Part shown: piece after piece, positions 1 through 64,000 of the stretch | Layout of the letters: every line of letters starts with the position of its first letter | How positions within the stretch are numbered: position 1 is the first letter of the stretch | NCBI GenBank assembly: GCA_965250085.1 | Contig: OZ252287.1 | Span: 1,120,001 to 1,184,000, forward strand | Reading direction: 5' to 3' | Length of the DNA: 64,000 bases | Source: Candidatus Altimarinota bacterium | GTDB taxonomy: Bacteria > Patescibacteriota > Gracilibacteria > CAIRYL01 | The notes under the pieces: generated by a model | The model's database searches: none | What the model saw: the letters and a program-made list of their open reading frames with translations, nothing else | What the model was told of the DNA's origin: nothing | Translations under genes and position numbers: made by a program

Positions 1-91
1 AGAACTCCATTTATTTGAGGACGAAAGGTTTTTTGAAAAATTATTTTTTGAAAGTTTTGAATTCTTGTCATACAAAAAAATATCGAACCTT

Positions 92-143
92 GTAGGGGTG
101 AGTTTTAAACTCACCCGAGGACAGATTATAAACCTGTCCCTAC
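92..143. repeat. REP-like double hairpin bounded by GTAGGG...CCCTAC
   Basis: GGGTGAGTTT-T-AAACTCACCC (96-116) and GGACAG...CTGTCC (119-139), just downstream of the HIT gene. Confidence 0.6.
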
Positions 144-154
144 GAATGAAAAAT

Positions 155-499
155 CTATGCTTTGTTCAGATCTACTCTTCCTCCTCCCAAGAGATGGAGA
201 TGCACATGAAATACTACCTGCCCTCCATCCTTTCCGACATTAAAGAGGAGTTTGTATCCTTCAAGCCCTTTTTCAGCGGCAATATTTTTGGCAGTCATAA
301 TGAGCCTTCCCATCAGAGACAGATCTTCATCGCTCGCATCCATCACTGTCGGAATTGGTTTTTTGGGAATGATCAAAATATGTACTGGCGCCTTGGGTGC
401 AATATCCTGAATGGCAATCACCTCGTCATCTTCATATTCAATCATCGCCGGAATTTCCCGATCGATTATTTTTTGAAAGATCGTTTTTTCTTCAGTCAT
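155..499 (-). CDS. hinT: HIT family (Hint-like) nucleotide-binding protein
   Basis: TIFQKII start, DIAPKAPVHILIIPK, histidine triad HVHLH. Confidence 0.93.
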   Translation of the reverse strand: MTEEKTIFQKIIDREIPAMIEYEDDEVIAIQDIAPKAPVHILIIPKKPIPTVMDASDEDLSLMGRLIMTAKNIAAEKGLEGYKLLFNVGKDGGQVVFHVHLHLLGGGRVDLNKA

Positions 500-599
500 G
501 AAATAATATTGAAAACGAAAGAATTATACGCTTTTTCAAGAATTGATGAATTCAATTTCTTCTTTCATTTGGCATTGTTCATTTGTAATTCGTAATTGA

Positions 600-1724
600 T
601 TATGCACTCGTTTTAAAAAGACATACTTCTCCATCCTGCATTATATATTCTTTGCCTTCACTACGCACGAGACCTTTTTCACGACAATGGGTCCAGCCTT
701 TATGTTCTACAAAATCCTTCCATCCTGTTACATCAGCTTTAATGAAATGTTTTTCAAAGTCAGTATGAATGATGCCAGCGCACTGAGGGACCGTAGATCC
801 TTTTTTGAATGTCCACGATCGCGCTTCTTTTTCACCAGCAGTGAAATAACTTTGCAATCCAAGAAGTTCATACGCGCTGCGGATCACCGAAGCAAGTCCG
901 CTTTGTTTTCCTCCAGAGGCGGATCCACCTTCGGCGGACATTCCGAGGCTCTCTAAATACTCTGTTGCTTCTTCATCAGAAAAACTCACGAGGTCCGCTT
1001 CTATTTTTGCCGAAATCGGAATCAGAATTTCGTCTGCACCTACTCCTGCTTTTTGCTTTGCCGCACGTATATCAAAGCTCGATATCTCTGTTTCGCTTAC
1101 ATTGGCAAGAAAGAGGAATGGCTTTGTGGTCAGGAGATGTAGTTCCCTGAGAAGTGGCAATTCATCTTCTGTGAATTCTAGTGAACTCGCCCTGTCACCA
1201 TTTTGCAATGCCTGTTCAATACGCTGACACATTTCATATTTGAGAGCGGCTGTTTTATCCCCGCTCTTTTTTTCTTTCCCGAGACGCTGAATATTTTTTC
1301 CCACTGTCTGGAGGTCAGCCAAAATAAGTTCGGTCACAATCACCTCCATATCACTTTTGGGATCAACATTTCCGTGTACATGATGGACATCAGTATCTTC
1401 AAAAAACCTGAGGACCATAGCGATCGCATTGCATTCGCCAATATGATGAAGGAACTGATTTCCGAGACCTTCTCCTTTGGATGCTCCTTTGACAAGTCCT
1501 GCAATATCTACAAATTCAACGACAGAAGGAATCACCTTTTGAGGACTTACGACTTTTGCAATCTTCTCCAGTCTCTCATCCGGTACATTCACTATTCCCA
1601 CATTGGGATCAATGGTACAGAATGGAAAATTTTCTGCCGCGGCAGATTCTGACTTGGTAAGCGCATTAAAAAGGGTGGATTTTCCCACATTTGGCAGACC
1701 AACAATTCCAATTTGAAGCCCCAT
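600..1724 (-). CDS. ychF: Redox-regulated ATPase YchF with a 10-aa insertion
   Basis: GIVGLPNVGKSTLFNALT, NFPFCTIDPN, DIAGLVKGASKGEGLGNQFL, C-terminal TGS domain. Confidence 0.97.
   Translation of the reverse strand: MGLQIGIVGLPNVGKSTLFNALTKSESAAAENFPFCTIDPNVGIVNVPDERLEKIAKVVSPQKVIPSVVEFVDIAGLVKGASKGEGLGNQFLHHIGECNAIAMVLRFFEDTDVHHVHGNVDPKSDMEVIVTELILADLQTVGKNIQRLGKEKKSGDKTAALKYEMCQRIEQALQNGDRASSLEFTEDELPLLRELHLLTTKPFLFLANVSETEISSFDIRAAKQKAGVGADEILIPISAKIEADLVSFSDEEATEYLESLGMSAEGGSASGGKQSGLASVIRSAYELLGLQSYFTAGEKEARSWTFKKGSTVPQCAGIIHTDFEKHFIKADVTGWKDFVEHKGWTHCREKGLVRSEGKEYIMQDGEVCLFKTSA
909..938 (-). repeat. 30-bp tandem mini-palindrome inserted in frame in ychF
   Basis: Coding strand TCCGCC-GAA-GGTGGA-TCCGCC-TCT-GGAGGA, translated SAEGGSASGG. 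Confidence 0.75.
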
Positions 1725-1780
1725 AGGAAAATTTACACATCAAAAAAGCACGCGACATGATACAGGATTTTATTTTTATG

Positions 1781-2290
1781 TCACAAATCTGATCTTCCCT
1801 TCAGGAGAAGAGTTTTCAAGGCGCGCCGAAAAGAGTACCTCCCTTCTTCTATAGCCTCTTTACATTCTGTGCTCATGCCAGGAGAAACGACTCCTTCGCC
1901 CTCTATTGGCTGGAATTCTGTACTTGAGGCTCCTTTGCCAGACTCAGGAAAAGATCGACAAGATATCACATTTCCTTCGGCGTCTGTTCTGGTAAGTTGT
2001 ATGTTTCCCATGATGCCTCTCCAGTCTTCTAGTCGTAGCATTCTTCCGTCACCTGAACATTCTATGCCAAGTGGAGATCCATCCTCCAAAGATAAGCTGC
2101 TACAAGCTATGCCATCCTCCCACTCTTCTTCTGCTACCCGTAATCCTCTTTGAGCACTGACATTAATAGCATTTGCGATTTCTGCAAGCTCTTTTAATCC
2201 CTTTTCTGGAGAACTAGCTTTTATTGGAACAGGTGCAAGTAATGCAAGAGACGCAGCCAGTACTGAAAGCCTAGAAGATGATTTTTTCAT
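1781..2290 (-). CDS. Hypothetical exported protein
   Basis: Start set at MKKSSSRLSVLAASLALLAPVPIKA (signal-peptide-like); upstream TTGTCT-16-TAGAAT. Confidence 0.6.
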   Translation of the reverse strand: MKKSSSRLSVLAASLALLAPVPIKASSPEKGLKELAEIANAINVSAQRGLRVAEEEWEDGIACSSLSLEDGSPLGIECSGDGRMLRLEDWRGIMGNIQLTRTDAEGNVISCRSFPESGKGASSTEFQPIEGEGVVSPGMSTECKEAIEEGRYSFRRALKTLLLKGRSDL

Positions 2291-2389
2291 GACCACAACT
2301 ATAAATGTGAATTTCTTGCATTCTATCACTTTTCTTTAAAAAGACAATATCTTGTCAGAGCGCAAAAAAATAAGGATAATTATCAGGCA

Positions 2390-2803
2390 ATGCAAATTAT
2401 CCAAGTTCATACTGAAGCGCAGAAGCAATTCATAAATATTTCTTCCCAACTCCAGAATCTTGTTTCCAAAGAAGGATGGCGGGATGGAGTATTGACCGTA
2501 TATGTGCCGCATACGACTGCAGGAGTAACGATTAACGAAAAGGCGGATCCAGATGTGCCACGCGATATCTTTCAGCATGTGCAAAAACTGGTTCCACGAG
2601 AGGCTGATTTTGCTCATGGAGAAGGAAATTCCGACGCGCATATTCTGAGTTCATTTTTTGGTTCCAGTCAGCAAGTGATTGTAGAAAACGGGAAACTTCA
2701 ATTTGGCACCTGGCAAAGTGTTTTCTTTTGTGAATTTGATGGACCCAGAAAACGTAATGTTTGGCTGGAATTTACTCCAGCTGTAAATACAACAGCATCT
2801 TGA
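2390..2803 (+). CDS. yjbQ: YjbQ/UPF0047 family protein
   Basis: PHTTAGVTINE, HGEGNSDAH, GTWQSVFFCEFDGPR. Confidence 0.93.
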   Translation: MQIIQVHTEAQKQFINISSQLQNLVSKEGWRDGVLTVYVPHTTAGVTINEKADPDVPRDIFQHVQKLVPREADFAHGEGNSDAHILSSFFGSSQQVIVENGKLQFGTWQSVFFCEFDGPRKRNVWLEFTPAVNTTAS

Positions 2804-2905
2804 ACTTTTAACTTTTAATTTTAAATTTTGAATTTTAAATTTTTAAACAAATTCCAATTTCTTAATTTTTTAAACTCCTCACTCTCATCTCCCCGTTCCT
2901 GACTC
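2804..2905. repeat. Degenerate 7-8-mer tandem repeat tract
   Basis: AACTTTT/AATTTTA units followed by CTCCTCA/CTCTCAT/CTCCCCG units. Confidence 0.55.
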
Positions 2906-2918
2906 AAGTGGTTTTCTC

Positions 2919-2946
2919 TTGACTTTCATCCTGCAATCTCTACAAT
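2919..2946 (+). promoter_or_regulatory. Sigma70-type promoter of rpsP
   Basis: TTGACT-16 nt-TACAAT. Confidence 0.65.
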
Positions 2947-2989
2947 CTTTTGGCTTTTTTGATTTACACTTTTTTACCGGAATAATTTC

Positions 2990-3664
2990 GTGCTAAAAAT
3001 TCGATTACAACGAGCCGGAAGGCGAAAAAGACCATTTTATCGTATTGTTGTTGCAGAACATGCTCGCCCTGTAAAAGGGAAGTTTGTGGAGATTTTGGGT
3101 CACTACAATCCACTTGTGGAGCCTAAAATTTTGGAGTTCAAGCAGGATCGAATCGAGTATTGGATCTCTGTGGGGGCACAGCCATCACAGACGATGGCAC
3201 GGATGCTGGTAAAAAGTGGAGTCGCGGCGGCAGAAAAATTTGTTGAAGAGCGATTTATGAAGCCAACACGAGCAGAAAAAGAAAAAATGGATAAAGAAAA
3301 AGCTCAAAAGGAAGGGAAAGAAGAGCCTGAAGCAGTGGCACCTGATGGTGAAAAATCGGAAGACAAGCCAACTGAGGAAGCAGCGAAAGATACACCTGCG
3401 GAAGAAAAAACTGCAGACAAGACAGGGAAAAAAGCACCTTCTACTGAAGCTGCGGAAGAAAAATCATCTGACGAAAAGGATGACAAAGGTGAAGAAAAGA
3501 AAGAATCAGTGGACACCAAAGATGCAGAAAAAGGTGCCCAAGAAAAGGATGCAGAAAATATGAAAGAGAAAAAAGAAGAGTCACCCGATAGCACTTCCGT
3601 TGACAAAACTCAGGAGGAACAAAGTGAATCTTCTGAAAAAAAGGATTCAAAGGAAGAAGCATAA
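2990..3664 (+). CDS. rpsP: 30S ribosomal protein S16 with long acidic C-terminal extension
   Basis: MLKIRLQRAGRRKRPFYRIVVA, GHYNP, GAQPS; then about 130 aa rich in E/K/D/S. Confidence 0.96.
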   Translation: MLKIRLQRAGRRKRPFYRIVVAEHARPVKGKFVEILGHYNPLVEPKILEFKQDRIEYWISVGAQPSQTMARMLVKSGVAAAEKFVEERFMKPTRAEKEKMDKEKAQKEGKEEPEAVAPDGEKSEDKPTEEAAKDTPAEEKTADKTGKKAPSTEAAEEKSSDEKDDKGEEKKESVDTKDAEKGAQEKDAENMKEKKEESPDSTSVDKTQEEQSESSEKKDSKEEA

Positions 3665-3709
3665 ACTCTTTTACCTTCTAGACTTTTAACTTTTTAATCA
3701 AAGTTTCCC

Positions 3710-3967
3710 ATGTCTGAATTTACAGAGCTTAATTTTTTAGAGCTTGTTCTCAGAGACCTTCTGGATGAGCCAGATCTTATGGAGCTGAAGAGAACAGAAG
3801 ATGATCTTGGCGTGTTACTCGAAGTGAAAGTTTCTGAAGGAGATATGGGGAAACTCATAGGAAAGGGAGGGCAGACCGTTAAAGCATTGCGAATACTCCT
3901 AAGACTCATTGGTGCCAAGCAAAACAAGAGAATCAATCTCAAAGTGCTAGACCCAGAGGCACAATAA
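3710..3967 (+). CDS. khpA: KH-domain RNA-binding protein KhpA
   Basis: DMGKLIGKGGQTVKALR GxxG loop; conserved position after rpsP. Confidence 0.92.
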   Translation: MSEFTELNFLELVLRDLLDEPDLMELKRTEDDLGVLLEVKVSEGDMGKLIGKGGQTVKALRILLRLIGAKQNKRINLKVLDPEAQ

Positions 3968-3988
3968 GTTTTATAATTTATTTTGATT

Positions 3989-4357
3989 ATGGTCACAGAA
4001 CTTACCGCCGTCGGAGATGAAGTGAATTTTGTTCAAATTGCGAATATGTTTGTAGCATTGGCGATCATTGTCGCTGGAGCCCTTTCAGTCATTTACATTT
4101 TTATTGGCGGGATTTCTTTTATTCTTTCTGCGGGGCAAGAAGACAAGATCAAGAGCGCTGTACACACCATTCGATATGCAGTCATAGGACTCATTGTTAC
4201 GATTTTTGCAATTGTTGCCGTACAAATTATCGGACGGCTGTTTGGATTTGACCTTATCCCATATTTGAGTTGGGATGGGATGAAAGACATGACGTCTGTG
4301 ATTTTTGATCGACTCTTGGGACCTGGTGGAAATACTTCTGGTGGAGGATTTCAGTAA
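3989..4357 (+). CDS. CPR-type pilin (TrbC/VirB2-like)
   Basis: Two hydrophobic segments around GGISFILSAGQEDKIKSAVHTIRYAVIGL. Confidence 0.75.
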   Translation: MVTELTAVGDEVNFVQIANMFVALAIIVAGALSVIYIFIGGISFILSAGQEDKIKSAVHTIRYAVIGLIVTIFAIVAVQIIGRLFGFDLIPYLSWDGMKDMTSVIFDRLLGPGGNTSGGGFQ

Positions 4358-4395
4358 TCAATTACGAATTACAAATTACAAGTTACGAATGAAAT
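4358..4395. repeat. Heptamer tandem repeat
   Basis: AATTACG AATTACA AATTACA AGTTACG. Confidence 0.7.
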
Positions 4396-4418
4396 AAGTC
4401 GTCTTTTGTTGGACCTTT

Positions 4419-5195
4419 ATGAAAAAAGCAGCACTGGTACTTTCTGGAGGAGGAAGTTTGGGAGCGGCACATATTGGAGCACTCAGGGTTCTGGAAAAAC
4501 AATATGAGTTTGATTTTTTGGCTGGTGTTTCTGCTGGAGCGGTAGTGGCGGGTGCTATTGCTTGCGAGAAAACTGCGGATGAAATTTCTGACGTTCTTCG
4601 TAAACAAAAACTCTTCCAAATCGCATTCGATTTTGCCAAAGGAGACTACGGGCTCCTCAGAGGGGAGAAGATACTGAAGGTTTTGAAAGAATTTTTGAAT
4701 AATAAGACCTTTGAAGATATTCAAGACAAAACACTTCAGCTCGGAGCCACGGATTTCTCTACTGGCGAAAGAGTAATTTTGGGATCTGGTCCTCTTGCAG
4801 AATCTATACGAGCTTCGCTCTCAGTTCCGCTTGTATTTGAACCCTATGAACTGGGTGGCAGATGGCTTGTAGACGGAGGATTGTCTCAAAACTTCCCCCT
4901 TGATCTTGCCATTGAAGAGTATACTGGAGACACTATTATTGCGATCGACGTGGGCACAAGCTTTGAGCACAATAAGAATTTTTCTGAGTCAGAGTTTTTT
5001 GGAAAGGCAAAAAAAGTGCGAAAGATGTTGGAACGCACCTTTCGAATTTTTTATCTCCATCAGCAAAAGTTTGATCCAGATCCTCGAGTGCAAATAATCC
5101 GCCCAGATCTTACCGAATTTACCACTCTTAATATCTATAAACTCTCTCAAATTGAAGCAGCTGGAGAGGAGGCGGCAAAACAATTTCTAAAATAA
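4419..5195 (+). CDS. Patatin-like phospholipase
   Basis: LSGGGSLG, GVSAG nucleophile, DGG motif. Confidence 0.93.
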   Translation: MKKAALVLSGGGSLGAAHIGALRVLEKQYEFDFLAGVSAGAVVAGAIACEKTADEISDVLRKQKLFQIAFDFAKGDYGLLRGEKILKVLKEFLNNKTFEDIQDKTLQLGATDFSTGERVILGSGPLAESIRASLSVPLVFEPYELGGRWLVDGGLSQNFPLDLAIEEYTGDTIIAIDVGTSFEHNKNFSESEFFGKAKKVRKMLERTFRIFYLHQQKFDPDPRVQIIRPDLTEFTTLNIYKLSQIEAAGEEAAKQFLK

Positions 5196-5789
5196 TTTTT
5201 TCCATTTTCCAAAAATGAAAAATCGGAAAAAGTAAAAAAGAACGAGAAAACAGAGAAAAAATGGAAGAAGAATAAAAAGCTCAGATGCGACGACAAAATA
5301 TCGCCAAGTGATTTCTAAAACTCCAAAAGGATGGATAAACATGTCCCATGAATTGAGTCGTTCAAAAAGACCAAGCATTACCCCAAGACTCGAAAGAAGT
5401 ACCAAGATTGGAGGAGTTATGAAAAGCCAATTTTTATGAAAGACGCGTGCAAACAGTTCTGATATTTTTTGGATAACAATTACAAAAAACGGAATTGCCA
5501 AAGTAGCATACACAAAAAAGAGGGGAATGCTCCAGGGCGCTTCAGCACATCTTTTGTATCGGTCTGCACCCGAACAATGGTCGAGGACATGGCGTGCATC
5601 GGTAAAGACATACGCAATATTTGGGAGAAACAGAATGATAAGCAGGATTCCAAGAAGGAATACTATTTGTTTTCCAAATGAAAGTTTTTTCCAAGAATTT
5701 TTTCCGATTTTGTGTTCCAAAAGCACCACTCCAACGACAGGAAGAATCATTAAGAACACATTCCACAGAGCACCATCAATTCCAAGCAT
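5187..5789 (-). CDS. DUF1361-like membrane protein
   Basis: WNVFL, FLPNIAYVFTD, GLFERLNSWD; several TM segments. Confidence 0.78.
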   Translation of the reverse strand: MLGIDGALWNVFLMILPVVGVVLLEHKIGKNSWKKLSFGKQIVFLLGILLIILFLPNIAYVFTDARHVLDHCSGADRYKRCAEAPWSIPLFFVYATLAIPFFVIVIQKISELFARVFHKNWLFITPPILVLLSSLGVMLGLFERLNSWDMFIHPFGVLEITWRYFVVASELFILLPFFLCFLVLFYFFRFFIFGKWKKLF

Positions 5790-5856
5790 TGGATTTTTTT
5801 TAAAAATTGCCGAGGCATTGTGGCAGAAAAAAGAGCAATTTTGAAGAATACTTGTA

Positions 5857-5938
5857 AAATCTCCCCTATCCCCTCTTTGAAAAAGAGGGGAATATAATCT
5901 TATCCCTCCCTTTTTTAAAGGGAGGTTAGGAGGGATTT
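5857..5938. repeat. Inverted doublet of a CCCCTCTTT...AAAGAGGGG palindromic element
   Basis: AAATCTCCCCTATCCCCTCTTTGAAAAAGAGGGG (5857-5890) and an inverted variant (5904-5938). Confidence 0.7.
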
Positions 5939-7306
5939 CTACTCAAATATCTTTTTGAGTACTTCTTGCAGGGTTTTACCACTGATTACCTGCATTTTTG
6001 TTTTCACTTTTTTCGCTTGAGACGCAGAAAGAACGGCTTCAGAAAATCCAAGTTTCTCCGCTTCTTTCACTCGCTTGTCTATATGAGAAGCAGCGCGTAT
6101 TTCTCCCGAGAGTCCAAGTTCTCCTATAGCTACCAGTTTTTCCGGAAGCGGTTTTTTGAGTTTAGATGACGCGAGAGAGAGGGCAATAGCAAGATCTGCT
6201 GCTGGTTCTGACAGGCGAAAACCTCCCACCACATTCGCAAAAACATCAGCGTTATCGAGTTTGATCTTGGTGTGTTTTTGTAAGATAGCGAGCAAAAGGT
6301 TCAGCCTGTTTACATCTACTCCTGTGGCGGTGCGTTTGGGGTATCCAAATTTGGTAGTACTCGTAAGTGTCTGAATTTCCACAAGAAATGGACGAGTCCC
6401 TTCTATAGTAGGAAAAATAATTGATCCAATAGCATCTTTGAGCCTTCCAGAAAGAAATGCTTCACTGGGATTTTTGACTTCTTGTAATCCTTTTTCCGTC
6501 ATTTCAAATACCCCCACTTCAAAAACAGATCCAAACCTGTTTTTCGTAGACCGCAGGAGCCTGAACTGATGAAACTGATCTCCTTCTAAATGAAGAAGAG
6601 TATCTACCAGATGTGCCAATGCCTGCGGCCCTGCCATTTCTCCAGATTTGGTGACATGTCCTACGAGGACAGTGGGAATCTTTTTTGCTTTTGCGATGTG
6701 CATTATCTTTTCGGTCACCATGCGGATCTGACTTACTGATCCGGCAGCGGAAGGGATTGCTCCACTGGCGATGGTTTGCACAGAATCGAGAATAAGAAAT
6801 GCGGGTTTTTCTTTTTCCAGAGTGGCGATGATATTTTCTACCAGAAACTCAGAAAGGATCACTAAGTTCTCTGGCACATCTCCAAGTCGATGTGCACGTT
6901 CGGATATCTGACCAGCGGATTCTTCACCAGAGACAATCATTACGAGATCTTTTGTATTCTGCGCTGCTATTTGCAGTGCCCATTGGAGAGTAAGGGTGGA
7001 TTTTCCAATACCGGGATTGCCGGTAATCAGCACGAGAGAGTCTTTGAGAAGTCCGCCTCCCAATACTCGATCAAGCTCTTCTATTCCGCTTGTAAGGCGA
7101 ACATCTTTTAAGTCTTTTTTTTGAGTGATTTTAATAGGACTCGCAGCTTTGCCTTCCACTTTTTTCTTTGCTCCTGGGAGTATTTCCAAAGTTGCAGAGG
7201 ACTCTACAAGCGTATTCCATGCGGCACACTCGTAGCACTGCCCAGCCCATTTTGGACTCTGCGCTCCGCACTTTGTACATTCATAGAGTGTTTTTACTTT
7301 TGCCAT
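5939..7306 (-). CDS. radA: DNA repair protein RadA/Sms
   Basis: C4 zinc finger, GNPGIGKST, KNRFG motif, Lon-like C-terminus. Confidence 0.97.
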   Translation of the reverse strand: MAKVKTLYECTKCGAQSPKWAGQCYECAAWNTLVESSATLEILPGAKKKVEGKAASPIKITQKKDLKDVRLTSGIEELDRVLGGGLLKDSLVLITGNPGIGKSTLTLQWALQIAAQNTKDLVMIVSGEESAGQISERAHRLGDVPENLVILSEFLVENIIATLEKEKPAFLILDSVQTIASGAIPSAAGSVSQIRMVTEKIMHIAKAKKIPTVLVGHVTKSGEMAGPQALAHLVDTLLHLEGDQFHQFRLLRSTKNRFGSVFEVGVFEMTEKGLQEVKNPSEAFLSGRLKDAIGSIIFPTIEGTRPFLVEIQTLTSTTKFGYPKRTATGVDVNRLNLLLAILQKHTKIKLDNADVFANVVGGFRLSEPAADLAIALSLASSKLKKPLPEKLVAIGELGLSGEIRAASHIDKRVKEAEKLGFSEAVLSASQAKKVKTKMQVISGKTLQEVLKKIFE

Positions 7307-7358
7307 GTACCTTCAAAAATGCGAAAGACATTGTCTCGCATCCTCTTTCAATCTGCAA

Positions 7359-7556
7359 TCAGTCTTCTGTGCTTTCTTCTGGTAATGATGCTACAAATTC
7401 ACTCATATCATATTTAAGATCAGCTGCTGTCACTGGAATAGAAGCACCGGGGATTTCACCTTCTTGAAATTCGGCCCCAAGCCGAGCTATTACATATTCG
7501 GCACCAACCGAATCAGCTTCTGGACCTGTAATGCGTTGAACGCTTCTTGCTTCCAT
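7359..7556 (-). CDS. Small acidic hypothetical protein
   Basis: 65-aa ORF with upstream TTGACA-16-TAAAAT (7608-7581). Confidence 0.45.
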   Translation of the reverse strand: MEARSVQRITGPEADSVGAEYVIARLGAEFQEGEIPGASIPVTAADLKYDMSEFVASLPEESTED

Positions 7557-7797
7557 ACCATTCCCATTAAGTATATTTGTATTTTAATTATAAATTATAA
7601 AATGTCAAGCTCTTCTTAAGAAGAAACTTCTTTCGTATTTTTGAAATCTAAAAATTAAGTGGGAATAACTCACCCTCGGGTGATCTCTGTAGATCTCGTT
7701 ACCTGAATGCAGGTGATTGGCACCGAAAAATTGACAAAAAAATTTAAAAGGTGTAGAAACAAAAGGATCATCTCCTTTTGTATTTTTTCCTTTGCAA

Positions 7798-8352
7798 ATG
7801 GCAAAAAAAGAATTGCCTTCTAGAGAAAGTGGAAGACATGCAGAGAGTACGAACCCTCTTGCCGTTCGAGAGTATTTTCCTAAAGGACCGTCACCAGAAA
7901 ATGTTGGGCTCGATACTCATCAAGAGCTCCAAAATGTTCTTCCCGAATGGAGAGAGCATAACCCAGAGAATGTTGAACATACCACCTTGGCAGAGCAAGG
8001 AGGAGAAGAAGGAAGGACTACCACAAACTCGATGGAGACTGTCTCGAATGAGGCTATTGCCTATAACAACCTAGGCGATACTCTTCATAAACAAGGAAAA
8101 TATAAGGAGGCAGAGGATGCTCACAGAAAGGCGATACAACTTTCCCCGGGACATGCTTTATTTTATTTCTACTTGGTAGGCACCCTTTTAAAGCAAGGCA
8201 AAAATAAAGAGGCAAGAGAGGCTATTAGAACCATGCAGGCTATCCCGAATACTGTCTATAAGAATCTTGTCTTTTATGACAACTTAGGAGATGCCATCTG
8301 CTCTTTCCCGGAAGGGAATGCAATCTCTTCCGATTCAGGCGCACACATATAA
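7798..8352 (+). CDS. TPR-repeat protein with disordered N-terminus
   Basis: AYNNLGDTLHKQGKYKEAEDAHRKAIQLSP TPR, a second TPR and a partial third. Confidence 0.75.
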   Translation: MAKKELPSRESGRHAESTNPLAVREYFPKGPSPENVGLDTHQELQNVLPEWREHNPENVEHTTLAEQGGEEGRTTTNSMETVSNEAIAYNNLGDTLHKQGKYKEAEDAHRKAIQLSPGHALFYFYLVGTLLKQGKNKEAREAIRTMQAIPNTVYKNLVFYDNLGDAICSFPEGNAISSDSGAHI

Positions 8353-8371
8353 GAGGGAACAAAAAGAAATA

Positions 8372-11074
8372 TCACCACATCAAGTACTTCTCTACAAATT
8401 GATTTCCCTGACGTGCGAAATATTTGCGTCCTTCACCCCAAGCAAAGATCAGCACGGCAAATGGAATACCCAGACTGAGTTCAAAGAGCGTAAGTGAATG
8501 AGTGCCAAACAGAGTGTTCATTGCTGGGAGATACACAATTGCAGCAAGGATGAGAAGCTCTGACACAATACCCAGAAGGATCAATTTGTTCCCAAAAAAA
8601 CCAATAGTAAAGACAGACTGTCTCCTCGTGCGACAGATATAGACATCAGCAATTTGGCATACGATGATACTTGCAAAGAAGGCACTTACAGATTTTAGGT
8701 ACAATGGGTCATTGATCGCAAGTTCGGCTCCCCAAGTCCATCCTCCTTGGAAGAGCACATAAAAATAGGCAAAAAACCCAGCAGCTGCCTGCATCATGCC
8801 CACAATACCATATGACATAAAGAGCAGATTGTTGGTCAGGAGCCGTTCACTGCGAGATCTCGGAGGTTTGTTCATTACGTCACTTTCAGATTTTTCGGTT
8901 CCGAGTCCCAGTGCCGGCACGATGTCTGTTCCCAAATCAATAGCGAGGATAAGCACCACCGTGAGCGGGAGAGGGATTCCCAAAAGTGCAAAAGCAATAA
9001 ATGGCAAAATTTGCGGCACATTACTCGTCAGGATGTAAGCAATAAATTTTTTGATGTTTTCAAAAATGGTGCGCCCTTCCCGCACAGCATCTACAATGGT
9101 GGCAAAATTATCATCGAGAAGCACCATATTGCTCGCTTCTCGTGCAACCTCTGTACCGCCCACTCCCATAGAGACCCCCATATCCGCATTTTTGAGTGCC
9201 GGTGCATCATTGACTCCATCTCCTGTCATCGTTACCACTTCACCCATCGCTTGCAGTGCTTTCACCACTCTGAGCTTCTGGATAGGATTGATGCGAGCAA
9301 AGATAATATGTTTCCTTTCTAAAACTTTTTTGAGGTCTGTGTCACTGAGCTCTTTCATCTCCTTTCCCGTTTTGACCATCGCTTCTACTCCTTCAGGAAT
9401 CATGCCAACCTTTCGGGCAATGGCCTCAGCAGTGACAGCAAAGTCTCCGGTCATCATAATGACCCGTATGCCGGCGGTTTGACACTTGGCAATCGCTTCA
9501 GGAATTTGTTTTCTCGGAGGATCCATCATGCCGATGAGACCGGTGAAGATAAAATCCTGCTCTTCGGTTTTTTCTGTTGTGGTCGCTTTGTGGGCGAATG
9601 CCAGCATGCGATGACCAGCGGCGGCAATGTCCTTATATTTCTGGATCATTTCCTTTTTGTATTCTTCTGAAAGTTCTTTGACCTCTCCGTGTTCTGAATA
9701 TTTGTTACATTTACTCAGTACCACTTCTGGTGCTCCTTTCATATAAGCGGTCATACTTCCGTTTTCTTGATGAGTCGTGATCATTCGTTTGGTGGCGGAA
9801 TCAAAGGGGGACTCGTGCACACGTGGTAATTGAGCATTTGTTTTCTCCAGATCAAGATGCTTCTGGGCAAATGCGAGCAGTGCGGTTTCGGTCGGATCTC
9901 CTACAAACTCCTTTTTTTGCTCGTCATATCGTGCATTGTTACACAGTGCCATTGTTTTCAGTATTTGCTGAAATTCAAATGATTCTGGATCACTCGCTTT
10001 CCTCACATCACAAGAGTTGCGGTTATAGCAAATGGCTTCTACGGTCATCCGATTTTCAGTAATCGTCCCGGTTTTATCAGTACAGATCACAGTAGTAGAT
10101 CCGAGCGTTTCCACCGATTCCAGATTTTTAATCAGCGCGTTTTTCTTTGCCATGCGCTTGGCGGCAATACTCAGGCATAGTGTTACTGTCGGAAGCAGTC
10201 CTTCTGGCACATTGGCCACAATGATTCCAATAGCAAAGATGATACTCCCCATGAGTTGATGTCCCATGGCGAGGCTTACAAAGAAAAAGACGACTCCAAG
10301 TGAGATGGCAATAGCAGAAATAATGCGAATAAAACGATGCAGTTCTTTTTTTAACGGACTCACCACTCCTTTGGTTTGCTTGGTGAGCGAAACAATCTCT
10401 CCAATTTGCGTCTTCATTCCTGTAGCATAGACAATTGCAGTACCGTTGCCCGATTGCACCAATGTTCCAGAAAATAACATGTTTCGAGATTCCAAAATAT
10501 TTTCATGAGTACATTCGTTTTTCCTCAGTTGCGGCTCACATTCTCCTGTGAGAGCTGAATGGTCCACTTTCATCGCATTTTGCTCGATGAGCCTCGCATC
10601 AGCTGGGACTTTATCTCCTTCGGCGAGAAAGATAATATCGCCTGGGACAAGATACTTCGCTTCCAGCTTCACCTTTTTTCCATTTCTCAGCACTTCCACA
10701 TTGGTCGGAAGCATCTTACGAAATGAATCCATGATTTTTTCCGATTGATACTCCTGAAGGAATGTAAACACGGCGTTGAGCACGACGACTGTTGCCAGAG
10801 CAATGGCGATATAGAGGTGTCCTTGTCCCGGATCTAAATATTCTGCCAAAAAAGAAAGCCCTGCACCAAAAAGAAGAAGCATGGCAAAGAAATTTATAAA
10901 TTGTTTCAAAAATTTCACGAGAGGTGACTCCTTGCCATTAGCACTCAGTTCATTAGGACCATGTGTAACCATTCGCTTCTGAGCTTCATTTGAGGATAGT
11001 CCTTTTTCAGAAGACCCAATTTTCGTGTACAGTTCAGAAATATCGATCTTATGTGCATTGCAAATATCTGGCAT
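8372..11074 (-). CDS. P-type ATPase, type IIC (Na+/K+-ATPase-like)
   Basis: DKTGT, TGE, KGAPE, TGDGVNDAPAL, GIIVANVPEGL, IDLGTD. Confidence 0.93.
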   Translation of the reverse strand: MPDICNAHKIDISELYTKIGSSEKGLSSNEAQKRMVTHGPNELSANGKESPLVKFLKQFINFFAMLLLFGAGLSFLAEYLDPGQGHLYIAIALATVVVLNAVFTFLQEYQSEKIMDSFRKMLPTNVEVLRNGKKVKLEAKYLVPGDIIFLAEGDKVPADARLIEQNAMKVDHSALTGECEPQLRKNECTHENILESRNMLFSGTLVQSGNGTAIVYATGMKTQIGEIVSLTKQTKGVVSPLKKELHRFIRIISAIAISLGVVFFFVSLAMGHQLMGSIIFAIGIIVANVPEGLLPTVTLCLSIAAKRMAKKNALIKNLESVETLGSTTVICTDKTGTITENRMTVEAICYNRNSCDVRKASDPESFEFQQILKTMALCNNARYDEQKKEFVGDPTETALLAFAQKHLDLEKTNAQLPRVHESPFDSATKRMITTHQENGSMTAYMKGAPEVVLSKCNKYSEHGEVKELSEEYKKEMIQKYKDIAAAGHRMLAFAHKATTTEKTEEQDFIFTGLIGMMDPPRKQIPEAIAKCQTAGIRVIMMTGDFAVTAEAIARKVGMIPEGVEAMVKTGKEMKELSDTDLKKVLERKHIIFARINPIQKLRVVKALQAMGEVVTMTGDGVNDAPALKNADMGVSMGVGGTEVAREASNMVLLDDNFATIVDAVREGRTIFENIKKFIAYILTSNVPQILPFIAFALLGIPLPLTVVLILAIDLGTDIVPALGLGTEKSESDVMNKPPRSRSERLLTNNLLFMSYGIVGMMQAAAGFFAYFYVLFQGGWTWGAELAINDPLYLKSVSAFFASIIVCQIADVYICRTRRQSVFTIGFFGNKLILLGIVSELLILAAIVYLPAMNTLFGTHSLTLFELSLGIPFAVLIFAWGEGRKYFARQGNQFVEKYLMW

Positions 11075-11289
11075 AACAAAGTTAAAATAATCTCGTCATT
11101 ATACCAGTTTGTAAGCCAAACTTGAAGTATTTTGATTTGTAAAAATACACCTTTTATTGTGTAGATTGGTATCCCAATTGCCCACTGGAATTCGTCCGAG
11201 GTGACGTGGCAATCTCCCTTAAAATTAATTATTCAAAAGCTATCTCCTGATAAAAATAGAAAAATATTCACTTTCCCCATAATCTCCTA

Positions 11290-11880
11290 TCACCTTCTCT
11301 CTTCATCCATCTTATCCAAAGCATTCTCAACATTTAGTTGAATTCCATCTCCTTCTTCAAAACGTTGGTCCACTGCATCTAGGCCACATTCACGGTCGTT
11401 CAAATCTTCGGGAGTATCTCCTATATCTGCTGTGGATCCTGGGTATCTGAATATGAGAGAAAAAAGCACAGCTTTTAATGGATCTCTTGTATCTTTAAAT
11501 CCATAAAAGTCCGTGAGATCCTCCGTTTCTAATAGAGATATCATTTTTCTTGCATCGTATATTACGAGTTCCAAAGACTTATCATTTTCTGGCTGATATC
11601 GCATTGCATCATCTGCAAGAGATCCTGTTCCCAGAACCTCTACTGTCCCACAGAAAACTCCGGAGTGAGAATTCTTCGTAGAAATATAAATTTGACCCGA
11701 TAGATTATTTCTACGGGCACCAATCATTCTGACTAACAAGTTTTTTTCATCAATTTTTAATGCTTTGATCCTTTGTCTAATTTCTAATTTTAGTCTTTCA
11801 GCGATGATTTGTGTATTTATAAGATCATCTTTTCTGAGATGTAATCTTACCCTTTCGAATGGAAGTTTATTTTTGGACAT
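11290..11880 (-). CDS. Hypothetical protein
   Basis: 196-aa ORF with no recognisable motif; IS30 inserted 10 bp upstream of its ATG. Confidence 0.55.
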   Translation of the reverse strand: MSKNKLPFERVRLHLRKDDLINTQIIAERLKLEIRQRIKALKIDEKNLLVRMIGARRNNLSGQIYISTKNSHSGVFCGTVEVLGTGSLADDAMRYQPENDKSLELVIYDARKMISLLETEDLTDFYGFKDTRDPLKAVLFSLIFRYPGSTADIGDTPEDLNDRECGLDAVDQRFEEGDGIQLNVENALDKMDEERR

Positions 11881-11890
11881 GTTTTTAATA

Positions 11891-12932
11891 CCTCAATTCG
11901 AGTTTGAAGTGCACCACCTCGGAAGAATTTAATACTCTAGGTGCATGAACAACTATGAACACTTCAGTAAGAGCGAGAGACAAGAACTCTTAATACTCCA
12001 CTCCAAAGGGTATTCGATGAGATCGATAGCCAAAGCGATGAACAGGAGTCACTCTACAATCAGCAGAGAGCTCAAGCGGAAGATGAAGAGAGGAGGATAC
12101 GATGCGTGTAAGGCTCATCAAAAAGCACAGAACAAAAGAAGATTTAGTAAATACCAAGGAATGAAGGTACGTGAGGATGATGAGATAGAGAAGTATATGC
12201 GAGAAAAGATGTTGTTAAAATGGTCACCAGAGAAGATTGCAGGAGTACTGTACTTGGAGAAGAGAGTTCGTATTGGGAAAGATGCCATCTATACATATCT
12301 CTACAGTGCACACGGACAAGACCTATGTCCTCTTCTTTATCGCAAGAGATATAGGAAGCGTAAACGGAGAAAGAAGAAATCAAAGCATGAAATCATCAAA
12401 GATAGAGTGTTTATTGCCCAAAGACCTCAGCATATCAACCAGAAGAAAAGATTTGGACACTACGAAGGAGATACCATGGGCAGACCCAAGAAAGCTTCCC
12501 CACAAACTCTTGTCATCGTTAGAGAACGACTCTCTCGTAAAATATTCGTGAAGAAGGTGTCTCGGCTCAGAGAATCCATGCAGGGATTTGGAGACATTCT
12601 GCACCAACTCCCTGCATACTCACTTACCTTGGACAACGGTGTAGAAAACACCAGATATAAAGACTTAAGAATCCCTATTTATTTTTGTGACCCCTACTCT
12701 TCTTGGCAAAAAGGCTCTGTAGAAAACGCCATTGGAAAACTTAGAAAATTTGTCCCTAAGAAAGCTGACCTCAAGAATTTCTCTCAAAACCAGTTACAAT
12801 CCTTTGTTGATACTCTTAACAACACTCCCATGAAAGTTCTCGGCTTTAGAACTCCCACCCATGTCTTTGACTTCTATAACAATCTCTAATATCTTTTTAT
12901 CCCAAGTGGTGCACTTCACCACAGAATGCGGG
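11891..12932 (+). mobile_element. IS30-family insertion sequence
   Basis: Imperfect 32-bp terminal IRs with shared core TGAAGTGCACCAC (11891-11922 / 12901-12932); flanked by ATA direct repeat (11888-11890, 12933-12935). Confidence 0.9.
11945..12889 (+). CDS. IS30-family transposase
   Basis: N-terminal HTH (SMRSIAKAMNRSHSTISRELKR), WSPEKIAG, DDE motifs EGDT, DNGVE, WQKGSVEN. Confidence 0.94.
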   Translation: MNNYEHFSKSERQELLILHSKGYSMRSIAKAMNRSHSTISRELKRKMKRGGYDACKAHQKAQNKRRFSKYQGMKVREDDEIEKYMREKMLLKWSPEKIAGVLYLEKRVRIGKDAIYTYLYSAHGQDLCPLLYRKRYRKRKRRKKKSKHEIIKDRVFIAQRPQHINQKKRFGHYEGDTMGRPKKASPQTLVIVRERLSRKIFVKKVSRLRESMQGFGDILHQLPAYSLTLDNGVENTRYKDLRIPIYFCDPYSSWQKGSVENAIGKLRKFVPKKADLKNFSQNQLQSFVDTLNNTPMKVLGFRTPTHVFDFYNNL

Positions 12933-13031
12933 ATATACAGTTGAATACTATAATAACAGAGAAATAAAAAATATCAATACAGCAAGATAAACAAAAATCT
13001 TTCTTGTACTTACTCATAGCATTGTTTATCT

Positions 13032-15140
13032 CTATTCCTGAACAGCGTCTTTCATGGAAAGCCGTACGCGTCCTTCTCGGTCGATTTCGGTAAGCTTTAC
13101 TTTTACAATCTGACCCATTTTGACGTATTTACTCACATCTTCCACACGCTCATTGGCAATGAGTGAGACATGAATGAGACCTTGCTTGTTGGGCATATAC
13201 TCGGCAAAAGCTCCATAGGCTTCGATTCGTACTATTTTTGCTTCATAGGTTTTCCCCACTTCTGGCTTGGCCACAATGGCCATGACCATGGCTTTTGCTT
13301 TTGCCATCGCGTCCCCATCGTTTGAAGCGATAGTGATGGTGCCATCATCTTCAATATTCATTTCAACCCCTGTATCTCCAGTAATTTTCTGGATCGTTTC
13401 TCCTCCTTTTCCAATTACGAGACGAATATCTTCGGTCTCGACTTTGATCGTCTCAAGTCTTGGAGCATATGGTGATAGTTCCTTCCTTGGTTCACTGATC
13501 GCATCAGTCATTGCTTTTAAGATTTCAAGTCGCCCTTGATGAGCTTGCGCAAAAGCGTCTTTGAAGATCTCATCAGCAATTCCCAAAAGTTTGATGTCCA
13601 TTTGGATAGCAGTGATTCCTTTTTCGGTTCCAGTCACTTTGAAATCCATATCTCCTCCAAAGTCTTCTTCGTCCTGAAGGTCGGTAAGGACCTTATATTC
13701 TCCTGTATCAGGGTCGGTCATCAGTCCCATGGCAATGCCTCCAACAGGGGCACTAATGGGAACGCCGGCGTCCATCAAAGCCAGAGTGCATCCACATGTA
13801 GCCGCCATAGAACTCGAACCATTGGATTCTAAGATTTCACTTACCACGCGGATAATATATGGGAAATCGGCTTGAGCAGGAAGTACGGGCTCGAGGGCGC
13901 GCTGAGCAAGTGCTCCGTGTCCGATTTCCCGATTTCCAGTAAAGAGCCGATTGGAGCACTCTCCTACAGAAAATGGTGGAAAGTTATAATGATGCATAAA
14001 TCGTCGTTTGCTTTCTCCTTCAATTCCATCAACAATCAATTCATTTCCTGGCGCTGCCAGAGTTGCGACCGCAAGGTTTTGCGTTTCTCCACGGTTGAAG
14101 AGTCCGGATCCATGAGTTCTTTCCAGAATCCCAACTTCACAATTGAGCGGTCTGATCTCGGTCAATTTTCTTCCAGCGATTCGCTTTTCATCTTTCAAGA
14201 TAGAATTGCGAACAATAGTCTTAAAAATTGTATCTGCTAAAGCTTTAAATTGAGAGAGATCACGCTCTTCTCCAAAGTGTTCTTCCGCTTTTTTTTGAGC
14301 ATCTTCTATAATCTGCGCTTTTGTGCGGAATCGCTCTTTCTTTTCAGGGATAGTAAAAATGCAATCTCTCATTTTTTCCGAAACTTCTCCTTCAAGCCAC
14401 TTCTTAAGCTCTTCATCTTCTTCAGGAACACTAAATTCCATCTTTGTTTTTCCAATTTTACTTTGAATATCAGAGATAAATCCGCAGATCTTTTGTCCCC
14501 ATTTTTTTCCAAATGCGAGTGCTTCGAGCATTTTCTCTTCGGGGATTTCATTCGCACCTGCTTCAATCATAATAATATTTTGTGCGGAAGAAGAGACGAT
14601 AAGATCAAGATCTGAAGTACTTCGAGCTTCTCGTGATGGATTTAAAACAAATTCTCCATTTATCATTCCGACCCGCACACTGGCACATGGTCCATTCCAT
14701 GGGATGTCAGAAATACTCAGAGCGATCGAAGCTCCCACGGCCGCTACCATATCATGCTCATTCTCCCCATCATATGAGAGAGTGGTCAGCATGACCTGAA
14801 CATCCTTTTTGAGTCCTTTTGGAAACAAAGGTCTGATGGTTCGATCGATCACACGTCCCATGAGTATCTTGTCATCAGCAGGTCGTCCTTCTCGTTTCAT
14901 AAAACGGCTACTTTTGATGAGTCCAGCCGCGTACATTTTTTCCTGATAGTTGACCATAAGAGGAAAAAAACCAATGTCGCGTTCATTTACCGACATCGTT
15001 GCCGTTGCTAATAGAGTAGTTCCACCCATAGTAATAACGACAGAACCATTGGCCTGCTGAGCCAATTTTCCGATTTCCACTACAAGTTCTTTGTCCCCAA
15101 GGGAAAGAGTGTATGTTTTAAGCTTTGGATAATACGACAT
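13032..15140 (-). CDS. pnp: Polyribonucleotide nucleotidyltransferase
   Basis: HYNFPPFSVGE, ESNGSSSMA, GDMDFKV, KH and S1 domains. Confidence 0.98.
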   Translation of the reverse strand: MSYYPKLKTYTLSLGDKELVVEIGKLAQQANGSVVITMGGTTLLATATMSVNERDIGFFPLMVNYQEKMYAAGLIKSSRFMKREGRPADDKILMGRVIDRTIRPLFPKGLKKDVQVMLTTLSYDGENEHDMVAAVGASIALSISDIPWNGPCASVRVGMINGEFVLNPSREARSTSDLDLIVSSSAQNIIMIEAGANEIPEEKMLEALAFGKKWGQKICGFISDIQSKIGKTKMEFSVPEEDEELKKWLEGEVSEKMRDCIFTIPEKKERFRTKAQIIEDAQKKAEEHFGEERDLSQFKALADTIFKTIVRNSILKDEKRIAGRKLTEIRPLNCEVGILERTHGSGLFNRGETQNLAVATLAAPGNELIVDGIEGESKRRFMHHYNFPPFSVGECSNRLFTGNREIGHGALAQRALEPVLPAQADFPYIIRVVSEILESNGSSSMAATCGCTLALMDAGVPISAPVGGIAMGLMTDPDTGEYKVLTDLQDEEDFGGDMDFKVTGTEKGITAIQMDIKLLGIADEIFKDAFAQAHQGRLEILKAMTDAISEPRKELSPYAPRLETIKVETEDIRLVIGKGGETIQKITGDTGVEMNIEDDGTITIASNDGDAMAKAKAMVMAIVAKPEVGKTYEAKIVRIEAYGAFAEYMPNKQGLIHVSLIANERVEDVSKYVKMGQIVKVKLTEIDREGRVRLSMKDAVQE

Positions 15141-15169
15141 AATATAAAAAGAGAAAGAGATATAAAAAA

Positions 15170-15291
15170 GTCCTACAAAACAGGACCATCTTGATGCGAT
15201 TTTGCATCAGCAGTACCTCTTGTCTCTTGAGAATCAAAAAGCGACACTCTTTTTGTCGTCCTTTAAGCAAGTGTCGCTAAAGCAAGAACAA
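15170..15291 (-). promoter_or_regulatory. Structured pnp 5' leader (candidate RNase III-type stem-loop)
   Basis: GCGACACT/AGTGTCGC (15241-15277) extended by TTGTCTCTTG/CAAGAACAA; small hairpins at 15170-15186 and 15192-15209. Confidence 0.45.
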
Positions 15292-15361
15292 CAAAAAAAT
15301 GTAGCTTTTTCTCCTGAAAAAAGAGGAAAATTTATATAAATAATAAGGTATCAAAGAACAT

Positions 15362-15757
15362 TTATCCTCGAATACCGAGCTTTTTAACAAGCTCAGCATA
15401 TTTATCTTTTGATTTCTTTTTGAGATATCCGAGGAGCTTTCGCCTTTTTCCTACCATCATAAGGAGTCCACGCCGAGAGTGATTATCCTTGGCATGCGCT
15501 TTGAGATGCTCTGTAAGAGAGGCAATTCGTTCGGTCAAAATAGCAACTTGAACATGAATAGATCCCGTGTCTTTTTCATGAGACTGGTGATCAGAAATAA
15601 CAGATTTTTTTGATTTTCTTTTTGTGACCGCGCTTTTGGGAGAGTCTACAGCCTTCTTAGAAGCTGTTTTTTTCACTGTTTTCTTTTGAATATCTGTTTT
15701 TTTAGGAGCCGCTTTTTTAGGAGTCGCCTTCTTGGTATCTTCTTTTTTTGCTGGCAT
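15362..15757 (-). CDS. rpsO: 30S ribosomal protein S15 with Lys/Ala-rich N-terminal extension
   Basis: [33 protein letters not shown]; start set at [10 protein letters not shown]. Confidence 0.95.
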
Positions 15758-15944
15758 AAGTAAAGGGGGAAAAATATCGAGTCTTCTCGGTCCGCATGGC
15801 AGATCCAGAAGAGCGAAAATGCGACAGGGAATATATCGAAACTCTCGAAAAAAAGCAACAGTATTTGCACGAAAGAAGGGGAATTTTTCTTTTATTTCCA
15901 TAATTTTCATGACCCTTTATACTCACAAGTGAATTTTGTAACGC

Positions 15945-17648
15945 ATGAATCAACTCGAAAAAAAACTCACTGAACTTTCTGAGGCGCTCACGACAACGCT
16001 CGTGAAGCTAAAATTTCCCGAAAAAGAGATACATTTTGAGTATCCGAAAGAAGAGTCACATGGAGACTATGCGACCAATATTGCTTTTCAACTGAGTAAA
16101 GAACTGGGTTCTTCTCCTCTCGAAATTGCAGAAAAAATTGTGAAGATCTTCCCAAAAATACCAGGGATTGAGTATATACAAGTTGCTGCTCCAGGCTTTA
16201 TTAATTTCTCCCTTTCCGAAGAATACATTACCGATGCACTCAAAAATTTTAATGCCCAAAAAAAGATCGATTCAGGGAAAGAGATTAAAATTTGTATTGA
16301 TTCTTCACATCCCAACATTGCAAAACCACTGCATTTTGGACACCTCAGAAGTACAATTCTCGGAGAGTCTCTCGCACGTATTTTTCGTTATACCGGAGGT
16401 GAAGTACTCCAAGACAACTTTTTGGGAGATTGGGGAACGCAGTTTGGAAAACTCGTGGTGGCGATACATAAATGGGGAGATAGAGAATCTATTGATAAAA
16501 ATCCAATCAAAGAACTTACTAAGCTGTATCAAAAATTTCATAAAGAGGTAGAAGATGATCCAGAATTGGAGAAACAAGGAGCAGAAGAATTTCGAAAGAT
16601 GGAAATTGACAGAGATGAAGAAAATCTTACACTTTGGAAATGGATCGTGGATGAATCTATGAAAGAAGTGCAGGTGTTTTATGATCTTATGGATGCGCAC
16701 TTTGACTGCATTCGTGGAGAGAGCTTCTGGGAACCAAGGCAGGCAGAAACCTTGAAATTGATGCAAGAGAAAAAGGTGTCCACAGAAGGAGAAGGTGGGG
16801 CACTCGTTGTGCATTTTCCAGAAAAGACAAAGCTCCCTACAATGATTTACAGAAGATCTGATGGAGCAACTCTCTACCAAACTCGAGACCTTACTCGTAT
16901 TCTTTATTATGATAAAGAGGGGTATACCGTACTATCTCACATTGTGGCGAATGATCAGTTTATGCATTTTAAGCGTGTTTTTGAAACGGCAAAAATGCTC
17001 GGAGTCACAGCGAAGTGCGAGCATATTGATTTTGGACTCGTGCGGCTTCCAGAAGGAAAACTGAGTACGAGAAAAGGAGTTACGATTAATCTCATGGAAA
17101 TATTTGATGAAGCCAAAAAAAGAGTTAGAACCTCTTTAGATGAACGCGGTACTGATTTTTCTGAAGAAGAAAAAAATGAACTCGTAAAGATGATTGCAAT
17201 AGGAGCGATTAAGTTTAATGATCTCTCTCAAAATCGGACAACTGATATTACCTTTGATTGGGAACGGATGCTTTCTTTTGAGGGATTCTCTGCACCGTTT
17301 TTGCAATATGCATATGCTCGTGCTCGCAGTATTTTGCGTAAAAAGGAAGCCCAAGAACAGTCTTCCCAAAATTTTAAGATCACTCATCCAGCAGAGAGAA
17401 GGCTCGCAAAAACAATTCTTGATTTTCACCAGAATGTTCTTCTCGCCGCCGAAAAAAGAATGCCACATTTTATTGCAGAATATGTATATGAGCTGGCGTC
17501 TACTTTTAATAATTTTTATGGAGAGTGCCCCATCCTTCAAGCTGGTGAAGATGAAAGAAATTCACGACTCTTTCTCACCACTCAAATGTGTGAAACCTTA
17601 CAACAAGGACTCTTCCTTTTGGGAATAGGGGTGCCAGAGAAGATGTAA
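15945..17648 (+). CDS. argS: Arginine--tRNA ligase
   Basis: HGDYATN, PNIAKPLHFGH, GDWGTQFG, KLSTRKG, QYAYAR, PEKM. Confidence 0.97.
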   Translation: MNQLEKKLTELSEALTTTLVKLKFPEKEIHFEYPKEESHGDYATNIAFQLSKELGSSPLEIAEKIVKIFPKIPGIEYIQVAAPGFINFSLSEEYITDALKNFNAQKKIDSGKEIKICIDSSHPNIAKPLHFGHLRSTILGESLARIFRYTGGEVLQDNFLGDWGTQFGKLVVAIHKWGDRESIDKNPIKELTKLYQKFHKEVEDDPELEKQGAEEFRKMEIDRDEENLTLWKWIVDESMKEVQVFYDLMDAHFDCIRGESFWEPRQAETLKLMQEKKVSTEGEGGALVVHFPEKTKLPTMIYRRSDGATLYQTRDLTRILYYDKEGYTVLSHIVANDQFMHFKRVFETAKMLGVTAKCEHIDFGLVRLPEGKLSTRKGVTINLMEIFDEAKKRVRTSLDERGTDFSEEEKNELVKMIAIGAIKFNDLSQNRTTDITFDWERMLSFEGFSAPFLQYAYARARSILRKKEAQEQSSQNFKITHPAERRLAKTILDFHQNVLLAAEKRMPHFIAEYVYELASTFNNFYGECPILQAGEDERNSRLFLTTQMCETLQQGLFLLGIGVPEKM

Positions 17649-17651
17649 TAT

Positions 17652-18797
17652 TTGATGTATATGGAACAAAGAATCAAAAATCTCAAAGTAGCAATTGTGG
17701 CTGATTGGCTGACAAATTTTGGAGGTGCAGAAAAAGTAGTTCAGAGTTTTTTGCATGTTTTTCCTAATGCTGATCTTTTTACTACTCTGGCGACAGAAGA
17801 TATACTCAAAAAATTGGAAAGAAAAAACGTACACACCAGCTTTTTGCAAAAACTTCCGAAGTGGATAAGAAAAAAGCATCAACTTTTCCTTACTCTCCTT
17901 CCAAAGGCAATAGAGTGTCTTGATCTCTCTGAATATGACTTGGTGTTCTCTTCTTCCTCATTTGTAGGAAAGGGATGTCTCACCAGTCCGGAGACGTTAC
18001 ATATCTGTTATTGCCATACCCCTACCAGATATCTATGGGATACCTGGCAGGAATATGTCGCAGAATTCCCTCTCCCAAGAGGATGCAATTGGATCAAAAT
18101 TTTTTTGCCGCGCATTCTTTCACGCCTCAGAATATGGGATACCTTTGCCTCAAAACGTCCTGACCATTATATTTCTAACTCTGATTTTATTGCGCGACGT
18201 ATTAGCAAATACTACGGCAGAGGCTCAGAAGTTATTGAACCACCGGTGAACTTTACCTTTTTTAAAAAAGGCATCAAAACTTCTCAAAAAGATCACTACA
18301 TTGCCATGGGAAGACTTACTCCCTACAAACGATTTGATCTTCTCATCAACACCTTTGCCTCACTTCCAGAAAAAAGACTCAAGATTTTAGGAAGTGGACC
18401 GGATGAGAGACGACTCAAAGATTTGGCAAAAAAAGCTCCCAACATCGAATTCCTTGGGTTTGTTCCATATACTGATCTTCCGAGACTCTTAGGAGAAGCA
18501 AAAGGATTCCTTTTTCCACAAATAGAAGATGCTGGCATTTCTCTTATGGAAGCACTGGCAACAGGCACTCCGGCCATTGCCTTTCAAAAAGGCGGATCGC
18601 TCAATGTCATTAAAGACGGAATAAATGGTATTTTCTTTGCAGAACAGAACGCATCATCACTCCAAGATGCGCTCAATCGATTTGAAAATATGAAATTTGA
18701 TACACAAAAAGTTCAAAATTCAGTGAGTAGTTTTGCTCGTGATACGTTTGAAAGGCGAATCAAGGAATTTTGTGAAGAGAAGTGGAAGGAGTTTTAG
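17652..18797 (+). CDS. Glycosyltransferase family 4
   Basis: DWLTNFGGAEKV, CYCHTPTRY, GRLTPYKR, EDAGISLMEA; true start may be ATG 17655 or 17661. Confidence 0.9.
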   Translation: MMYMEQRIKNLKVAIVADWLTNFGGAEKVVQSFLHVFPNADLFTTLATEDILKKLERKNVHTSFLQKLPKWIRKKHQLFLTLLPKAIECLDLSEYDLVFSSSSFVGKGCLTSPETLHICYCHTPTRYLWDTWQEYVAEFPLPRGCNWIKIFLPRILSRLRIWDTFASKRPDHYISNSDFIARRISKYYGRGSEVIEPPVNFTFFKKGIKTSQKDHYIAMGRLTPYKRFDLLINTFASLPEKRLKILGSGPDERRLKDLAKKAPNIEFLGFVPYTDLPRLLGEAKGFLFPQIEDAGISLMEALATGTPAIAFQKGGSLNVIKDGINGIFFAEQNASSLQDALNRFENMKFDTQKVQNSVSSFARDTFERRIKEFCEEKWKEF

Positions 18798-18821
18798 AAA
18801 CTATTCCTGTTCCATTCACCA

Positions 18822-18851
18822 AAACCCCCTCTACCCCTTTGCAAGGGGGAG
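18822..18851. repeat. Variant of the CCCCT palindromic element between convergent genes
   Basis: AAACCCCCTCTACCCCTTTGCAAGGGGGAG; may act as a terminator. Confidence 0.5.
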
Positions 18852-18856
18852 CAAAT

Positions 18857-19708
18857 TTATTTCTTCACGAATGATTTTTGACCTCCTATGTTTTTCCATG
18901 TCCAGAAAAAGATGGTAGCCGAAAGCGCTAACAGAATTAAAAAGATACGTAGTCCACCAATACTTATCTCACTTCCAAAAGCAAGGAGTGACATCAGGCA
19001 TTCACGAAGTGTAATCGCCAAGGTAAAGAGCATGACAAAACCTGAGACAAAGAGAAGAACAAAATGAAAAATAGCACACGCTTCAGATTGTATCTTCGGC
19101 ATAATTCTTTTTTGTCCATAATATGATGGCAACAAAAAGACTCCCAAAAGTGCTGTGGGGACTACGATACTGATAAAGTTCATCAAAAACTTGAGTCCTG
19201 ATTCATGAGTTTCAAACTGATCTGCAAATCCAAATTTCAGAAGCCAATTGGTCAGATACACCAGAAGAAAAACATCAAGGAGAATCAAAATGCCAGTAGA
19301 GAGAAGATGAAATACATGAGATGTATACAATACGGGACTTTTCACTTCATTCTTCTCGGTATCAAAGAGACTTCTTGGGAGAAATTTTTTCCCAATAACG
19401 AGAAGATATCCCCCTACGAGAAGAAGTATGATTTCTAGTCGCAAATTACTCATGGTCCAAAGCCCTCCTGCATCACCCCCAAATCCGATTTGCTCCAATA
19501 GATCATTTGCAAACAATCCGACTGCCAAAAGTATGGCGAGTATTCCACCCCCCCAAACCTTAAATGAAAACAGAGAGGAAAGAATGCGATTGGGTGATTT
19601 GGCAAGGAGGTATATAGCTGGGAAGAAAACGCCCACGGAACTAATAAAAGCGACCCAAAACAGGAGGGCAAGTATTCCAAAAACGGCTGGGAAGAATGCG
19701 GAGATCAT
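18857..19708 (-). CDS. Multi-pass membrane protein of unknown function
   Basis: About 7 hydrophobic segments; start uncertain (ORF open to 19780). Confidence 0.65.
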   Translation of the reverse strand: MISAFFPAVFGILALLFWVAFISSVGVFFPAIYLLAKSPNRILSSLFSFKVWGGGILAILLAVGLFANDLLEQIGFGGDAGGLWTMSNLRLEIILLLVGGYLLVIGKKFLPRSLFDTEKNEVKSPVLYTSHVFHLLSTGILILLDVFLLVYLTNWLLKFGFADQFETHESGLKFLMNFISIVVPTALLGVFLLPSYYGQKRIMPKIQSEACAIFHFVLLFVSGFVMLFTLAITLRECLMSLLAFGSEISIGGLRIFLILLALSATIFFWTWKNIGGQKSFVKK

Positions 19709-19826
19709 AGAGAAAAGAAAAAATTTATGAGTAAATTCTTTCGGGAGAGTAGCAGAAATGCTTCTTTGAGAGCAATACATGATTTCAGCATCCTCAATGT
19801 CTGAATTTTAGAACTGTAAAAAACTC

Positions 19827-19855
19827 TTGACTTTATATTCTTTCATATCTATATT
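19827..19855 (+). promoter_or_regulatory. trp operon promoter
   Basis: TTGACT-17 nt-TATATT. Confidence 0.75.
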
Positions 19856-19878
19856 TACTAGTGTTCTAGTAAGATAGT
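19855..19878. promoter_or_regulatory. TrpR operator
   Basis: Palindrome TTACTAG-TGTT-CTAGTAA (19855-19872), close to the enteric ACTAG-N-CTAGT operator; TAGT recurs at 8-bp spacing (19859, 19867, 19875). Confidence 0.85.
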
Positions 19879-19880
19879 AT

Positions 19881-20147
19881 ATGAAGAGCTCTCCAGACTT
19901 TATAAATGAATTGGCAAAAGTCATTGCGCATATTCACAATACAAAACGGGCAGAAGAGTTTCTTCTGGGCATATTAACTCCATCAGAGCGGGAAGAAGTG
20001 GCTCGCAGATTGCAAATATTGAAACTGTTAAAGCAAGGACATTCCCAATGGGAAGTAGCAAAAAAATTGGGTGTAGGAATTGCCACAGTGAGCAGAGGAG
20101 CAAAGGAATTGAAATATGGGAATTCAAAATTTCTTAATACTCTTTAA
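19881..20147 (+). CDS. trpR: Trp repressor (TrpR family)
   Basis: LTPSEREEVARR and SQWEVAKKLGVGIATVSRG HTH; first gene of the trp operon. Confidence 0.9.
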   Translation: MKSSPDFINELAKVIAHIHNTKRAEEFLLGILTPSEREEVARRLQILKLLKQGHSQWEVAKKLGVGIATVSRGAKELKYGNSKFLNTL

Positions 20148-20148
20148 A

Positions 20149-20208
20149 ATGAAATCTTCAAACACAAAATTGCAGGCTTGGTGGATAACTTTTTTCGTAC
20201 GGCATTGA
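20149..20208 (+). CDS. trpL: trp leader peptide MKSSNTKLQAWWITFFVRH
   Basis: 19-codon ORF with tandem TGG TGG (20179-20184), 1 nt after the trpR stop; too short for the ORF track. Confidence 0.88.
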   Translation: MKSSNTKLQAWWITFFVRH

Positions 20209-20269
20209 GGTGCCCATTTTTCTGAAACTGTAAAAGTTTGTAAACACCTCATCGCCGAGGTGTTTTTTT
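20201..20269 (+). terminator. trp attenuator with alternative terminator and antiterminator
   Basis: Terminator AAACACCTC-ATCGCC-GAGGTGTTT plus U tract (20242-20269); antiterminator TGAGGTG (20206-20212) with CACCTCA (20245-20251); GGCAT...GTGCC hairpin (20201-20214). Confidence 0.88.
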
Positions 20270-20283
20270 ATTTTTAAAATATA

Positions 20284-21783
20284 ATGATTCAATATAGCAA
20301 AATACACACTGGCATATACGAAGGGTCTGAAGAGATTCCGTATGAGACCGCGCATGAAATATTTTCTCGGTTGTACAGAAATTATGAATTCAAGTTTTTA
20401 CTAGAATCCAAGGACATTTCTCATATCTATGGAAGGCTCAGTCTCATCGGCGTTGATCCCATCTTGAAAATATCTGGAAAAGATGAAAATTTTGAGATTT
20501 CTGTATTACAGGAAAGAGGGAAATCGTATTTGGAACGCATATCGAAAGACGACTTGGCACTTTGTGATCATTGCGAGAGAGGGGAAAATGGTATTACAGG
20601 AAGAATTTCTAAAAAAACTCACGAATTTGACGAAGCAAAACGATCTCAACAAAAAAATATTGCCCAGGTCATCAGAATGGCTTTACAAGGATTAAAACTT
20701 AAAAGGAAGAGCTTTCTTGGCCTCTACGGAGCTCTGAGCTATGACTTTATTCGTCTTTTTGAAGAAATTCCTAATATTTTACCGGAGAACGATGTAAATG
20801 ATTTTACTTTTTTTCTCTATGACACATTTGTCTTCTTTGATCATCTGAAGGAGAAAACAGAAATTATTGCCTTTCGAGGTGATATACAGAGTGCTCAGAA
20901 GGCTATCTCCAAGATCTGTAAACAAGTAAAAGTAAAAAAGAAGCCTTCTTCTTATGAAATCTCAAGAGTGAAATTTTCCCTGAAACAGGATGAATATGAA
21001 AAAATGGTTGAAATCGCAAAGGAGTACACCAAAAAAGGAGAATTGTTTGAAGTCGTCTTTTCAAATATTCTAAACGCTCATTTTAAAGGAGACCCATTTG
21101 CACTGTATCTTGCCTATCGTGAAACAAATCCGTCTCCGTATCTTTTTTATTTTGACTTTGGAAACGAACAACTTGTAGGAGCATCCCCAGAAATGATGGT
21201 GCGTGTGGAAAACAATATCGCCCATCTTCGTCCTATTTCAGGGACAGCTAGAAGGGGTGAAGACGCCATTGAGGATCATGAGAATATGCTTTCTCTTCTC
21301 AGCGATCCCAAAGAGAAGGCCGAACTCGATATGCTTATTGATTTGGGGCGAAACGATCTGAGCAGGATTTGTAAGCCAAATTTAAAAATTAGTGATTATC
21401 GATTTGTTGAAAAATATTCAAAAGTAATGCACACGGTGGCTCATTTGCAGGGTGAATTGAGATCTGGATATATCGCCCTTGACGCTCTCATTGCCTGTCT
21501 TAATGCTGGCACACTTACGGGGGCACCAAAAGTTGCTGCAATGAAGGTAATTGAAAAGCATGAGAAAGAGAGAAGAGGATATTATGGTGGTGCTCTTGGC
21601 TACTTTACCTTCTCAGGCGAAATGGACACTGGGATTATTATTCGTACGGCACACATTCGAAAAAATGCACTGAGATTTCAGGTAGGAGCGACTTTACTCC
21701 ATGATTCTCAGCCAAAGAAAGAATATGAAGAGACGCTGCAGAAGGCACAGGCTTTTTTAAACACATTCGTTCATCAATCTTAA
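20284..21783 (+). CDS. trpE: Anthranilate synthase component I
   Basis: LLES, NPSPY, GASPE, PISGT, DLGRNDL, AGTLTGAPK. Confidence 0.94.
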   Translation: MIQYSKIHTGIYEGSEEIPYETAHEIFSRLYRNYEFKFLLESKDISHIYGRLSLIGVDPILKISGKDENFEISVLQERGKSYLERISKDDLALCDHCERGENGITGRISKKTHEFDEAKRSQQKNIAQVIRMALQGLKLKRKSFLGLYGALSYDFIRLFEEIPNILPENDVNDFTFFLYDTFVFFDHLKEKTEIIAFRGDIQSAQKAISKICKQVKVKKKPSSYEISRVKFSLKQDEYEKMVEIAKEYTKKGELFEVVFSNILNAHFKGDPFALYLAYRETNPSPYLFYFDFGNEQLVGASPEMMVRVENNIAHLRPISGTARRGEDAIEDHENMLSLLSDPKEKAELDMLIDLGRNDLSRICKPNLKISDYRFVEKYSKVMHTVAHLQGELRSGYIALDALIACLNAGTLTGAPKVAAMKVIEKHEKERRGYYGGALGYFTFSGEMDTGIIIRTAHIRKNALRFQVGATLLHDSQPKKEYEETLQKAQAFLNTFVHQS

Positions 21784-21784
21784 T

Positions 21785-22372
21785 ATGTCTCATTATAAAA
21801 ACATTCTCGTTATTGATAACTTTGATTCATTTACCTTTAATTTGGTTGATTATCTTACGCAGCTAAATTGTAAGGTCACAACGCTTCGCAACACTATCAG
21901 TATATCCTCTGTAGCGAAAATTGACCCAGATTTAATTGTTCTTTCTCCTGGTCCATCGGTTCCAAAAAACGCAGGGAATCTTATGGGTATTATTGATAGA
22001 TATCATGATATATATCCAATATTCGGAGTCTGCTTGGGACACGAAGCGCTCATTGAATATTTTGGTGGCACGCTTACATTTACTGAACCAGTTCATGGAA
22101 AAGCTTCTCCCATTCGTCATGATGGAAAGACTATTTTTACCGGACTTGAGCAGAATTTTATGGCAGGTCGATACCATTCTCTCATAGCCGACAAAGTGCC
22201 ATCATGCTTCTGCACTTCAGCAAAATACAAAAATATTGTTATGGGAGTGCGTCATAGAAGCCTGCCAATAGAAGGCGTGCAGTTTCATCCAGAGTCAGTT
22301 CTGACCATGAAAGGTCAAAATGGATTTCATATTATTAAAAATCTTGTTTATGGATACGATAGAATTTCTTAA
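21785..22372 (+). CDS. trpG: Anthranilate synthase component II
   Basis: IDNFDSFTFNL, SPGP, GVCLGH, RYHSL, QFHPES. Confidence 0.95.
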   Translation: MSHYKNILVIDNFDSFTFNLVDYLTQLNCKVTTLRNTISISSVAKIDPDLIVLSPGPSVPKNAGNLMGIIDRYHDIYPIFGVCLGHEALIEYFGGTLTFTEPVHGKASPIRHDGKTIFTGLEQNFMAGRYHSLIADKVPSCFCTSAKYKNIVMGVRHRSLPIEGVQFHPESVLTMKGQNGFHIIKNLVYGYDRIS

Positions 22373-24656
22373 ACGGAGTATCTCCGGTCGGCTTTCCTTG
22401 CATCAGCAAAAGGAATTTTTAGAATCAAAAAAATCACTTACTGCTGAGGAGTTCAGGGATATCGTTGTTTTTTTGCAAAAGGACCTTCCAGAGAAGCGGA
22501 GGTTTTCTGAAGCAATTGATGTTTGTGGCACCGGTGGGTCGGGTCTCCAGAGGATCAACACCTCTACCATTGCTGCTTTTATTTTGGCGTCACTAGGAGT
22601 CAAAGTGGCGAAACATGGGAATAAAGCTGCAAGTGGCCGTTTTGGCAGTTTTGATCTTGTGGAAACACTTGGTATTAATTCTCATAGTTCTGAAACGCTC
22701 TATCATAATCATCATCTTGCGCTTCTTTTTGCTTCGGAGTTTTACCCGGCCATGAAGCATTTCGCGCCAGTCAGGAAAAGTATCGGGAAGCCAACCTTCT
22801 TTAATCTCTTAGGACCACTCTTGAGTCCTGTGCGTGCACAGAAACAAATTATCGGTACTGCGTTTCGAGATAAAATGGAAATCATTGCTCAAACATGCAA
22901 ACTTCTTGGAAAAAAGCATGTTTTTGTGGTTTGTGGGGAAGATGGACTGGATGAAGTGACTCTGACCGGAAAAACATATGTAGTGGAACTCCATAAGAAC
23001 AAAATACAAAAATATATAATTTCTCCAAAAGATTTTGGACTCTCCTCATGTTCTTTCTCTGAAATCAAAGGAGGAACCCCAAAATATAATGTAAAAATGA
23101 CTCAATCTATACTCCAGGGAAAATGTAAAACTAAACATTTGGATCTTGTGCTCATCAATGTTGCTCTTGCGCTTCAGCTCACTGGGAAAGCAGTAAATCT
23201 TAAAGATGGATATCGTTTGGCGAAACAGGCTGCTCAGGAAGGAAAAGCATTCGAGACGCTTCATATCTATCAAGAATATTCTAAAACTCCTCATATTCTT
23301 CAAAAAATCGTTCAACATAAATGTGAGGAATTGGAAAAAAGGAAACTGAAATACTCCTTAGAAAAACTAAAAAAAGAAGCTCCAATCTGCGATAGAAATT
23401 TTATAGCGCGTCTGCAAAGACCAAGATTATCTCTTATTGCCGAAATAAAAAAATATTCTCCCAGCTCGCCAAAAATAGCTTCTGGAAGCTTTTCACCAAC
23501 AAGGATTGCACGACTCTATGAAAAAAATGGTGTTGATGCAATCTCTGTGCTTTGTGATCAAAAATATTTTGGTGGTAGCTTACAGCATCTTCAAAAAGCG
23601 TATGAACATACAAAACATACTCCGATTCTTTGCAAAGATTTTATTATTGATGAATATCAAATCTACGAAGCGAGAAAATATGGTGCTTCCGCAGTGCTTT
23701 TGATTGCAGCAATTTTAAATGAAGATCAGATAAAGAAGTTTCTGAAGGTAGTGGAAAGTCTGAAAATGACGGCTATATGTGAAGTGCATAATCGCGAAGA
23801 ACTTGAAAAAGTACTCAAAACTTCAGCGAAAGCAATTGGCATCAACAATAGAGATTTAAATACTTTTACGACAAGCATGCGGGTAACGAAAAAACTTGCT
23901 CCGCATATACCTGCTGACAAAATTCTCATCTCTGAGAGTGGCATTACTTCAAAAAGTAATATCGATTTACTCCCAGAAAATATTGATGCAGTACTCATAG
24001 GAACATCTTTCATGTCCAGCGAGAATATTTCAGAAAAAATACACAGTCTTTTTCGTTCACAAAAACCACTTTTGAAGATATGTGGTATTCGCACAGAAGA
24101 GGAAGCATATTTTTGTGACGCACTCGGCATAGACCTTATTGGTCTTAATTTTGTCGAAAAAAGCCACAGATCTGTCTCTGTCAAAAAAGCAAATATAATT
24201 TGCGAAAATATTACTCATGCAAAAACAGTTGGAGTTTTTCAAAATCATAAACTGGAAGAAGTAAATAAAATAGCGACTGCGCTTAATCTCGACTACATAC
24301 AGCTTTCCGGCAAAGAGACGCTGTCTTATGTTCAAAAGTGTTGTAAGCCGGTTCTCAAAACTATTCCTCTCAAAACATCAGCAGATATAAAAATAGCTGA
24401 AAAATATTTGCCACATGTGTCTTATGTCATTTTTGATGGCCCCGATCCTGGGAGTGGAAAAATGATGAATACTGATCTTTTGAGAGGTATTTCAGGAAAA
24501 TTCTTTCTGTCGGGAGGAATAAATGCAAACAATATTGGAACAATGATACAAAAATTGCATCCATTGGGAGTTGATATTGCCAGCGGCGCAGAAACAGATT
24601 TAAAAATCGATTTACAAAAAATTTCTTTTCTCTTTCATCACCTTTCACCATGTTAA
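22350..24656 (+). CDS. trpDCF: Trifunctional TrpD-TrpC-TrpF fusion
   Basis: TrpD: DVCGTGGSG, NTST, KHGN, GLDE. TrpC from about 23290: IAEIKKYSPS, KDFIIDEYQI, GINNRDL, SESGI. TrpF from about 24070: KICGI, GSGK, LSGGI, GVDIASG. Confidence 0.92.
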   Translation: MDTIEFLKRSISGRLSLHQQKEFLESKKSLTAEEFRDIVVFLQKDLPEKRRFSEAIDVCGTGGSGLQRINTSTIAAFILASLGVKVAKHGNKAASGRFGSFDLVETLGINSHSSETLYHNHHLALLFASEFYPAMKHFAPVRKSIGKPTFFNLLGPLLSPVRAQKQIIGTAFRDKMEIIAQTCKLLGKKHVFVVCGEDGLDEVTLTGKTYVVELHKNKIQKYIISPKDFGLSSCSFSEIKGGTPKYNVKMTQSILQGKCKTKHLDLVLINVALALQLTGKAVNLKDGYRLAKQAAQEGKAFETLHIYQEYSKTPHILQKIVQHKCEELEKRKLKYSLEKLKKEAPICDRNFIARLQRPRLSLIAEIKKYSPSSPKIASGSFSPTRIARLYEKNGVDAISVLCDQKYFGGSLQHLQKAYEHTKHTPILCKDFIIDEYQIYEARKYGASAVLLIAAILNEDQIKKFLKVVESLKMTAICEVHNREELEKVLKTSAKAIGINNRDLNTFTTSMRVTKKLAPHIPADKILISESGITSKSNIDLLPENIDAVLIGTSFMSSENISEKIHSLFRSQKPLLKICGIRTEEEAYFCDALGIDLIGLNFVEKSHRSVSVKKANIICENITHAKTVGVFQNHKLEEVNKIATALNLDYIQLSGKETLSYVQKCCKPVLKTIPLKTSADIKIAEKYLPHVSYVIFDGPDPGSGKMMNTDLLRGISGKFFLSGGINANNIGTMIQKLHPLGVDIASGAETDLKIDLQKISFLFHHLSPC

Positions 24657-25633
24657 TTGTCATGCAAAACACCGCTTCTCAGAAGCAAGTCGAAGATGTT
24701 GTGAATGCCATCGAAAAACTCAATCTCAAAGCAGAAAAGATTCCGGGTTCTCAGCGTACGGCCATTGGAGTCATTGGAAATAAAGACTATGTTAACGAAG
24801 GAGGTATTCTTAATTTTCCAGGGGTAAAAGAGATAATCCATGTGACCAAAAAATATAAGTTGGTGAGCAGGGAATATAAAAACGAGGATACTCTGGTAAA
24901 AGTGGGGAACACAGTTGTTTTTGGAGGTAAAAAACCCGTCGTTATTGCTGGTCCCTGTTCTATAGAATCTGAGGATCAATTTCTTACCATCGCCAAGACG
25001 GTAAAAAAACTTGGTGGCGATATGCTCAGGGGTGGTGCGTATAAACCAAGAACTTCTCCCTATTCCTTTCAGGGACTCGGAGAAAGTGGTTTACGAATTA
25101 TGAAAAAAGTATCTCAGCAAGTGGGACTTCCGATAGTGAGCGAAATTATTTCTGCCGAGGATATACCACTGTTTCAAAAGTATGTTGATATGGTTCAAAT
25201 TGGCTCTCGAAATATGCACAATTTTGACCTCATTCAAAAAGTTGCCCTTATGGGCAAACCTATTCTTCTCAAGAGAGGGATGTCGGCAATGATGGAGGAG
25301 TTTTTATTGGCTGCAGAATATATTTTGAATGCAGGGAATCCAAATGTTGTTCTTTGTGAAAGAGGAATACGGACTTTTGAAAATTCCACAAGGAATATAC
25401 TTGATCTCAACACTCTCGCACTCATTAGAAAGGAGTCGCATTTGCCGATTATTGCTGATCCAAGTCATGCGGCTGGTCGTTTTGACCTTATCACACCGCT
25501 TGCAAAATCAGCACTTGCAGCCGGTGCACAAGGACTTATTGTTGAAGTCCATAATAACCCAAGAGAAGCTCTTTCTGATGGCGAACAGTCACTCAATTTG
25601 GACACTTTCCATTCCTTTATGAAACAACTATGA
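24650..25633 (+). CDS. aroF: DAHP synthase, class I-beta, with N-terminal regulatory domain
   Basis: IAGPCSIES, RGGAYKPRTSPYSFQG, QIGSRNM, CERGIRTFE, DPSH. Confidence 0.94.
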   Translation: MLIVMQNTASQKQVEDVVNAIEKLNLKAEKIPGSQRTAIGVIGNKDYVNEGGILNFPGVKEIIHVTKKYKLVSREYKNEDTLVKVGNTVVFGGKKPVVIAGPCSIESEDQFLTIAKTVKKLGGDMLRGGAYKPRTSPYSFQGLGESGLRIMKKVSQQVGLPIVSEIISAEDIPLFQKYVDMVQIGSRNMHNFDLIQKVALMGKPILLKRGMSAMMEEFLLAAEYILNAGNPNVVLCERGIRTFENSTRNILDLNTLALIRKESHLPIIADPSHAAGRFDLITPLAKSALAAGAQGLIVEVHNNPREALSDGEQSLNLDTFHSFMKQL

Positions 25634-26826
25634 AATCGCTTAAAAAGTACATATTGAATAGATCTGGACACTTTGGGATATATGGGGGCAGATATATTCC
25701 TGAACTCCTCATGCCCATCATGGAGGAATTGGAGCAGGCTTTTTACGAAAGCATACGAGATCGCGATTTTCTTTCTGATCTCAAAGGTTTGTATACCACT
25801 TTTGTTGGCAGACCTACTCCTTTATATTTTTGTGAGAACCTAACGAAAAAGCTAGGAGGAGCTAAAATCTTTCTCAAAAATGAGGGGCTTGCTCACACCG
25901 GGGCACATAAAATCAATCACTGCACAGGACAGGCGCTCCTGGCAAAAAAACTTAAAAAGAAAAGGATTATTGCAGAAACAGGAGCAGGACAACACGGTTT
26001 AGCTACTGCGACCATTGCAGCAAAATTTGGATTTGATTGCACTATTTATATGGGTGCAAAGGACTATAAAAGGCAACGTCCAAATGTGTTCTGGATGGAA
26101 AGACTCGGAGCGACAGTAGTTCCAGTTACAATTGGCGGCCAAATACTGCGAGATGCAATCAACGAAGCATTGCGGGACTTGATTTCGAACCCGAAAGATA
26201 CTCATTATTTACTGGGTACTGTGTGTGGACCTCATCCATATCCAGTGATGAATGCATATTTTCAAAGTATTGTCGGAAGGGAGATGAAAAAGCAACTTCA
26301 GAAAAAACCTAATTATCTCGTTGCCTGTGTTGGCGGTGGGAGCAATGCCATGGGCATTTTTCATGAGTTTTTGGATGATCAGGATGTCAAAATGATAGCT
26401 GTGGAAGCAGGGGGGAGGAGTTTAAAATCGACAAAGAAAGGATGTGAGCACGCTGCTCGTTTTGAAAAAGGAAAAGTAGGAGTAACTGAAGGGTTTAAAT
26501 CGTATTTTCTCCAAGATAAGCACGGACAGATGCGAGAAACACACAGTATTGCCGCAGGATTGGATTATTCTGGAGTGGGACCTCAACTCGCATATCTCAA
26601 AGATATTGGTCGTATTAAAACTTCGTACGCATTCGATAGAGAAGTGCTCGAAGCATATACACTTTTAGCAAAAGAAGAGGGAGTTCTTGCTGCTCTAGAA
26701 TCCTGCCATGCTGTTGCTGAGGTTATCAAGCTTGCTCCAAAGCTCAATAAAGAAGAAGTTATAGTTTTCAATTGCTCTGGAAGAGGGGATAAGGATTACT
26801 TCATTGTTCGGGATAAATTTTCATAA
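25630..26826 (+). CDS. trpB: Tryptophan synthase beta chain
   Basis: HTGAHKIN, AETGAGQHG, GGGSNA, SIAAGLDY, SGRGDKD. Confidence 0.97.
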   Translation: MKSLKKYILNRSGHFGIYGGRYIPELLMPIMEELEQAFYESIRDRDFLSDLKGLYTTFVGRPTPLYFCENLTKKLGGAKIFLKNEGLAHTGAHKINHCTGQALLAKKLKKKRIIAETGAGQHGLATATIAAKFGFDCTIYMGAKDYKRQRPNVFWMERLGATVVPVTIGGQILRDAINEALRDLISNPKDTHYLLGTVCGPHPYPVMNAYFQSIVGREMKKQLQKKPNYLVACVGGGSNAMGIFHEFLDDQDVKMIAVEAGGRSLKSTKKGCEHAARFEKGKVGVTEGFKSYFLQDKHGQMRETHSIAAGLDYSGVGPQLAYLKDIGRIKTSYAFDREVLEAYTLLAKEEGVLAALESCHAVAEVIKLAPKLNKEEVIVFNCSGRGDKDYFIVRDKFS

Positions 26827-26832
26827 TTCCAA

Positions 26833-27570
26833 ATGAAACTCATGACTCACATCGTCGGCGGATATCCCACTATGAAAGAATGTGAAGCTATAGCACTTAC
26901 TATGGTAGAAGCAGGAGTATCATATTTAGAAATTCAAATTCCTTTTTCCGATCCCATCGCTGATGGCAGAACAATCTTGAAAGCTAATACAAAAGCTTTG
27001 CAAAATGGAATTACTCCTGAGGATTGTTTTAGACTTATGAAGAAGTTAAAACGGCAGACAAATATACCTCTTCTGTTTATGACCTATTACAATATCCCCT
27101 TTCGTTATGGGCTTGAAAAGTTCTGCAAAAAAGCAAAAGAGATAGGGTGTTATGGACTTATAATCCCTGATATTCCTATAGATGAAGAAAAATATGAGAA
27201 TTATCTTTCGATTTGTAAAAAACATAAACTGCACGCCATACAAGTGATTTCTCCTCTTACTCCTGAAGCGAGGTTAAAGAAAATAACAAAAGTCGCATCG
27301 GGGTTTGTGTATTGTGTCTCGTCTTCTGGTACCACAGGGGAAAGAAAGAATTTCTCTCCGAAGTTGGATGAATATCTCAAGAGAGTGCGAAAGCATATAC
27401 ATGTGCCAATAGCTTTAGGATTTGGAATTTCCAGGAAAAGCCATATTGGAGTCATTCAAGAAAAAGTGGATATTGCCATAATTGGGAGCAAATTGATCAA
27501 TCTTTATAACACTTCAAAGGAGAATAAGTTACAAACAATAAAAAGCTTTCTCAAAAAACTAACCTCCTAA
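26833..27570 (+). CDS. trpA: Tryptophan synthase alpha chain
   Basis: EIQIPFSDPIADG, MTYYN, GTTG, GFGIS. Confidence 0.96.
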   Translation: MKLMTHIVGGYPTMKECEAIALTMVEAGVSYLEIQIPFSDPIADGRTILKANTKALQNGITPEDCFRLMKKLKRQTNIPLLFMTYYNIPFRYGLEKFCKKAKEIGCYGLIIPDIPIDEEKYENYLSICKKHKLHAIQVISPLTPEARLKKITKVASGFVYCVSSSGTTGERKNFSPKLDEYLKRVRKHIHVPIALGFGISRKSHIGVIQEKVDIAIIGSKLINLYNTSKENKLQTIKSFLKKLTS

Positions 27571-27619
27571 AAAGAAAAAATCTGAACTCAAAATCAGTAC
27601 AATTTCTACGAGAATAGCC

Positions 27620-27648
27620 TTGACTCTCACTACCTTCATCAGTAAACT
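27620..27648 (+). promoter_or_regulatory. Promoter of the rplC-led ribosomal protein operon
   Basis: TTGACT-17 nt-TAAACT. Confidence 0.65.
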
Positions 27649-27771
27649 CCCTTGGCGTTTTGATCTTGCGCAATACATTCGGGTTCAAGTCCTTTTGTTT
27701 TCTAAAAGGGCGAAACAGGGTTTTTATCCTCTCAGAATCTGAATTTTATTTTCAAGCTCTCAAAGACCTTT

Positions 27772-28347
27772 ATGATTGGAATACTTGGAAAAAAACTCGG
27801 TATGTCTCAGTTGATCACAGAAGAGGGACACATGGTTCCTGTGACGTATCTTGTGTGCGAACCCAATACTGTCCATCAAAAAAAAACAGAAGATAAAGAT
27901 GGGTATAGTGCTGTTGTTTTAGGCGCTGGTCCACTCAAAAAGCCAACGAAGACAAAAAAGTTCAAGAAATTGAAAGAATTTAAATGCGACGAAGGAGAAT
28001 ATAAAGAAAAAGATAAGATAAAAGTTGATATCTTTGAACCAAGTGATCTTGTTCGTATCTGCGGAGTATCAAAAGGAAAAGGATTTCAGGGAAGAGTAAG
28101 AAGGCATAATGCTCGTGTTTCACGTCGAACACATGGAACAAAATACACTCGCCATGGATCAACTGGACAATGTGCTATGCCAGGACGAACAAAAAAGGGA
28201 ACGAAGATGCCTGGTCGAATGGGGTGTGACACAGTCACTCTTAGAAACAGACCCATTATGATGGTGGATGTAAAACGAAATATCTTGGCGATCAAAGGAT
28301 CAGTGCCAGGGGCTATTAATTCTCTTGTTGTTATTGAAAAGCAATGA
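27772..28347 (+). CDS. rplC: 50S ribosomal protein L3
   Basis: GKKLGMSQ, SKGKGFQG, KGTKMPGRMG, KGSVPG. Confidence 0.96.
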   Translation: MIGILGKKLGMSQLITEEGHMVPVTYLVCEPNTVHQKKTEDKDGYSAVVLGAGPLKKPTKTKKFKKLKEFKCDEGEYKEKDKIKVDIFEPSDLVRICGVSKGKGFQGRVRRHNARVSRRTHGTKYTRHGSTGQCAMPGRTKKGTKMPGRMGCDTVTLRNRPIMMVDVKRNILAIKGSVPGAINSLVVIEKQ

Positions 28348-28976
28348 TAAAAGCAGCACTTTATTCACAGGCTGGAAAAAAGAAATCGGATGTTACTTTG
28401 AAAAAAGAGCTGTTTGAAGCTTCCATCAAAGAAGATCTCATGCACTTGGCTTATGTGCGACAGATATCTAATGCACGTACTGACACTGCATTCTCAAAAA
28501 CCAGAGGAGAAGTTGTAGGAGGAGGACGAAAACCGTATCGACAAAAAGGGACAGGACGTGCTCGGCAAGGCTCAAAAAGTAGTCCTATTCTTCGAGGAGG
28601 AGGGGTAGTGTTCGGTCCTCGTGCGAATAGAAACTACACAAAAAATATGCCAAAAAAACAAAGACGTGCAGCACTTCTCTCTGCACTGTCTCTCAAGGCA
28701 CAAGGAGAGGAAATCATGATTCTTGATGAGTTCAAAAATGACAAACCCAAAACAAAAATCTTTGCCAAGATGCTTTCAGATTTGAAAGTGCAGAGAAAAG
28801 TGCTGGTGGTCACCGCAGAATCAAACAGTGTACTTGAAAAAAGTGCAGAAAATCTGCCAAGTGTCCGTGTTTTGAGAGTAGAGTATCTCAATATTCGAGA
28901 CTTACTCTGGGCTGACACGGTATTGTTTCTCGAACCAGCTCTCAAAAAAGCAGAAGAAATATTTACCAAAGCATAG
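28344..28976 (+). CDS. rplD: 50S ribosomal protein L4
   Basis: KTRGEVVGGGRKPYRQKGTGRARQGS. Confidence 0.97.
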   Translation: MIKAALYSQAGKKKSDVTLKKELFEASIKEDLMHLAYVRQISNARTDTAFSKTRGEVVGGGRKPYRQKGTGRARQGSKSSPILRGGGVVFGPRANRNYTKNMPKKQRRAALLSALSLKAQGEEIMILDEFKNDKPKTKIFAKMLSDLKVQRKVLVVTAESNSVLEKSAENLPSVRVLRVEYLNIRDLLWADTVLFLEPALKKAEEIFTKA

Positions 28977-29037
28977 CTTTGAAATTGTAAATTTTAGATT
29001 TTACATTATAAATTTTCTCCATGAACCTTCCCTTAAC

Positions 29038-29077
29038 GTCCGTCACGGCCATGCCTACGGCAGACAGGCGGACAAGC
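29038..29077. repeat. GC-rich mini-palindromic element in the rplD-rplW spacer
   Basis: GTCCG...CGGAC enclosing CTACGGCAGACAGGCG, 15/16 identical to 59012-59027. Confidence 0.65.
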
Positions 29078-29110
29078 TCCATTCATCATTCATAATTCAA
29101 AATTTTATCC

Positions 29111-29452
29111 ATGCAATTGCATCAAATTCTCCTCGGCCCTGTGACAACAGAAAAGTCTGTACGACTGCAGGAAGACAACATGCACACATTTATGGTGCAC
29201 ATGGATGCTACAAAAATAGATGTTCTTAATGCAGTGAAGAGGTTTTATGGAGTGATGCCAACATCTGTTCGGATCATTCGGTTTCCAAAAAAGACTCGAA
29301 TGATTGGGCGTAGTCAACTTATGACAAAACGCCAACAAGGAAAGAAAGCACTCGTCACACTCAAATCTGGAGACACCATAGAGCTTGTGAGTGTGGAGAA
29401 GAAAACCAAAAAGAAATCCTCAGAAAAAACTTCTCAACAATCTAAAAAATAA
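29111..29452 (+). CDS. rplW: 50S ribosomal protein L23
   Basis: PVTTEKS, ATKIDV, KKALVTL; operon position. Confidence 0.94.
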
Positions 29453-29462
29453 TTTTATATAT

Positions 29463-30305
29463 ATGGGAATTAAAATCTATAAACCAACAACGCCGGGAAG
29501 AAGAAATATGAGCAGTGTAGACTACTCTGATCTCACCAAAAAAAAGCCAGAAAAAGCCCTTTTGTCTAAAAAGAAGTCAAAAGCAGGAAGAAACGCGCAC
29601 GGTCGAATTACCGTACGCCATCGTGGAGGTGGGGTTAAAAAGCACTATCGTAATGTAGATTTTAAGCGAGTAGATAAGTCAGATATCCCTGCTCATGTAG
29701 CAGCACTTGAATATGATCCCAACAGAACAGCATTTATTGCGCTTTTGCACTATGTAGATGGAGAGAAAAGATACATCCTTGCTCCTGATAAAATGAAGGT
29801 GGGAGATGAAGTCATCACGTCAGAATCTGCAAAACCAAAGACAGGGAATCGTATGAAGATCAAAAATATCCCTGTGGGATATGCACTTCACGACGTTGAG
29901 CTTACTCTTGGAAAAGGAGGGCAGATTGTCAGAAGCGCCGGGAGCTCAGCAAAGCTTATGTCACTTGATGCCGACATGGCGCAGTTGCAACTTCCGTCTG
30001 GAGAGGTGCGATTCATTCATAAGGATTGTTATGCCACTGTTGGAACCGTTTCAAACGCGGATCACATGAATGTAGTCATTGGAAAAGCAGGAAGGGTGCG
30101 CAAGATGGGAAAACGACCTCAGGTGCTCGGAAAGTCCATGAATGCTGCTGATCATCCGCATGGCGGAGGGGAAGGGCACTCACCTATAGGACTCAAGCAT
30201 CCAAAGACACCGTGGGGAGCGCCAGCACTCGGATACAAAACTCGAAAGCGTAAAAATCCTTCTTCTAAATTTATTATTCGCCGTCGTGGTGGGAAGAAGA
30301 GATAG
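29463..30305 (+). CDS. rplB: 50S ribosomal protein L2
   Basis: [25 protein letters not shown]; start set at MGIKIYK. Confidence 0.98.
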
Positions 30306-30358
30306 TCAATTTTCAACTCTTTTAAACTTTTTACTTTTACTTTTATAATCTAGTTCCT

Positions 30359-30634
30359 ATGCCACGAAGTTCAAAGAAAGGACCGTATGTAGATGAAAAA
30401 CTCCTCAAGAAAGTGATGACTATGGAGTCAACAGGAGGAAAAAAAATTATAAAGACTTGGTCTCGAGCATCTTCTATTCATCCTGCTTTTGTGGGCCACA
30501 CATTTGGAGTTCATAATGGGAAGCAACATGTCCCCGTGTTTGTGACGGAAGACATGGTAGGTCATAAACTTGGAGAATTTGCTCCTACTCGTAAGTTTCG
30601 AAGCCATGGTGGAAGGATGGCAAAAACAGAATAA
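30359..30634 (+). CDS. rpsS: 30S ribosomal protein S19
   Basis: [28 protein letters not shown]. Confidence 0.98.
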
Positions 30635-30664
30635 TATTTATTTATAACTCCTTATTAGTTGCAT

Positions 30665-30988
30665 ATGAAAGCAGTACTCAGACAAGTTCGGATCTCTCCA
30701 AAAAAGGCAAATATTGTAGCGACCATGGTACAAGGAAAAAGTGTATCGGAAGCAGATGAAATCCTGAAGTACCTTCCGAAGAAAGCAGCTAAGATCCTGA
30801 GAAGAGTAATTACTTCCGCAACAGCAAATGCACAAAATAATCTTGGACAAGACACTTCAAAGCTTATGATAAAACGCATTTTGGTAACCAAAGGGCCTCA
30901 AAATAAGAGATGGATTCCTGTATCTCGAGGCCGTGCCAATCCACTCTTGAAACGCACATCTCATATTACTGTAGAGCTGAGTGCATAG
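30665..30988 (+). CDS. rplV: 50S ribosomal protein L22
   Basis: RISPKK, SATANA, RGRA, KRTSHITV. Confidence 0.96.
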   Translation: MKAVLRQVRISPKKANIVATMVQGKSVSEADEILKYLPKKAAKILRRVITSATANAQNNLGQDTSKLMIKRILVTKGPQNKRWIPVSRGRANPLLKRTSHITVELSA

Positions 30989-31043
30989 GAAAAATTACCA
31001 ATAAGAATCTTTCTTTTTACTTTTTATTTCATAACTCGATAAT

Positions 31044-31706
31044 ATGGGGCAAAAAATGAATCCGGTCGGCATGAGAATAGGTATCACCAACACTTGGGAA
31101 AGCCGGTGGTTTGTGAGTGATAAAAGGCAATATGCGCAAATGGTAAATCGAGATGCAAAAATACGAGATTTTCTTTTTCAAAAACTAAAGGATGCGGGTA
31201 TTGCAAAAATTGTGATAGAGCGATCGAACAAAGATACACATCTCTCTCTCTATACAGCAAAACCCGGAGTACTCATCGGAAGACAAGGAACACAAGTAGA
31301 TGATCTGAAAGAAGATCTTTTCAGAAAATTTGGCACTCGATTTGAAATTGCAGTAAAAGAAGTAAAAAAGCCAGAATTGGAAGCACGTTTGGTAGCAGGG
31401 AACATTGCTCAGCAGCTGGAGAGACGTATTGCTTTTCGTCGTGCGGCAAAAATGGCTGTCCAAAAAACAATGGAAGCAGGCGCAAAAGGTATAAAAGTGC
31501 AAGTGTCCGGCAGACTTGGTGGTGTAGAAATTGCGCGTAGTGAATACTTTATTGATGGAAAAATCCCTTTGCATACTTTCCGAGCTGATATTTCATATGC
31601 GCATATCAATTCACATACAACATATGGTGCTATCGGAGTAAAAGTATGGATTTACAAAGGAGAGGTATTTAAAAAGGTGAATTCCGATGCTCAAGGCGCT
31701 TCATAA
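31044..31706 (+). CDS. rpsC: 30S ribosomal protein S3
   Basis: MGQKMNPVGMRIG, SGRLGGVEIARSE, GVKVWI. Confidence 0.98.
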   Translation: MGQKMNPVGMRIGITNTWESRWFVSDKRQYAQMVNRDAKIRDFLFQKLKDAGIAKIVIERSNKDTHLSLYTAKPGVLIGRQGTQVDDLKEDLFRKFGTRFEIAVKEVKKPELEARLVAGNIAQQLERRIAFRRAAKMAVQKTMEAGAKGIKVQVSGRLGGVEIARSEYFIDGKIPLHTFRADISYAHINSHTTYGAIGVKVWIYKGEVFKKVNSDAQGAS

Positions 31707-31711
31707 AAGGC

Positions 31712-31740
31712 TTGACGTCAACTTTTCTCCTCTCTACAAT
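31712..31740 (+). promoter_or_regulatory. Internal promoter upstream of rplP
   Basis: TTGACG-17 nt-TACAAT in the rpsC-rplP spacer. Confidence 0.65.
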
Positions 31741-31785
31741 CTCCCAGCTTTTATTTTTTGATCACACTTTCTTTTTTCTTTCATA

Positions 31786-32205
31786 ATGCTAAATCCAAAG
31801 AAGACAAAATACCGGAAGTGGCATCGCCTCAGGGGGCGCCTTAAAGGGAACGCTACCAGTGGTAGCCGGATTGCATTTGGTGAGTATGGTCTCAAGGCAA
31901 TCACACGAGGAGAAATCAGTGCACGACAAGTAGAGTCCGCACGAAGAGCAATCAACAGATATATCAAAAGAGGTGGAAAGGTTTGGATTCGTGTATTTCC
32001 TCATAAACCCGTGACAGCAAAAGCTGCAGAGGTCCCTATGGGATCTGGGAAAGGCGCGCTTGATCGATACGTGACACCTATCAAACCGGGAACAATGATC
32101 TTTGAAATGAGCGGAGTGGATGAGGACAGTGCTCGAGAAGCACTTCGCCTCGCTTCTCATAAACTTTGTATCAAGTCTAAATTCGTTTCAAAAAGCTTTG
32201 TATAA
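31786..32205 (+). CDS. rplP: 50S ribosomal protein L16
   Basis: [23 protein letters not shown]. Confidence 0.98.
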
Positions 32206-32222
32206 TTTCCATTTTTTCTGTG

Positions 32223-32438
32223 ATGACATTTCAACAAATGATGGCAGCCAAAGAAGATGATCTCAGAAAAGAGATAGAAAAAACCGAAAGAGAACTCTTA
32301 CAAGTACGCATGGGAATACGCCTTCAACAAGAGAAAAATACGGCAAAAAAAACTAAAAAGAGAAAGTATATTGCACAGCTCAAAACGGCACTGAATAATA
32401 AACAATCTTCCCCAGAAAAAACTCCTCTTACTTCTTAA
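32223..32438 (+). CDS. rpmC: 50S ribosomal protein L29
   Basis: Position between rplP and rpsQ; RKYIAQLKT. Confidence 0.85.
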   Translation: MTFQQMMAAKEDDLRKEIEKTERELLQVRMGIRLQQEKNTAKKTKKRKYIAQLKTALNNKQSSPEKTPLTS

Positions 32439-32446
32439 ATCATCCT

Positions 32447-32677
32447 ATGAAAGCAAAAAAAGGAACTATTATATCGGCTAAAATGGACCAAACAGTAGTA
32501 GTTATAGTGCACACATATAAAGCTCATCCGAAGTATAAGAAGAGATATCGAATTTCTCGAAAGTTTCTCGCTCATAATCCAGACAATAAATATCAAGAAG
32601 GAGATGAGGTCACCATCATGGAAACCAAGCCACTTTCCAAGAGGAAGAGATGGATAGTCGCATCAGAGGCAGAGTAA
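32447..32677 (+). CDS. rpsQ: 30S ribosomal protein S17
   Basis: KMDQTVVV, HPKYKK, ETKPLSKRKRW. Confidence 0.97.
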   Translation: MKAKKGTIISAKMDQTVVVIVHTYKAHPKYKKRYRISRKFLAHNPDNKYQEGDEVTIMETKPLSKRKRWIVASEAE

Positions 32678-32714
32678 TTATTTCAGCCAATCATAATACA
32701 CTTTTTATTTCAGA

Positions 32715-33083
32715 ATGATTCAAACTCAAAGCAAACTCAGCGTAGCCGATAACACAGGTGCTAAAAGTGTTATGTGCATCAAGGTGCTTGGTGGATCAAA
32801 AAGGAGATATGCTCAAATTGGAGACACGATTGTCGTTGCAGTAAAAAAAGCGCTTCCTCGAGGAGTTGTAAAAAAAAAGAGCGTTCAAAGGGCAGTAATT
32901 GTAAGGCAAAAAAGAAATCTCAAGAGAAGGGATGGGTCGTATATACGGTTTGATGAGAATGCGGTTGTTATTGTTAACAAAGAAGGAATACCCAAAGGTA
33001 CACGCGTCTTTGGACCCGTAGCCAGAGAGCTTAGGAGGAAGGGATTCCAAAAAATTATTTCCCAAGCGCCAGAAGTTTTATAA
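32715..33083 (+). CDS. rplN: 50S ribosomal protein L14
   Basis: [25 protein letters not shown]. Confidence 0.98.
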
Positions 33084-33137
33084 CTTATTAGCCATTAGCA
33101 CTTAGTTTTTAATTTTCAATTTCTAATTTTCCAATTT

Positions 33138-33464
33138 ATGAGAATCAAAAAAGGAGACACTGTTCAGGTTTTAACTGGCAAGGATAAAGGGAAAAAAGGG
33201 AAAGTAATGAGTATCCTCTCAAAATCCCAAAAGATAGTCGTGGAAAAGGTCAACATTATTACCAAGCACATCAAAAAAACTCAGCAGAGAGCGGGAGAAC
33301 GTATCCAGACGGAAGGACCTATTCATGCATCAAACGTTATGGTTCTCTGTCCAGAGACGAAAAAACCAACAAAAGTAAAGTATGAGGTGCCAAAATCTGG
33401 AAAAAAATATAGAATATCTGCCCGCAGCGGAAAAACGCTCGATACACCATTTGTAAAAAACTAA
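33138..33464 (+). CDS. rplX: 50S ribosomal protein L24
   Basis: KKGDTVQVLTGKDKGKKG, PIHASNV. Confidence 0.97.
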   Translation: MRIKKGDTVQVLTGKDKGKKGKVMSILSKSQKIVVEKVNIITKHIKKTQQRAGERIQTEGPIHASNVMVLCPETKKPTKVKYEVPKSGKKYRISARSGKTLDTPFVKN

Positions 33465-33490
33465 CCATCCTATAATTTAAAATTTTTCAA

Positions 33491-34027
33491 GTGTCATTTG
33501 CAACCACATATCGGGAGACTCTACGAGACAAGCTTCAAAAGGATCTTACTTTGCACAACACCCATGAAGTACCTCGGATCACAAAAATTACTGTCAATGC
33601 GGGAATAGGAAAATACTTACAATCCGAAAAAAATCCTTCTAAAGTAGTCGAAGCCATCAAACTCATTACTGGACAGTCTCCAATAGTGAATAAAGCTCGT
33701 ATGGCTATTTCAAACTTTAAACTCCGTGAAGGGATGCCAGTGGGATGCTCTGTTACCCTCAGAAAGCAAAGGATGTATGATTTTTTAGAGAGAGTGGTTA
33801 CATATACCGCTCCACGAATTCGTGACTTTCAGGGATTTTCTCACAAATCATTTGACGGAAGAGGGAACTACTCTTTTGGGATTCGTGAGCACACTGTATT
33901 TCCAGAAATTCCTCAAGATGACGTAGTAAAACCATTTGGACTACAAATCACTATCACAACTACAGCCGAGACCGATGAGCAAGCAAAAGCACTTCTCAAA
34001 GAATTTAATTTCCCTTTTACTCGATAA
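33491..34027 (+). CDS. rplE: 50S ribosomal protein L5
   Basis: [27 protein letters not shown]; GTG start. Confidence 0.97.
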
Positions 34028-34037
34028 TTTTTTTTCC

Positions 34038-34262
34038 ATGGCAAAAAAGTCAATGATCGTAAAAGCAAATAAGCGCAAAAAAAAGTATCTCCAGGCACTT
34101 GCAGATGGAAGAAAGCCAAAGCATCCTACAAGGATGTACAACAGATGCCAACGATGTGGCAGGCCACACGGATATATGCGAATATTTGATATGTGCCGTA
34201 TATGTGTACGAGAACTTGCTCGAGAAGGGAAAATTGCAGGATTAAAAAAATCGAGTTGGTAA
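34038..34262 (+). CDS. rpsN: 30S ribosomal protein S14, zinc-binding type
   Basis: [26 protein letters not shown]; 74 aa. Confidence 0.96.
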
Positions 34263-34291
34263 AAATATAATCTTTAACCTTTTCATTTAAA

Positions 34292-34675
34292 ATGAATACT
34301 GATCCTATTGCCGATATGCTTACAAGAATACGAAACGCTTCACGAGCGGAAAGGGAGAGTGTATCTATCCCTCATTCTCGAATAAAAAAAGCGATAGCAG
34401 ATATCATGCAAAAAAAGGGATTTATACAAAAAGTAGGCATTATGGAAGAACAAAGAAAAAAAAGCATTCATATTGAACTCATGCCCGAAAGAAAAGATAT
34501 TATGCTTACTCGAAAAAGCAAGCCAGGCCGAAGGCATTATCTAGCCTCTCGAGAGATGAGGCCAGTGCACGATGGATACGGAGTAGGCATTGTTTCTACT
34601 TCCCAGGGAGTTATGACAACGGAGCAAGCGCAGGATAAGAAAGTAGGAGGAGAGTATATCTGTGAAGTATATTAA
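34292..34675 (+). CDS. rpsH: 30S ribosomal protein S8
   Basis: DPIADMLTRIRNA, SKPGRR, STSQG, GGE. Confidence 0.98.
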   Translation: MNTDPIADMLTRIRNASRAERESVSIPHSRIKKAIADIMQKKGFIQKVGIMEEQRKKSIHIELMPERKDIMLTRKSKPGRRHYLASREMRPVHDGYGVGIVSTSQGVMTTEQAQDKKVGGEYICEVY

Positions 34676-34704
34676 TATAATTTTATTCCAAATCTTTAAT
34701 TTTT

Positions 34705-35262
34705 ATGTCCCGAATTGGAAAACAAATCATCGAAATCCCTTCAGGCGTAACAGTCGAAATTCAGAACCAACTGGTAATCGTCAAGGGAGGAAAGGGAGAA
34801 CTTTCATACGAGATGCCCGTCGGCATTGCCCTTGAGCAGGAGGAAGGCACTTTACAGGTCAAAAGAGCTTCTGATGAAAAGCAAATGAGAGCATTCCATG
34901 GACTTGTAAGAGCACTTATTGCCAATATGGTTGAAGGTGTTTCGAAGGGGTTTGAAAAACGTTTAGAAATTCAAGGAGTGGGATATAGGGCGCAGGCAAC
35001 TGGGAATAAAATCAATCTTCAACTCGGATTTTCACATCCTATAGAAATGAATGCTCCAAAGGGAGTTACTGTGCAAAATGATGAAGAAGAAAAAAATATC
35101 CTTATTGTTAGTGGCATTGATAAACAAGCAGTTGGTGAATTTGCCGCGAATATCCGAAAACTCAGAAAGCCAGAACCATACAAAGGAAAAGGAATCAGGT
35201 ATGTAGGAGAGTATGTACCTCGCAAGGCAGGAAAAGCTGCAGCAAGTGCAGGAGAAGCTTAA
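34705..35262 (+). CDS. rplF: 50S ribosomal protein L6
   Basis: MSRIGK, GVGYRA, PEPYKGKGIRY. Confidence 0.98.
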   Translation: MSRIGKQIIEIPSGVTVEIQNQLVIVKGGKGELSYEMPVGIALEQEEGTLQVKRASDEKQMRAFHGLVRALIANMVEGVSKGFEKRLEIQGVGYRAQATGNKINLQLGFSHPIEMNAPKGVTVQNDEEEKNILIVSGIDKQAVGEFAANIRKLRKPEPYKGKGIRYVGEYVPRKAGKAAASAGEA

Positions 35263-35280
35263 TCTTTACTATATATATTT

Positions 35281-35628
35281 ATGCCAAGTATCAAATCACT
35301 CCAGCGACAGAGACGAAAAGCACGAAGTCGTGCCAAGATATCAGGAACTGCCAAAAGGCCAAGACTCACTGTATACAGATCTCTTCAATCATTTGAAGCA
35401 CAACTGATTGATGACATAAGTGGTGTCACGCTTGTAAGCATCACTTCTCGAAAAGAAAAAAAAGATGGAACTTCTCTCAAAAATGTACAAGAACTTGGGA
35501 AAAAATTAGGAGAGCAAGCAAAAAAGAAAAAGATAACGACTTGTGTTTTTGATCGCAATGGATATGCATACCATGGAAAGGTAAAAACCTTTGCAGATGG
35601 AGCTCGGGAAGGTGGCCTTATGTTTTAA
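35281..35628 (+). CDS. rplR: 50S ribosomal protein L18
   Basis: RPRLTVYRS, FDRNGYAYHGKV, AREGGL. Confidence 0.97.
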   Translation: MPSIKSLQRQRRKARSRAKISGTAKRPRLTVYRSLQSFEAQLIDDISGVTLVSITSRKEKKDGTSLKNVQELGKKLGEQAKKKKITTCVFDRNGYAYHGKVKTFADGAREGGLMF

Positions 35629-35655
35629 ATCTCTTATTTTTCATATTTCTCCCAC

Positions 35656-36456
35656 ATGACAGAAGAAAAAGACACCACTTCAAAGCAGGAGGTTCAAAAA
35701 ACAGAAGAATCTACGCCACAAGAAAACTCTGCCGAAGAGCAGGGTGTTGTTGCCAATGCAGAGAAAAATGTTTCTCAGGACGCAGCCACAGCTCAAGATC
35801 CGGCAAAGAAAGCAGAAAATACGTCTACAAAAGGTAAGAACCGATCACACTCTCAAAATCGAAGAGATAATCAGAAAGGAAAAGGATCCAAAAAGAGGTC
35901 TCGTCGCGGAAGACGCGGAAGAGGGGACACTGGAGAAAAAGAATTTGAAGAAGAAGTTCTCGAGATTGCACGAGTCACTCGTGTAGTAAAAGGAGGACGC
36001 CGGCTGCGATTCCGGGCAACGGTCATAGTAGGAGATCGAAAAGGCAGAGTAGGAATGAGTACTGGGAAATCAACAGAGGTCGCTGCTGCTGTACACAAAG
36101 CGGTTGCTGCTGCCAAGAAGAATCTTATAAAAATCCCTATTATCAGAGGAACAATTCCTCATGAAGTAAAATGGAAACACAAAGGAGCGCGCATTTTACT
36201 CATGCCTGCCAAAGAAGGGATCGGTATTATTGCCGGAGGAGCTCTTCGAAAAATAGCAGACCTGTCAGGTATTCAGAATATTTTGGGGAAGAGCTATGGA
36301 ACGAATAATAAACTCGTAAATGCGCAGGCTATGATGGGCGCATTGCAGTCATTTAGGCAAAAGAAACAAGACGAAAGTGCAAAGAATCAATCTCCTCAAA
36401 AAAATGAGACTGATACCGAAAAAACGGTTCATAAAAAAATATCCACAAAAGAATAA
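35656..36456 (+). CDS. rpsE: 30S ribosomal protein S5 with long N- and C-terminal extensions
   Basis: RVTRVVKGGRR, GIIAGG; about 95-aa charged N-terminus. Confidence 0.96.
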   Translation: MTEEKDTTSKQEVQKTEESTPQENSAEEQGVVANAEKNVSQDAATAQDPAKKAENTSTKGKNRSHSQNRRDNQKGKGSKKRSRRGRRGRGDTGEKEFEEEVLEIARVTRVVKGGRRLRFRATVIVGDRKGRVGMSTGKSTEVAAAVHKAVAAAKKNLIKIPIIRGTIPHEVKWKHKGARILLMPAKEGIGIIAGGALRKIADLSGIQNILGKSYGTNNKLVNAQAMMGALQSFRQKKQDESAKNQSPQKNETDTEKTVHKKISTKE

Positions 36457-36559
36457 TACAATATATTCTTTTGTATTCTTGGTTTTCTCACAAAAAAACA
36501 CTCCCTGCGCTATGACTTTGTAGCGAAGTTTCGTATGCTCTTTTCACTTCTAGACTCAC

Positions 36560-38239
36560 ATGACTAAAATAGTACAAAAAATAGGGATTTTGTTTTTCTC
36601 GCTGCTTTTTATTTTTCCTTCTGCAGGAGCATGTGCCGCAGAAGAATCTCTCGAATTTCTTCGCACACAGAACATTCTTGAAGCGGGTGAAGAACAAGAA
36701 TACCCAAAGAGGTTTGTTTTTCGAAAAGACTGGGTACGATGGACCATGAGAAGTACTGATTTTATGGGAGATGAAACTGGACAGGAACCATTTCATGATG
36801 TGGAGAATAATCCTTACGTTGCAAAAGCATGGGAAATAGGAGCCATAAAAACGCAGCCATATTTTTCTCCAGATCGCCCAATACTCCTCTATGAAGCACT
36901 CAAGGTGCTCTCTATCGCTCATGATCTTGATACTTCCGAAAAAAGCGCATTCACTTGGCAGGATCTTCCAGAGGATACAGAACTCAGAGACATCATGCTT
37001 TCAGCGGTAAAACGCAAACTCATACAACCGGTTTCGGACACTCACCTCGGAACCTATAATAAACTCACCAGGAGACAGGCCGCAGAAATTCTGTATACGC
37101 TTGTTTTTTCTTCATCACAGCAACAAAAACAAACGATTACGATACGAACAAAAATACTTGATTCCAACAAACAAAAAATACTGGAAACAATTTGGGAAGA
37201 ACTTCAAAAAAAATCACTCTATGCAGAAGATCTCGATGAACAAATACTCCTGGAAGGAGCAATAGAGGGCCTTTTGGAGGCACTCGAAGATCCACATGCA
37301 CATTATTGGACGCAGGAAGAAACTGAGGAGAGAGATCAAATCTCTCAAGGAGGGAATATCAGTGGAATTGGAGCGCAAATTCAGACAAATGTTCACACAG
37401 GAGAAGTCTTTATCGTGAGTACTTTTCCCGGAACTCCAGCAGAGAACGCAGGTATTCTTCCCGGAGACATAATTGTTGGAGTCGATGGACAGGATGTTTC
37501 GGAAAAAGAAGCCGAGATCATTGCCAATCTCATCAGAGGAGAAGAAGGGACAGACGTGGTTATACAAATTCGAAGAAACAATATCAAAAAAACATTCACG
37601 CTTTCTCGAGCAACTATTCAAATCCCTTTGGTAGAAATATCCCGTGATAACGATATTGTAAACATTGAATACAGAAGATTTGAACGCAATGCGCTCAAAC
37701 AGGTTCGTGCTTTCGTGACTGATGCTGAGCAAATGAAAGACGTAAAGGGAATAATTCTGGACCTCAGAAATAATCCTGGAGGTGATCTGGGTGTGACGCT
37801 TGAAATGATGGGATTTTTCTTGCCACAAGATGAAGACGGAAGAAATGCAACGGGGACATGGCTCGAAGAAAGAGACAGTATTACTCGTGAAAGAGTCGTA
37901 GGAGATCCTATTCTTCAAGATATGCCATTTGTAGTACTTGTTAACAGATATTCCGCTTCCGGCTCAGAGATGCTGGCGGCTGGTATGAAGGACCACAAAA
38001 GAGCACTGGTGATTGGAGAGCAAACCTATGGAAAAGGGACTGCACAGAGGAGACAATATTTTTATGACGGGTCTTCCTGGAGATATACTATTGCCAATTG
38101 GCTTTCTCCAGACAAACATGTTATTGAAGGTGTCGGTGTTATTCCTCATATTGAGATTGCAACCTTGGGAGGGGATGATCAGGCTTTAGAAATTGCAATG
38201 AATAAAATCAAAAGGGGGCAGACCTATCCAGCGGAGTAG
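36560..38239 (+). CDS. S41-family C-terminal processing protease with SLH-like N-terminal region and PDZ domain
   Basis: Signal peptide, LTRRQAA SLH-like motif, GIGA/PAENAGILPGD PDZ, DLRNNPGG, SASGSE, TYGKG. Confidence 0.92.
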   Translation: MTKIVQKIGILFFSLLFIFPSAGACAAEESLEFLRTQNILEAGEEQEYPKRFVFRKDWVRWTMRSTDFMGDETGQEPFHDVENNPYVAKAWEIGAIKTQPYFSPDRPILLYEALKVLSIAHDLDTSEKSAFTWQDLPEDTELRDIMLSAVKRKLIQPVSDTHLGTYNKLTRRQAAEILYTLVFSSSQQQKQTITIRTKILDSNKQKILETIWEELQKKSLYAEDLDEQILLEGAIEGLLEALEDPHAHYWTQEETEERDQISQGGNISGIGAQIQTNVHTGEVFIVSTFPGTPAENAGILPGDIIVGVDGQDVSEKEAEIIANLIRGEEGTDVVIQIRRNNIKKTFTLSRATIQIPLVEISRDNDIVNIEYRRFERNALKQVRAFVTDAEQMKDVKGIILDLRNNPGGDLGVTLEMMGFFLPQDEDGRNATGTWLEERDSITRERVVGDPILQDMPFVVLVNRYSASGSEMLAAGMKDHKRALVIGEQTYGKGTAQRRQYFYDGSSWRYTIANWLSPDKHVIEGVGVIPHIEIATLGGDDQALEIAMNKIKRGQTYPAE

Positions 38240-38332
38240 GTGGAAAGTGAATTGGTGAGTAAGTTGTCAATGTTAGAGCTGGTTCACAATAAATTGATAT
38301 AACGAATCCAAAAGAAAGATCAACACTGTTAA

Positions 38333-38412
38333 CGGCAGAATTTATTCTGCCGCATCTGATGTAACTTGATACTCGGAATTATACTGGAGCAACCGTCTTT
38401 CGGTTGCTCCAG
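38333..38412. repeat. Two GC-rich hairpins between convergent genes (REP-like or bidirectional terminator)
   Basis: CGGCAGAAT-TT-ATTCTGCCG and CTGGAGCAACCG-TCTTT-CGGTTGCTCCAG. Confidence 0.6.
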
Positions 38413-38422
38413 CTTAGGTCAA

Positions 38423-38824
38423 TCATTTCTTTGCGGAAAATAACTTGTACATCCAATCAAAAGTTTTTGGAAGCGTAAGGAAGTGAAGGGAAAAAAGAAG
38501 AGGATTATATTCATCAGCGAACCAAGGTGGTGACCAAAAGGCTACTCCTAGAGAAGTTGCACCCACAATGAGGAATATATTTTCATTCTTCTTTATAAAA
38601 CGATCTATCCTCAGCTTATTAGTGAAGGGCATCATATCCTCGTTTTTGTAAATATCGTTTCTAATTTTTTTCCGCGCCATGTACACCAAATATCCTATTG
38701 CACCAAGATCTTCTTCTTTTGCACTTTCAAGCATTGTTTCTACTGTACGAATTGCATCTTGCACCTCTTCCTCGGAGTATCGAGGTTTTTCGTCGAGAGG
38801 TTGAGAGTTTTCGGGAGTATCCAT
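38423..38824 (-). CDS. Hypothetical membrane-anchored protein
   Basis: Start set at MDTPENSQP; upstream TTGACA-17-AAGAAT; hydrophobic C-terminal part. Confidence 0.55.
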   Translation of the reverse strand: MDTPENSQPLDEKPRYSEEEVQDAIRTVETMLESAKEEDLGAIGYLVYMARKKIRNDIYKNEDMMPFTNKLRIDRFIKKNENIFLIVGATSLGVAFWSPPWFADEYNPLLFSLHFLTLPKTFDWMYKLFSAKK

Positions 38825-38978
38825 AACAGAAATAAAAAGTGTGGAGTATTCTTGCACTTCTTCTTCTTCTTGTCAACTAAGAATTAAGCATTTAAAACAT
38901 AACCAATTATGAGAAGTACTTTTCTGAGATGACAGGCGTGCGGAGTATTGATACCATGTACGCACTTTATTTTTGCAC

Positions 38979-40499
38979 ATGATACGCAGAGCCCTTCTTT
39001 CGGTTTCCAACAAGTCAGGCATTGCTGAGTTTGCTCAGTTTTTGGTCTCCCACAATATAGAAATTCTTTCTACTGGGGGTACCGCCAAAATGCTTCGTGA
39101 TAAAAAAATATCAGTGAAGGATGTATCTGAATACACAGGATTTCCTGAAGTGTTTGATGGGCGGGTGAAGACCTTGCACCCCAAGATTCATGGAGGACTC
39201 CTGTACCTTCGAAACAATGATGAACATCAAGAAACGGCAGAAAAGAATGAGATCTTTCCTATTGATCTGGTAGTGGCCAATCTCTATCCATTTGAAGAAA
39301 CTCTGCAAAAAGAAGGAGTCTCTGAATCTGAAATTATTGAAAACATTGATATTGGAGGTCCCAGTATGCTCAGATCCGCAGCAAAGAATTTTGAAAGTGT
39401 CACCGTGGTGACAGATCCTCAGGATTACTCACTTATACAAAAAGAGATTGGAGAAAATGGAGATACCACCTTGAAGACGAGAAAACATCTGGCACAAAAA
39501 GTTTTTCGACGCACTGCTGAGTACGATTCTGCCATTGCTCAATTTTTTGATCCCAATCTTCTTGTTCTTTCTTCTCAAAAATCTCAAGAACTTCGCTATG
39601 GAGAAAATCCTCATCAAAAAGCATCCCTCTACAAATTTTTTCATGAAACCCAGCCATCAATTACAGGAGCAAAACAATTGCAGGGGAAAGAACTCTCATT
39701 TAATAATATTCTGGATGCCGACGCTGCTCTCAGTACTATTACAGAATTTGCAGATGAAGCACCAACTGTTTGTATTTTTAAGCATCTCAATCCTTGTGGA
39801 TCTGCTATGGACAAAACTATTGAAGATGCTTTTCAGAAAGCATATGAGGCGGATAGCACCTCTGCATTTGGAGGTATTGTTGCCCTCAACAGAGAAGTTT
39901 CTGCTGAACTTGCAGAAAAATTAACTAAAATTTTTCTGGAAATCATTCTGGCGCCATCTTTTTCAGCAAAAGCTCTCAAAATTCTTCAAAAGAAAAAAAA
40001 CCTGCGACTTCTCGAAGTGGGCGCACTACGGCTCTCCACAGATGAAGCAGATATTCGATCAGTTGCAGGAGGACTTTTGGTTCAGGATCAGGATTCAAAG
40101 ACACTTTCTACAGAAGACCTCTCGGTTGTAACCAAGAAACAACCTTCAGATGAAGAGATGCAAGATCTCCTCTTTAGCTGGAAAATATGCAAGCATGTAA
40201 AATCGAATGCTATTGTGCTTGCCAAAGATATGCAGACGGTAGGAGTAGGAGCGGGACAAATGTCTCGCATAGACGCAACTCATATTGCTCTTCAAAAGGC
40301 AGGAAAAAAATCAAAGGATGCCATGTGCGGCTCGGATGCATTTTTTCCTTTTGCTGATGGCATAGAATCTCTTGCCCGAGCAGGAGTAAAAGCTATTATA
40401 CAGCCGGGAGGATCGATACGTGACGAAGAAGTCATTACAAAATGTAATGAGTTTGAGATAGCAATGGTATTCACGGGGGCAAGAGCGTTTTGGCACTAA
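38979..40499 (+). CDS. purH: Bifunctional AICAR formyltransferase/IMP cyclohydrolase
   Basis: STGGT, GRVKTLHP, IDIGGPSM, LRYGENPHQ, SDAFFPF. Confidence 0.98.
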   Translation: MIRRALLSVSNKSGIAEFAQFLVSHNIEILSTGGTAKMLRDKKISVKDVSEYTGFPEVFDGRVKTLHPKIHGGLLYLRNNDEHQETAEKNEIFPIDLVVANLYPFEETLQKEGVSESEIIENIDIGGPSMLRSAAKNFESVTVVTDPQDYSLIQKEIGENGDTTLKTRKHLAQKVFRRTAEYDSAIAQFFDPNLLVLSSQKSQELRYGENPHQKASLYKFFHETQPSITGAKQLQGKELSFNNILDADAALSTITEFADEAPTVCIFKHLNPCGSAMDKTIEDAFQKAYEADSTSAFGGIVALNREVSAELAEKLTKIFLEIILAPSFSAKALKILQKKKNLRLLEVGALRLSTDEADIRSVAGGLLVQDQDSKTLSTEDLSVVTKKQPSDEEMQDLLFSWKICKHVKSNAIVLAKDMQTVGVGAGQMSRIDATHIALQKAGKKSKDAMCGSDAFFPFADGIESLARAGVKAIIQPGGSIRDEEVITKCNEFEIAMVFTGARAFWH

Positions 40500-40667
40500 A
40501 GGCATGGATTATGAATTATGAAGCATGAATCATGGGGGGAATTTTTAAATTTTATAATTTTTAATTTTATAAATAATTTTTAAATCCTAATTTTTAAAAT
40601 ATTTCTCTTCTACAATATTAGAAATTATAAAATTATAATTTATTTAAAAATTGAGAATTAGAAATTC
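40500..40667. repeat. 7-mer tract followed by inverted 8-mer tracts
   Basis: GCATGGA TTATGAA TTATGAA GCATGAA TCATGG; AATTTTTA/AATTTTAT units; then complementary TAGAAATT/TAAAATT units. Confidence 0.65.
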
Positions 40668-40674
40668 TACGACC

Positions 40675-42360
40675 ATGCTTTCTTTACTCGGAAAAATCTG
40701 GCACTCCAGAGGAACGTTTGATCCTCATCAATCTCTTTTTGAGAATTTTTGTAGAATCCGAAATATTTCAGAGGATGATATTGCTCCAGCAAAGTTTGAA
40801 GAAATCGCCGATCCTTTTTTGTTTCGGGATATGCAAAAATCTGTGAATAGAATTCTTCATGCATTGGAAAAAAAACAAAAAATATGCATATTCGGAGATT
40901 ATGATGCTGATGGAATTACAGGGACCGCTCTTCTCTTCCTGACACTTCGATATTTTGAAGCAGATGTTTCTTATATGCTTCCTTCCCGAGAGGATGGATA
41001 TGGATTTTCACAGAAGTTTGCAGAACAGATTGCATCAGAAAAAACAGATCTCCTGATCACGACCGATTGCGGTATTACAAGTGCGGATTCTGTGAAGTAT
41101 CTGCAAGAGGGAGATATAGATGTGATCATTACTGATCATCACGCTCCTCCAAAACAGCTTCCTCCAGCATATGCTGTGCTTCATCCGCTCCTTCCGAATG
41201 AGACATTTTCTGATACAGATCTTACAGGTGCAGGAGTTGCATTTTTTCTGAGTCTTGCACTTTTATATTCCAGATTAGGCAAGGAAAAATCCAAAACGAT
41301 CGCCAATCAGCTTTTAGAACTTGCGGTAATAGGGACAATTGCAGACTGCGGTATAATGAAAGGACAGAATAGGATTCTTACTGTACTCGGAATTGAAGCA
41401 CTCCAGACAACAAAGAATAAAGGCCTGCTGCAATTAATGGAACTTGCGAACATTGACACAAAACATATTACTCATGAAAGTATTGCTTACTACCTTGCTC
41501 CCAGGATTAATGTGGCGGGCAGACTGGACCATCCTCACAAAGCATTAGAAGTTCTTTTGGGAAATCCTCAAAATGCAGAATATTTGGAGTCCCTCAATTC
41601 CGAGCGTCAGGAAATAGTCATAGAATTTATAACTCAAGCAGAGCAAATGTTGGAGAAAGACGCTCAAAATATTTCTATTATCCTTAAAAGTTCTAAGTGG
41701 CCATCAGGAGTCATTGGTTTGATAGCAGGAAAATTGCAAGAAAAATACAATCGACCAACAATCGTCATAGAGGAAAAAGCAGACAAACTTGTGGCGTCTT
41801 GTCGAGGTCCAGAAAACTTTCATTTTATAGAAGCACTTACAAGTATTACTCACACTGAAACTGATATGTTCCTTGGTTTTGGCGGACATAGCGTAGCAGC
41901 AGGATTTTCCCTTTTGCCGGAAAAATTTGATGTATTTGTAGAATTGTTTAATGTTGAAGTACAAAAAAAACTTGGAAATACAATGGAGTCACCTCAGGTT
42001 TGCTTTGATGGACATGTAGAAACCGAGATCACCACAAAAGATATCTCTGAGCTTTCTCGTGCACGGCCATTTGGCAATGGGAATGCATCACCATTATTTT
42101 GTTTCCCGAAAGCGGAAGTGCAGAATATTCGCCATGTGGGAAGCGATAAAAAACATCTTTCACTCTGGATACGATCTCCATCAGGACAGTTTTTTTCAGG
42201 AATATTTTTTGCACAAGGATCTCATTACAACACTCTTATGGAAAAGAAAATATGGGATATTCTTGCCACTCCAGAGATCAATATATGGAAAGGAGAAGAA
42301 CGTCTTCAGCTCAAGATTGTTGATATGTCTTCTGAAACCAGTTCCTCAGACACTGAGTAA
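40675..42360 (+). CDS. recJ: Single-stranded DNA exonuclease RecJ
   Basis: GDYDADG, TDCG, TDHH, APRINVAGRL, GGHSVAAG, PFGNGN. Confidence 0.96.
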   Translation: MLSLLGKIWHSRGTFDPHQSLFENFCRIRNISEDDIAPAKFEEIADPFLFRDMQKSVNRILHALEKKQKICIFGDYDADGITGTALLFLTLRYFEADVSYMLPSREDGYGFSQKFAEQIASEKTDLLITTDCGITSADSVKYLQEGDIDVIITDHHAPPKQLPPAYAVLHPLLPNETFSDTDLTGAGVAFFLSLALLYSRLGKEKSKTIANQLLELAVIGTIADCGIMKGQNRILTVLGIEALQTTKNKGLLQLMELANIDTKHITHESIAYYLAPRINVAGRLDHPHKALEVLLGNPQNAEYLESLNSERQEIVIEFITQAEQMLEKDAQNISIILKSSKWPSGVIGLIAGKLQEKYNRPTIVIEEKADKLVASCRGPENFHFIEALTSITHTETDMFLGFGGHSVAAGFSLLPEKFDVFVELFNVEVQKKLGNTMESPQVCFDGHVETEITTKDISELSRARPFGNGNASPLFCFPKAEVQNIRHVGSDKKHLSLWIRSPSGQFFSGIFFAQGSHYNTLMEKKIWDILATPEINIWKGEERLQLKIVDMSSETSSSDTE

Positions 42361-43374
42361 AAGGTTTTCAATGGCAAAGCGCCTATTCACGTTTGCTTGG
42401 AGTCTTTTTTTCGTGATCTCTGTTTTTTCGATCAGAGCAATAATCTCTTTGGCAGTATATTGTTTTCCCAAGAGGAGACTTCTTTCAAAAATTTTTTCTC
42501 TGAGAAGTGTTCTCAAAAAGTGCAAAAAACTTTCTAAAAATTCTAAGAGATCTTTCTCATTTTCTGGCTTCGCAAGAAAAGTCGCTTCCGCAAAGAGATC
42601 TTTCATATTTTTTTGTTGTAAAATACGTGCAAACTTTTCAAAAAGTGTATCTTGAGAGTGTACGAATTCTGTATCATGTACGAGTTTTAGAGCTCTTAAA
42701 GGTCTTCCTTGAGCGAGAGTGATGATTTTTTGCTGAGCTTCTTCAGAAATATCTGATTTTTCTTCCGCAAGAGTCTTTCTCAGAACAGAATTTGGAACAA
42801 GACTCATTTCTATAACACGAGTACGAGACACAATTGTGGGGAGCAAGCTTTCCTTATGAGTTGCCGTTAGTAGAAATATAGTGTTCCCTGGTGGTTCTTC
42901 CAATATTTTAAGCATGGTGTTCATCGCTCCTTCCGTCATCCGTTCTGCATCGCGAATAATACAGATTTTGTAGGAGCTTTCTGTTTTTTGCCACAGAGAT
43001 TTTGTAAATTCAATCGCATCTTCAACGCCAATCTGATTTGTTCTTTTTCCGGTTTTTTTACGATGACTCTGATCAAAATTTGAATATTCTGCTATCACCT
43101 CCAGGTTTTCTTCTTTCTCTTTTATCCAAAGCTTGTCGACAAGAGTGGTATCCGAATGTCTGGCATTTTTTATTCTCTGACACGCGTCACAGTTCCGGCA
43201 GAAATTTTTATGCTCACATTGCAGGAGCATGGCGAATCGTTTGGCGATTTCAAATTTACCAATTTCTTTGGGACCACAAAAAAGATACACCTGAGAAATA
43301 GCATTTTTTTCAAATTCTTCTTCAAGTCTTTCGAGTATTCTCTCATGACCGATAATACGCCAAGGGAACTTCAT
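42346..43374 (-). CDS. holB: DNA polymerase III delta' subunit
   Basis: YLFCGPKEIGK, Cys4 zinc motif, LKILEEPP, LPTIVSR. Confidence 0.88.
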   Translation of the reverse strand: MKFPWRIIGHERILERLEEEFEKNAISQVYLFCGPKEIGKFEIAKRFAMLLQCEHKNFCRNCDACQRIKNARHSDTTLVDKLWIKEKEENLEVIAEYSNFDQSHRKKTGKRTNQIGVEDAIEFTKSLWQKTESSYKICIIRDAERMTEGAMNTMLKILEEPPGNTIFLLTATHKESLLPTIVSRTRVIEMSLVPNSVLRKTLAEEKSDISEEAQQKIITLAQGRPLRALKLVHDTEFVHSQDTLFEKFARILQQKNMKDLFAEATFLAKPENEKDLLEFLESFLHFLRTLLREKIFERSLLLGKQYTAKEIIALIEKTEITKKRLQANVNRRFAIENLLLSV

Positions 43375-43478
43375 AGACACAAATTATAGATTATAAAGTG
43401 AAAAAACCAACTATAAAATACATATCGCAAGCGTACACTAATAATAATCAGCGAAATAATAAATATATAGGATATTTT

Positions 43479-44030
43479 CTACTGATTTCCTGCCCTTACC
43501 TTTTCCAAAAATTCATAGTAGGAAGATTCTACATCATTTTTCTCTTTCCATGTGCCATCCCTATTATAAGAGTACGGTTTGACTTCTTCTTTATTTATCA
43601 AATACCCAAAAAAATGTTCCTGATCTTTAACGCCTTCATAATATGCAAAAACGCTAATTTGATCTACTATTCCTTCCATAGATGGATGACCAGATGCATC
43701 ACGTTTAATAGCAATCATAGCGTGCCTGTTTCCTTTACTATCAAAAAAAGTATATTGGTAATCACAGGGAATCCCACGCTCTGATACGACAAATCCTCTT
43801 TCTTCAATGTAATCGACTAGTTCTTCAAAGTTCTCCACGCCAACCTCTATTGATCGAAGAGGAGGAACTTGCTCTTCCAAATTTACAGTATCACCTAAGA
43901 CATCAGAAGCTGCTTTCTTAGTAGTTTCTATCTGTCTTCCTGTAGATTCCGCGTTTTCTAAGTCGAGGTCACCACATCCAGTAACTGCTATACATCCAGC
44001 AACTACAAGTGATTTTAAGGATTCTTTCAT
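43479..44030 (-). CDS. Hypothetical lipoprotein
   Basis: Lipobox-like AVTGC; upstream TTGACA-18-TACAAT. Confidence 0.6.
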   Translation of the reverse strand: MKESLKSLVVAGCIAVTGCGDLDLENAESTGRQIETTKKAASDVLGDTVNLEEQVPPLRSIEVGVENFEELVDYIEERGFVVSERGIPCDYQYTFFDSKGNRHAMIAIKRDASGHPSMEGIVDQISVFAYYEGVKDQEHFFGYLINKEEVKPYSYNRDGTWKEKNDVESSYYEFLEKVRAGNQ

Positions 44031-44178
44031 ACTAAAGTTCTAAAATAGATAGCCATTGTATGAATATTTCTAGAATATTGTCAAGAGCAAGTGCCAGTCA
44101 CCCGCCCACGGATGACGTGCGATCACTTCAAGGGAGGCAATTCCCACTCAACGAAAGATTGTTATAAAATAATAAGAC

Positions 44179-46773
44179 TTATTCTTCCAATTTCAATTTC
44201 GGAGTTTTTTTGGGAGCAGGTTCCCCAAGTTTCTTCTTCGATTCTTTTCCTTCAGTTTTTTCTGTTTCTTCAGAATCTTCTTTTGCTGGAGCAGGAAGAA
44301 GTGAAACATTAGAAACAAAATCTTCTTTAGCAAGTCTCATAAGGATAACGCCCTGCGTTGCACGTCCTTGAGAGGGTATCGCCTGTACTCCCAGGCGAAT
44401 TGCTTGTCCTGATTTGGCGACCAAAATCATATCACCTCCAAAATCAGAAGGGATGATTTTGGCACTTACAATACGCCCTGTTTTTTTGGTGATATTCGCT
44501 GTTTTGACCCCCGTTCCCCCACGTCCTTGTGCGCGATATTTGCTGACCTTAGTCATTTTTCCGAGGCCATTTTCCATGACGACCAAAAGCTCCATATGAG
44601 TATCTTCTTCTTGTACAATATTCATCCCCACGACTTCATCACTGTCTTTCAGGCGTATTCCACGTACTCCTGCAGCGCCACGCCCCATGGATCTCACATC
44701 TTCTTCTTTAAATCGTATACCCTTTCCATTTTTAGACACGATCATCACTTCATCATGTCCATGAGAGACGCGCACCCATTTGAGGAGTTCGTCTCTTTTT
44801 AGTTTTATAGCGATAATTCCATTTTTTCGAACATTTTGAAAGAGCTTCAGGGCTGTTTTTTTGACCGTTCCTCCAGTGGTGCACATAAACAAATCAGAGC
44901 CTTCTGCATCAGTAAAATTGAGAACTTCAGTAACGACTTCTTCTTCTCCAAGTTGCAAAAAGTTCACAACGGCTTGCCCTTTAGCCACGCGAGAGGCTTG
45001 AGGAATTTCGTATGCAGGAAGTTTGAACACACGCCCCTTGCTGGTAAAAAATAGAAGATCATTATGATTTTTGGTAAAGAGAACAATTTTCATTTCATCT
45101 TCACTTTTCTTGGTCGATCCCATGAGTCCTTTTCCTCCTCGGCCTTGAGCTTTGTATGCGCTTGTAGGCATTCGTTTGATATATCCATTTTCAGTAATAG
45201 CGATCAACACACGCTCATTAGGGATAGTATCTTTGGCGCTAAATTTTCCAAGAGCATAAGGGATGATTTCTGTCTTACGAGGATTTGCATATTTCTCTTT
45301 TACTGCCTTCAGCTCGTCAGTAATGATGAACACAACACGTTCTGGTTTTTTCAAAATATCTTTGCACTCTTTTATAAAATCTAACTTTTCTTTGAGTTCA
45401 TCCAAGATCTTTTGCTGTTCGAGTCCAGCAAGTGTCTGAAGTCTCATAGCGAGGATGGCACTTGCTTGAGGATCAGTAAATTTAAATTTTTTAATAAGAT
45501 TTTCTTTCGCAATTTCTTTTGTTTTACTCGCTCGAATGAGCTTAATAATTTCATCAATATTTTCAATCGCTTTTTTGAGACCTTCCAAAATATGAGCTCT
45601 CGCTTCTGCAATACGAAGATCATATTCTGTGCGCCTTTTAATGACCTCTTTTCTGTGACCAATAAATTCCTCAAGCATGCTCTTGAGGTCAAAAAGTCGA
45701 GGTTGCGTGCCACGATCTCCAAGCGCAATAAAATTGCATCCAAATGATGTTTGCAGTTGCGTGAGTTTAAAAATTTGATTGAGTACTTTGTTTGGGAATG
45801 CATCTCTTCTGAGTTCAATAACAACTCTGATGCCATCTTTGTTCGATTCATCAGTAATATTGGTGATTCCTTGGAGGGTCTTATTTCGTACCAGATCTGC
45901 AATTTTTTCTACCAAATTTGCCTTATTGACCTGATATGGGAGTTCATAAATAACAATTCTGTGTTTTCCTTTGACTTCCTCTATTTCTGCTTTTCCTCTC
46001 ATCACAATACTTCCGCGGCCGGAAGCATATGCCTGACGAATAGCAGAAATGTCATAAATAACTCCTGCAGTTGGAAAATCAGGTCCTTTGATATGCTCCA
46101 TAATAGAGTCAATTTCTGCATCAGGATTGCTCAAAATATGCAATGTGCCGTCAATAAGCTCTCCGAGATTATGAGGAGGAATATTGGTGGCCATTCCAAC
46201 AGCGATTCCCATGCCACCATTCAGGAGCAGGTTTGGAACTTTTGTTGGAAGAGTAGTTGGCTCTTGAAACGCTCCATCGTAATTATCTCTAAAATCTACT
46301 GTTTCTTTTTCCAAATCAGCGAGCATTTCATCGGATAGGGTTTCCATTTTGGCTTCTGTATATCGCATTGCAGCTGGTCGGTCTCCGTCAATAGATCCAA
46401 AGTTTCCCTGACCACGAACAAGACGATGACGCATAGAAAAATCCTGTGCCATACGCACCATGGCTTCATACACAGCAGTATCTCCATGGGGATGGTATTT
46501 TCCTATGACTTCTCCTACCACACGTGCCGACTTTACGGATTTTGCCCGAGCCGTAATACCCATTTTATGCATGGCATACAAAATCCTTCTATGCACTGGC
46601 TTGAGCCCATCTCGTACGTCAGGAAGAGCCCTGGAAACAATGACGCTCATTGCGTAGTCCAAATAACTCTCTTCCATTTCTACCACTATTTCACGAGAGA
46701 TAGATGAAGTAAGAAGACTTGCACTCGACTCGTTTTTTTCCTCGTTTGAAGCAGGTGAAACAGTATCACTCAT
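44179..46773 (-). CDS. gyrA: DNA gyrase subunit A
   Basis: [33 protein letters not shown], GyrA box QGRGGKG. Confidence 0.98.
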
Positions 46774-46876
46774 AAAGTCCTGGAGGGGCAAAAGATCGCA
46801 AGGATTTTAGCAGAAACAAGAGCAAAAAACCAAGAGTTTTTAGTGAGAAATAAACATTTTTCAAAACCACAAAAAT

Positions 46877-48592
46877 CTAAGGAGTAGGTGTTTGGAAAAA
46901 AGGATCTCCACTACCGCTACCGTTTGCTTCAGGAGGGATAGAACACTCTACGGGTTTACAGACTTCAGATATATTTGTAAAGCCTAGGACTGAGCTTTCA
47001 GAGCCAGAAAATGTTACCGGTCCTGCAGAGCAAGTGACGCTGAATGACTGCGGAGCACATTCCGAAACAGAAAGACTCTGAGCACATCCATTTCCCTGAA
47101 TATCGAAAGCGAAAGGACTTCTCCAGACATGACTATCATTCTGTATAAATCCTTCAAATTGACAGGTTTGTCCATCAGGAACAGAAAAAGTAAGAGTTGA
47201 GCCACCACAATTTTCAGTACCAAAGTTGCAGGACATATCACTACAGACACCATCTCTTTTTCCATCATCACTTGGACCCATTTCAAATCCTTCTATACGA
47301 GGACTCGCTCCTCCTGCAAGCACCGCGCACACTCCGCCTCCTCCACCACAGTCACTTCCTACGCCCCCTGTCCACTCTGGAGGACAAGAAGCAGTCGTGT
47401 CTTTAAGGCAGGCGGGGATAGGACCCCCCTGAAAAGGCCCCCCGGCCTCCATTTGTACAGTCATGTTTGTAAATACCCAACCCTCTGGAGAGCATCCCAC
47501 GTTATTTCCCGGACCATAGCACTTGGTATTTCCAAGCTCCAAAAAGAGTCCAGATCCTGTATCAATAACATCTGGAGCAGGACTCAATGTGTGAGAATTT
47601 GAAAAAACTTCGCTTGTCTGAGTATTGGTTATTTCAAAAGAAAGAACACCACTTTCAGCGCTATAAGTAGTATTAATGTGATATTTGGTATTAGAGTTCC
47701 AAGTTGTAGGAAAATCATATTCTCCTGGAACAACAGGATTTACCTTTGTATTTCCAGCCATTTTTGCTTTCACACTCGTAATGTAGCCACCCCAAATCTT
47801 TGGTGGCCAATTTTCTCCGGGAATTAATTTAAAAATCATATAGGAATCCAGACTCTGGTTTATATTGCCGGTTGTCATATCAAAATCGACTATAATATTT
47901 TTATAGTATTTTTGAGGTTCAACACTCTCTATACGCACCCTCTTTTCTTGGCCACCTGTCCAAGAGCTCTCCCAAGACCAATTGACATTTGTTGTCGCAG
48001 GAAGACCTCCAAATGGAATATCCCCACCTGCACATTCAGAGAGATCTTCCCTTTGGCAATATTGACCATTCCATGAGTATCCATCAGCACAATTTCCATC
48101 GCCACCTCCGAGAGTGCAACTTTCTCCATCAAAGCCATACCCAGCACCGGTATCACATGACACGCAGTATGTAAGGGCACCAGTACATCCAAAGGCACCC
48201 TGATCTCCGAGAGGTGTTTCCCCTTCATCAAGTTTAAAAGTACAACCCTCTCCTCCGGCATCGCGACATGCAGTAGGACTGGTACAATTGCCAGAAGTGA
48301 TATCGCCTTCCCATGAATATCCTTCACTACACCGAACACATTGACTCTCTGCTGAACATGAAGCATTGGCAAGAGTGTCACTTATAAGTATTTCTCCAGA
48401 AGCAATATCAGAGCTGCATCCATTTCCTCCTGCAGCAATGCATTCAAGGCCATCTTCACTCGCAGTATCAGCTCGCAGGGTATTTGAATCTTCTTCCCCG
48501 ATACCAAAATATTTATTATTCAGAAAGATACCACCAGCAAAAAGGAATACGATCAGAACAAGTATAAGAGCAGTACGATGAGAAGAATGCAT
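46877..48592 (-). CDS. Exported Cys/Gly-rich modular protein A
   Basis: N-terminal membrane anchor, Cys-rich repeats, beta-rich central domain, C-terminal module shared with protein B. Confidence 0.75.
   Translation of the reverse strand: MHSSHRTALILVLIVFLFAGGIFLNNKYFGIGEEDSNTLRADTASEDGLECIAAGGNGCSSDIASGEILISDTLANASCSAESQCVRCSEGYSWEGDITSGNCTSPTACRDAGGEGCTFKLDEGETPLGDQGAFGCTGALTYCVSCDTGAGYGFDGESCTLGGGDGNCADGYSWNGQYCQREDLSECAGGDIPFGGLPATTNVNWSWESSWTGGQEKRVRIESVEPQKYYKNIIVDFDMTTGNINQSLDSYMIFKLIPGENWPPKIWGGYITSVKAKMAGNTKVNPVVPGEYDFPTTWNSNTKYHINTTYSAESGVLSFEITNTQTSEVFSNSHTLSPAPDVIDTGSGLFLELGNTKCYGPGNNVGCSPEGWVFTNMTVQMEAGGPFQGGPIPACLKDTTASCPPEWTGGVGSDCGGGGGVCAVLAGGASPRIEGFEMGPSDDGKRDGVCSDMSCNFGTENCGGSTLTFSVPDGQTCQFEGFIQNDSHVWRSPFAFDIQGNGCAQSLSVSECAPQSFSVTCSAGPVTFSGSESSVLGFTNISEVCKPVECSIPPEANGSGSGDPFFQTPTP
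48044..48592 (-). repeat. 549-bp near-identical repeat, copy 1
   Basis: Matches 50345-50893 with about nine substitutions counted by eye. Confidence 0.9.
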
Positions 48593-48658
48593 ATCTTAAA
48601 AAAAAGATACTCCAGAAATATTATAGACCTTTTTATAAAGTGCACAATCACTAATGAC

Positions 48659-50893
48659 TCATCCTCCTCCTGTCTGTTGAATTCCATTTTGATTCCACAC
48701 AAAATGATAAATCAGGCTTCCTCCGGGAAGGAGACGACAAGTGCCATTAAACGACGCGACATCATACTCACCATCGAGACCACTTGTTTTGACACAAATT
48801 TCATTTCCAACTCTTCTTACTTGTACAGCAGTTGGATAATTCTCTGTTACTGTTCTGCTCAAAAAATGAAGCTTTCTGTCGGATTTCGTATAAAATGCAG
48901 CAACGGTTGCTCCTCCTTTGGGGCTTGTAACTTTTGTCCAGGTATCATCATCCCCAAGCCACACAGCAATTCCTTCAGAGGTTCTATAAAATGTCCAACT
49001 GCCAAATGGCTTAAAATCACTTATCCATGAAATAATTTCATCCCGATGTGATGATCCATTAGAGGCAATAAAATCCTTTAATTTTTGACGCTCACTGCTG
49101 GTAAGCCCAACTTTTTCTGGAGGGATAGCTTTAGGCTGAGCACTACCATTTGTTATAGAAACGCCATATGAACGTATAGAAGCTCTGAGTCCTCCATAAA
49201 ATCCAAGATTTACATCAAGAGGACTCACCGTTCCTACTGAATTTCCAAGCGCGATTGCCAACATTTTTGATTGCAAACCACTTCCTCTTCCACAGCTGCT
49301 GTTGACGTAATTTCTCCTTCCAGGGATGGCCACAGCTGGACTTGATCGCGATGACTCACTGGAATCTTTGATATTATTGGGATCAGAATCCCCGTTCTGA
49401 CGATGCGTGCAATCAATACCAGATGCGCCAGAGCCATGAGTCCCTAATGATAAAAAAGCCCAATAAGCCCTCAAGACCTTTGACATATCTTTCGCAAGAT
49501 TTGAATGTCCTTGATCTTGAGCATGATTGAGGACAGTAATCTGACTTCCGGTATTGAGTGACTGATATGTATTTGACCCCATTTCTTTCCCCTCAAATCC
49601 ATATTTATTTCCAAGCCAGACATCTGTGTATTGCTCAAACCAACTCGGATCATTGTCGAGTAAGTATCGGACTGTACTCCAGGTCACGGTATGGTTTTCA
49701 GATCCACCACCCTGAAACATATTGAGCGGTGAACCTCTTGCATTTTTCTTGTGATCATCTACCCAAGCTTTTACTGCTGGATCATTCTCGTAATGACCAT
49801 CTTGTATAAGAGCAAGAGTTCTAAATCCGCAATCATTCAGTTCACTACAGTTTGTTGGAATACCACCATCATAGCTCCCACCGCCACTTACTCCCCCACT
49901 AAGCTCACCACCGCTTCCATCGTTGGAACATGATGTCGGCTTACAAGCCTCAGAGATATTCGTCATATTTAGCACTGAGCTTTCAGAACCGGAAAATGTT
50001 ACAGGACCAGAAGAGCAGGTAACGCTGAATGACTGTGGACCACATTCCGAAACAGAAAGACTCTGAGTACATCCATTTCCATGGATATCAAAGGTGAGAG
50101 GATTTCTCCAGACACGGGTGTCACTTTGAATAAATCCTTCAAATTGACAGGTTTGTCCATTTGGAACAGAAAGAGTGATCGTTGAGCCACCGCAGCTTTC
50201 AGTGCCAAAGTTGCAGACCATATCACTACAAAGCCCGTCACCCCCTGAGTCACCAGAACTCATAGGAGATCCATCTGGACGAGGAGGGTGTCCGCTTTGA
50301 AATACTCCACAAAGTCCACCTCCGGACAGAGAATTACTCAACCTATCTTCCCTTTGGCAATATTGGCCATTCCATGAGTAGCCATCAGCACAATTTCCAT
50401 CGCCACCTCCGAGAGTGCAACTTTCTCCATCAAAGCCATACCCAGCACCGGTATCACATGACACGCAGTATGTAAGGGCACCAGTACATCCAAAGGCACC
50501 CTGATCTCCGAGAGGTGTTTCCCCCTCATCAAGTTTAAAAGTACAACCCTCTCCTCCGGCATCGCGACATGCAGTAGGACTGGTACAATTGCCAGAAGTG
50601 ATGTCACCTTCCCATGAATATCCTTCACTACACCGAACACATTGACTCTCTGCTGAACATGAAGCATTGGCAAGAGTGTCACTTATAAGTATTTCTCCAG
50701 AAGCAATATCAGAGCTGCATCCATTTCCTCCTGCAGCAATGCATTCAAGGCCATCTTCACTCGCAGTATCAGCTCGCAGGGTATTTGAATCTTCTTCCCC
50801 GATACCAAAATATTTATTATTCAGAAAGATACCACCGGCAAAAAAGAATACGATCAGAACAAGTATAAGAGCAGTACGATGAGAAGAGTTCAT
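48659..50893 (-). CDS. Exported Cys/Gly-rich modular protein B
   Basis: Same first 183 aa as protein A (2 differences), then the shared module, then a unique C-terminal region of about 400 aa. Confidence 0.75.
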   Translation of the reverse strand: MNSSHRTALILVLIVFFFAGGIFLNNKYFGIGEEDSNTLRADTASEDGLECIAAGGNGCSSDIASGEILISDTLANASCSAESQCVRCSEGYSWEGDITSGNCTSPTACRDAGGEGCTFKLDEGETPLGDQGAFGCTGALTYCVSCDTGAGYGFDGESCTLGGGDGNCADGYSWNGQYCQREDRLSNSLSGGGLCGVFQSGHPPRPDGSPMSSGDSGGDGLCSDMVCNFGTESCGGSTITLSVPNGQTCQFEGFIQSDTRVWRNPLTFDIHGNGCTQSLSVSECGPQSFSVTCSSGPVTFSGSESSVLNMTNISEACKPTSCSNDGSGGELSGGVSGGGSYDGGIPTNCSELNDCGFRTLALIQDGHYENDPAVKAWVDDHKKNARGSPLNMFQGGGSENHTVTWSTVRYLLDNDPSWFEQYTDVWLGNKYGFEGKEMGSNTYQSLNTGSQITVLNHAQDQGHSNLAKDMSKVLRAYWAFLSLGTHGSGASGIDCTHRQNGDSDPNNIKDSSESSRSSPAVAIPGRRNYVNSSCGRGSGLQSKMLAIALGNSVGTVSPLDVNLGFYGGLRASIRSYGVSITNGSAQPKAIPPEKVGLTSSERQKLKDFIASNGSSHRDEIISWISDFKPFGSWTFYRTSEGIAVWLGDDDTWTKVTSPKGGATVAAFYTKSDRKLHFLSRTVTENYPTAVQVRRVGNEICVKTSGLDGEYDVASFNGTCRLLPGGSLIYHFVWNQNGIQQTGGG
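50345..50893 (-). repeat. 549-bp near-identical repeat, copy 2
   Basis: Matches 48044-48592 at an offset of 2301 bp. Confidence 0.9.
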
Positions 50894-50985
50894 ACAAAAG
50901 AGGGATCAGGAGTGGTCAAATTGTATCATAGCTTTTTCTCAAAATTTTGCAATCTATGGATTGTAAATTGAAACGGTCCCTTTAT

Positions 50986-52431
50986 TTATTCCGGAGTGAC
51001 GACACGAAGAGTATTATATGCAAGATCAACGCTTGGTTCCTTTCCAAATTGAGTAAGGATGCTTTCTGTTACACGAGTGATGGCACCTCTCCGACCTCGT
51101 ACAGGAGCATCAAAACGCAAAATGAATTCAAGGCCGCTGTCGGCAATGTTCATGTAGACCAGACATCCTTTTGATTCAGAAGCAGTATAAAACTGTGAAG
51201 TTCGCCTTCTATACTGATGTCTCTCTCTTTGAGAATATTCTCCCGTTTCCTCTTCCAAAATATTTTCCAAAATCTCTTTTGCCTTTTTCCAATCGCTTTC
51301 AAAAGTAATTTGTAATTTTACTTCCGTTTTCAAGTAATCAGAGGTGCGATTATAATTTGTGACGGGATAGAGCAGGAACGAGGAATTGGGCATAAACAGG
51401 ACTTTCCCAGTATGTCCCGCTTCTGAAGATCCGAGGCGTTGTCCATCTGTACTCCCTCCAGGTTTTCCCACTTCCAGGAGAGTAGTTCTCAATACTCCCA
51501 CATCTACGACATCACCAGTGACACCGTTGATAAAGATGCGATCTCCTACAGAAAAGCGCCCCTGGAGTACCATCAACCATCCCACAATATCTTTGACGAC
51601 GTCCTGTAAAGCAACGACCAATCCCGCACCAACGATTGCAAATGAAGCTATAAAATTTGGATTTTCTGCAAAGACCTGTGTCAGAATCCACAGGATAAAA
51701 ATAGTGTAGAGAAAAGTGTTAAATATCTTGCTGACTGCGTACCGTTGGTGAAGGTGTGAAATGCGAGAAATAATAAATTTCCCAACCAATTTTTGAATTC
51801 CGAGAAGAAGAAGAAAGATTACTATGTATTTTCCAAAAACCAAAAAATTCTTCAATTGTTTCTCAAATTGCTGACCCCTCAGTGCATCCAATTTGTCTTG
51901 TTGTACAGAGATAAGTGACTTCATTACATCAATACGCTCTTCAAGAATTGCTTTTTTCCCCAGGATGTCAGCATAGCGAGTACGAATACCCTCATCATCT
52001 TTGACTCCAGGAATCAATCGGCCTTCAAAAAAATATGTATCTTGTTCTTCTTGTAAAAGAAGTTCTAAGTCTGCGGTTTGGTCTTCAAGGCGTTTTTCGA
52101 GTGCTTCAATAATATCGCGCTGTTTTTCAATGGAATCCGCATCTTCTCTCAAGTTTTCTTCCACAGACGCGTTGATGGATTCCCAAATATCAGTTTCTAT
52201 GAGGTCTCTGAGTGCACCTCGTTCTTCTTCAATGAGAGCCTCTATTCTGGGATCCTTTGGCTCACTCGCCAAAAAATCTTCATACAATTCTACCAATTCC
52301 GACCGATCAATCTGGACTTCTTCTTCCAGTGAAGAAGTCTGAGCAAATCCTAGTGGCACAACAAAAATACTCAGAGCGATCACTCCAAATATGATTTTTG
52401 CCGCATATTTTTTCAGGAATTCAGAATTCAT
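50986..52431 (-). CDS. MscS-family mechanosensitive channel with extracellular coiled coil
   Basis: GAGLVVALQD, FSVGDRI, GDVVDVG, PNS, VTNY. Confidence 0.9.
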   Translation of the reverse strand: MNSEFLKKYAAKIIFGVIALSIFVVPLGFAQTSSLEEEVQIDRSELVELYEDFLASEPKDPRIEALIEEERGALRDLIETDIWESINASVEENLREDADSIEKQRDIIEALEKRLEDQTADLELLLQEEQDTYFFEGRLIPGVKDDEGIRTRYADILGKKAILEERIDVMKSLISVQQDKLDALRGQQFEKQLKNFLVFGKYIVIFLLLLGIQKLVGKFIISRISHLHQRYAVSKIFNTFLYTIFILWILTQVFAENPNFIASFAIVGAGLVVALQDVVKDIVGWLMVLQGRFSVGDRIFINGVTGDVVDVGVLRTTLLEVGKPGGSTDGQRLGSSEAGHTGKVLFMPNSSFLLYPVTNYNRTSDYLKTEVKLQITFESDWKKAKEILENILEEETGEYSQRERHQYRRRTSQFYTASESKGCLVYMNIADSGLEFILRFDAPVRGRRGAITRVTESILTQFGKEPSVDLAYNTLRVVTPE

Positions 52432-52444
52432 AAATTTAAAATTG

Positions 52445-53368
52445 TTACATACATCCTCGTATCTCTTCTAAACTCTTTACACCATTTTTTTTCATCCATG
52501 TAGTCATTTCGTCAGTCATTTTTGCAAACCCATTTACATCCCGATAATACACCATTGTCCCCACTCCTACCAAGGTGGCACCCGCCATGATCATTTCAAT
52601 AGCGTCTTCGCCAGAAGTGACTCCTCCAGTGCCGATAATAGGAATCTTTACTGCTTTGGCAATGTCATAAACAGCCTTCAGTGCTATTGGAAACAATCCC
52701 GGACCAGAAACACCTCCTGTTTTGTTGGAAAGTACTGGAGTCTTCATTTGTACATTGATTCTCATACCGGGCATGGTATTGATAGCAGTAATGCCATCTG
52801 CGCCGGCATTTTCACACGCTTTGGCGATTTCTGCGATATTGGGCACATTTGGTGAAAGTTTGATCACAATAGGAACATTGTTTGCTTTTGTTTTTACATA
52901 TCTGGTGACTTCTGCTGCATCACTAATGTCACAAGCAAATGGTCTTCCCAATTCATCTTCTACATTGGGACATGAAATATTAATTTCCAGAAGATCAGGC
53001 TCCAGTTTGGCGATTTCTTCCGCTACTTCTCCAAAATCTGATTTTTTCGCCGCCACAATATTGGCAATAAGTGGCGCTTTTCTTTCGGGAAGATATGCTC
53101 CTAGTTCTTCTTTTGCTTTCTGGACGCCGGCATCAGAAAGCCCCACAGCATTTAAAAAATACTCTGGATATCCCACCATGGTGGGACTTGGATGACCTGG
53201 GTGAGGCTCGAGCCAGAGGCTTTTGGTGGTAATACCTCCTGCTCCTGCTCGCACCGTATGATGGAACGAGTCTCCGGTAACTCCCAAAATGCCACTAGCG
53301 AGCACCAGTGGGTTTTTGAATTTTATGCCGCAAAAATGAGTCTCTAGAGTCAAAAGATTGAGTGTCAA
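52445..53368 (-). CDS. pyrD: Dihydroorotate dehydrogenase, family 1 catalytic subunit
   Basis: KNPLVLASG, NISCPN, KLSPNV, AINT, GGVSG. Confidence 0.94.
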   Translation of the reverse strand: MTLNLLTLETHFCGIKFKNPLVLASGILGVTGDSFHHTVRAGAGGITTKSLWLEPHPGHPSPTMVGYPEYFLNAVGLSDAGVQKAKEELGAYLPERKAPLIANIVAAKKSDFGEVAEEIAKLEPDLLEINISCPNVEDELGRPFACDISDAAEVTRYVKTKANNVPIVIKLSPNVPNIAEIAKACENAGADGITAINTMPGMRINVQMKTPVLSNKTGGVSGPGLFPIALKAVYDIAKAVKIPIIGTGGVTSGEDAIEMIMAGATLVGVGTMVYYRDVNGFAKMTDEMTTWMKKNGVKSLEEIRGCM

Positions 53369-53443
53369 AAGTTTTGCAGAACAATTTTAATGCTTTCTGA
53401 AATGAATAGAAAGAAATTCAGAATATTTGCAGAGAATTACACC

Positions 53444-53809
53444 CTACAAACGCAAAAGATCGAGCATTTTTACCCGAACTGGAGACATGTGTGGAATCAA
53501 ATATCTCGTATGAACCATCCGATCATGATCGGATAGATCTGGAGTGTCAGGAATCCTAACAAGCTCCCTTTCCAGTGCTCCTGTACGGACAAGATCTTCC
53601 AGAACCGGCACCAATTCTTCTGCGCGCATTGGATTCGGAAGACGGTTCGCTGTCAGCATCGCATCACCTATGCACCCCAGGCTCCAAATTGTCTGCAATA
53701 CGGTATCACGAAACGCCTGATCTGCGATGAGTGCATTACTCTCTTCGATTCCTGAACAATCAGCGGGGTCAGATTCCAAAGTCGATGGCGATTCTTTTGC
53801 GTCTAACAT
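53444..53809 (-). CDS. Hypothetical protein
   Basis: 121-aa ORF, second of a two-gene orphan unit. Confidence 0.5.
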   Translation of the reverse strand: MLDAKESPSTLESDPADCSGIEESNALIADQAFRDTVLQTIWSLGCIGDAMLTANRLPNPMRAEELVPVLEDLVRTGALERELVRIPDTPDLSDHDRMVHTRYLIPHMSPVRVKMLDLLRL

Positions 53810-53821
53810 CGTGGTTTATGG

Positions 53822-54247
53822 CTAATCTAACAATTCTTCCATGGCACCCTTCTGAAGATTATACCACAGCTGCATACCGGCAGGATCTTTGAGAAACTCT
53901 CGAGTTTCTTCATCTAGGGGTCGTACAACACGATAACAAAGATTGCCTACCTTCTCTAGCGGGGAAGCACTATTAGAGTTTGACATGCTATCCAGAAGCT
54001 CCCCCCATGTGCAAGGAGTATCTTCAATTGTTGCAAAGACAAGTGTATGTATGCTTTCTTGAAATTCAAGAATATCTCCTCCTTCGCGTGTCAAATATGG
54101 AAGCAACTTCCACTTAAATCTGAGCCTTAACTTCGCAGAAATAGCATTGCAAATTTTGTTGGCAATATTTGCATGCATATCATCAGGATCTTGAATTTGA
54201 TGAGAGTGATCATCAGTGCGTCTTTGACCATGTTCTGCATTGGTCAT
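53822..54247 (-). CDS. Hypothetical protein
   Basis: 141-aa ORF; upstream TTGCGC-17-TACAAT. Confidence 0.55.
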   Translation of the reverse strand: MTNAEHGQRRTDDHSHQIQDPDDMHANIANKICNAISAKLRLRFKWKLLPYLTREGGDILEFQESIHTLVFATIEDTPCTWGELLDSMSNSNSASPLEKVGNLCYRVVRPLDEETREFLKDPAGMQLWYNLQKGAMEELLD

Positions 54248-54309
54248 ACAATTTTAAGAGAAAAAGTAAGTATATTTGATTGTACGATAAATTTCTATAT
54301 CGCGCAAAT

Positions 54310-55395
54310 TTATCTTGTAGTAATCTTTCCTTCTCTCACTTCAAACACTTCTCCTTCAAATTTTTCTGGCAAATGCGTACATGAGATAAAAACCTGCTGA
54401 TTTTCAAAATTTTTAAGAAGCGCTCCTCTCCTTTTTTCATCGAGCTCCGACAGCACATCGTCAAGAATCAAAACAGGAGAGAAAGAAGTAACTTCTGCAA
54501 TAAAATCTCGTTCACAGAGCTTGAGCGCCACGAGTGCACTGCGAAGTTCTCCCCGGGAGGCTGTTTCTTCCAGTGGTTGATTTCTGAGTAATATTTGAAA
54601 ATCATCTCTGTGAGGTCCTTTTTGAGTAGAGCCATATCGCACATCATGAGCAAAGCTTTTCTCCAGTGTCTTAAAAAAACTTTCTCCAGATTTTATAGAG
54701 GGAGTATAGAGAAATTTGACTTCCTCGTTTGTTTCGGAAACCGATTGATATTTTCGTGTTATGTGCTGATGGGTAAAATCGGCAAATTCTTGCCGATATT
54801 TCTGGATGATTTCTCCCCATTTCACCAGTTCTGCATCCCAAAAGTCAAATTCTTGTTTTTGTATCTTTCCCTTTGGAAATTCACTCAGGAGTTTGTTGCG
54901 ATGTTTCAAAACTTTTTCATACTTCAGCAGTGCTTCTAGATACTCTGGAAAGAGAGGTGAGAGAATTCGCGAGAGGAACCTTCTTCTTTTTTGCGGTGCG
55001 TTACTCATCAGTTCCATATCTTCCGGTGCAAAAAGCACAGCGAAGAAATGTTTCTGTTTGAGGAATTCTGTAGGACTGAGTTGTACATCATTTTTTTTGC
55101 AAATAGTTTGGGATTTTTTTGTCCCAGTGTCTCCCCAAAATATTTGCAAATTTTCCACATCTTGACCCACATGCACTTTTGCTGTGATGCGGGAAAAATC
55201 TTTTCCCTGCATCGTAAATACTTCTTTTGTATTACTGCGAAAAGGCCTGGAAAGAGAAAATGTATAAATAGCTTCCAGAATATTTGTTTTTCCCTGAGCA
55301 TTTTGCCCAACAAAAATAGTGATTCCCGGAGCAAATTTTAGCTCTTTGCTTTGTAAATTTCGAAAATTTTCTGTAGTGATATGGGTGAGATGCAT
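54310..55395 (-). CDS. recF: DNA replication and repair protein RecF
   Basis: NFRN, GQNAQGKTN, GPHRDD, SRGE, LDDVLSELD. Confidence 0.96.
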   Translation of the reverse strand: MHLTHITTENFRNLQSKELKFAPGITIFVGQNAQGKTNILEAIYTFSLSRPFRSNTKEVFTMQGKDFSRITAKVHVGQDVENLQIFWGDTGTKKSQTICKKNDVQLSPTEFLKQKHFFAVLFAPEDMELMSNAPQKRRRFLSRILSPLFPEYLEALLKYEKVLKHRNKLLSEFPKGKIQKQEFDFWDAELVKWGEIIQKYRQEFADFTHQHITRKYQSVSETNEEVKFLYTPSIKSGESFFKTLEKSFAHDVRYGSTQKGPHRDDFQILLRNQPLEETASRGELRSALVALKLCERDFIAEVTSFSPVLILDDVLSELDEKRRGALLKNFENQQVFISCTHLPEKFEGEVFEVREGKITTR

Positions 55396-55490
55396 TATTT
55401 TTAGTAAAAACAATTGTCATTCCCGATTATTTTCAAAATGTACTTTCTTCTTTTTTGGCAGGAGGAGCAAGGAAGATTTTTTGACACTAG

Positions 55491-55570
55491 AAATCTCCCC
55501 TCATTCGAGTTTGAGTGATGAGACCAAAGTCTCAGAGTCGAAGACTAACCCCTCTTTGCTAAAAGAGAGG
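55491..55570. repeat. CCCCTCTTT element interrupted by a 45-bp hairpin element
   Basis: AAATCTCCCCT [55502-55546] AACCCCTCTTTGCTAAAAGAGAGG; compare the uninterrupted copy at 5857-5890. Confidence 0.65.
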
Positions 55571-55578
55571 AAGAAATT

Positions 55579-55881
55579 TTAAGACAGCATTTTCTGCAAT
55601 TCACCATTTTCATATATCTCAAGAATGATGTCACATCCACCGATAAATTCTCCTTTCACATATACTTGAGGAAAGGTGGGCCAATCAGAAAATTTTGTCA
55701 TTACTTGTCGCCATGCAGAGAGGTCTTCCAACACATCTATTGCTACATAATTTGGAGCGAGTTCATCAAATATATTTTGCACGCGAGCGGTAAAACCGCA
55801 TCTTGGACTTCCTTTTGCTCCCTTTCCAAAAATAACGACTGGATTGGAATCAATTATATTTTGTATTTCACTTTCTGTCAT
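55579..55881 (-). CDS. grxD: Monothiol glutaredoxin (Grx4 family)
   Basis: PRCGFT, WPTFPQVYV, GGCD. Confidence 0.92.
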   Translation of the reverse strand: MTESEIQNIIDSNPVVIFGKGAKGSPRCGFTARVQNIFDELAPNYVAIDVLEDLSAWRQVMTKFSDWPTFPQVYVKGEFIGGCDIILEIYENGELQKMLS

Positions 55882-55914
55882 ACGAGAGAGGCATAAAGAG
55901 TAGAAATGATTACT

Positions 55915-56190
55915 TTACTGTATGTGTTTGTACTCTATCAATTCAAACTCCTCTTTTTTTTCTTTCCACTCAGAAGGAGTAAACCCTTTGACCGAGTACG
56001 CATGGATTTTTTGTTTCATATCCCCAAGGGTATCAAATATCAAGCGGCTTCGATCCACAAGCCCTTTTCCTTCAAAAACTTCATCAACTGCTATCATTTG
56101 AAGAAAATGTCCATCACCTCGTTCATCGTACACAAAAACCTCTGCGAAGCTTTGCTTTAAGATTTCATCAAATTGATCAACAAACTTCAT
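55915..56190 (-). CDS. BolA/IbaG-family protein
   Basis: GDGHF, FEGKGLVDR, IHAY, TPSEW; adjacent to grxD. Confidence 0.85.
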   Translation of the reverse strand: MKFVDQFDEILKQSFAEVFVYDERGDGHFLQMIAVDEVFEGKGLVDRSRLIFDTLGDMKQKIHAYSVKGFTPSEWKEKKEEFELIEYKHIQ

Positions 56191-56384
56191 TTTTACTACA
56201 AAAATTCAACGGAAATCTTTCCATGTTTCTCACGGCTTTACAATGGCTTTATTACAAACATCTGAGTACTTTTTTACCATTATACACCAAAAAGATGTAT
56301 TCATATTGTGTACAGGAAATTTGTAAAAAAAAGCTTCCTTATGAGAAGATTGATCCTCTTTTCTGTTTCTTTAGTGAGGGCACT

Positions 56385-57023
56385 ATGAAAAAGTCATTTT
56401 ACGATCAACTCGAGGACGAAAAAATACATTTTGTTTTCGGACAACATTGGCTCTTGGCACTCTTGAGAATATTAATTTTCGGAGTCCTTATAGTAGCAAC
56501 AGCTGTACTTCCATTCTTTTTCGTAAAATATTTCTTTTCTGAAGTCTCGGGAGAATTTATTGCCCATTTTGTTCTTCTGGCGAGTTTTTTCCTTGGCACA
56601 CTCCTTATTCATCGACTTTTTCTTTGGTTCCTCTCATATCGGGGAACTTTTGCTATTGTGACCAATTTTCGAATCATCATTGTAAAAAAATCAATGTTTT
56701 TTACCAGCGAAAAAGAGGTTCTCGACCTGACACAGATACGAGATATTCAAATGCGGAAAAACGGAATTTTTAACAACATATGCAACTGTGGAGATATCAA
56801 CCTTATCCTCTCCACACAAGAAAAGGATGCTACGGTTATTCGAAAAGTATTCGACCCAATGAAGATCCAATCACAGTGCAATGCAATACGTCATCAGAAA
56901 ATACAAGAAACAAATATACAGAGAAATGGCGGGCCATACATTCCTGTCGCTCCAAACAAAGGTGTTATTCACCATGATGTATTTGTAGAACGAAAAAACA
57001 CAGTATATGGTCAGGAGTTCTAA
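56385..57023 (+). CDS. Membrane protein with bacterial PH-like domain
   Basis: Two TM helices, then IVTNFRII...IRDI...GDI; start set at MKKSFYD. Confidence 0.7.
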   Translation: MKKSFYDQLEDEKIHFVFGQHWLLALLRILIFGVLIVATAVLPFFFVKYFFSEVSGEFIAHFVLLASFFLGTLLIHRLFLWFLSYRGTFAIVTNFRIIIVKKSMFFTSEKEVLDLTQIRDIQMRKNGIFNNICNCGDINLILSTQEKDATVIRKVFDPMKIQSQCNAIRHQKIQETNIQRNGGPYIPVAPNKGVIHHDVFVERKNTVYGQEF

Positions 57024-57085
57024 CCATTCTTCTTGTGTTTTTGATATCGAGAAGAAACAATATTCATGTCTTTTTTCTATAGCAA

Positions 57086-57316
57086 ATGATCACAGAGTGG
57101 ATAGTATATTCTGTTTTCATCATCGTTTCTTTTTCCATTTTTTGGATTGTAGTTCGACGAGTAAAAGAACATTTTAATAGGTATCCACTCGAGGATAATG
57201 ATAAAAAAATAAGTAAAATCTGGGGTGGACCACAAAAAAAGCTTCTTATCGTCTATTTTCTCTGTCTGGTTATCTTCTCAATCTTTTTTGCTGTTCTTAT
57301 CTATATTCTCAGATGA
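57086..57316 (+). CDS. Small two-TM membrane protein
   Basis: Two hydrophobic segments; ATGA overlap with guaA. Confidence 0.6.
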   Translation: MITEWIVYSVFIIVSFSIFWIVVRRVKEHFNRYPLEDNDKKISKIWGGPQKKLLIVYFLCLVIFSIFFAVLIYILR

Positions 57317-59247
57317 ATAGGTCTATTGTAGTTTTGGATTTTGGCGGGCAATATGCGCACCTGATTGCCAATCGTATACGTCGTCTGGGTGCATATTCAG
57401 AAATTTACTCTCATGATGTATCGGCTGAAGAGCTCAAAAAAAATGAAGTGGCTGGCATTATCCTCTCAGGAGGCCCCAAGAGTGTTTACGCGGAGGACGG
57501 CCTTCACGCCAATGTGGATATATTTGACTTAGACATCCCAGTATTGGGTATTTGCTATGGTCATCAGCTTCTGGTACACGCACTGGGCGGAGAGGTAGAA
57601 ATGGGGTCAGTTCATGAATTTGGGAAGAGTGACTTTGTTCTCAAAAAAAAGGATGGAGTATGGAAGGATTTTCCTAACACCTCTACTGCATGGATGAGTC
57701 ATGTAGACAAAGTGATCGCGCTTCCCAGGGGATTTGAAATCACGGGAACCACATCTGATTGCAGTGCGGCAGCAATAGCATGTTTTGATCGTAATATCTT
57801 TGGAGTGCAGTTTCATCCAGAAGTAACCCATACTCAGCAGGGGATGCTTTTGCTTCAGAATTTTGTAGAAATTTGTGGAGTCCAAAACACATGGAAGATA
57901 GATGATTTTGTCGCACAAGAAATCCAAAATATTCAGAAGCAAGCTGCAGGAAAAAATGTATTTCTTTTGGTTTCTGGAGGGGTGGATTCGAGTGTGACAT
58001 TTGCCCTTCTGGAAAAAGCACTTGGAAAAGAGCGAATATATGGACTCTTTGTAGACCATGGACTCATGAGGAAAGATGAAGTGAATCAAGTGCCGGCAAT
58101 GATAGCCGAAGCGGGATTTGATAATCTGCATGTTGCAAAAGAAGAGAATCGATTTTTAAAAAACCTAGAAGGCATCACTGATCCGGAAGAAAAACGAATG
58201 ATCATTGGAAACACATTTTTGGATGTTCAGGAACAAGTCACAACAGACCTCGATTTACATCCGGATGAATGGCTTCTGGGACAGGGAACCATTTACCCCG
58301 ACACTATTGAAAGTGGTGGAACCAAGCACGCGGCAAAAATAAAAACTCATCACAATAGAGTAGAGAGAGTTCAAAAGCTTATAGATGCCGGAAAGATTAT
58401 TGAACCACTCAAAGATCTCTACAAAGATGAGGTGCGTGAAGTAGGACTCAAACTAGGGCTTCCCAAAAAAATGATTGAGCGACATCCATTTCCGGGTCCC
58501 GGATTAGGAGTCAGGATTCTCTGTTCTCAAAATGCCGACAGTCTCCCCAACACCCCAGAGATAGAGTCTGGTATTCAAAAAAAATTTGCAGACATAGAAG
58601 CACGAGTGCTCCCTCTTAAGTCCGTCGGAGTGCAGGGAGATTTTCGCAGTTATCGACATCCAGTCGTTCTGTTTTCTAAAAATGAATACTCCTGGGACAC
58701 GCTTGATGAAATAGCAACCAATATCCCGAATTCATTTCCAGAGATCAATCGAGTATTGCTCAGTCTTTCGCATTTTTCTAAACTGTCTGTACCAAAGGTG
58801 ACTCCATCATTTATGACCAAAGATCGGATAGCTTTACTCCAAGAGGCAGATGCCATCATTCGCATGATACTGGAAAAAGAAGACTTCAAAGGAAGAGAAA
58901 ATATCTGGCAATTCCCCGTGGTGCTCTGTCCATTAGAGTTTGGAGAGGGGAGTGGAGAGAAGGGAGAAGAGAAATCAATTACGAATTACGAATCATCCAC
59001 CTTTGCTAAGGCTACGGCGGACAGGCGAATTACGGAAAAAAACAGAGAACACACTTCGAAATCTCGCGAGACAATTATTTTACGTCCCGTTGAAAGCCAA
59101 GAGGCCATGACGGCATCATTTGCTCGTATTCCAGGTAACATATTACTCAAAATGAGTAAGAGCATCATGAATGAACTTGAAGGAAAAGTTTCAGCGGTCT
59201 TTTTTGATATCACCAATAAACCGCCGGGAACGATTGAGTGGGAATAG
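57313..59247 (+). CDS. guaA: GMP synthase (glutamine-hydrolysing), long form, with repeat-derived insertion
   Basis: LDFGGQY, GICYGHQ, QFHPE, SGGVDS, IKTHHN, HPFPGPGL, KPPGTIEWE. Confidence 0.97.
   Translation: MNRSIVVLDFGGQYAHLIANRIRRLGAYSEIYSHDVSAEELKKNEVAGIILSGGPKSVYAEDGLHANVDIFDLDIPVLGICYGHQLLVHALGGEVEMGSVHEFGKSDFVLKKKDGVWKDFPNTSTAWMSHVDKVIALPRGFEITGTTSDCSAAAIACFDRNIFGVQFHPEVTHTQQGMLLLQNFVEICGVQNTWKIDDFVAQEIQNIQKQAAGKNVFLLVSGGVDSSVTFALLEKALGKERIYGLFVDHGLMRKDEVNQVPAMIAEAGFDNLHVAKEENRFLKNLEGITDPEEKRMIIGNTFLDVQEQVTTDLDLHPDEWLLGQGTIYPDTIESGGTKHAAKIKTHHNRVERVQKLIDAGKIIEPLKDLYKDEVREVGLKLGLPKKMIERHPFPGPGLGVRILCSQNADSLPNTPEIESGIQKKFADIEARVLPLKSVGVQGDFRSYRHPVVLFSKNEYSWDTLDEIATNIPNSFPEINRVLLSLSHFSKLSVPKVTPSFMTKDRIALLQEADAIIRMILEKEDFKGRENIWQFPVVLCPLEFGEGSGEKGEEKSITNYESSTFAKATADRRITEKNREHTSKSRETIILRPVESQEAMTASFARIPGNILLKMSKSIMNELEGKVSAVFFDITNKPPGTIEWE
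58942..59035 (+). repeat. Composite repeat insertion inside guaA
   Basis: Purine 7-mers (GGAGAGG GGAGTGG AGAGAAG GGAGAAG), AATTACG units and a TCCACC...GCTACGGCGGACAGGCG hairpin element. Confidence 0.72.
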
Positions 59248-59335
59248 ATTTTTTAGAAGCAATTGCATTCCAAAAAGAATCCTCTATTTCACAATCTTAT
59301 ATTTTCAGAAAAGATCAGCAATCATGTACTTGTTT

Positions 59336-59830
59336 TTAGCAATTGCAACCTGCTCCTGATCGCGTTGTATCAAATTCATCAGGAAGCCCCCATCCCTTTC
59401 GAACTCTCCCGATAGCATCTGATAATAGTCGAAGGAGATCTCCTTTTTTGTTTCCACCAAATTTAGACTCGGCATCGCGATCAATTGCATATTGTACTGC
59501 AAGGAGATCATTGCCTACTTCTCCTGTTTTTGGTTGAAGATTCTGAATACTTGCATTCTCACCAATTACTCCGGCTTTCTGCAGTCGGTCAAATACCCCA
59601 AGAGAAGGAAGATCGGTTGTTTGTGACAGCATGTTTTGTACGTCTGGGTTGTTTAAAAATTCAAAAATAGTGTTGATGTCAGTAATATCAACTGATCCTT
59701 CTACAACAGCAGCTGCTCGGGATCCAACATCTTCAGTTCCAGCTACTTCTGTAATAAGTGGAGCAGCAGCAGATGCTGCTTCTGGGTCAGAACCGACGTG
59801 AAGAGGAAGGTTTTCATTAGAATTACTCAT
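59336..59830 (-). CDS. Hypothetical protein
   Basis: Start set at MSNSNENLP; upstream TTGACA-17-TAGTAT. Confidence 0.6.
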   Translation of the reverse strand: MSNSNENLPLHVGSDPEAASAAAPLITEVAGTEDVGSRAAAVVEGSVDITDINTIFEFLNNPDVQNMLSQTTDLPSLGVFDRLQKAGVIGENASIQNLQPKTGEVGNDLLAVQYAIDRDAESKFGGNKKGDLLRLLSDAIGRVRKGWGLPDEFDTTRSGAGCNC

Positions 59831-59967
59831 AAGAAATGGGAAAAAAGACAATACAAATCTATACTAAACCTTATATTATTATTTGTCAACACTTTTTCGC
59901 CCAAAGAATATGAATCATAAAAAATAATAGTTAATCTATAGTTCGTATAGAACTTAACATAGTTATT

Positions 59968-60837
59968 ATGTGTCGAATCTTCGCATATGCTTCAAAAACA
60001 CCGCTTAATTTGGAAGTATATTTCCACTCCGCACCCAATAGTTTAGAAAAACAGTCAGTAAAACATGCGGATGGATGGGGTATTGGATATTATGATTCAA
60101 GCCAATTATTGCGCGTCCTCAAAGAACCCTTTAGTGCAAAAGAAGATCAAACATTTGATGAGCTTTCACATGTCATCCATTCAAATTTACTTATTACTCA
60201 TATAAGAAAAGCAACTCTTGGAAGCAAAAAACGTGAAAATTGTCATCCATTTTCATACAAGCACTTCGCAATGGCTCATAATGGTAAGATTCGAGAATTT
60301 AAAAAATTGAAACCATATTTTTTGAAGAAAATAGACACTGATCTTCAAAGATCAATAAAAGGCACTACTGATTCTGAAGTACTCTTCTATCTTTTTCTCA
60401 GCTTATTGCGAAAAGAGTGTAAGCAGAAGTCATTGGAACACACTCTACCAAAGCATATTAAGGGAGCTCTTTTTGGTACGATTCAAGAGGTATGTACACT
60501 TCATAAAACACATGCTCCACAAACTCAAAAACCAATTTTAAACATAGCTGTTCTTGATAGCAAAAACATATATGCTACCACCATGAATAGAAAATTCTTT
60601 GTACTTGAACTCGATGAAAAAAGTCACCCAGAACATATTCATGCTTTGCACTGGCATATGCGCTTTGGAGAAGACACCAAAAAACACAGCAGTGTTTTAC
60701 TGGCATCTGAAGTCATAACAGATCACGATAAATGGGGAGAAGTGCCCAATAATAGTTTTCTATGGATTCGAGAAAATGGAACTGTTCATGTCGAGCCACT
60801 TCCAGATTTCTCAGAAAGTACTTTTTTATACGATTGA
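59968..60837 (+). CDS. Class II glutamine amidotransferase (YafJ/EgtC-like)
   Basis: N-terminal MCR, HADGWG, HIRKAT, NCHPF, AHNG, GTTDSE. Confidence 0.9.
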   Translation: MCRIFAYASKTPLNLEVYFHSAPNSLEKQSVKHADGWGIGYYDSSQLLRVLKEPFSAKEDQTFDELSHVIHSNLLITHIRKATLGSKKRENCHPFSYKHFAMAHNGKIREFKKLKPYFLKKIDTDLQRSIKGTTDSEVLFYLFLSLLRKECKQKSLEHTLPKHIKGALFGTIQEVCTLHKTHAPQTQKPILNIAVLDSKNIYATTMNRKFFVLELDEKSHPEHIHALHWHMRFGEDTKKHSSVLLASEVITDHDKWGEVPNNSFLWIRENGTVHVEPLPDFSESTFLYD

Positions 60838-60875
60838 GTGGGAATAGAATATTTTGAATGATTTGTACCGTATGT

Positions 60876-61301
60876 TCATGCTGAAGAATCACTCATTACA
60901 GATGCGGCTCGAGATATTTTTTCACTGCCATTTGCTATCAATGCTTGGACCCACTGCCGTGCAGCATCATCCAGAGTATCATCGTGATTTTTTTTGAAGA
61001 TATCTAAAAAATTCATGTCAGCGATAGATTCTGGGAGTGATGCCATAAGAGACTCTGCTTTTTTAGATACAACATCCAAAGCTTTTAAAGCGTCTAAGGA
61101 AACCGGCTTTTTTACAAGTGGTCCGAGGAAGCTTTGAAAATCCTTCTGCATTCTCAATTCTTCTTCCTTAGACAATGGACCAAAGTCCGCTTCTACAAAT
61201 GGAGAACGAAGAACTTCTACTATTTCCTGAAAGGAGTTTGAATCAGTATCAATTGGTGTTCCTATTCGGTCATCCGACGGAGTTTCAGGAGAGAATGACA
61301 T
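60876..61301 (-). CDS. Hypothetical protein
   Basis: 141-aa acidic ORF; upstream TTGACA-18-TATAAG. Confidence 0.6.
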   Translation of the reverse strand: MSFSPETPSDDRIGTPIDTDSNSFQEIVEVLRSPFVEADFGPLSKEEELRMQKDFQSFLGPLVKKPVSLDALKALDVVSKKAESLMASLPESIADMNFLDIFKKNHDDTLDDAARQWVQALIANGSEKISRAASVMSDSSA

Positions 61302-61432
61302 TATTGTTAGAATAAAAGAGGCACTACTTATAGCATAAAATATTTTATCCTGTCAATGTTTATCTATAAAAACGCACAGTCAATGAGTCATTAAATGAGA
61401 GCCTCAATTTTTTTAAATAGAGGAACAGAGAC

Positions 61433-61696
61433 TTATTGTAGCTGATTTCCCACGACCATTTTGGCAATGTTCAGTTCAGAGGTTAAGCCGAATCGTACCA
61501 TCATTTGACACACGCTATCTTGAGCTTCTTCAGGAATATCGGCAGATAAAATTGCTTCGACTTGCGCTACTAATGCATCTTTTTCTGCTTCTCCTAATTC
61601 TAAAGGCTCATCTCTGTCGCCAGTCAATGATGCCAGAGCTTGATCAATGAGATGAATAGAAGAATCAGACGGTGTTGGAAGGGACTCTTTTTGCAT
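61433..61696 (-). CDS. Hypothetical protein
   Basis: Start set at MQKESLPTP; upstream TTGATA-16-TAAAAT. Confidence 0.55.
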   Translation of the reverse strand: MQKESLPTPSDSSIHLIDQALASLTGDRDEPLELGEAEKDALVAQVEAILSADIPEEAQDSVCQMMVRFGLTSELNIAKMVVGNQLQ

Positions 61697-61774
61697 AAAC
61701 AAAAATAAAAGATGTCCCTATTTTAATCTAAAATTAATATTTATCAATCTTTTAGGAAAACATGAGTTTTGCTT

Positions 61775-63178
61775 CTACTGTTCTTCATATTTTTTTTTGA
61801 GGTCATGCAACTTTTGAAGAGCTTCTATCGGTGTTATTTCGTTCACATTAAGGTTTTGCAACTCTTTTTCTATTGCAGAGTCGGTTCTTTCTTTTTGCGG
61901 AAGAGCAAAGAGATCAGGCTGATCAGAACTCCCATTCTTTCCCCCTCGATTCCCTTCGTCTTTTTCCAGTCTCAGGAGCACTTCTTTTGCTCGTTTTGTC
62001 ACTGATTGAGGAACCCCTGCCAATTCCGCAACCTCAATACCAAAACTTTTGGACGCACCTCCGGCAGTAATGCGGTGCAAAAATGTAACCCCCTGATCAT
62101 TTTCGAGCACGGCAACAGAAAGATTATTCCCTTTTTTTAGATTTTCTATGAGATCAATGAGTTCGTGATAGTGGGTGGCAAAAAGTGTTTTGATTCCTTT
62201 CTCTTCCAAATACTCAGTAAGAGCCCATGCGAGGGAAAGACCGTCAAAGGTAGAGGTTCCTCTGCCGATTTCATCGAGGATAATGAAGGAGTTTTCTGTG
62301 GCATTTCTCAAAATATGTGAAGCCTCCTGCATTTCCACTAAAAAGGTAGATTGACCCTTGGTGAGAATGTCTCCGGAGCCAATACGGGTAAAAATGCCAT
62401 CGATGAGTGGAATTTCTGCTTCGGTGGCAGGAACAAAGCTTCCGATGTGTGCCAAGAGAATAATAAGGGCATTTTGTCTCAAATATGTCGATTTCCCTGC
62501 CATATTCGGACCGGTTACCAGAGAAAATGTTTTTTCCTGATCCATATTCAGATCATTGGGAACAAATCGATCACCGCCAAATCGTTCTCCCAAATCTTCC
62601 ACAACAGGGTGCCGACCTTGAGCGATATGCAGATTGTTCTTTTTGGTAAATCGCGGACAGATATATCGTTTTTTTTGAGCCGTTTCTGCAAATGATTGCA
62701 TCATGTCGAGTTCAGCCAGTGCAGAGGCAATTTCCTGAATTTGCACTGTATGTTTGAGCACTTCTGATGTGACCTCATCAAAAAGCTCTTGTTCTCTGCG
62801 AATCAACTTTTCCTCAGCAGCAAATACTTTTTCCTCATATTTTTTAAGTTCTGGAGTGATGTATCTTTCTGCATTGGTAAGTGTCTGTTTCCGCACAAAG
62901 TATTCGGGTACTTTCTGTACTTGTCCTTTGGGAACTTCAAAAAAATATCCAAAGACTTTGTTGGATTTTATCTTCAATGATTCAATACCTGTTTTTTTGC
63001 GTTCATCATTTTGGAGTTTTTCGAGATACTCTTTTCCATGCTGAGTCAGACCTCGGTATTCATCGACCTGAGCATCAAATCCACTGCGAATATATCCACC
63101 GTCAGTCAGCACTGCTGGGGAATTGGGATCAATTGCCTGATCCAAAAATTTTGCCAGTTGTTGCAAGGGTTCTGACAT
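61775..63178 (-). CDS. mutS: MutS1, C-terminal half only (clamp, lever, ATPase and C-terminal domains)
   Basis: RKQTLTNAERY, GRHPVVE, TGPNMAGKST, STFLVEM, DEIGRGTST, ATHYHEL; in-frame stop upstream at 63221-63223. Confidence 0.9.
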   Translation of the reverse strand: MSEPLQQLAKFLDQAIDPNSPAVLTDGGYIRSGFDAQVDEYRGLTQHGKEYLEKLQNDERKKTGIESLKIKSNKVFGYFFEVPKGQVQKVPEYFVRKQTLTNAERYITPELKKYEEKVFAAEEKLIRREQELFDEVTSEVLKHTVQIQEIASALAELDMMQSFAETAQKKRYICPRFTKKNNLHIAQGRHPVVEDLGERFGGDRFVPNDLNMDQEKTFSLVTGPNMAGKSTYLRQNALIILLAHIGSFVPATEAEIPLIDGIFTRIGSGDILTKGQSTFLVEMQEASHILRNATENSFIILDEIGRGTSTFDGLSLAWALTEYLEEKGIKTLFATHYHELIDLIENLKKGNNLSVAVLENDQGVTFLHRITAGGASKSFGIEVAELAGVPQSVTKRAKEVLLRLEKDEGNRGGKNGSSDQPDLFALPQKERTDSAIEKELQNLNVNEITPIEALQKLHDLKKKYEEQ

Positions 63179-63243
63179 TCGGAAATCCAAAAAAAGCGAG
63201 CCGAGTATAGCAGGTCTTTTTTATGAAACAGAAATAAAATTCT

Positions 63244-63999
63244 TTAGAGATTTCGAAGTTCTTCCTCAGCTTGAAGTCTTTTTTCAGAAGAAGAATTATC
63301 ATTGACAATTCTTTCGAGTAAAGCTTTTCTGTTTTGAGCTTGAAGTTCTTCGGGTGATGGAGGTGGTTTAGGAAAATGCTCCAATTGCATCAAAGGATCT
63401 ACTGACTCATTTCCAGTTCCGTGCCAAGGACGGATTTTCGCATTATTTCCTGGAGCCATTTGACTGAGCCATCGCTCGAGGGTCATATCTCTCACCATTG
63501 TAGTTTTTGCTAAATCTACTTCTCTTCCTGGTGTTTCTGCAGCACCTCTTAAAATTTGATTTGTATATGAAATTAACGGATCTACACTATCTACATATCT
63601 GATTTTATCGGCAGGCATAAGACACATATCTTCAAGAGCTTTTCTTCCAAAGCGCTGAAGTGCAACGATTTCAGAAACAGGATGTAAAATAAGTGCCGGA
63701 ACGTTCAATGTTTTGCCTTGATAACGAATATTCTCCATTCCCACTGGAACCAAGACATATGGTGATTCGCGAACATCAAATTTACTAGTGAGTTCTGTGA
63801 CATCTCTCAAAGTTTTTGGCATCATTACGGCTGTTATTGCACTACTCTCTGCTCCATTATATTGCACCGATGCTACAGATCTTTCTTGAAACGTTTCAAT
63901 ACCGGTCGTTGAAAAACTCAAGCCTTCACCAAGCTGTTGTGTTCTCCAGCAATTTGGGGCGCTGTCGAGCCTGCGTTCCCACTTGCAAATTTCTACAAA
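63244..63999 (-). CDS. Hypothetical protein, partial (frame open to window edge)
   Basis: No stop codon between 63921 and the end of the window, so the start lies outside. Confidence 0.6.
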   Translation of the reverse strand, partial: FVEICKWERRLDSAPNCWRTQQLGEGLSFSTTGIETFQERSVASVQYNGAESSAITAVMMPKTLRDVTELTSKFDVRESPYVLVPVGMENIRYQGKTLNVPALILHPVSEIVALQRFGRKALEDMCLMPADKIRYVDSVDPLISYTNQILRGAAETPGREVDLAKTTMVRDMTLERWLSQMAPGNNAKIRPWHGTGNESVDPLMQLEHFPKPPPSPEELQAQNRKALLERIVNDNSSSEKRLQAEEELRNL

Positions 64000-64000
64000 A

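Follow-up and report, generated by a model that had tools for sequence, protein, structure and literature searches.

The tryptophan operon in a 64-kb stretch (the window) of the genome of an uncultivated, ultra-small member of the Patescibacteria is very probably governed by a functional TrpR operator and a ribosome-mediated Trp attenuator. From the sequence and its relatives, the probability of this reading is put at about 85%. The locus runs in the order promoter/operator, trpR, 1 nt, leader ORF, terminator, 18 nt, and trpE. It is best explained as one transcription unit, trpR-leader-trpEG(DCF)-aroG-trpBA, under two layers of tryptophan control. Dual control of this kind, by an operator and by a Trp-Trp attenuator located behind trpR, had been proposed from the DNA letters of the window, and the comparative evidence now supports that proposal. 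Every element of the original prediction was found at its predicted position, and the recurrence of these elements in related sequences argues that they are not a product of chance. The layout appears to combine the two devices of E. coli with a mini-gene placed directly behind the repressor gene, and it is common to dozens of related sequences. Attenuation itself is a textbook mechanism; what is new is that, in Patescibacteria, the leader is coupled to the repressor gene. A literature search outside subscription journals gave, among its top-ranked matches, no report of a Trp attenuator in CPR, Patescibacteria, Peregrinibacteria, or Peribacteria.

The genome is a single contig of 1.37 Mb that is 97% complete by marker genes. 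Of the sequencing runs listed as containing positions 19000-23000, four from one study do so in the form of contigs, and none is an RNA run. The closest TrpE loci come from metagenome-assembled genomes titled Patescibacteria, Peregrinibacteria, or Gracilibacteria, in agreement with the earlier description of the genome as CPR-like. With their tiny genomes, Patescibacteria (CPR) are usually portrayed as poor in regulators and dependent on others for their building blocks. A conserved ribosome-sensed attenuator would imply that transcription and translation are physically coupled in CPR cells and that these cells sense charged tRNA-Trp.

In the proposed mechanism, the 19-codon leader would be translated by a ribosome that most likely comes over from the trpR stop codon, 1 nt upstream. 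When charged tRNA-Trp is present, this ribosome would reach the TGA at 20206 and cover the antiterminator arm (20200-20212). With the arm covered, the terminator (20242-20265) would form, and transcription would end 18 nt before trpE. When tRNA-Trp is scarce, the ribosome would stall at 20179-20184 with its front edge at about 20194, leaving the arm free. The free arm would then pair with 20245-20257 before the 3' arm of the terminator is made, and the polymerase would read into trpE. Transcripts ended by the attenuator would still encode TrpR.

The comparative part of this argument relies on a set of related loci. A metagenome scan with the TrpR alignment added 80 loci, giving 88 including the window. 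Four were dropped because they had less than 200 nt of downstream sequence, which left 84 from metagenomes and from genomes of relatives. Because they share ancestry and some occur in more than one collection, the counts given below overstate their independence; for example, the leaders of L147 and L149 and those of L037, L085, and L155 are identical or nearly so.

A sigma-70-type promoter of the trpR-trp operon lies on the forward strand at 19827-19855 and matches 10 of 12 positions, with the -35 box TTGACT (19827-19832), a 17-nt spacer, and the -10 box TATATT (19850-19855). It is one of two 10-of-12 promoter-like sites, joint best in a scan of 9.5 kb (19000-28500) in which such sites were overall not enriched (19 found, 22.9 expected). 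TTGAC is present at most 90 nt upstream of trpR in 65 of the 84 related loci. The same scan found no promoter-like site between the terminator and trpE, where the 18 nt separating the terminator end from the trpE start leave no room for a separate promoter.

Adjoining the -10 box and spanning the expected transcription start is a TrpR operator-like element (19855-19877, no strand assigned), identified by its palindrome, its CTAG spacing, and its counterparts in related loci. The palindrome (19855-19872) contains CTAG at 19858 and 19866, and a third element, ATAG, follows at 19874 with the same 8-nt period. Inverted CTAG-centred half-sites 8 nt apart over the promoter are of the E. coli trpO type, and we take the CTAG-N4-CTAG element to resemble the E. 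coli trp operator consensus. The motif ACTAG-N4-CTAGT occurs once in the 64 kb, at 19857-19870; taken in the window alone, it is not significant because 0.83 sites with up to one mismatch are expected by chance. Among relatives, 36 of the 84 loci have CTAG-N4-[CA]TAG in the 60 nt upstream of trpR, compared with 0.3 in shuffled sequences and none of 71 control stretches, and the motif usually overlaps or follows a TTGAC-type promoter. The promoter TTGACT-17-TATATT with its overlapping palindrome is thus as originally described, and the recurrence in relatives substantiates the putative TrpR operator. Based on sequence likeness, Trp-bound TrpR would bind CTAG-N4-CTAG-N4-ATAG at the -10 box and start site. 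Such binding would shut the promoter that also makes TrpR, which would amount to autoregulation.

The trpR gene (19881-20147, forward strand) encodes 88 aa with a TrpR repressor domain (PF01371, E 5.9e-21; 74.8 bits against a cut-off of 27) and a conserved helix-turn-helix. The helix-turn-helix stretch aligns to E. coli TrpR chains at E about 3e-7. In NCBIfam, the protein scores 58.8 bits with TIGR01321, below the equivalog cut-off of 67.25, and 37.6 with the YerC/YecD model. A second TrpR-family gene elsewhere in this genome (G000:C1:331457-331705) encodes a YerC/YecD-type protein (78.9 bits), and most genomes of the same family have a YerC/YecD-type match only. TrpR-family matches in the same-family genomes are weak, at E 1.8e-6 or weaker in 7 of 11 genomes, and therefore there is no close orthologous leader for a base-by-base comparison.

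The trpL-like leader ORF (20149-20208, forward strand) starts 1 nt past the trpR stop codon and comprises 19 codons followed by the TGA stop (20206-20208). Two tandem Trp codons, TGG TGG (20179-20184, forward strand), are the proposed sensor, and WW or WWW is kept in the leaders of relatives. In carrying adjacent Trp codons on a short ORF ahead of trp genes, the leader corresponds to the E. coli trpL type. Mini-ORFs with WW (8-45 codons, ATG start at -30 to +50 from the trpR stop) are present in 23 of the 84 loci, or in 30 with W-x-W, whereas the reverse strand gave one and 100 dinucleotide shuffles gave a mean of 0.22 and a maximum of 2. The unannotated WW ORF that had been noticed 1 nt after trpR is therefore well supported by its conservation. 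Outside the W cluster, the leader peptides listed for relatives look dissimilar. Not all relatives have the device, as 54 of the 84 loci have no W-W leader. In the window, the leader reading frame can be extended upstream to an ATG at 20116, which was judged a less likely start since relatives start the leader at the trpR stop. The use of TGA as an amino-acid codon, as in some Gracilibacteria, was rejected as well. TGA closes 11 of the 55 window ORFs with at least 120 aa, among them the trpB-overlapping gene for DAHP synthase, and hence it is a genuine stop codon here.

The original prediction had argued from the lack of a Shine-Dalgarno (SD) site that the leader is loaded by reinitiation from trpR. 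The leader indeed has no SD, but this argument is empty. An SD-like motif (GGAG, GAGG, or AGGA at -20 to -4) precedes only 3 of the 55 window ORFs of 120 aa or more, which makes its absence from the leader uninformative. The coupling to trpR is nevertheless upheld by gene arrangement. In 21 of 30 relatives, a count without a control set, the start codon of the leader overlaps the end of trpR, as ATGA in 10 of them. In four of the 30, the window among them, leader and trpR are separated by 0-5 nt. From the conserved start/stop overlap, hand-over of the ribosome from trpR to the leader is the most likely reading. Because almost no window gene has an SD site, the leader would need SD-free loading. 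Additionally, the -10 box is only 6-12 nt from the trpR ATG in many relatives, a distance that suggests leaderless or near-leaderless mRNAs.

Between the leader and the first structural gene lies an intrinsic terminator (20242-20275, forward strand). Its 9-pair stem (20242-20250 with 20257-20265) encloses a 6-nt loop, has an energy of -12.2 kcal/mol, and is followed by a T tract (7-T run) to 20269 and then a further T run. The stem is the longest, at 9 pairs, among the nine terminator-like sites listed for the 9.5 kb scanned, in which 6.4 were expected. The antiterminator 5' arm (20200-20212, forward strand) spans the last two sense codons of the leader, its stop codon, and 4 nt beyond. Its partner, the 3' arm (20245-20257, forward strand), consists of most of the terminator 5' arm, the loop, and the first base of the terminator 3' arm. 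Both of the mutually exclusive pairings proposed earlier, a terminator and a 7-pair antiterminator (20206-20212 with 20245-20251), are present. The antiterminator, however, is longer than had been proposed, as pairing of 20200-20203 with 20254-20257 extends it to a 4+7-pair helix (20200-20212/20245-20257). The bare duplex of the two arms has an energy of -19.4 kcal/mol and a z score of -5.9, a stability reached by none of 200 shuffles, and the cognate arm ranks 1 of 26.

With its inner stems, the antiterminator has an energy of -19.3 kcal/mol, compared with -20.7 kcal/mol for a terminator conformer that comprises the terminator, a local hairpin (20201-20214), and a small stem. These energies are nearly equal, so the outcome would be kinetic and decided co-transcriptionally. 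Ribosome positions were modelled by masking, with footprint sizes assumed from E. coli. When positions 20194 and below are masked, as by a ribosome with the second Trp codon in the A site, and RNA has been made to 20256, the lowest-energy fold is the antiterminator. When positions 20218 and below are masked, as by a ribosome at the stop codon, only the terminator is predicted. The antiterminator arm begins 14 nt after the last Trp codon. The masked folds, given E. coli footprints, are thus consistent with the ribosome geometry that had been envisaged, in which stalling at WW frees the arm and arrival at the stop codon covers it. In these models, the antiterminator excludes the terminator and is exposed or covered by the ribosome as attenuation requires. 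Folding of the leader region had been suggested as a check; taken over its whole 144 nt, the fold is unexceptional in stability (z -1.18; matched by 27 of 200 shuffles).

The leader region has no E. coli-style 1:2 pause or anti-antiterminator hairpin; only the local hairpin of 5 pairs (20201-20214, -5.9 kcal/mol) is present. For nascent RNA that is free and not translated, the predicted fold is the antiterminator. Termination would consequently depend wholly on translation of the putative leader. The local hairpin is followed by a T run (20217-20221), and this unit (20201-20221, forward strand), also flagged as terminator-like in the scan, may be a pause or anti-antiterminator element. The T run after the leader stop may itself act as a polymerase pause site or mimic the terminator 3' arm and T tract. 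Of 26 loci, 14 have a run of at least 5 T separating leader stop and terminator, compared with 4.9 in mononucleotide shuffles (maximum 12 in 500). No Rfam family reached its gathering score in the window. Between 19700 and 20400, hits at E up to 10 were limited to four weak, unrelated matches, and the Trp leader, which we take to be RF00513 (Trp_leader), was not among them. The device would work like the E. coli system, yet by sequence it is not a member of the Rfam Trp leader family.

The pairing found in the window recurs in the related loci. A terminator is located at most 110 nt from the leader stop in 26 of the 30 W-leader loci (no control set). For 19 of these 26, pairing of the 3' part of the leader with the 5' arm and loop of the terminator reaches z < -1.64 (200 shuffles per locus). 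A distance of 11-17 nt from the last W codon to the start of the antiterminator arm is likewise seen in 19 of 26, again without a control set. When arms were exchanged between loci, cognate pairings had a mean energy of -15.0 kcal/mol and non-cognate pairings -8.3 kcal/mol. Among the 26 loci, the cognate arm is the best partner in 19 and one of the three best in 24, and none of 10000 permutations reached the observed mean. This covariation-type test shows, at the level of predicted pairing, that the end of each leader tracks its own terminator. Covariation here rests on duplex tests, namely the per-locus z score and the comparison of cognate with non-cognate arms. The conserved WW peptide and the covarying stems that were to be sought in relatives have therefore both been found.

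The leader has a patchy distribution. Among the 30 best TrpR loci within the class, it is present in several families and absent from other members of the same families. The closest trpE loci (L033-L039, 60-69% TrpE identity) have a spacer of 65-150 nt, and four of these seven contain a W-rich mini-ORF and a terminator. L059, the nearest relative when TrpE is compared (83% identity across the C-terminal 150 residues), breaks off within trpE, and its leader region is outside the sequence. In a sister family of the same order, trpE directly follows trpR, with an ATGA overlap in five of eight loci and no trpR-trpE spacer in any of the eight. One sister-family locus, L004 (G015:C1:689632-689889), has a single 599-aa open frame of TrpR plus TrpE, an apparent repressor-enzyme fusion; elsewhere in this family, the overlap of trpE with the trpR stop is 4 nt. 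A set of 19 trpE loci from farther away (L040-L058, titled mostly Bacteroidota or Chitinophagales) has one W-x-W mini-ORF before trpE, in L040. Thus, the leader is not a general feature of trpR-trpE loci.

Other variants concern the trpR frame and the downstream genes. In L034 (2626-2928), L039 (498-791), and L038 (2654-2932), the trpR frame is extended by 10-20 codons that include a single Trp codon, and a terminator follows. The extensions in L039 and L034 look like the ends of leaders in neighbouring loci, which would fit a fusion of trpR with the leader. Four metagenome loci (L077, L082, L083, and L121) display a compact trpR-trpB salvage form in which trpB begins about 35-55 nt after trpR and there is no leader.

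The elements of the locus can also be read in other ways. In the simplest of these, the hairpin would be a plain trpR terminator, the WW ORF a chance frame, and trpE would be expressed by leaky read-through or from its own start. The ordinary overall fold of the leader (z -1.18) fits this account, as does the frequency of promoter-like and terminator-like sites in AT-rich DNA (19 against 22.9 and 9 against 6.4 expected). The sister family, moreover, joins trpR and trpE without a spacer. However, an own start would have to fit into the 18 nt from the T tract to the trpE ATG, in which no promoter-like site was detected. A chance frame is difficult to reconcile with WW ORFs at the trpR stop in 23 of 84 loci compared with 0.22 in shuffles, and a plain terminator with the complementarity of the leader 3' end to it. 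This account is therefore very unlikely. The leader ORF could instead act on the translation of TrpR or TrpE, or through a trans-acting peptide, with the terminator being constitutive. Its position, overlapping or adjoining trpR in most relatives, would suit such a role, and a trans-acting trpL peptide and attenuator RNA have been described for Sinorhizobium, as far as the accessible text of that source goes. Nonetheless, the leader peptides of relatives look alike only in the W cluster, covariation links the RNA arms to the terminators, and the terminator hairpin leaves the trpE start uncovered. The chance that this account is correct is the slimmest of those considered.

Alternatively, a real switch might respond not to leader translation but to a trans factor, for which an RNA-binding protein, uncharged tRNA, or a small molecule would be candidates. 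The absence of a 1:2 element and the predicted default of untranslated RNA to the antiterminator are features of factor-driven switches, and the conserved T run after the arm could be accommodated in the same way. This possibility is improbable, though slightly less so than the preceding two. No match to an Rfam family, T-box, or riboswitch was obtained. A trans factor also gives no role to tandem Trp codons that keep a constant spacing to the arm (11-17 nt in 19 of 26 loci), to an arm that spans the stop codon, or to a leader start that is tied to the trpR stop. Each of these features is compatible with leader translation as the sensing step, and ribosome-mediated attenuation together with TrpR repression remains the preferred reading.

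Attenuation in the window resembles that in E. coli, where the trp operon combines TrpR/trpO repression with trpL leader-peptide attenuation in the textbook manner (PMC7755916, accessible text). Both systems have an operator with CTAG motifs 8 nt apart over the promoter, a short leader with two adjacent Trp codons, and a terminator with an overlapping antiterminator before trpE. In both, a ribosome at the leader stop codon would cover the antiterminator arm. The two systems differ in several respects. Unlike in E. coli, trpR in the window is inside the operon, upstream of the leader, and so would be autoregulated and made even from attenuated transcripts. The window leader starts 1 nt after the trpR stop without an SD, has a 5-pair local hairpin in place of the 1:2 pause/anti-antiterminator hairpin, and lacks an Rfam Trp_leader match. 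Its predicted default in the absence of translation is read-through.

The gene order finds a closer parallel in Chlamydia. C. trachomatis and C. felis have trpR, an intergenic region with a putative trpL, and trpBA (PMC7755916, PMC3937554). The window shares with them the succession of repressor gene, candidate Trp leader, and structural genes, and many of its metagenome relatives share the trpR-leader-trpB order. A trpR-trpL order in Chlamydiae had been invoked in the original prediction. Such an order has been proposed, but in the accessible text of both sources it is a prediction only, called atypical or unvalidated by the authors (PMC7755916, PMC3937554). The C. trachomatis trpL candidate has 59 codons with non-adjacent Trp codons and is described by its authors as unvalidated and a poor attenuator (PMC7755916). 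For the tandem-W candidate of C. felis, the accessible text of the source reports no attenuator structure (PMC3937554). In contrast, the window leader has 19 codons, WW, and a co-varying terminator and antiterminator. The window could therefore serve as the canonical example of the repressor gene-leader-structural genes order, which is otherwise only an unvalidated prediction for Chlamydia in the available portions of these reports (PMC7755916, PMC3937554).

Simkania negevensis has a compact trp operon, trpR/trpE/trpG/.../aroA (PMC3937554). Like the operon in the window, it has trpR as its first gene, encodes the complete pathway, and includes a gene for a class I-beta DAHP synthase. However, the Simkania trpR-trpE gap is 18 nt, and no TrpL is given in the accessible text (PMC3937554). 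The Simkania layout resembles that of the sister-family loci, in which trpE overlaps trpR, and not that of the window.

Taken jointly, the promoter/operator, trpR, the overlapping Trp leader, and the terminator may constitute a translationally coupled, portable cassette. This reading is tentative and is held at somewhat less than even odds. A ribosome finishing trpR would pass to the leader, so that one would always be present behind the polymerase, which would replace the pause hairpin. Without a trpR-derived ribosome, the switch would default to ON. Depending on the locus, the arrangement precedes trpE, trpB, or trpA. Accordingly conceived, the cassette would have been placed before different cargo in many Patescibacteria lineages, from full trpE operons to trpB(A) salvage genes. 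In the fused forms, the trpR reading frame itself would hold the sensing Trp codon. Such a cassette would mark downstream genes of unknown role as tryptophan-regulated.

The controlled genes occupy 20284-27570 on the forward strand and were identified with Pfam and NCBIfam. They are trpE (20284-21783), trpG (21785-22372), a fused trpD-trpC-trpF (22320-24656), a DAHP synthase gene (24650-25633), trpB (25630-26826), and trpA (26833-27570), all on the forward strand. The fusion joins trpD, trpC, and trpF in one frame of 778 aa, and its true start is uncertain because the listed start overlaps trpG by 53 nt. The DAHP synthase, encoded between the fusion and trpB, is of class I-beta with a ferredoxin-like N-domain, and its presence in the operon is a likeness to Simkania (PMC3937554). 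Genes for ribosomal proteins L3 and L4 follow 200 nt after the trp operon (27570-27772). No S10 gene was seen between the operon and L3/L4, and the L3 protein has only 191 aa with a partial Pfam match. A promoter-like site is present at 27620-27648.

What the first reader, a model, noticed from the sequence alone, without database searches (positions are those of the whole stretch)
58942..59070. Three-layer nested repeat insertion translated within GuaA
Seen: between PVVLCPLEF and ETIILRPV lies GEGSGEKGEEKSITNYESSTFAKATADRRITEKNREHTSKSR. Its DNA is purine 7-mers, then AATTACG AATTACG AAT, then a hairpin element CATCCACCTTTGCTAAGGCTACGGCGGACAGGCG, then AATTACG resumes. The same heptamer is intergenic at 4360 and the same hairpin tail is at 29055. 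The frame is preserved and the KPPGTIEWE end is intact. Inference: repeats that normally occupy spacers accumulate in a permissive loop of an essential enzyme, a route to new peptide sequence. With ychF, this suggests a little-described system of coding-compatible mini-elements.
Basis: partly seen in the sequence, partly recalled or inferred. Interest (0 to 1): 0.74.

Follow-up and report, generated by a model that had tools for sequence, protein, structure and literature searches.

The report
Repeat DNA translated inside GMP synthase
A small-genome groundwater-type bacterium carries a 117-base piece of its own spacer repeats, read in frame, in a floppy loop of an essential nucleotide-synthesis enzyme, which is a clear new example of a known kind of event and not a new system.

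Summary
guaA (window 57313-59247, 644 aa) carries a 39-residue in-frame insert (S547-R585, window 58951-59067). It is absent from 27 of 30 aligned GuaA proteins, including the closest relatives.

The core of the insert is dispersed repeat DNA of this genome: AATTACG heptamer units interrupted by a 32-nt hairpin (TCCACC...GGCGGACAGGCG). The same heptamer-hairpin-heptamer arrangement recurs at two other loci with the same junctions. The purine-rich head and the 33-nt tail are not dispersed repeats.

AlphaFold gives pLDDT below 50 and coil for exactly this stretch, between two confident strands. Two other lineages have unrelated inserts in the same loop.

Independent events of the same kind exist:
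- GuaA of the closest relative, at another site (4x AATTACG plus a different hairpin repeat).
- YchF of this genome (two 15-nt mini-hairpins, 30 nt).
- IleRS of this genome (about 3.4 heptamer units).

The genome encodes two REP-associated tyrosine transposases, which are plausible mobilisers of the hairpins.

The arrays are strongly depleted from coding sequence (7 of 38 in ORFs that cover 86% of the genome). These are spacer repeats with rare tolerated survivors, not a dedicated coding-compatible system.

Closest analogues are Rickettsia RPEs, cyanobacterial STRR/SDR repeats and REP/RAYT. The host is in the Peregrinibacteria/Gracilibacteria (CPR). Interest is moderate.

The parts
57313..59247 (+). 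guaA, glutamine-hydrolysing GMP synthase, 644 aa, single open frame including the insert
   Evidence: ORF. Pfam GATase 157 bits, NAD_synthase-like ATP-PPase, GMP_synt_C 87.6 bits. PDB GuaA hits down to E 5.7e-123. All invariant columns are kept.
58951..59067 (+). Lineage-specific in-frame insert, 117 nt = residues S547-R585. The boundaries are ambiguous by a few residues because the flanks are G/E-rich.
   Evidence: Absent in 27 of 30 aligned GuaA and in relatives' loci L002-L012. pLDDT below 50 for residues 546-582, coil.
58943..58972 (+). Purine-rich stretch (GGAGAGGGGAGTGGAGAGAAGGGAGAAGAG). It looks like a local duplication of the native GGAGARGGG (F-G-E-G codons) and is not a dispersed repeat.
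   Evidence: TRF period 14, 2.1 copies, score 39. Only chance-level hits of 13-19 nt elsewhere in the genome. No such family among the period-7 arrays.
58973..58993 (+). AATC leader plus AATTACG AATTACG AAT (heptamer array, reads S-I-T-N-Y-E)
   Evidence: The same AATCAATTACG... leader heads many intergenic arrays.
58996..59027 (+). REP-like hairpin element TCCACC-loop-GGCGGA-CAGGCG, nested in the heptamer array
   Evidence: 3 copies in the genome match the termini pattern, and 0 of 60 relatives do. It belongs to the TCCRCC...GGYGGA family (22 hits against 3 in the control) and the GGYGGACARG family (19 against 9). Fold.
59028..59034 (+). The heptamer AATTACG resumes after the hairpin
   Evidence: The junction GGCG|AATTACG is the same at genome 939328 and 982962.
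59035..59067 (+). Tail of the insert (GAAAAAAACAGAGAACACACTTCGAAATCTCGC), with no other copy in the genome. Its first bases resemble the right flank of the nested copy at genome 1307798.
4360..4390 (+). Intergenic AATTACG/AATTACA array that starts at the stop codon (TAATC AATTACG...)
584..597 (-). Heptamer array directly after the ychF stop codon (TAATC AATTACG AATTACA)
29055..29076 (+). Intergenic REP-like family member (CTACGGCAGACAGGCGGACAAG), followed by CATTCAT heptamers
909..938 (-). 30-nt in-frame insert in ychF (SAEGGSASGG): two tandem 15-nt mini-hairpins, TCCGCCGAAGGTGGA and TCCGCCTCTGGAGGA
   Evidence: Absent in 7 of 7 aligned relatives.
600..1724 (-). ychF (ribosome-binding ATPase), 374 aa

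Best explanation
The insert is selfish or neutral repeat DNA of this genome that landed in frame in a permissive surface loop of GuaA and is simply translated.

The genome is a 1.37-Mb member of the Peregrinibacteria/Gracilibacteria (CPR), judged from the names that sources give its GuaA homologues. It is rich in tandem heptamers, AATTACG being the commonest unit, and in short GC-rich hairpins of the form TCCRCC-loop-GGCGGACAGG. Both lie mainly between genes.

The hairpins are REP-like and are probably moved by the two REP-associated tyrosine transposases (RAYT) that the genome encodes. That step is inferred. Four hairpin copies sit inside AATTACG arrays.

A heptamer-hairpin-heptamer block entered guaA between the codons for ...FGEG and E(T/S)IILRP. 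It arrived either as one pre-assembled piece, through microhomology with the native GAATCGATTA-like sequence, or as an array that was later hit by the hairpin.

The plus strand of AATTACG has no stop codon in any frame (it reads N-Y-E-L-R-I-T). The total length is 117 nt, which is 39 codons, so the enzyme stays whole. The extra 39 residues form a disordered loop between two strands of the C-terminal dimerisation region.

Selection removes nearly all such hits in genes. The few in tolerant loops persist, most likely by drift.

Shown: the anatomy, the lineage-specificity, the repeat-family membership, the preserved frame and catalytic motifs, and the independent parallel events. Inferred: that the insert is translated, that it is neutral, that RAYT mobilises the hairpins, and the order of events.
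For: 1. Lineage-specific. 27 of 30 aligned GuaA have no residues there. Relatives read FGEGE-SIILRP straight through.

2. Made of this genome's repeats.
- 38 AATTACG arrays against 5 for the reversed unit.
- Period 7 is the commonest TRF period (220 of 1020 rows), and AATTACG (16) plus AATTACA (8) are the top units.
- The hairpin termini pattern has 3 copies in G000. Two of them, at genome 939296 and 982900, lie in AATTACG arrays with the same junctions, AATTA|TCC... and ...GGCG|AATTACG. A fourth nested copy at 1307767 is inverted.

3. Permissive loop.
- pLDDT is below 50 and the chain is coil for residues 546-582, in a model with mean pLDDT 85 and pTM 0.83.
- P0068 and P0120 carry unrelated inserts of about 28-43 aa in the same loop.

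4. The gene looks functional.
- One frame, with GATase C81/H168/E170, the SGGVDS P-loop and KPPGTIEWE all kept.
- It is the only full guaA in the genome. An intact IMPDH gene is present.

5. Independent parallels.
- G004 GuaA has 4x AATTACG plus a different hairpin at another site. That hairpin recurs at 3 other G004 loci at 91-95% identity.
- G000 YchF has a 30-nt insert.
- G000 IleRS has PNNELRVT, encoded by heptamers, absent in 6 of 9 relatives. G005 has ITN-DKLQM at the same site.

6. RAYT. NF047646 scores 95.6 and 82.4 bits against a cut-off of 80. A family member (TTCCTCCTTCGGCGGACAAG) lies about 55 nt upstream of one RAYT start codon, and another about 900 nt downstream of that gene.

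7. Depletion from genes. 7 of 38 arrays lie inside ATG-ORFs of 120 aa or more, which cover 86% of the genome (binomial p 2e-20).

8. Not an assembly error. Contigs of 4 runs are identical over the stretch.
Against: - There is no RNA or peptide evidence that the insert is retained. No RNA run is on record.
- Low pLDDT is partly an automatic result of a segment that has no homologues in the alignment, so 'disordered' is weakly shown.
- The hairpin itself folds only modestly (z -1.2 and -1.8).
- The RAYT link is circumstantial. The flanking copies are in the same orientation and not inverted, the control count for the 10-mer motif is not small (19 against 9), and no consistent target sequence is seen at copies that are not nested.
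- The three copies with the same junctions may be copies of one composite, so they do not prove target specificity.
- The purine head and the 33-nt tail (about half of the insert) are not explained by any repeat family.
- All read support comes from one sample.
- No closer strain was found to date the event.
Confidence: 0.8

Rival explanations
1. The insert is functional. Either it is a contingency switch, in which slippage of the 7-nt units shifts the frame and turns GuaA off and on, or it is an adaptive new loop, for example a new interaction surface.
For: Heptamer units are not a multiple of 3, so a change of one unit would truncate the essential C-terminus. G004 carries 4 perfect units inside guaA. 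The same loop has been hit repeatedly in other lineages, and IleRS was hit at one site in two genera.
Against: There are only 2.4 units here, interrupted by the hairpin. No length variant appears in contigs of 4 runs, although contigs drop rare variants. guaA is single-copy, and the pathway gene guaB is intact. The peptide has no relative in any other protein (1 hit, itself, among 4 candidates). The inserts differ completely between lineages, which fits tolerance better than selection.
Confidence: 0.07
2. The insert is removed before the mature enzyme forms, as an intron-like RNA element, an intein, or by translational bypass.
For: It contains a hairpin, and it interrupts a conserved enzyme at a sharp boundary.
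Against: No Rfam family matches at E up to 1 on either strand of 58700-59300. Pfam finds no intein or Hint domain. At 39 aa it is far too short for an intein. The frame is open, so no bypass is needed. The analogous YchF insert is only 10 aa.
Confidence: 0.03
3. The insert is an artefact, or the gene is dead: a mis-assembly through repeats, or a guaA pseudogene on its way out.
For: Repeats attract assembly errors. This is a reduced genome that may import nucleotides. The relative G001 has an in-frame TAG in its guaA.
Against: Four separately assembled runs give contigs of 2.4-35 kb that cover the stretch with 0 differences, though all are from one sample. The paralogous copy at genome 939284 assembles separately with its own flanks (table 7). 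The frame is open for 644 codons and every invariant residue is kept.
Confidence: 0.03
4. The insert arose in place, without transposition of a block. The native GAATCGATTA-like codons seeded a heptamer array by slippage, and the hairpin inserted later, so these were separate events inside guaA.
For: The ancestral sequence (G004: GGAGAAGGGGAATCGATTATT) matches the left edge of the array (GGAGAAGAGAAATCAATTACG) at 16 of 21 positions by my reading. The IleRS array ends in the native-looking AATGAAG(AA). The purine head looks like a local duplication.
Against: The heptamer-hairpin-heptamer block has identical junctions at three loci. The alignment with the 939 locus extends over about 98 nt including a purine-rich leader (score 93). 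The right flank AATTACGGAWAAAAA is shared with the 1307 copy. All this fits copying of a composite.
Confidence: 0.25

Closest known systems
[quoted passage not shown] 2000, 2002, as described in review PMC10969869; passages read)
   Same: Dispersed palindromic repeats are inserted in frame in unrelated housekeeping genes of a small-genome bacterium. They are absent from orthologues and are thought to sit where the fold tolerates them.
   Different: RPEs are about 150 bp and each family encodes a conserved peptide. Here the units are a 7-nt tandem repeat plus hairpins of 15-32 nt. The peptide is unique. Most copies are intergenic. No sequence relationship was tested. The host is a CPR bacterium, not an alphaproteobacterium.
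Cyanobacterial STRR heptamer arrays with nested small dispersed repeats (SDR; Elhai et al. 2008, Genome Res 18:1484). Recalled; the paper is not held. It is cited in PMC4390886.
   Same: Tandem heptamers between genes, with small GC-rich hairpin repeats inserted precisely inside them. The very same unit, AATTACG, occurs in many Nostocales records. Small GC-rich elements sit inside those arrays in loci L021, L060, L066 and L069, which names as Nostoc, Anabaena and Atlanticothrix records.
   Different: The phylum is different and the genome is 5-7 times smaller. The hairpin sequences are different (TCCRCC...GGCGGACAGG). Here the composite is seen inside essential coding genes. I could not compare with the published SDR consensus sequences.
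REP / REPIN elements and their RAYT transposases (NCBIfam NF047646)
   Same: Short imperfect palindromes in tens of copies, mostly extragenic. The genome encodes RAYT-family proteins that score above the curated cut-off. A family member lies next to one RAYT gene.
   Different: The copy number is low (about 15-22). No inverted REP pair flanking the RAYT and no REPIN doublet was shown. Nesting in heptamer arrays and in-frame coding copies are not typical REP features, by my recollection.
Simple-sequence contingency loci (heptanucleotide SSRs, e.g. Haemophilus; seen in search listings only)
   Same: Tandem 7-nt units inside or next to genes.
   Different: There are few units, they are interrupted, and they sit in a housekeeping enzyme. 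No length variation was seen.

Membership tests
GMP synthase, glutamine-hydrolysing (GuaA) | Class-I glutamine amidotransferase domain with the Cys-His-Glu triad | tested here: met
   PF00117 157.1 bits over residues 6-185. C81, H168 and E170 are invariant columns.
GMP synthase, glutamine-hydrolysing (GuaA) | ATP pyrophosphatase domain with the SGGVDS P-loop | tested here: met
   S221-S226 are invariant. PF02540 44 bits. PDB GuaA alignments cover residues 5-448.
GMP synthase, glutamine-hydrolysing (GuaA) | C-terminal dimerisation domain ending in KPPxTIEWE | tested here: met
   PF00958 87.6 bits in 2 stretches, the best over residues 585-643. K636 through E644 are invariant.
RPE-like in-frame selfish repeats (works like; not the Rickettsia families themselves) | The repeat is present at several other loci of the same genome | tested here: met
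RPE-like in-frame selfish repeats (works like; not the Rickettsia families themselves) | In-frame insertion in a conserved gene, absent from orthologues | tested here: met
   GuaA; YchF; IleRS.
RPE-like in-frame selfish repeats (works like; not the Rickettsia families themselves) | The insert lies on the protein surface, away from catalytic sites | tested here: inconclusive
   The AF2 model gives coil with pLDDT below 50 between strands 536-539 and 586-590. No solvent-accessibility calculation was made and no solved structure exists. Low pLDDT is expected for any orphan segment.
RPE-like in-frame selfish repeats (works like; not the Rickettsia families themselves) | Sequence homology to the Rickettsia RPE families | not tested
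   No RPE sequences were on hand. Homology is not expected.
REP / RAYT system | A RAYT (Y1 HUH transposase) gene in the genome | tested here: met
   NF047646 scores 95.6 and 82.4 bits against a cut-off of 80. PF01797 scores 28.4 bits (above its 23-bit cut-off) and 21.5 bits (below it). One search lists 5 matches in G000.
REP / RAYT system | Short imperfect palindromes, over-represented and mainly extragenic | tested here: met
   22 TCCRCC-N(3-45)-GGYGGA hairpins against 3 in the reversed control. By my reading, most clear copies lie outside long ORFs.
REP / RAYT system | The RAYT gene is flanked by its cognate REPs, typically inverted | tested here: inconclusive
   One family member lies about 55 nt upstream of the RAYT at genome 1238737 and another about 900 nt downstream, both in the same orientation. 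Two further 38-nt hairpins lie upstream.
REP / RAYT system | RAYT cleaves or joins its REP | not testable with these tools
   This needs biochemistry.
Cyanobacterial STRR / SDR nested repeats | Intergenic tandem heptamer arrays as a genome-wide feature | tested here: met
   Period 7 accounts for 220 of 1020 TRF rows. 31 of 38 AATTACG arrays lie outside ORFs.
Cyanobacterial STRR / SDR nested repeats | Small hairpin repeats inserted inside the heptamer arrays | tested here: met
   4 nested copies, at genome 939296, 982900, 1178996 and 1307767.
Cyanobacterial STRR / SDR nested repeats | Membership of the published SDR1-8 sequence families, in a heterocystous cyanobacterial host | tested here: not met
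   The host is named Peregrinibacteria/Gracilibacteria by the sources of its GuaA homologues.
Intein / self-splicing intron | Hint or intein domain, or a group I/II intron RNA | tested here: not met
   No such Pfam hit. No Rfam hit at E up to 1.

The most novel reading that the evidence does not exclude
The AATTACG heptamer array is not just slippage debris. It could be the specific landing pad, or the by-product, of a RAYT-type single-strand transposition system. The TCCRCC...GGCGGACAGG hairpin enters the unit at AATTA^CG, as in the 3 copies that share a junction. Genomes of this class with AATTACG arrays almost always carry a full RAYT (8 of 9, against 8 of 52 without arrays). The same 7-nt unit in Nostocales, Bacteroidota, Acidobacteriota, Planctomycetota and others would then point to a conserved, undescribed mechanism. 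Such a mechanism would write heptamer arrays, seed nested mini-elements and, as a side effect, add new peptide loops to essential proteins.
Probability: 0.12. Interest if true: 0.7.

Novelty: new member of a known kind. Interest (0 to 1): 0.42.

Why it matters
This shows that even streamlined CPR genomes (about 1.4 Mb) carry active-looking families of tandem heptamers and REP-like hairpins. These repeats have repeatedly been written, in frame, into universal enzymes: GuaA twice at different sites in sister genera, YchF, and IleRS. The result is lineage-specific disordered loops.

For annotation and phylogenomics, odd 'low-complexity' insertions in CPR marker proteins can be repeat DNA and not sequencing error or new domains.

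For evolution, this is a clean natural series of tolerated insertions that maps permissive loops. It is also a possible source of new peptide sequence.

The finding that the AATTACG unit is shared across phyla, and the link to RAYT at the genome level, are cheap leads to follow on how heptamer arrays arise.

Tried and rejected
- Elhai 2008 could not be read. What I say about SDRs is recalled, apart from one sentence in PMC4390886. Supplements were not opened.
- Literature searches found no paper that links heptamer repeats, or REP/RAYT coding insertions, to CPR lineages. A search for the heptamer string itself gave only primer-like noise. The Peribacteria complete-genome paper (PMC4736985, passages read) describes a different organism (58.5% GC, 1.25 Mb) and mentions only short repeats near the replication origin.
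- Insert peptide against 5.8 billion protein clusters, longer proteins: only the protein itself, 1 of 4 candidates. This is weak evidence, because the search depends on shared words.
- Metagenome-contig scan with the C-terminal 215 aa: 214 pattern matches, none confirmed by tblastn. No closer strain was found to date the insert.
- RNA evidence: no RNA holder is listed. Only contigs of 4 runs from one sample could be laid. These cannot show rare length variants, transcript ends or expression.
- The YchF double mini-hairpin as a class-wide element: 2 of 101 genomes at up to 2 mismatches, namely G000 and one intergenic copy in G093. The 'EGGSASG' shared with the insert in P0013 GuaA therefore cannot be claimed as the same DNA element.
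- RAYT genes next to AATTACG arrays in other phyla: tblastn of both G000 RAYTs against the 120 cross-phylum loci (0.89 Mb) gave no hit. Those arrays also share no flanks. There is therefore no evidence that one mobile element carries the heptamer across phyla.
- The hairpin termini pattern in relatives: 1 of 61 genomes, G000 only.
- I considered and dropped a fold search for the clade's extra GuaA sub-domain and a complex prediction dimer job. Neither would change the reading.
Full report
**What is there**

Window 57313-59247 (+) is a single 644-codon frame. It has a class-I amidotransferase domain, an ATP-pyrophosphatase domain and the GMP-synthase C-terminal domain. It aligns with solved GuaA structures at E values down to 5.7e-123.

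Aligned against relatives, the extra part is residues S547-R585, which is window 58951-59067: 117 nt, or 39 codons.

From left to right the DNA is:
- a purine-rich stretch (TRF period 14, 2.1 copies, score 39);
- AATC plus AATTACG AATTACG AAT;
- a 32-nt element, TCCACCTTTGCTAAGGCTACGGCGGACAGGCG;
- one more AATTACG;
- a 33-nt tail with no other copy in the genome.

**Whose genome**

The window is bases 1,120,001-1,184,000 of a single 1,368,807-bp contig with 40% GC. Sources name the nearest GuaA homologues Candidatus Peregrinibacteria and Gracilibacteria. The host is therefore a CPR/Patescibacteria bacterium with a nucleotide-synthesis pathway. An intact IMPDH gene is also present.

**The insert is lineage-specific, in a loop that tolerates inserts**

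GuaA was found in 25 of 31 genomes searched (the genome itself plus 30 relatives), and the matches jump from about residue 545 to about residue 585 of the query with no DNA in between. The 11 loci I translated read FGEGE-SIILRP or similar.

In a 30-sequence alignment, 27 sequences have nothing at this site. Ours has 39 residues. Two mutually related sequences (P0068 and P0120, 51-52% identical to ours) have unrelated inserts of about 28-43 residues in the same loop.

An AlphaFold2 model built on that alignment (mean pLDDT 85, pTM 0.83) gives pLDDT below 50 and coil for residues 546-582, between confident strands 536-539 and 586-590. Low confidence is expected for any segment without homologues, so this fits a disordered surface loop but does not prove one.

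Relative to solved bacterial enzymes, the whole clade already has about 100 extra residues at this point (query 449-587 against 3 residues in 7sbc). The insert sits at the end of that extra segment.

**The insert is made of the genome's own repeats**

Period 7 is the commonest tandem-repeat period in the genome (220 of 1020 TRF rows). AATTACG (16 rows) and AATTACA (8 rows) are the commonest units. By my own scan there are 38 good AATTACG-type arrays, against 5 for the reversed unit.

The hairpin belongs to a family with arms TCCRCC / GGYGGA (22 copies against 3 in a reversed-sequence control). The arms are often followed by CARG(C) (19 against 9). Most members are 15-nt mini-hairpins.

Three members match the longer termini pattern: the guaA copy, one at genome 939296 and one at 982900. 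The last has further small hairpins in its loop. All three lie in AATTACG arrays with the same junctions, AATTA|TCC... and ...GGCG|AATTACG. A fourth nested copy, at 1307767, is inverted relative to its array.

The guaA block aligns with the 939 locus over about 98 nt, including a purine-rich leader (score 93). It shares the right flank AATTACGGAWAAAAA with the 1307 copy. The heptamer-hairpin-heptamer core may therefore have entered guaA as one composite, and need not have been built there in steps. I put the in-place alternative at about one in four.

As an RNA or DNA fold the hairpin is modest (minus strand -14.2 kcal/mol, z -1.8; plus strand z -1.2).

The purine head is not a dispersed family. 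It looks like a local duplication of the native GGAGARGGG.

**Parallel events**

- The closest relative (G004, 65% identical GuaA) has no insert at this site. About 35 residues further on it has ITNYELRITDNNQPESANPLREPEGSSEPRTAYSRR. That stretch is encoded by four perfect AATTACG units followed by a strong hairpin (-40.4 kcal/mol, z -2.5). The core of that hairpin recurs at three other G004 loci at 91-95% identity, and the heptamers recur at some 35 loci.
- In our genome, ychF (window 600-1724, minus strand) has a 30-nt insert made of exactly two 15-nt mini-hairpins. It reads SAEGGSASGG and is absent in 7 of 7 aligned relatives. Only 8 of the 14 fetched loci passed my motif filter and were aligned.
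- IleRS has PNNELRVT, encoded by AATAACG AATTACG AGTTACG AATGAAG, where 6 of 9 relatives have nothing. G005 has ITN-DKLQM at the same place.
- Other GuaA sequences carry further orphan inserts (P0012 and P0013). I could not see their DNA.

**Why they can be coding**

Read on its plus strand, AATTACG cycles through N-Y-E-L-R-I-T with no stop codon in any frame. The complement has TAA every 21 nt. This can be read directly from the sequence.

All clear arrays inside ORFs are co-oriented with the gene. This is simply what selection allows.

It is not a sign of a system built for coding. Only 7 of 38 arrays lie inside ATG-ORFs of 120 aa or more, although such ORFs cover 86% of the genome (p about 2e-20). 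Two of those seven sit at the very edge of their ORF.

Several arrays begin right at a stop codon (TAATC AATTACG...), as at window 4354 and 600.

**A possible mobiliser**

The genome encodes two proteins that score above the curated cut-off of NCBIfam NF047646, REP-associated tyrosine transposase (95.6 and 82.4 bits against 80), plus weaker fragments. A family member (TTCCTCCTTCGGCGGACAAG) lies about 55 nt upstream of one of these genes and another about 900 nt downstream. Two 38-nt hairpins with the same core lie further upstream. This fits a REP/RAYT relationship but does not show one.

Across 61 genomes of the class (the genome itself plus 60 relatives), RAYT scores above the cut-off in 16. 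AATTACG arrays occur in 9. Eight of those 9 have RAYT, against 8 of the other 52 (Fisher p 3e-5). That figure is not corrected for relatedness or genome size.

**The heptamer is not private**

These include many Nostocales and members of Bacteroidota, Acidobacteriota, Planctomycetota, Ignavibacteria and Chloroflexota. The flanks differ and no RAYT lies nearby.

In loci L021, L060, L066 and L069, which names as Nostoc, Anabaena and Atlanticothrix records, small GC-rich elements are nested in the arrays. As I recall it, this is the STRR/SDR picture described for Nostoc by Elhai et al. 2008.

**Is it real and retained?**

Contigs assembled separately from four runs cover 58500-59400 without a difference, and the 939 paralogue assembles apart with its own flanks. 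All four runs are from one sample, probably the source of this genome.

No Rfam family matches, and there is no intein-type domain. No RNA run is on record, so translation of the insert is inferred from the open frame and the intact downstream motifs.

**Verdict**

The second half does not: this is not a distinct coding-compatible system.

It works like Rickettsia RPEs (review PMC10969869). Its anatomy is like cyanobacterial heptamers with nested small repeats, and there is a REP/RAYT flavour. It is a member of none of those named families by sequence.

I found nothing in print on such insertions in CPR with searches. I rate it a new member of a known kind, of moderate interest.

The boldest reading that the evidence still allows is that heptamer arrays and RAYT-type hairpins form one mechanism shared across phyla.

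Noticed in passing
L138:421-4434 (-) = genome 673420-677433: IleRS of this genome is 1338 aa and has a complete histidine-phosphatase domain (PF00300, 131 bits, residues 579-744) inserted within its class-I synthetase catalytic domain. Relatives also have open frames of 1220-1490 aa, so this may be a clade feature.
   Followed up: partly
L003:3075-3090 (G001 guaA): The GuaA gene of relative G001 has an in-frame TAG (…EGK*RVWQFP…), about 20 codons upstream of the position where our insert sits. The frame continues to KPPGTIEWE. This could be a pseudogene, a sequencing error or a readthrough.
   Followed up: no
L016-L135 (public genome records): Exact (AATTACG)x3 occurs in at least 120 stretches from many phyla: Nostocales, Bacteroidota, Acidobacteriota, Planctomycetota, Ignavibacteria, Chloroflexota. 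The flanks are unrelated, and other heptamer arrays are often adjacent. Why this unit recurs is unexplained.
   Followed up: partly
Genomes G000-G060: At genome level, AATTACG arrays go with RAYT genes that score above the cut-off: 8 of 9 against 8 of 52 (Fisher p 3e-5). This is uncorrected for phylogeny and genome size.
   Followed up: partly
window 597-600 and 4354-4360: Heptamer arrays start exactly at the stop codon of the upstream gene (TAA-TC-AATTACG...), so the stop codon is part of a shared array leader.
   Followed up: no
window 58993-59025 (run X4, record 10): A 1259-nt contig of depth 2, from the same sample and with GC-rich unrelated flanks, carries a 33-nt match (3 differences) to the hairpin element. 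It may be a copy in another organism of the community.
   Followed up: no
Alignment A1: P0012, P0013, P0068, P0120: Other GuaA proteins of the class have orphan inserts at four different sites. P0013 has ...HLEGGSASGRVD between the two catalytic domains, sharing EGGSASG with the YchF insert of this genome. P0012 has LSPPLRGGLGG... Their DNA could not be fetched.
   Followed up: partly
L177 (G093:C6:7935-7954): In a genome of another family, a double mini-hairpin (TTCCTCCAAAGGCGGATCCGCCTCTGGCGGAGG) lies between genes inside GTAGCTT heptamer repeats. The architecture is the same but the heptamer differs.
   Followed up: partly
L137 = genome 927500-930000: Next to the RAYT gene at 928331-928867 (-) lies a truncated duplicate of its first ~80 codons (928921-929196).
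   Followed up: no
window 57313-59247, residues 449-545: GuaA of this whole class has about 100 extra residues between the ATP-PPase core and the last C-terminal strands, compared with solved bacterial enzymes. I did not compare this extra sub-domain with the eukaryotic GMPS duplication.
   Followed up: no
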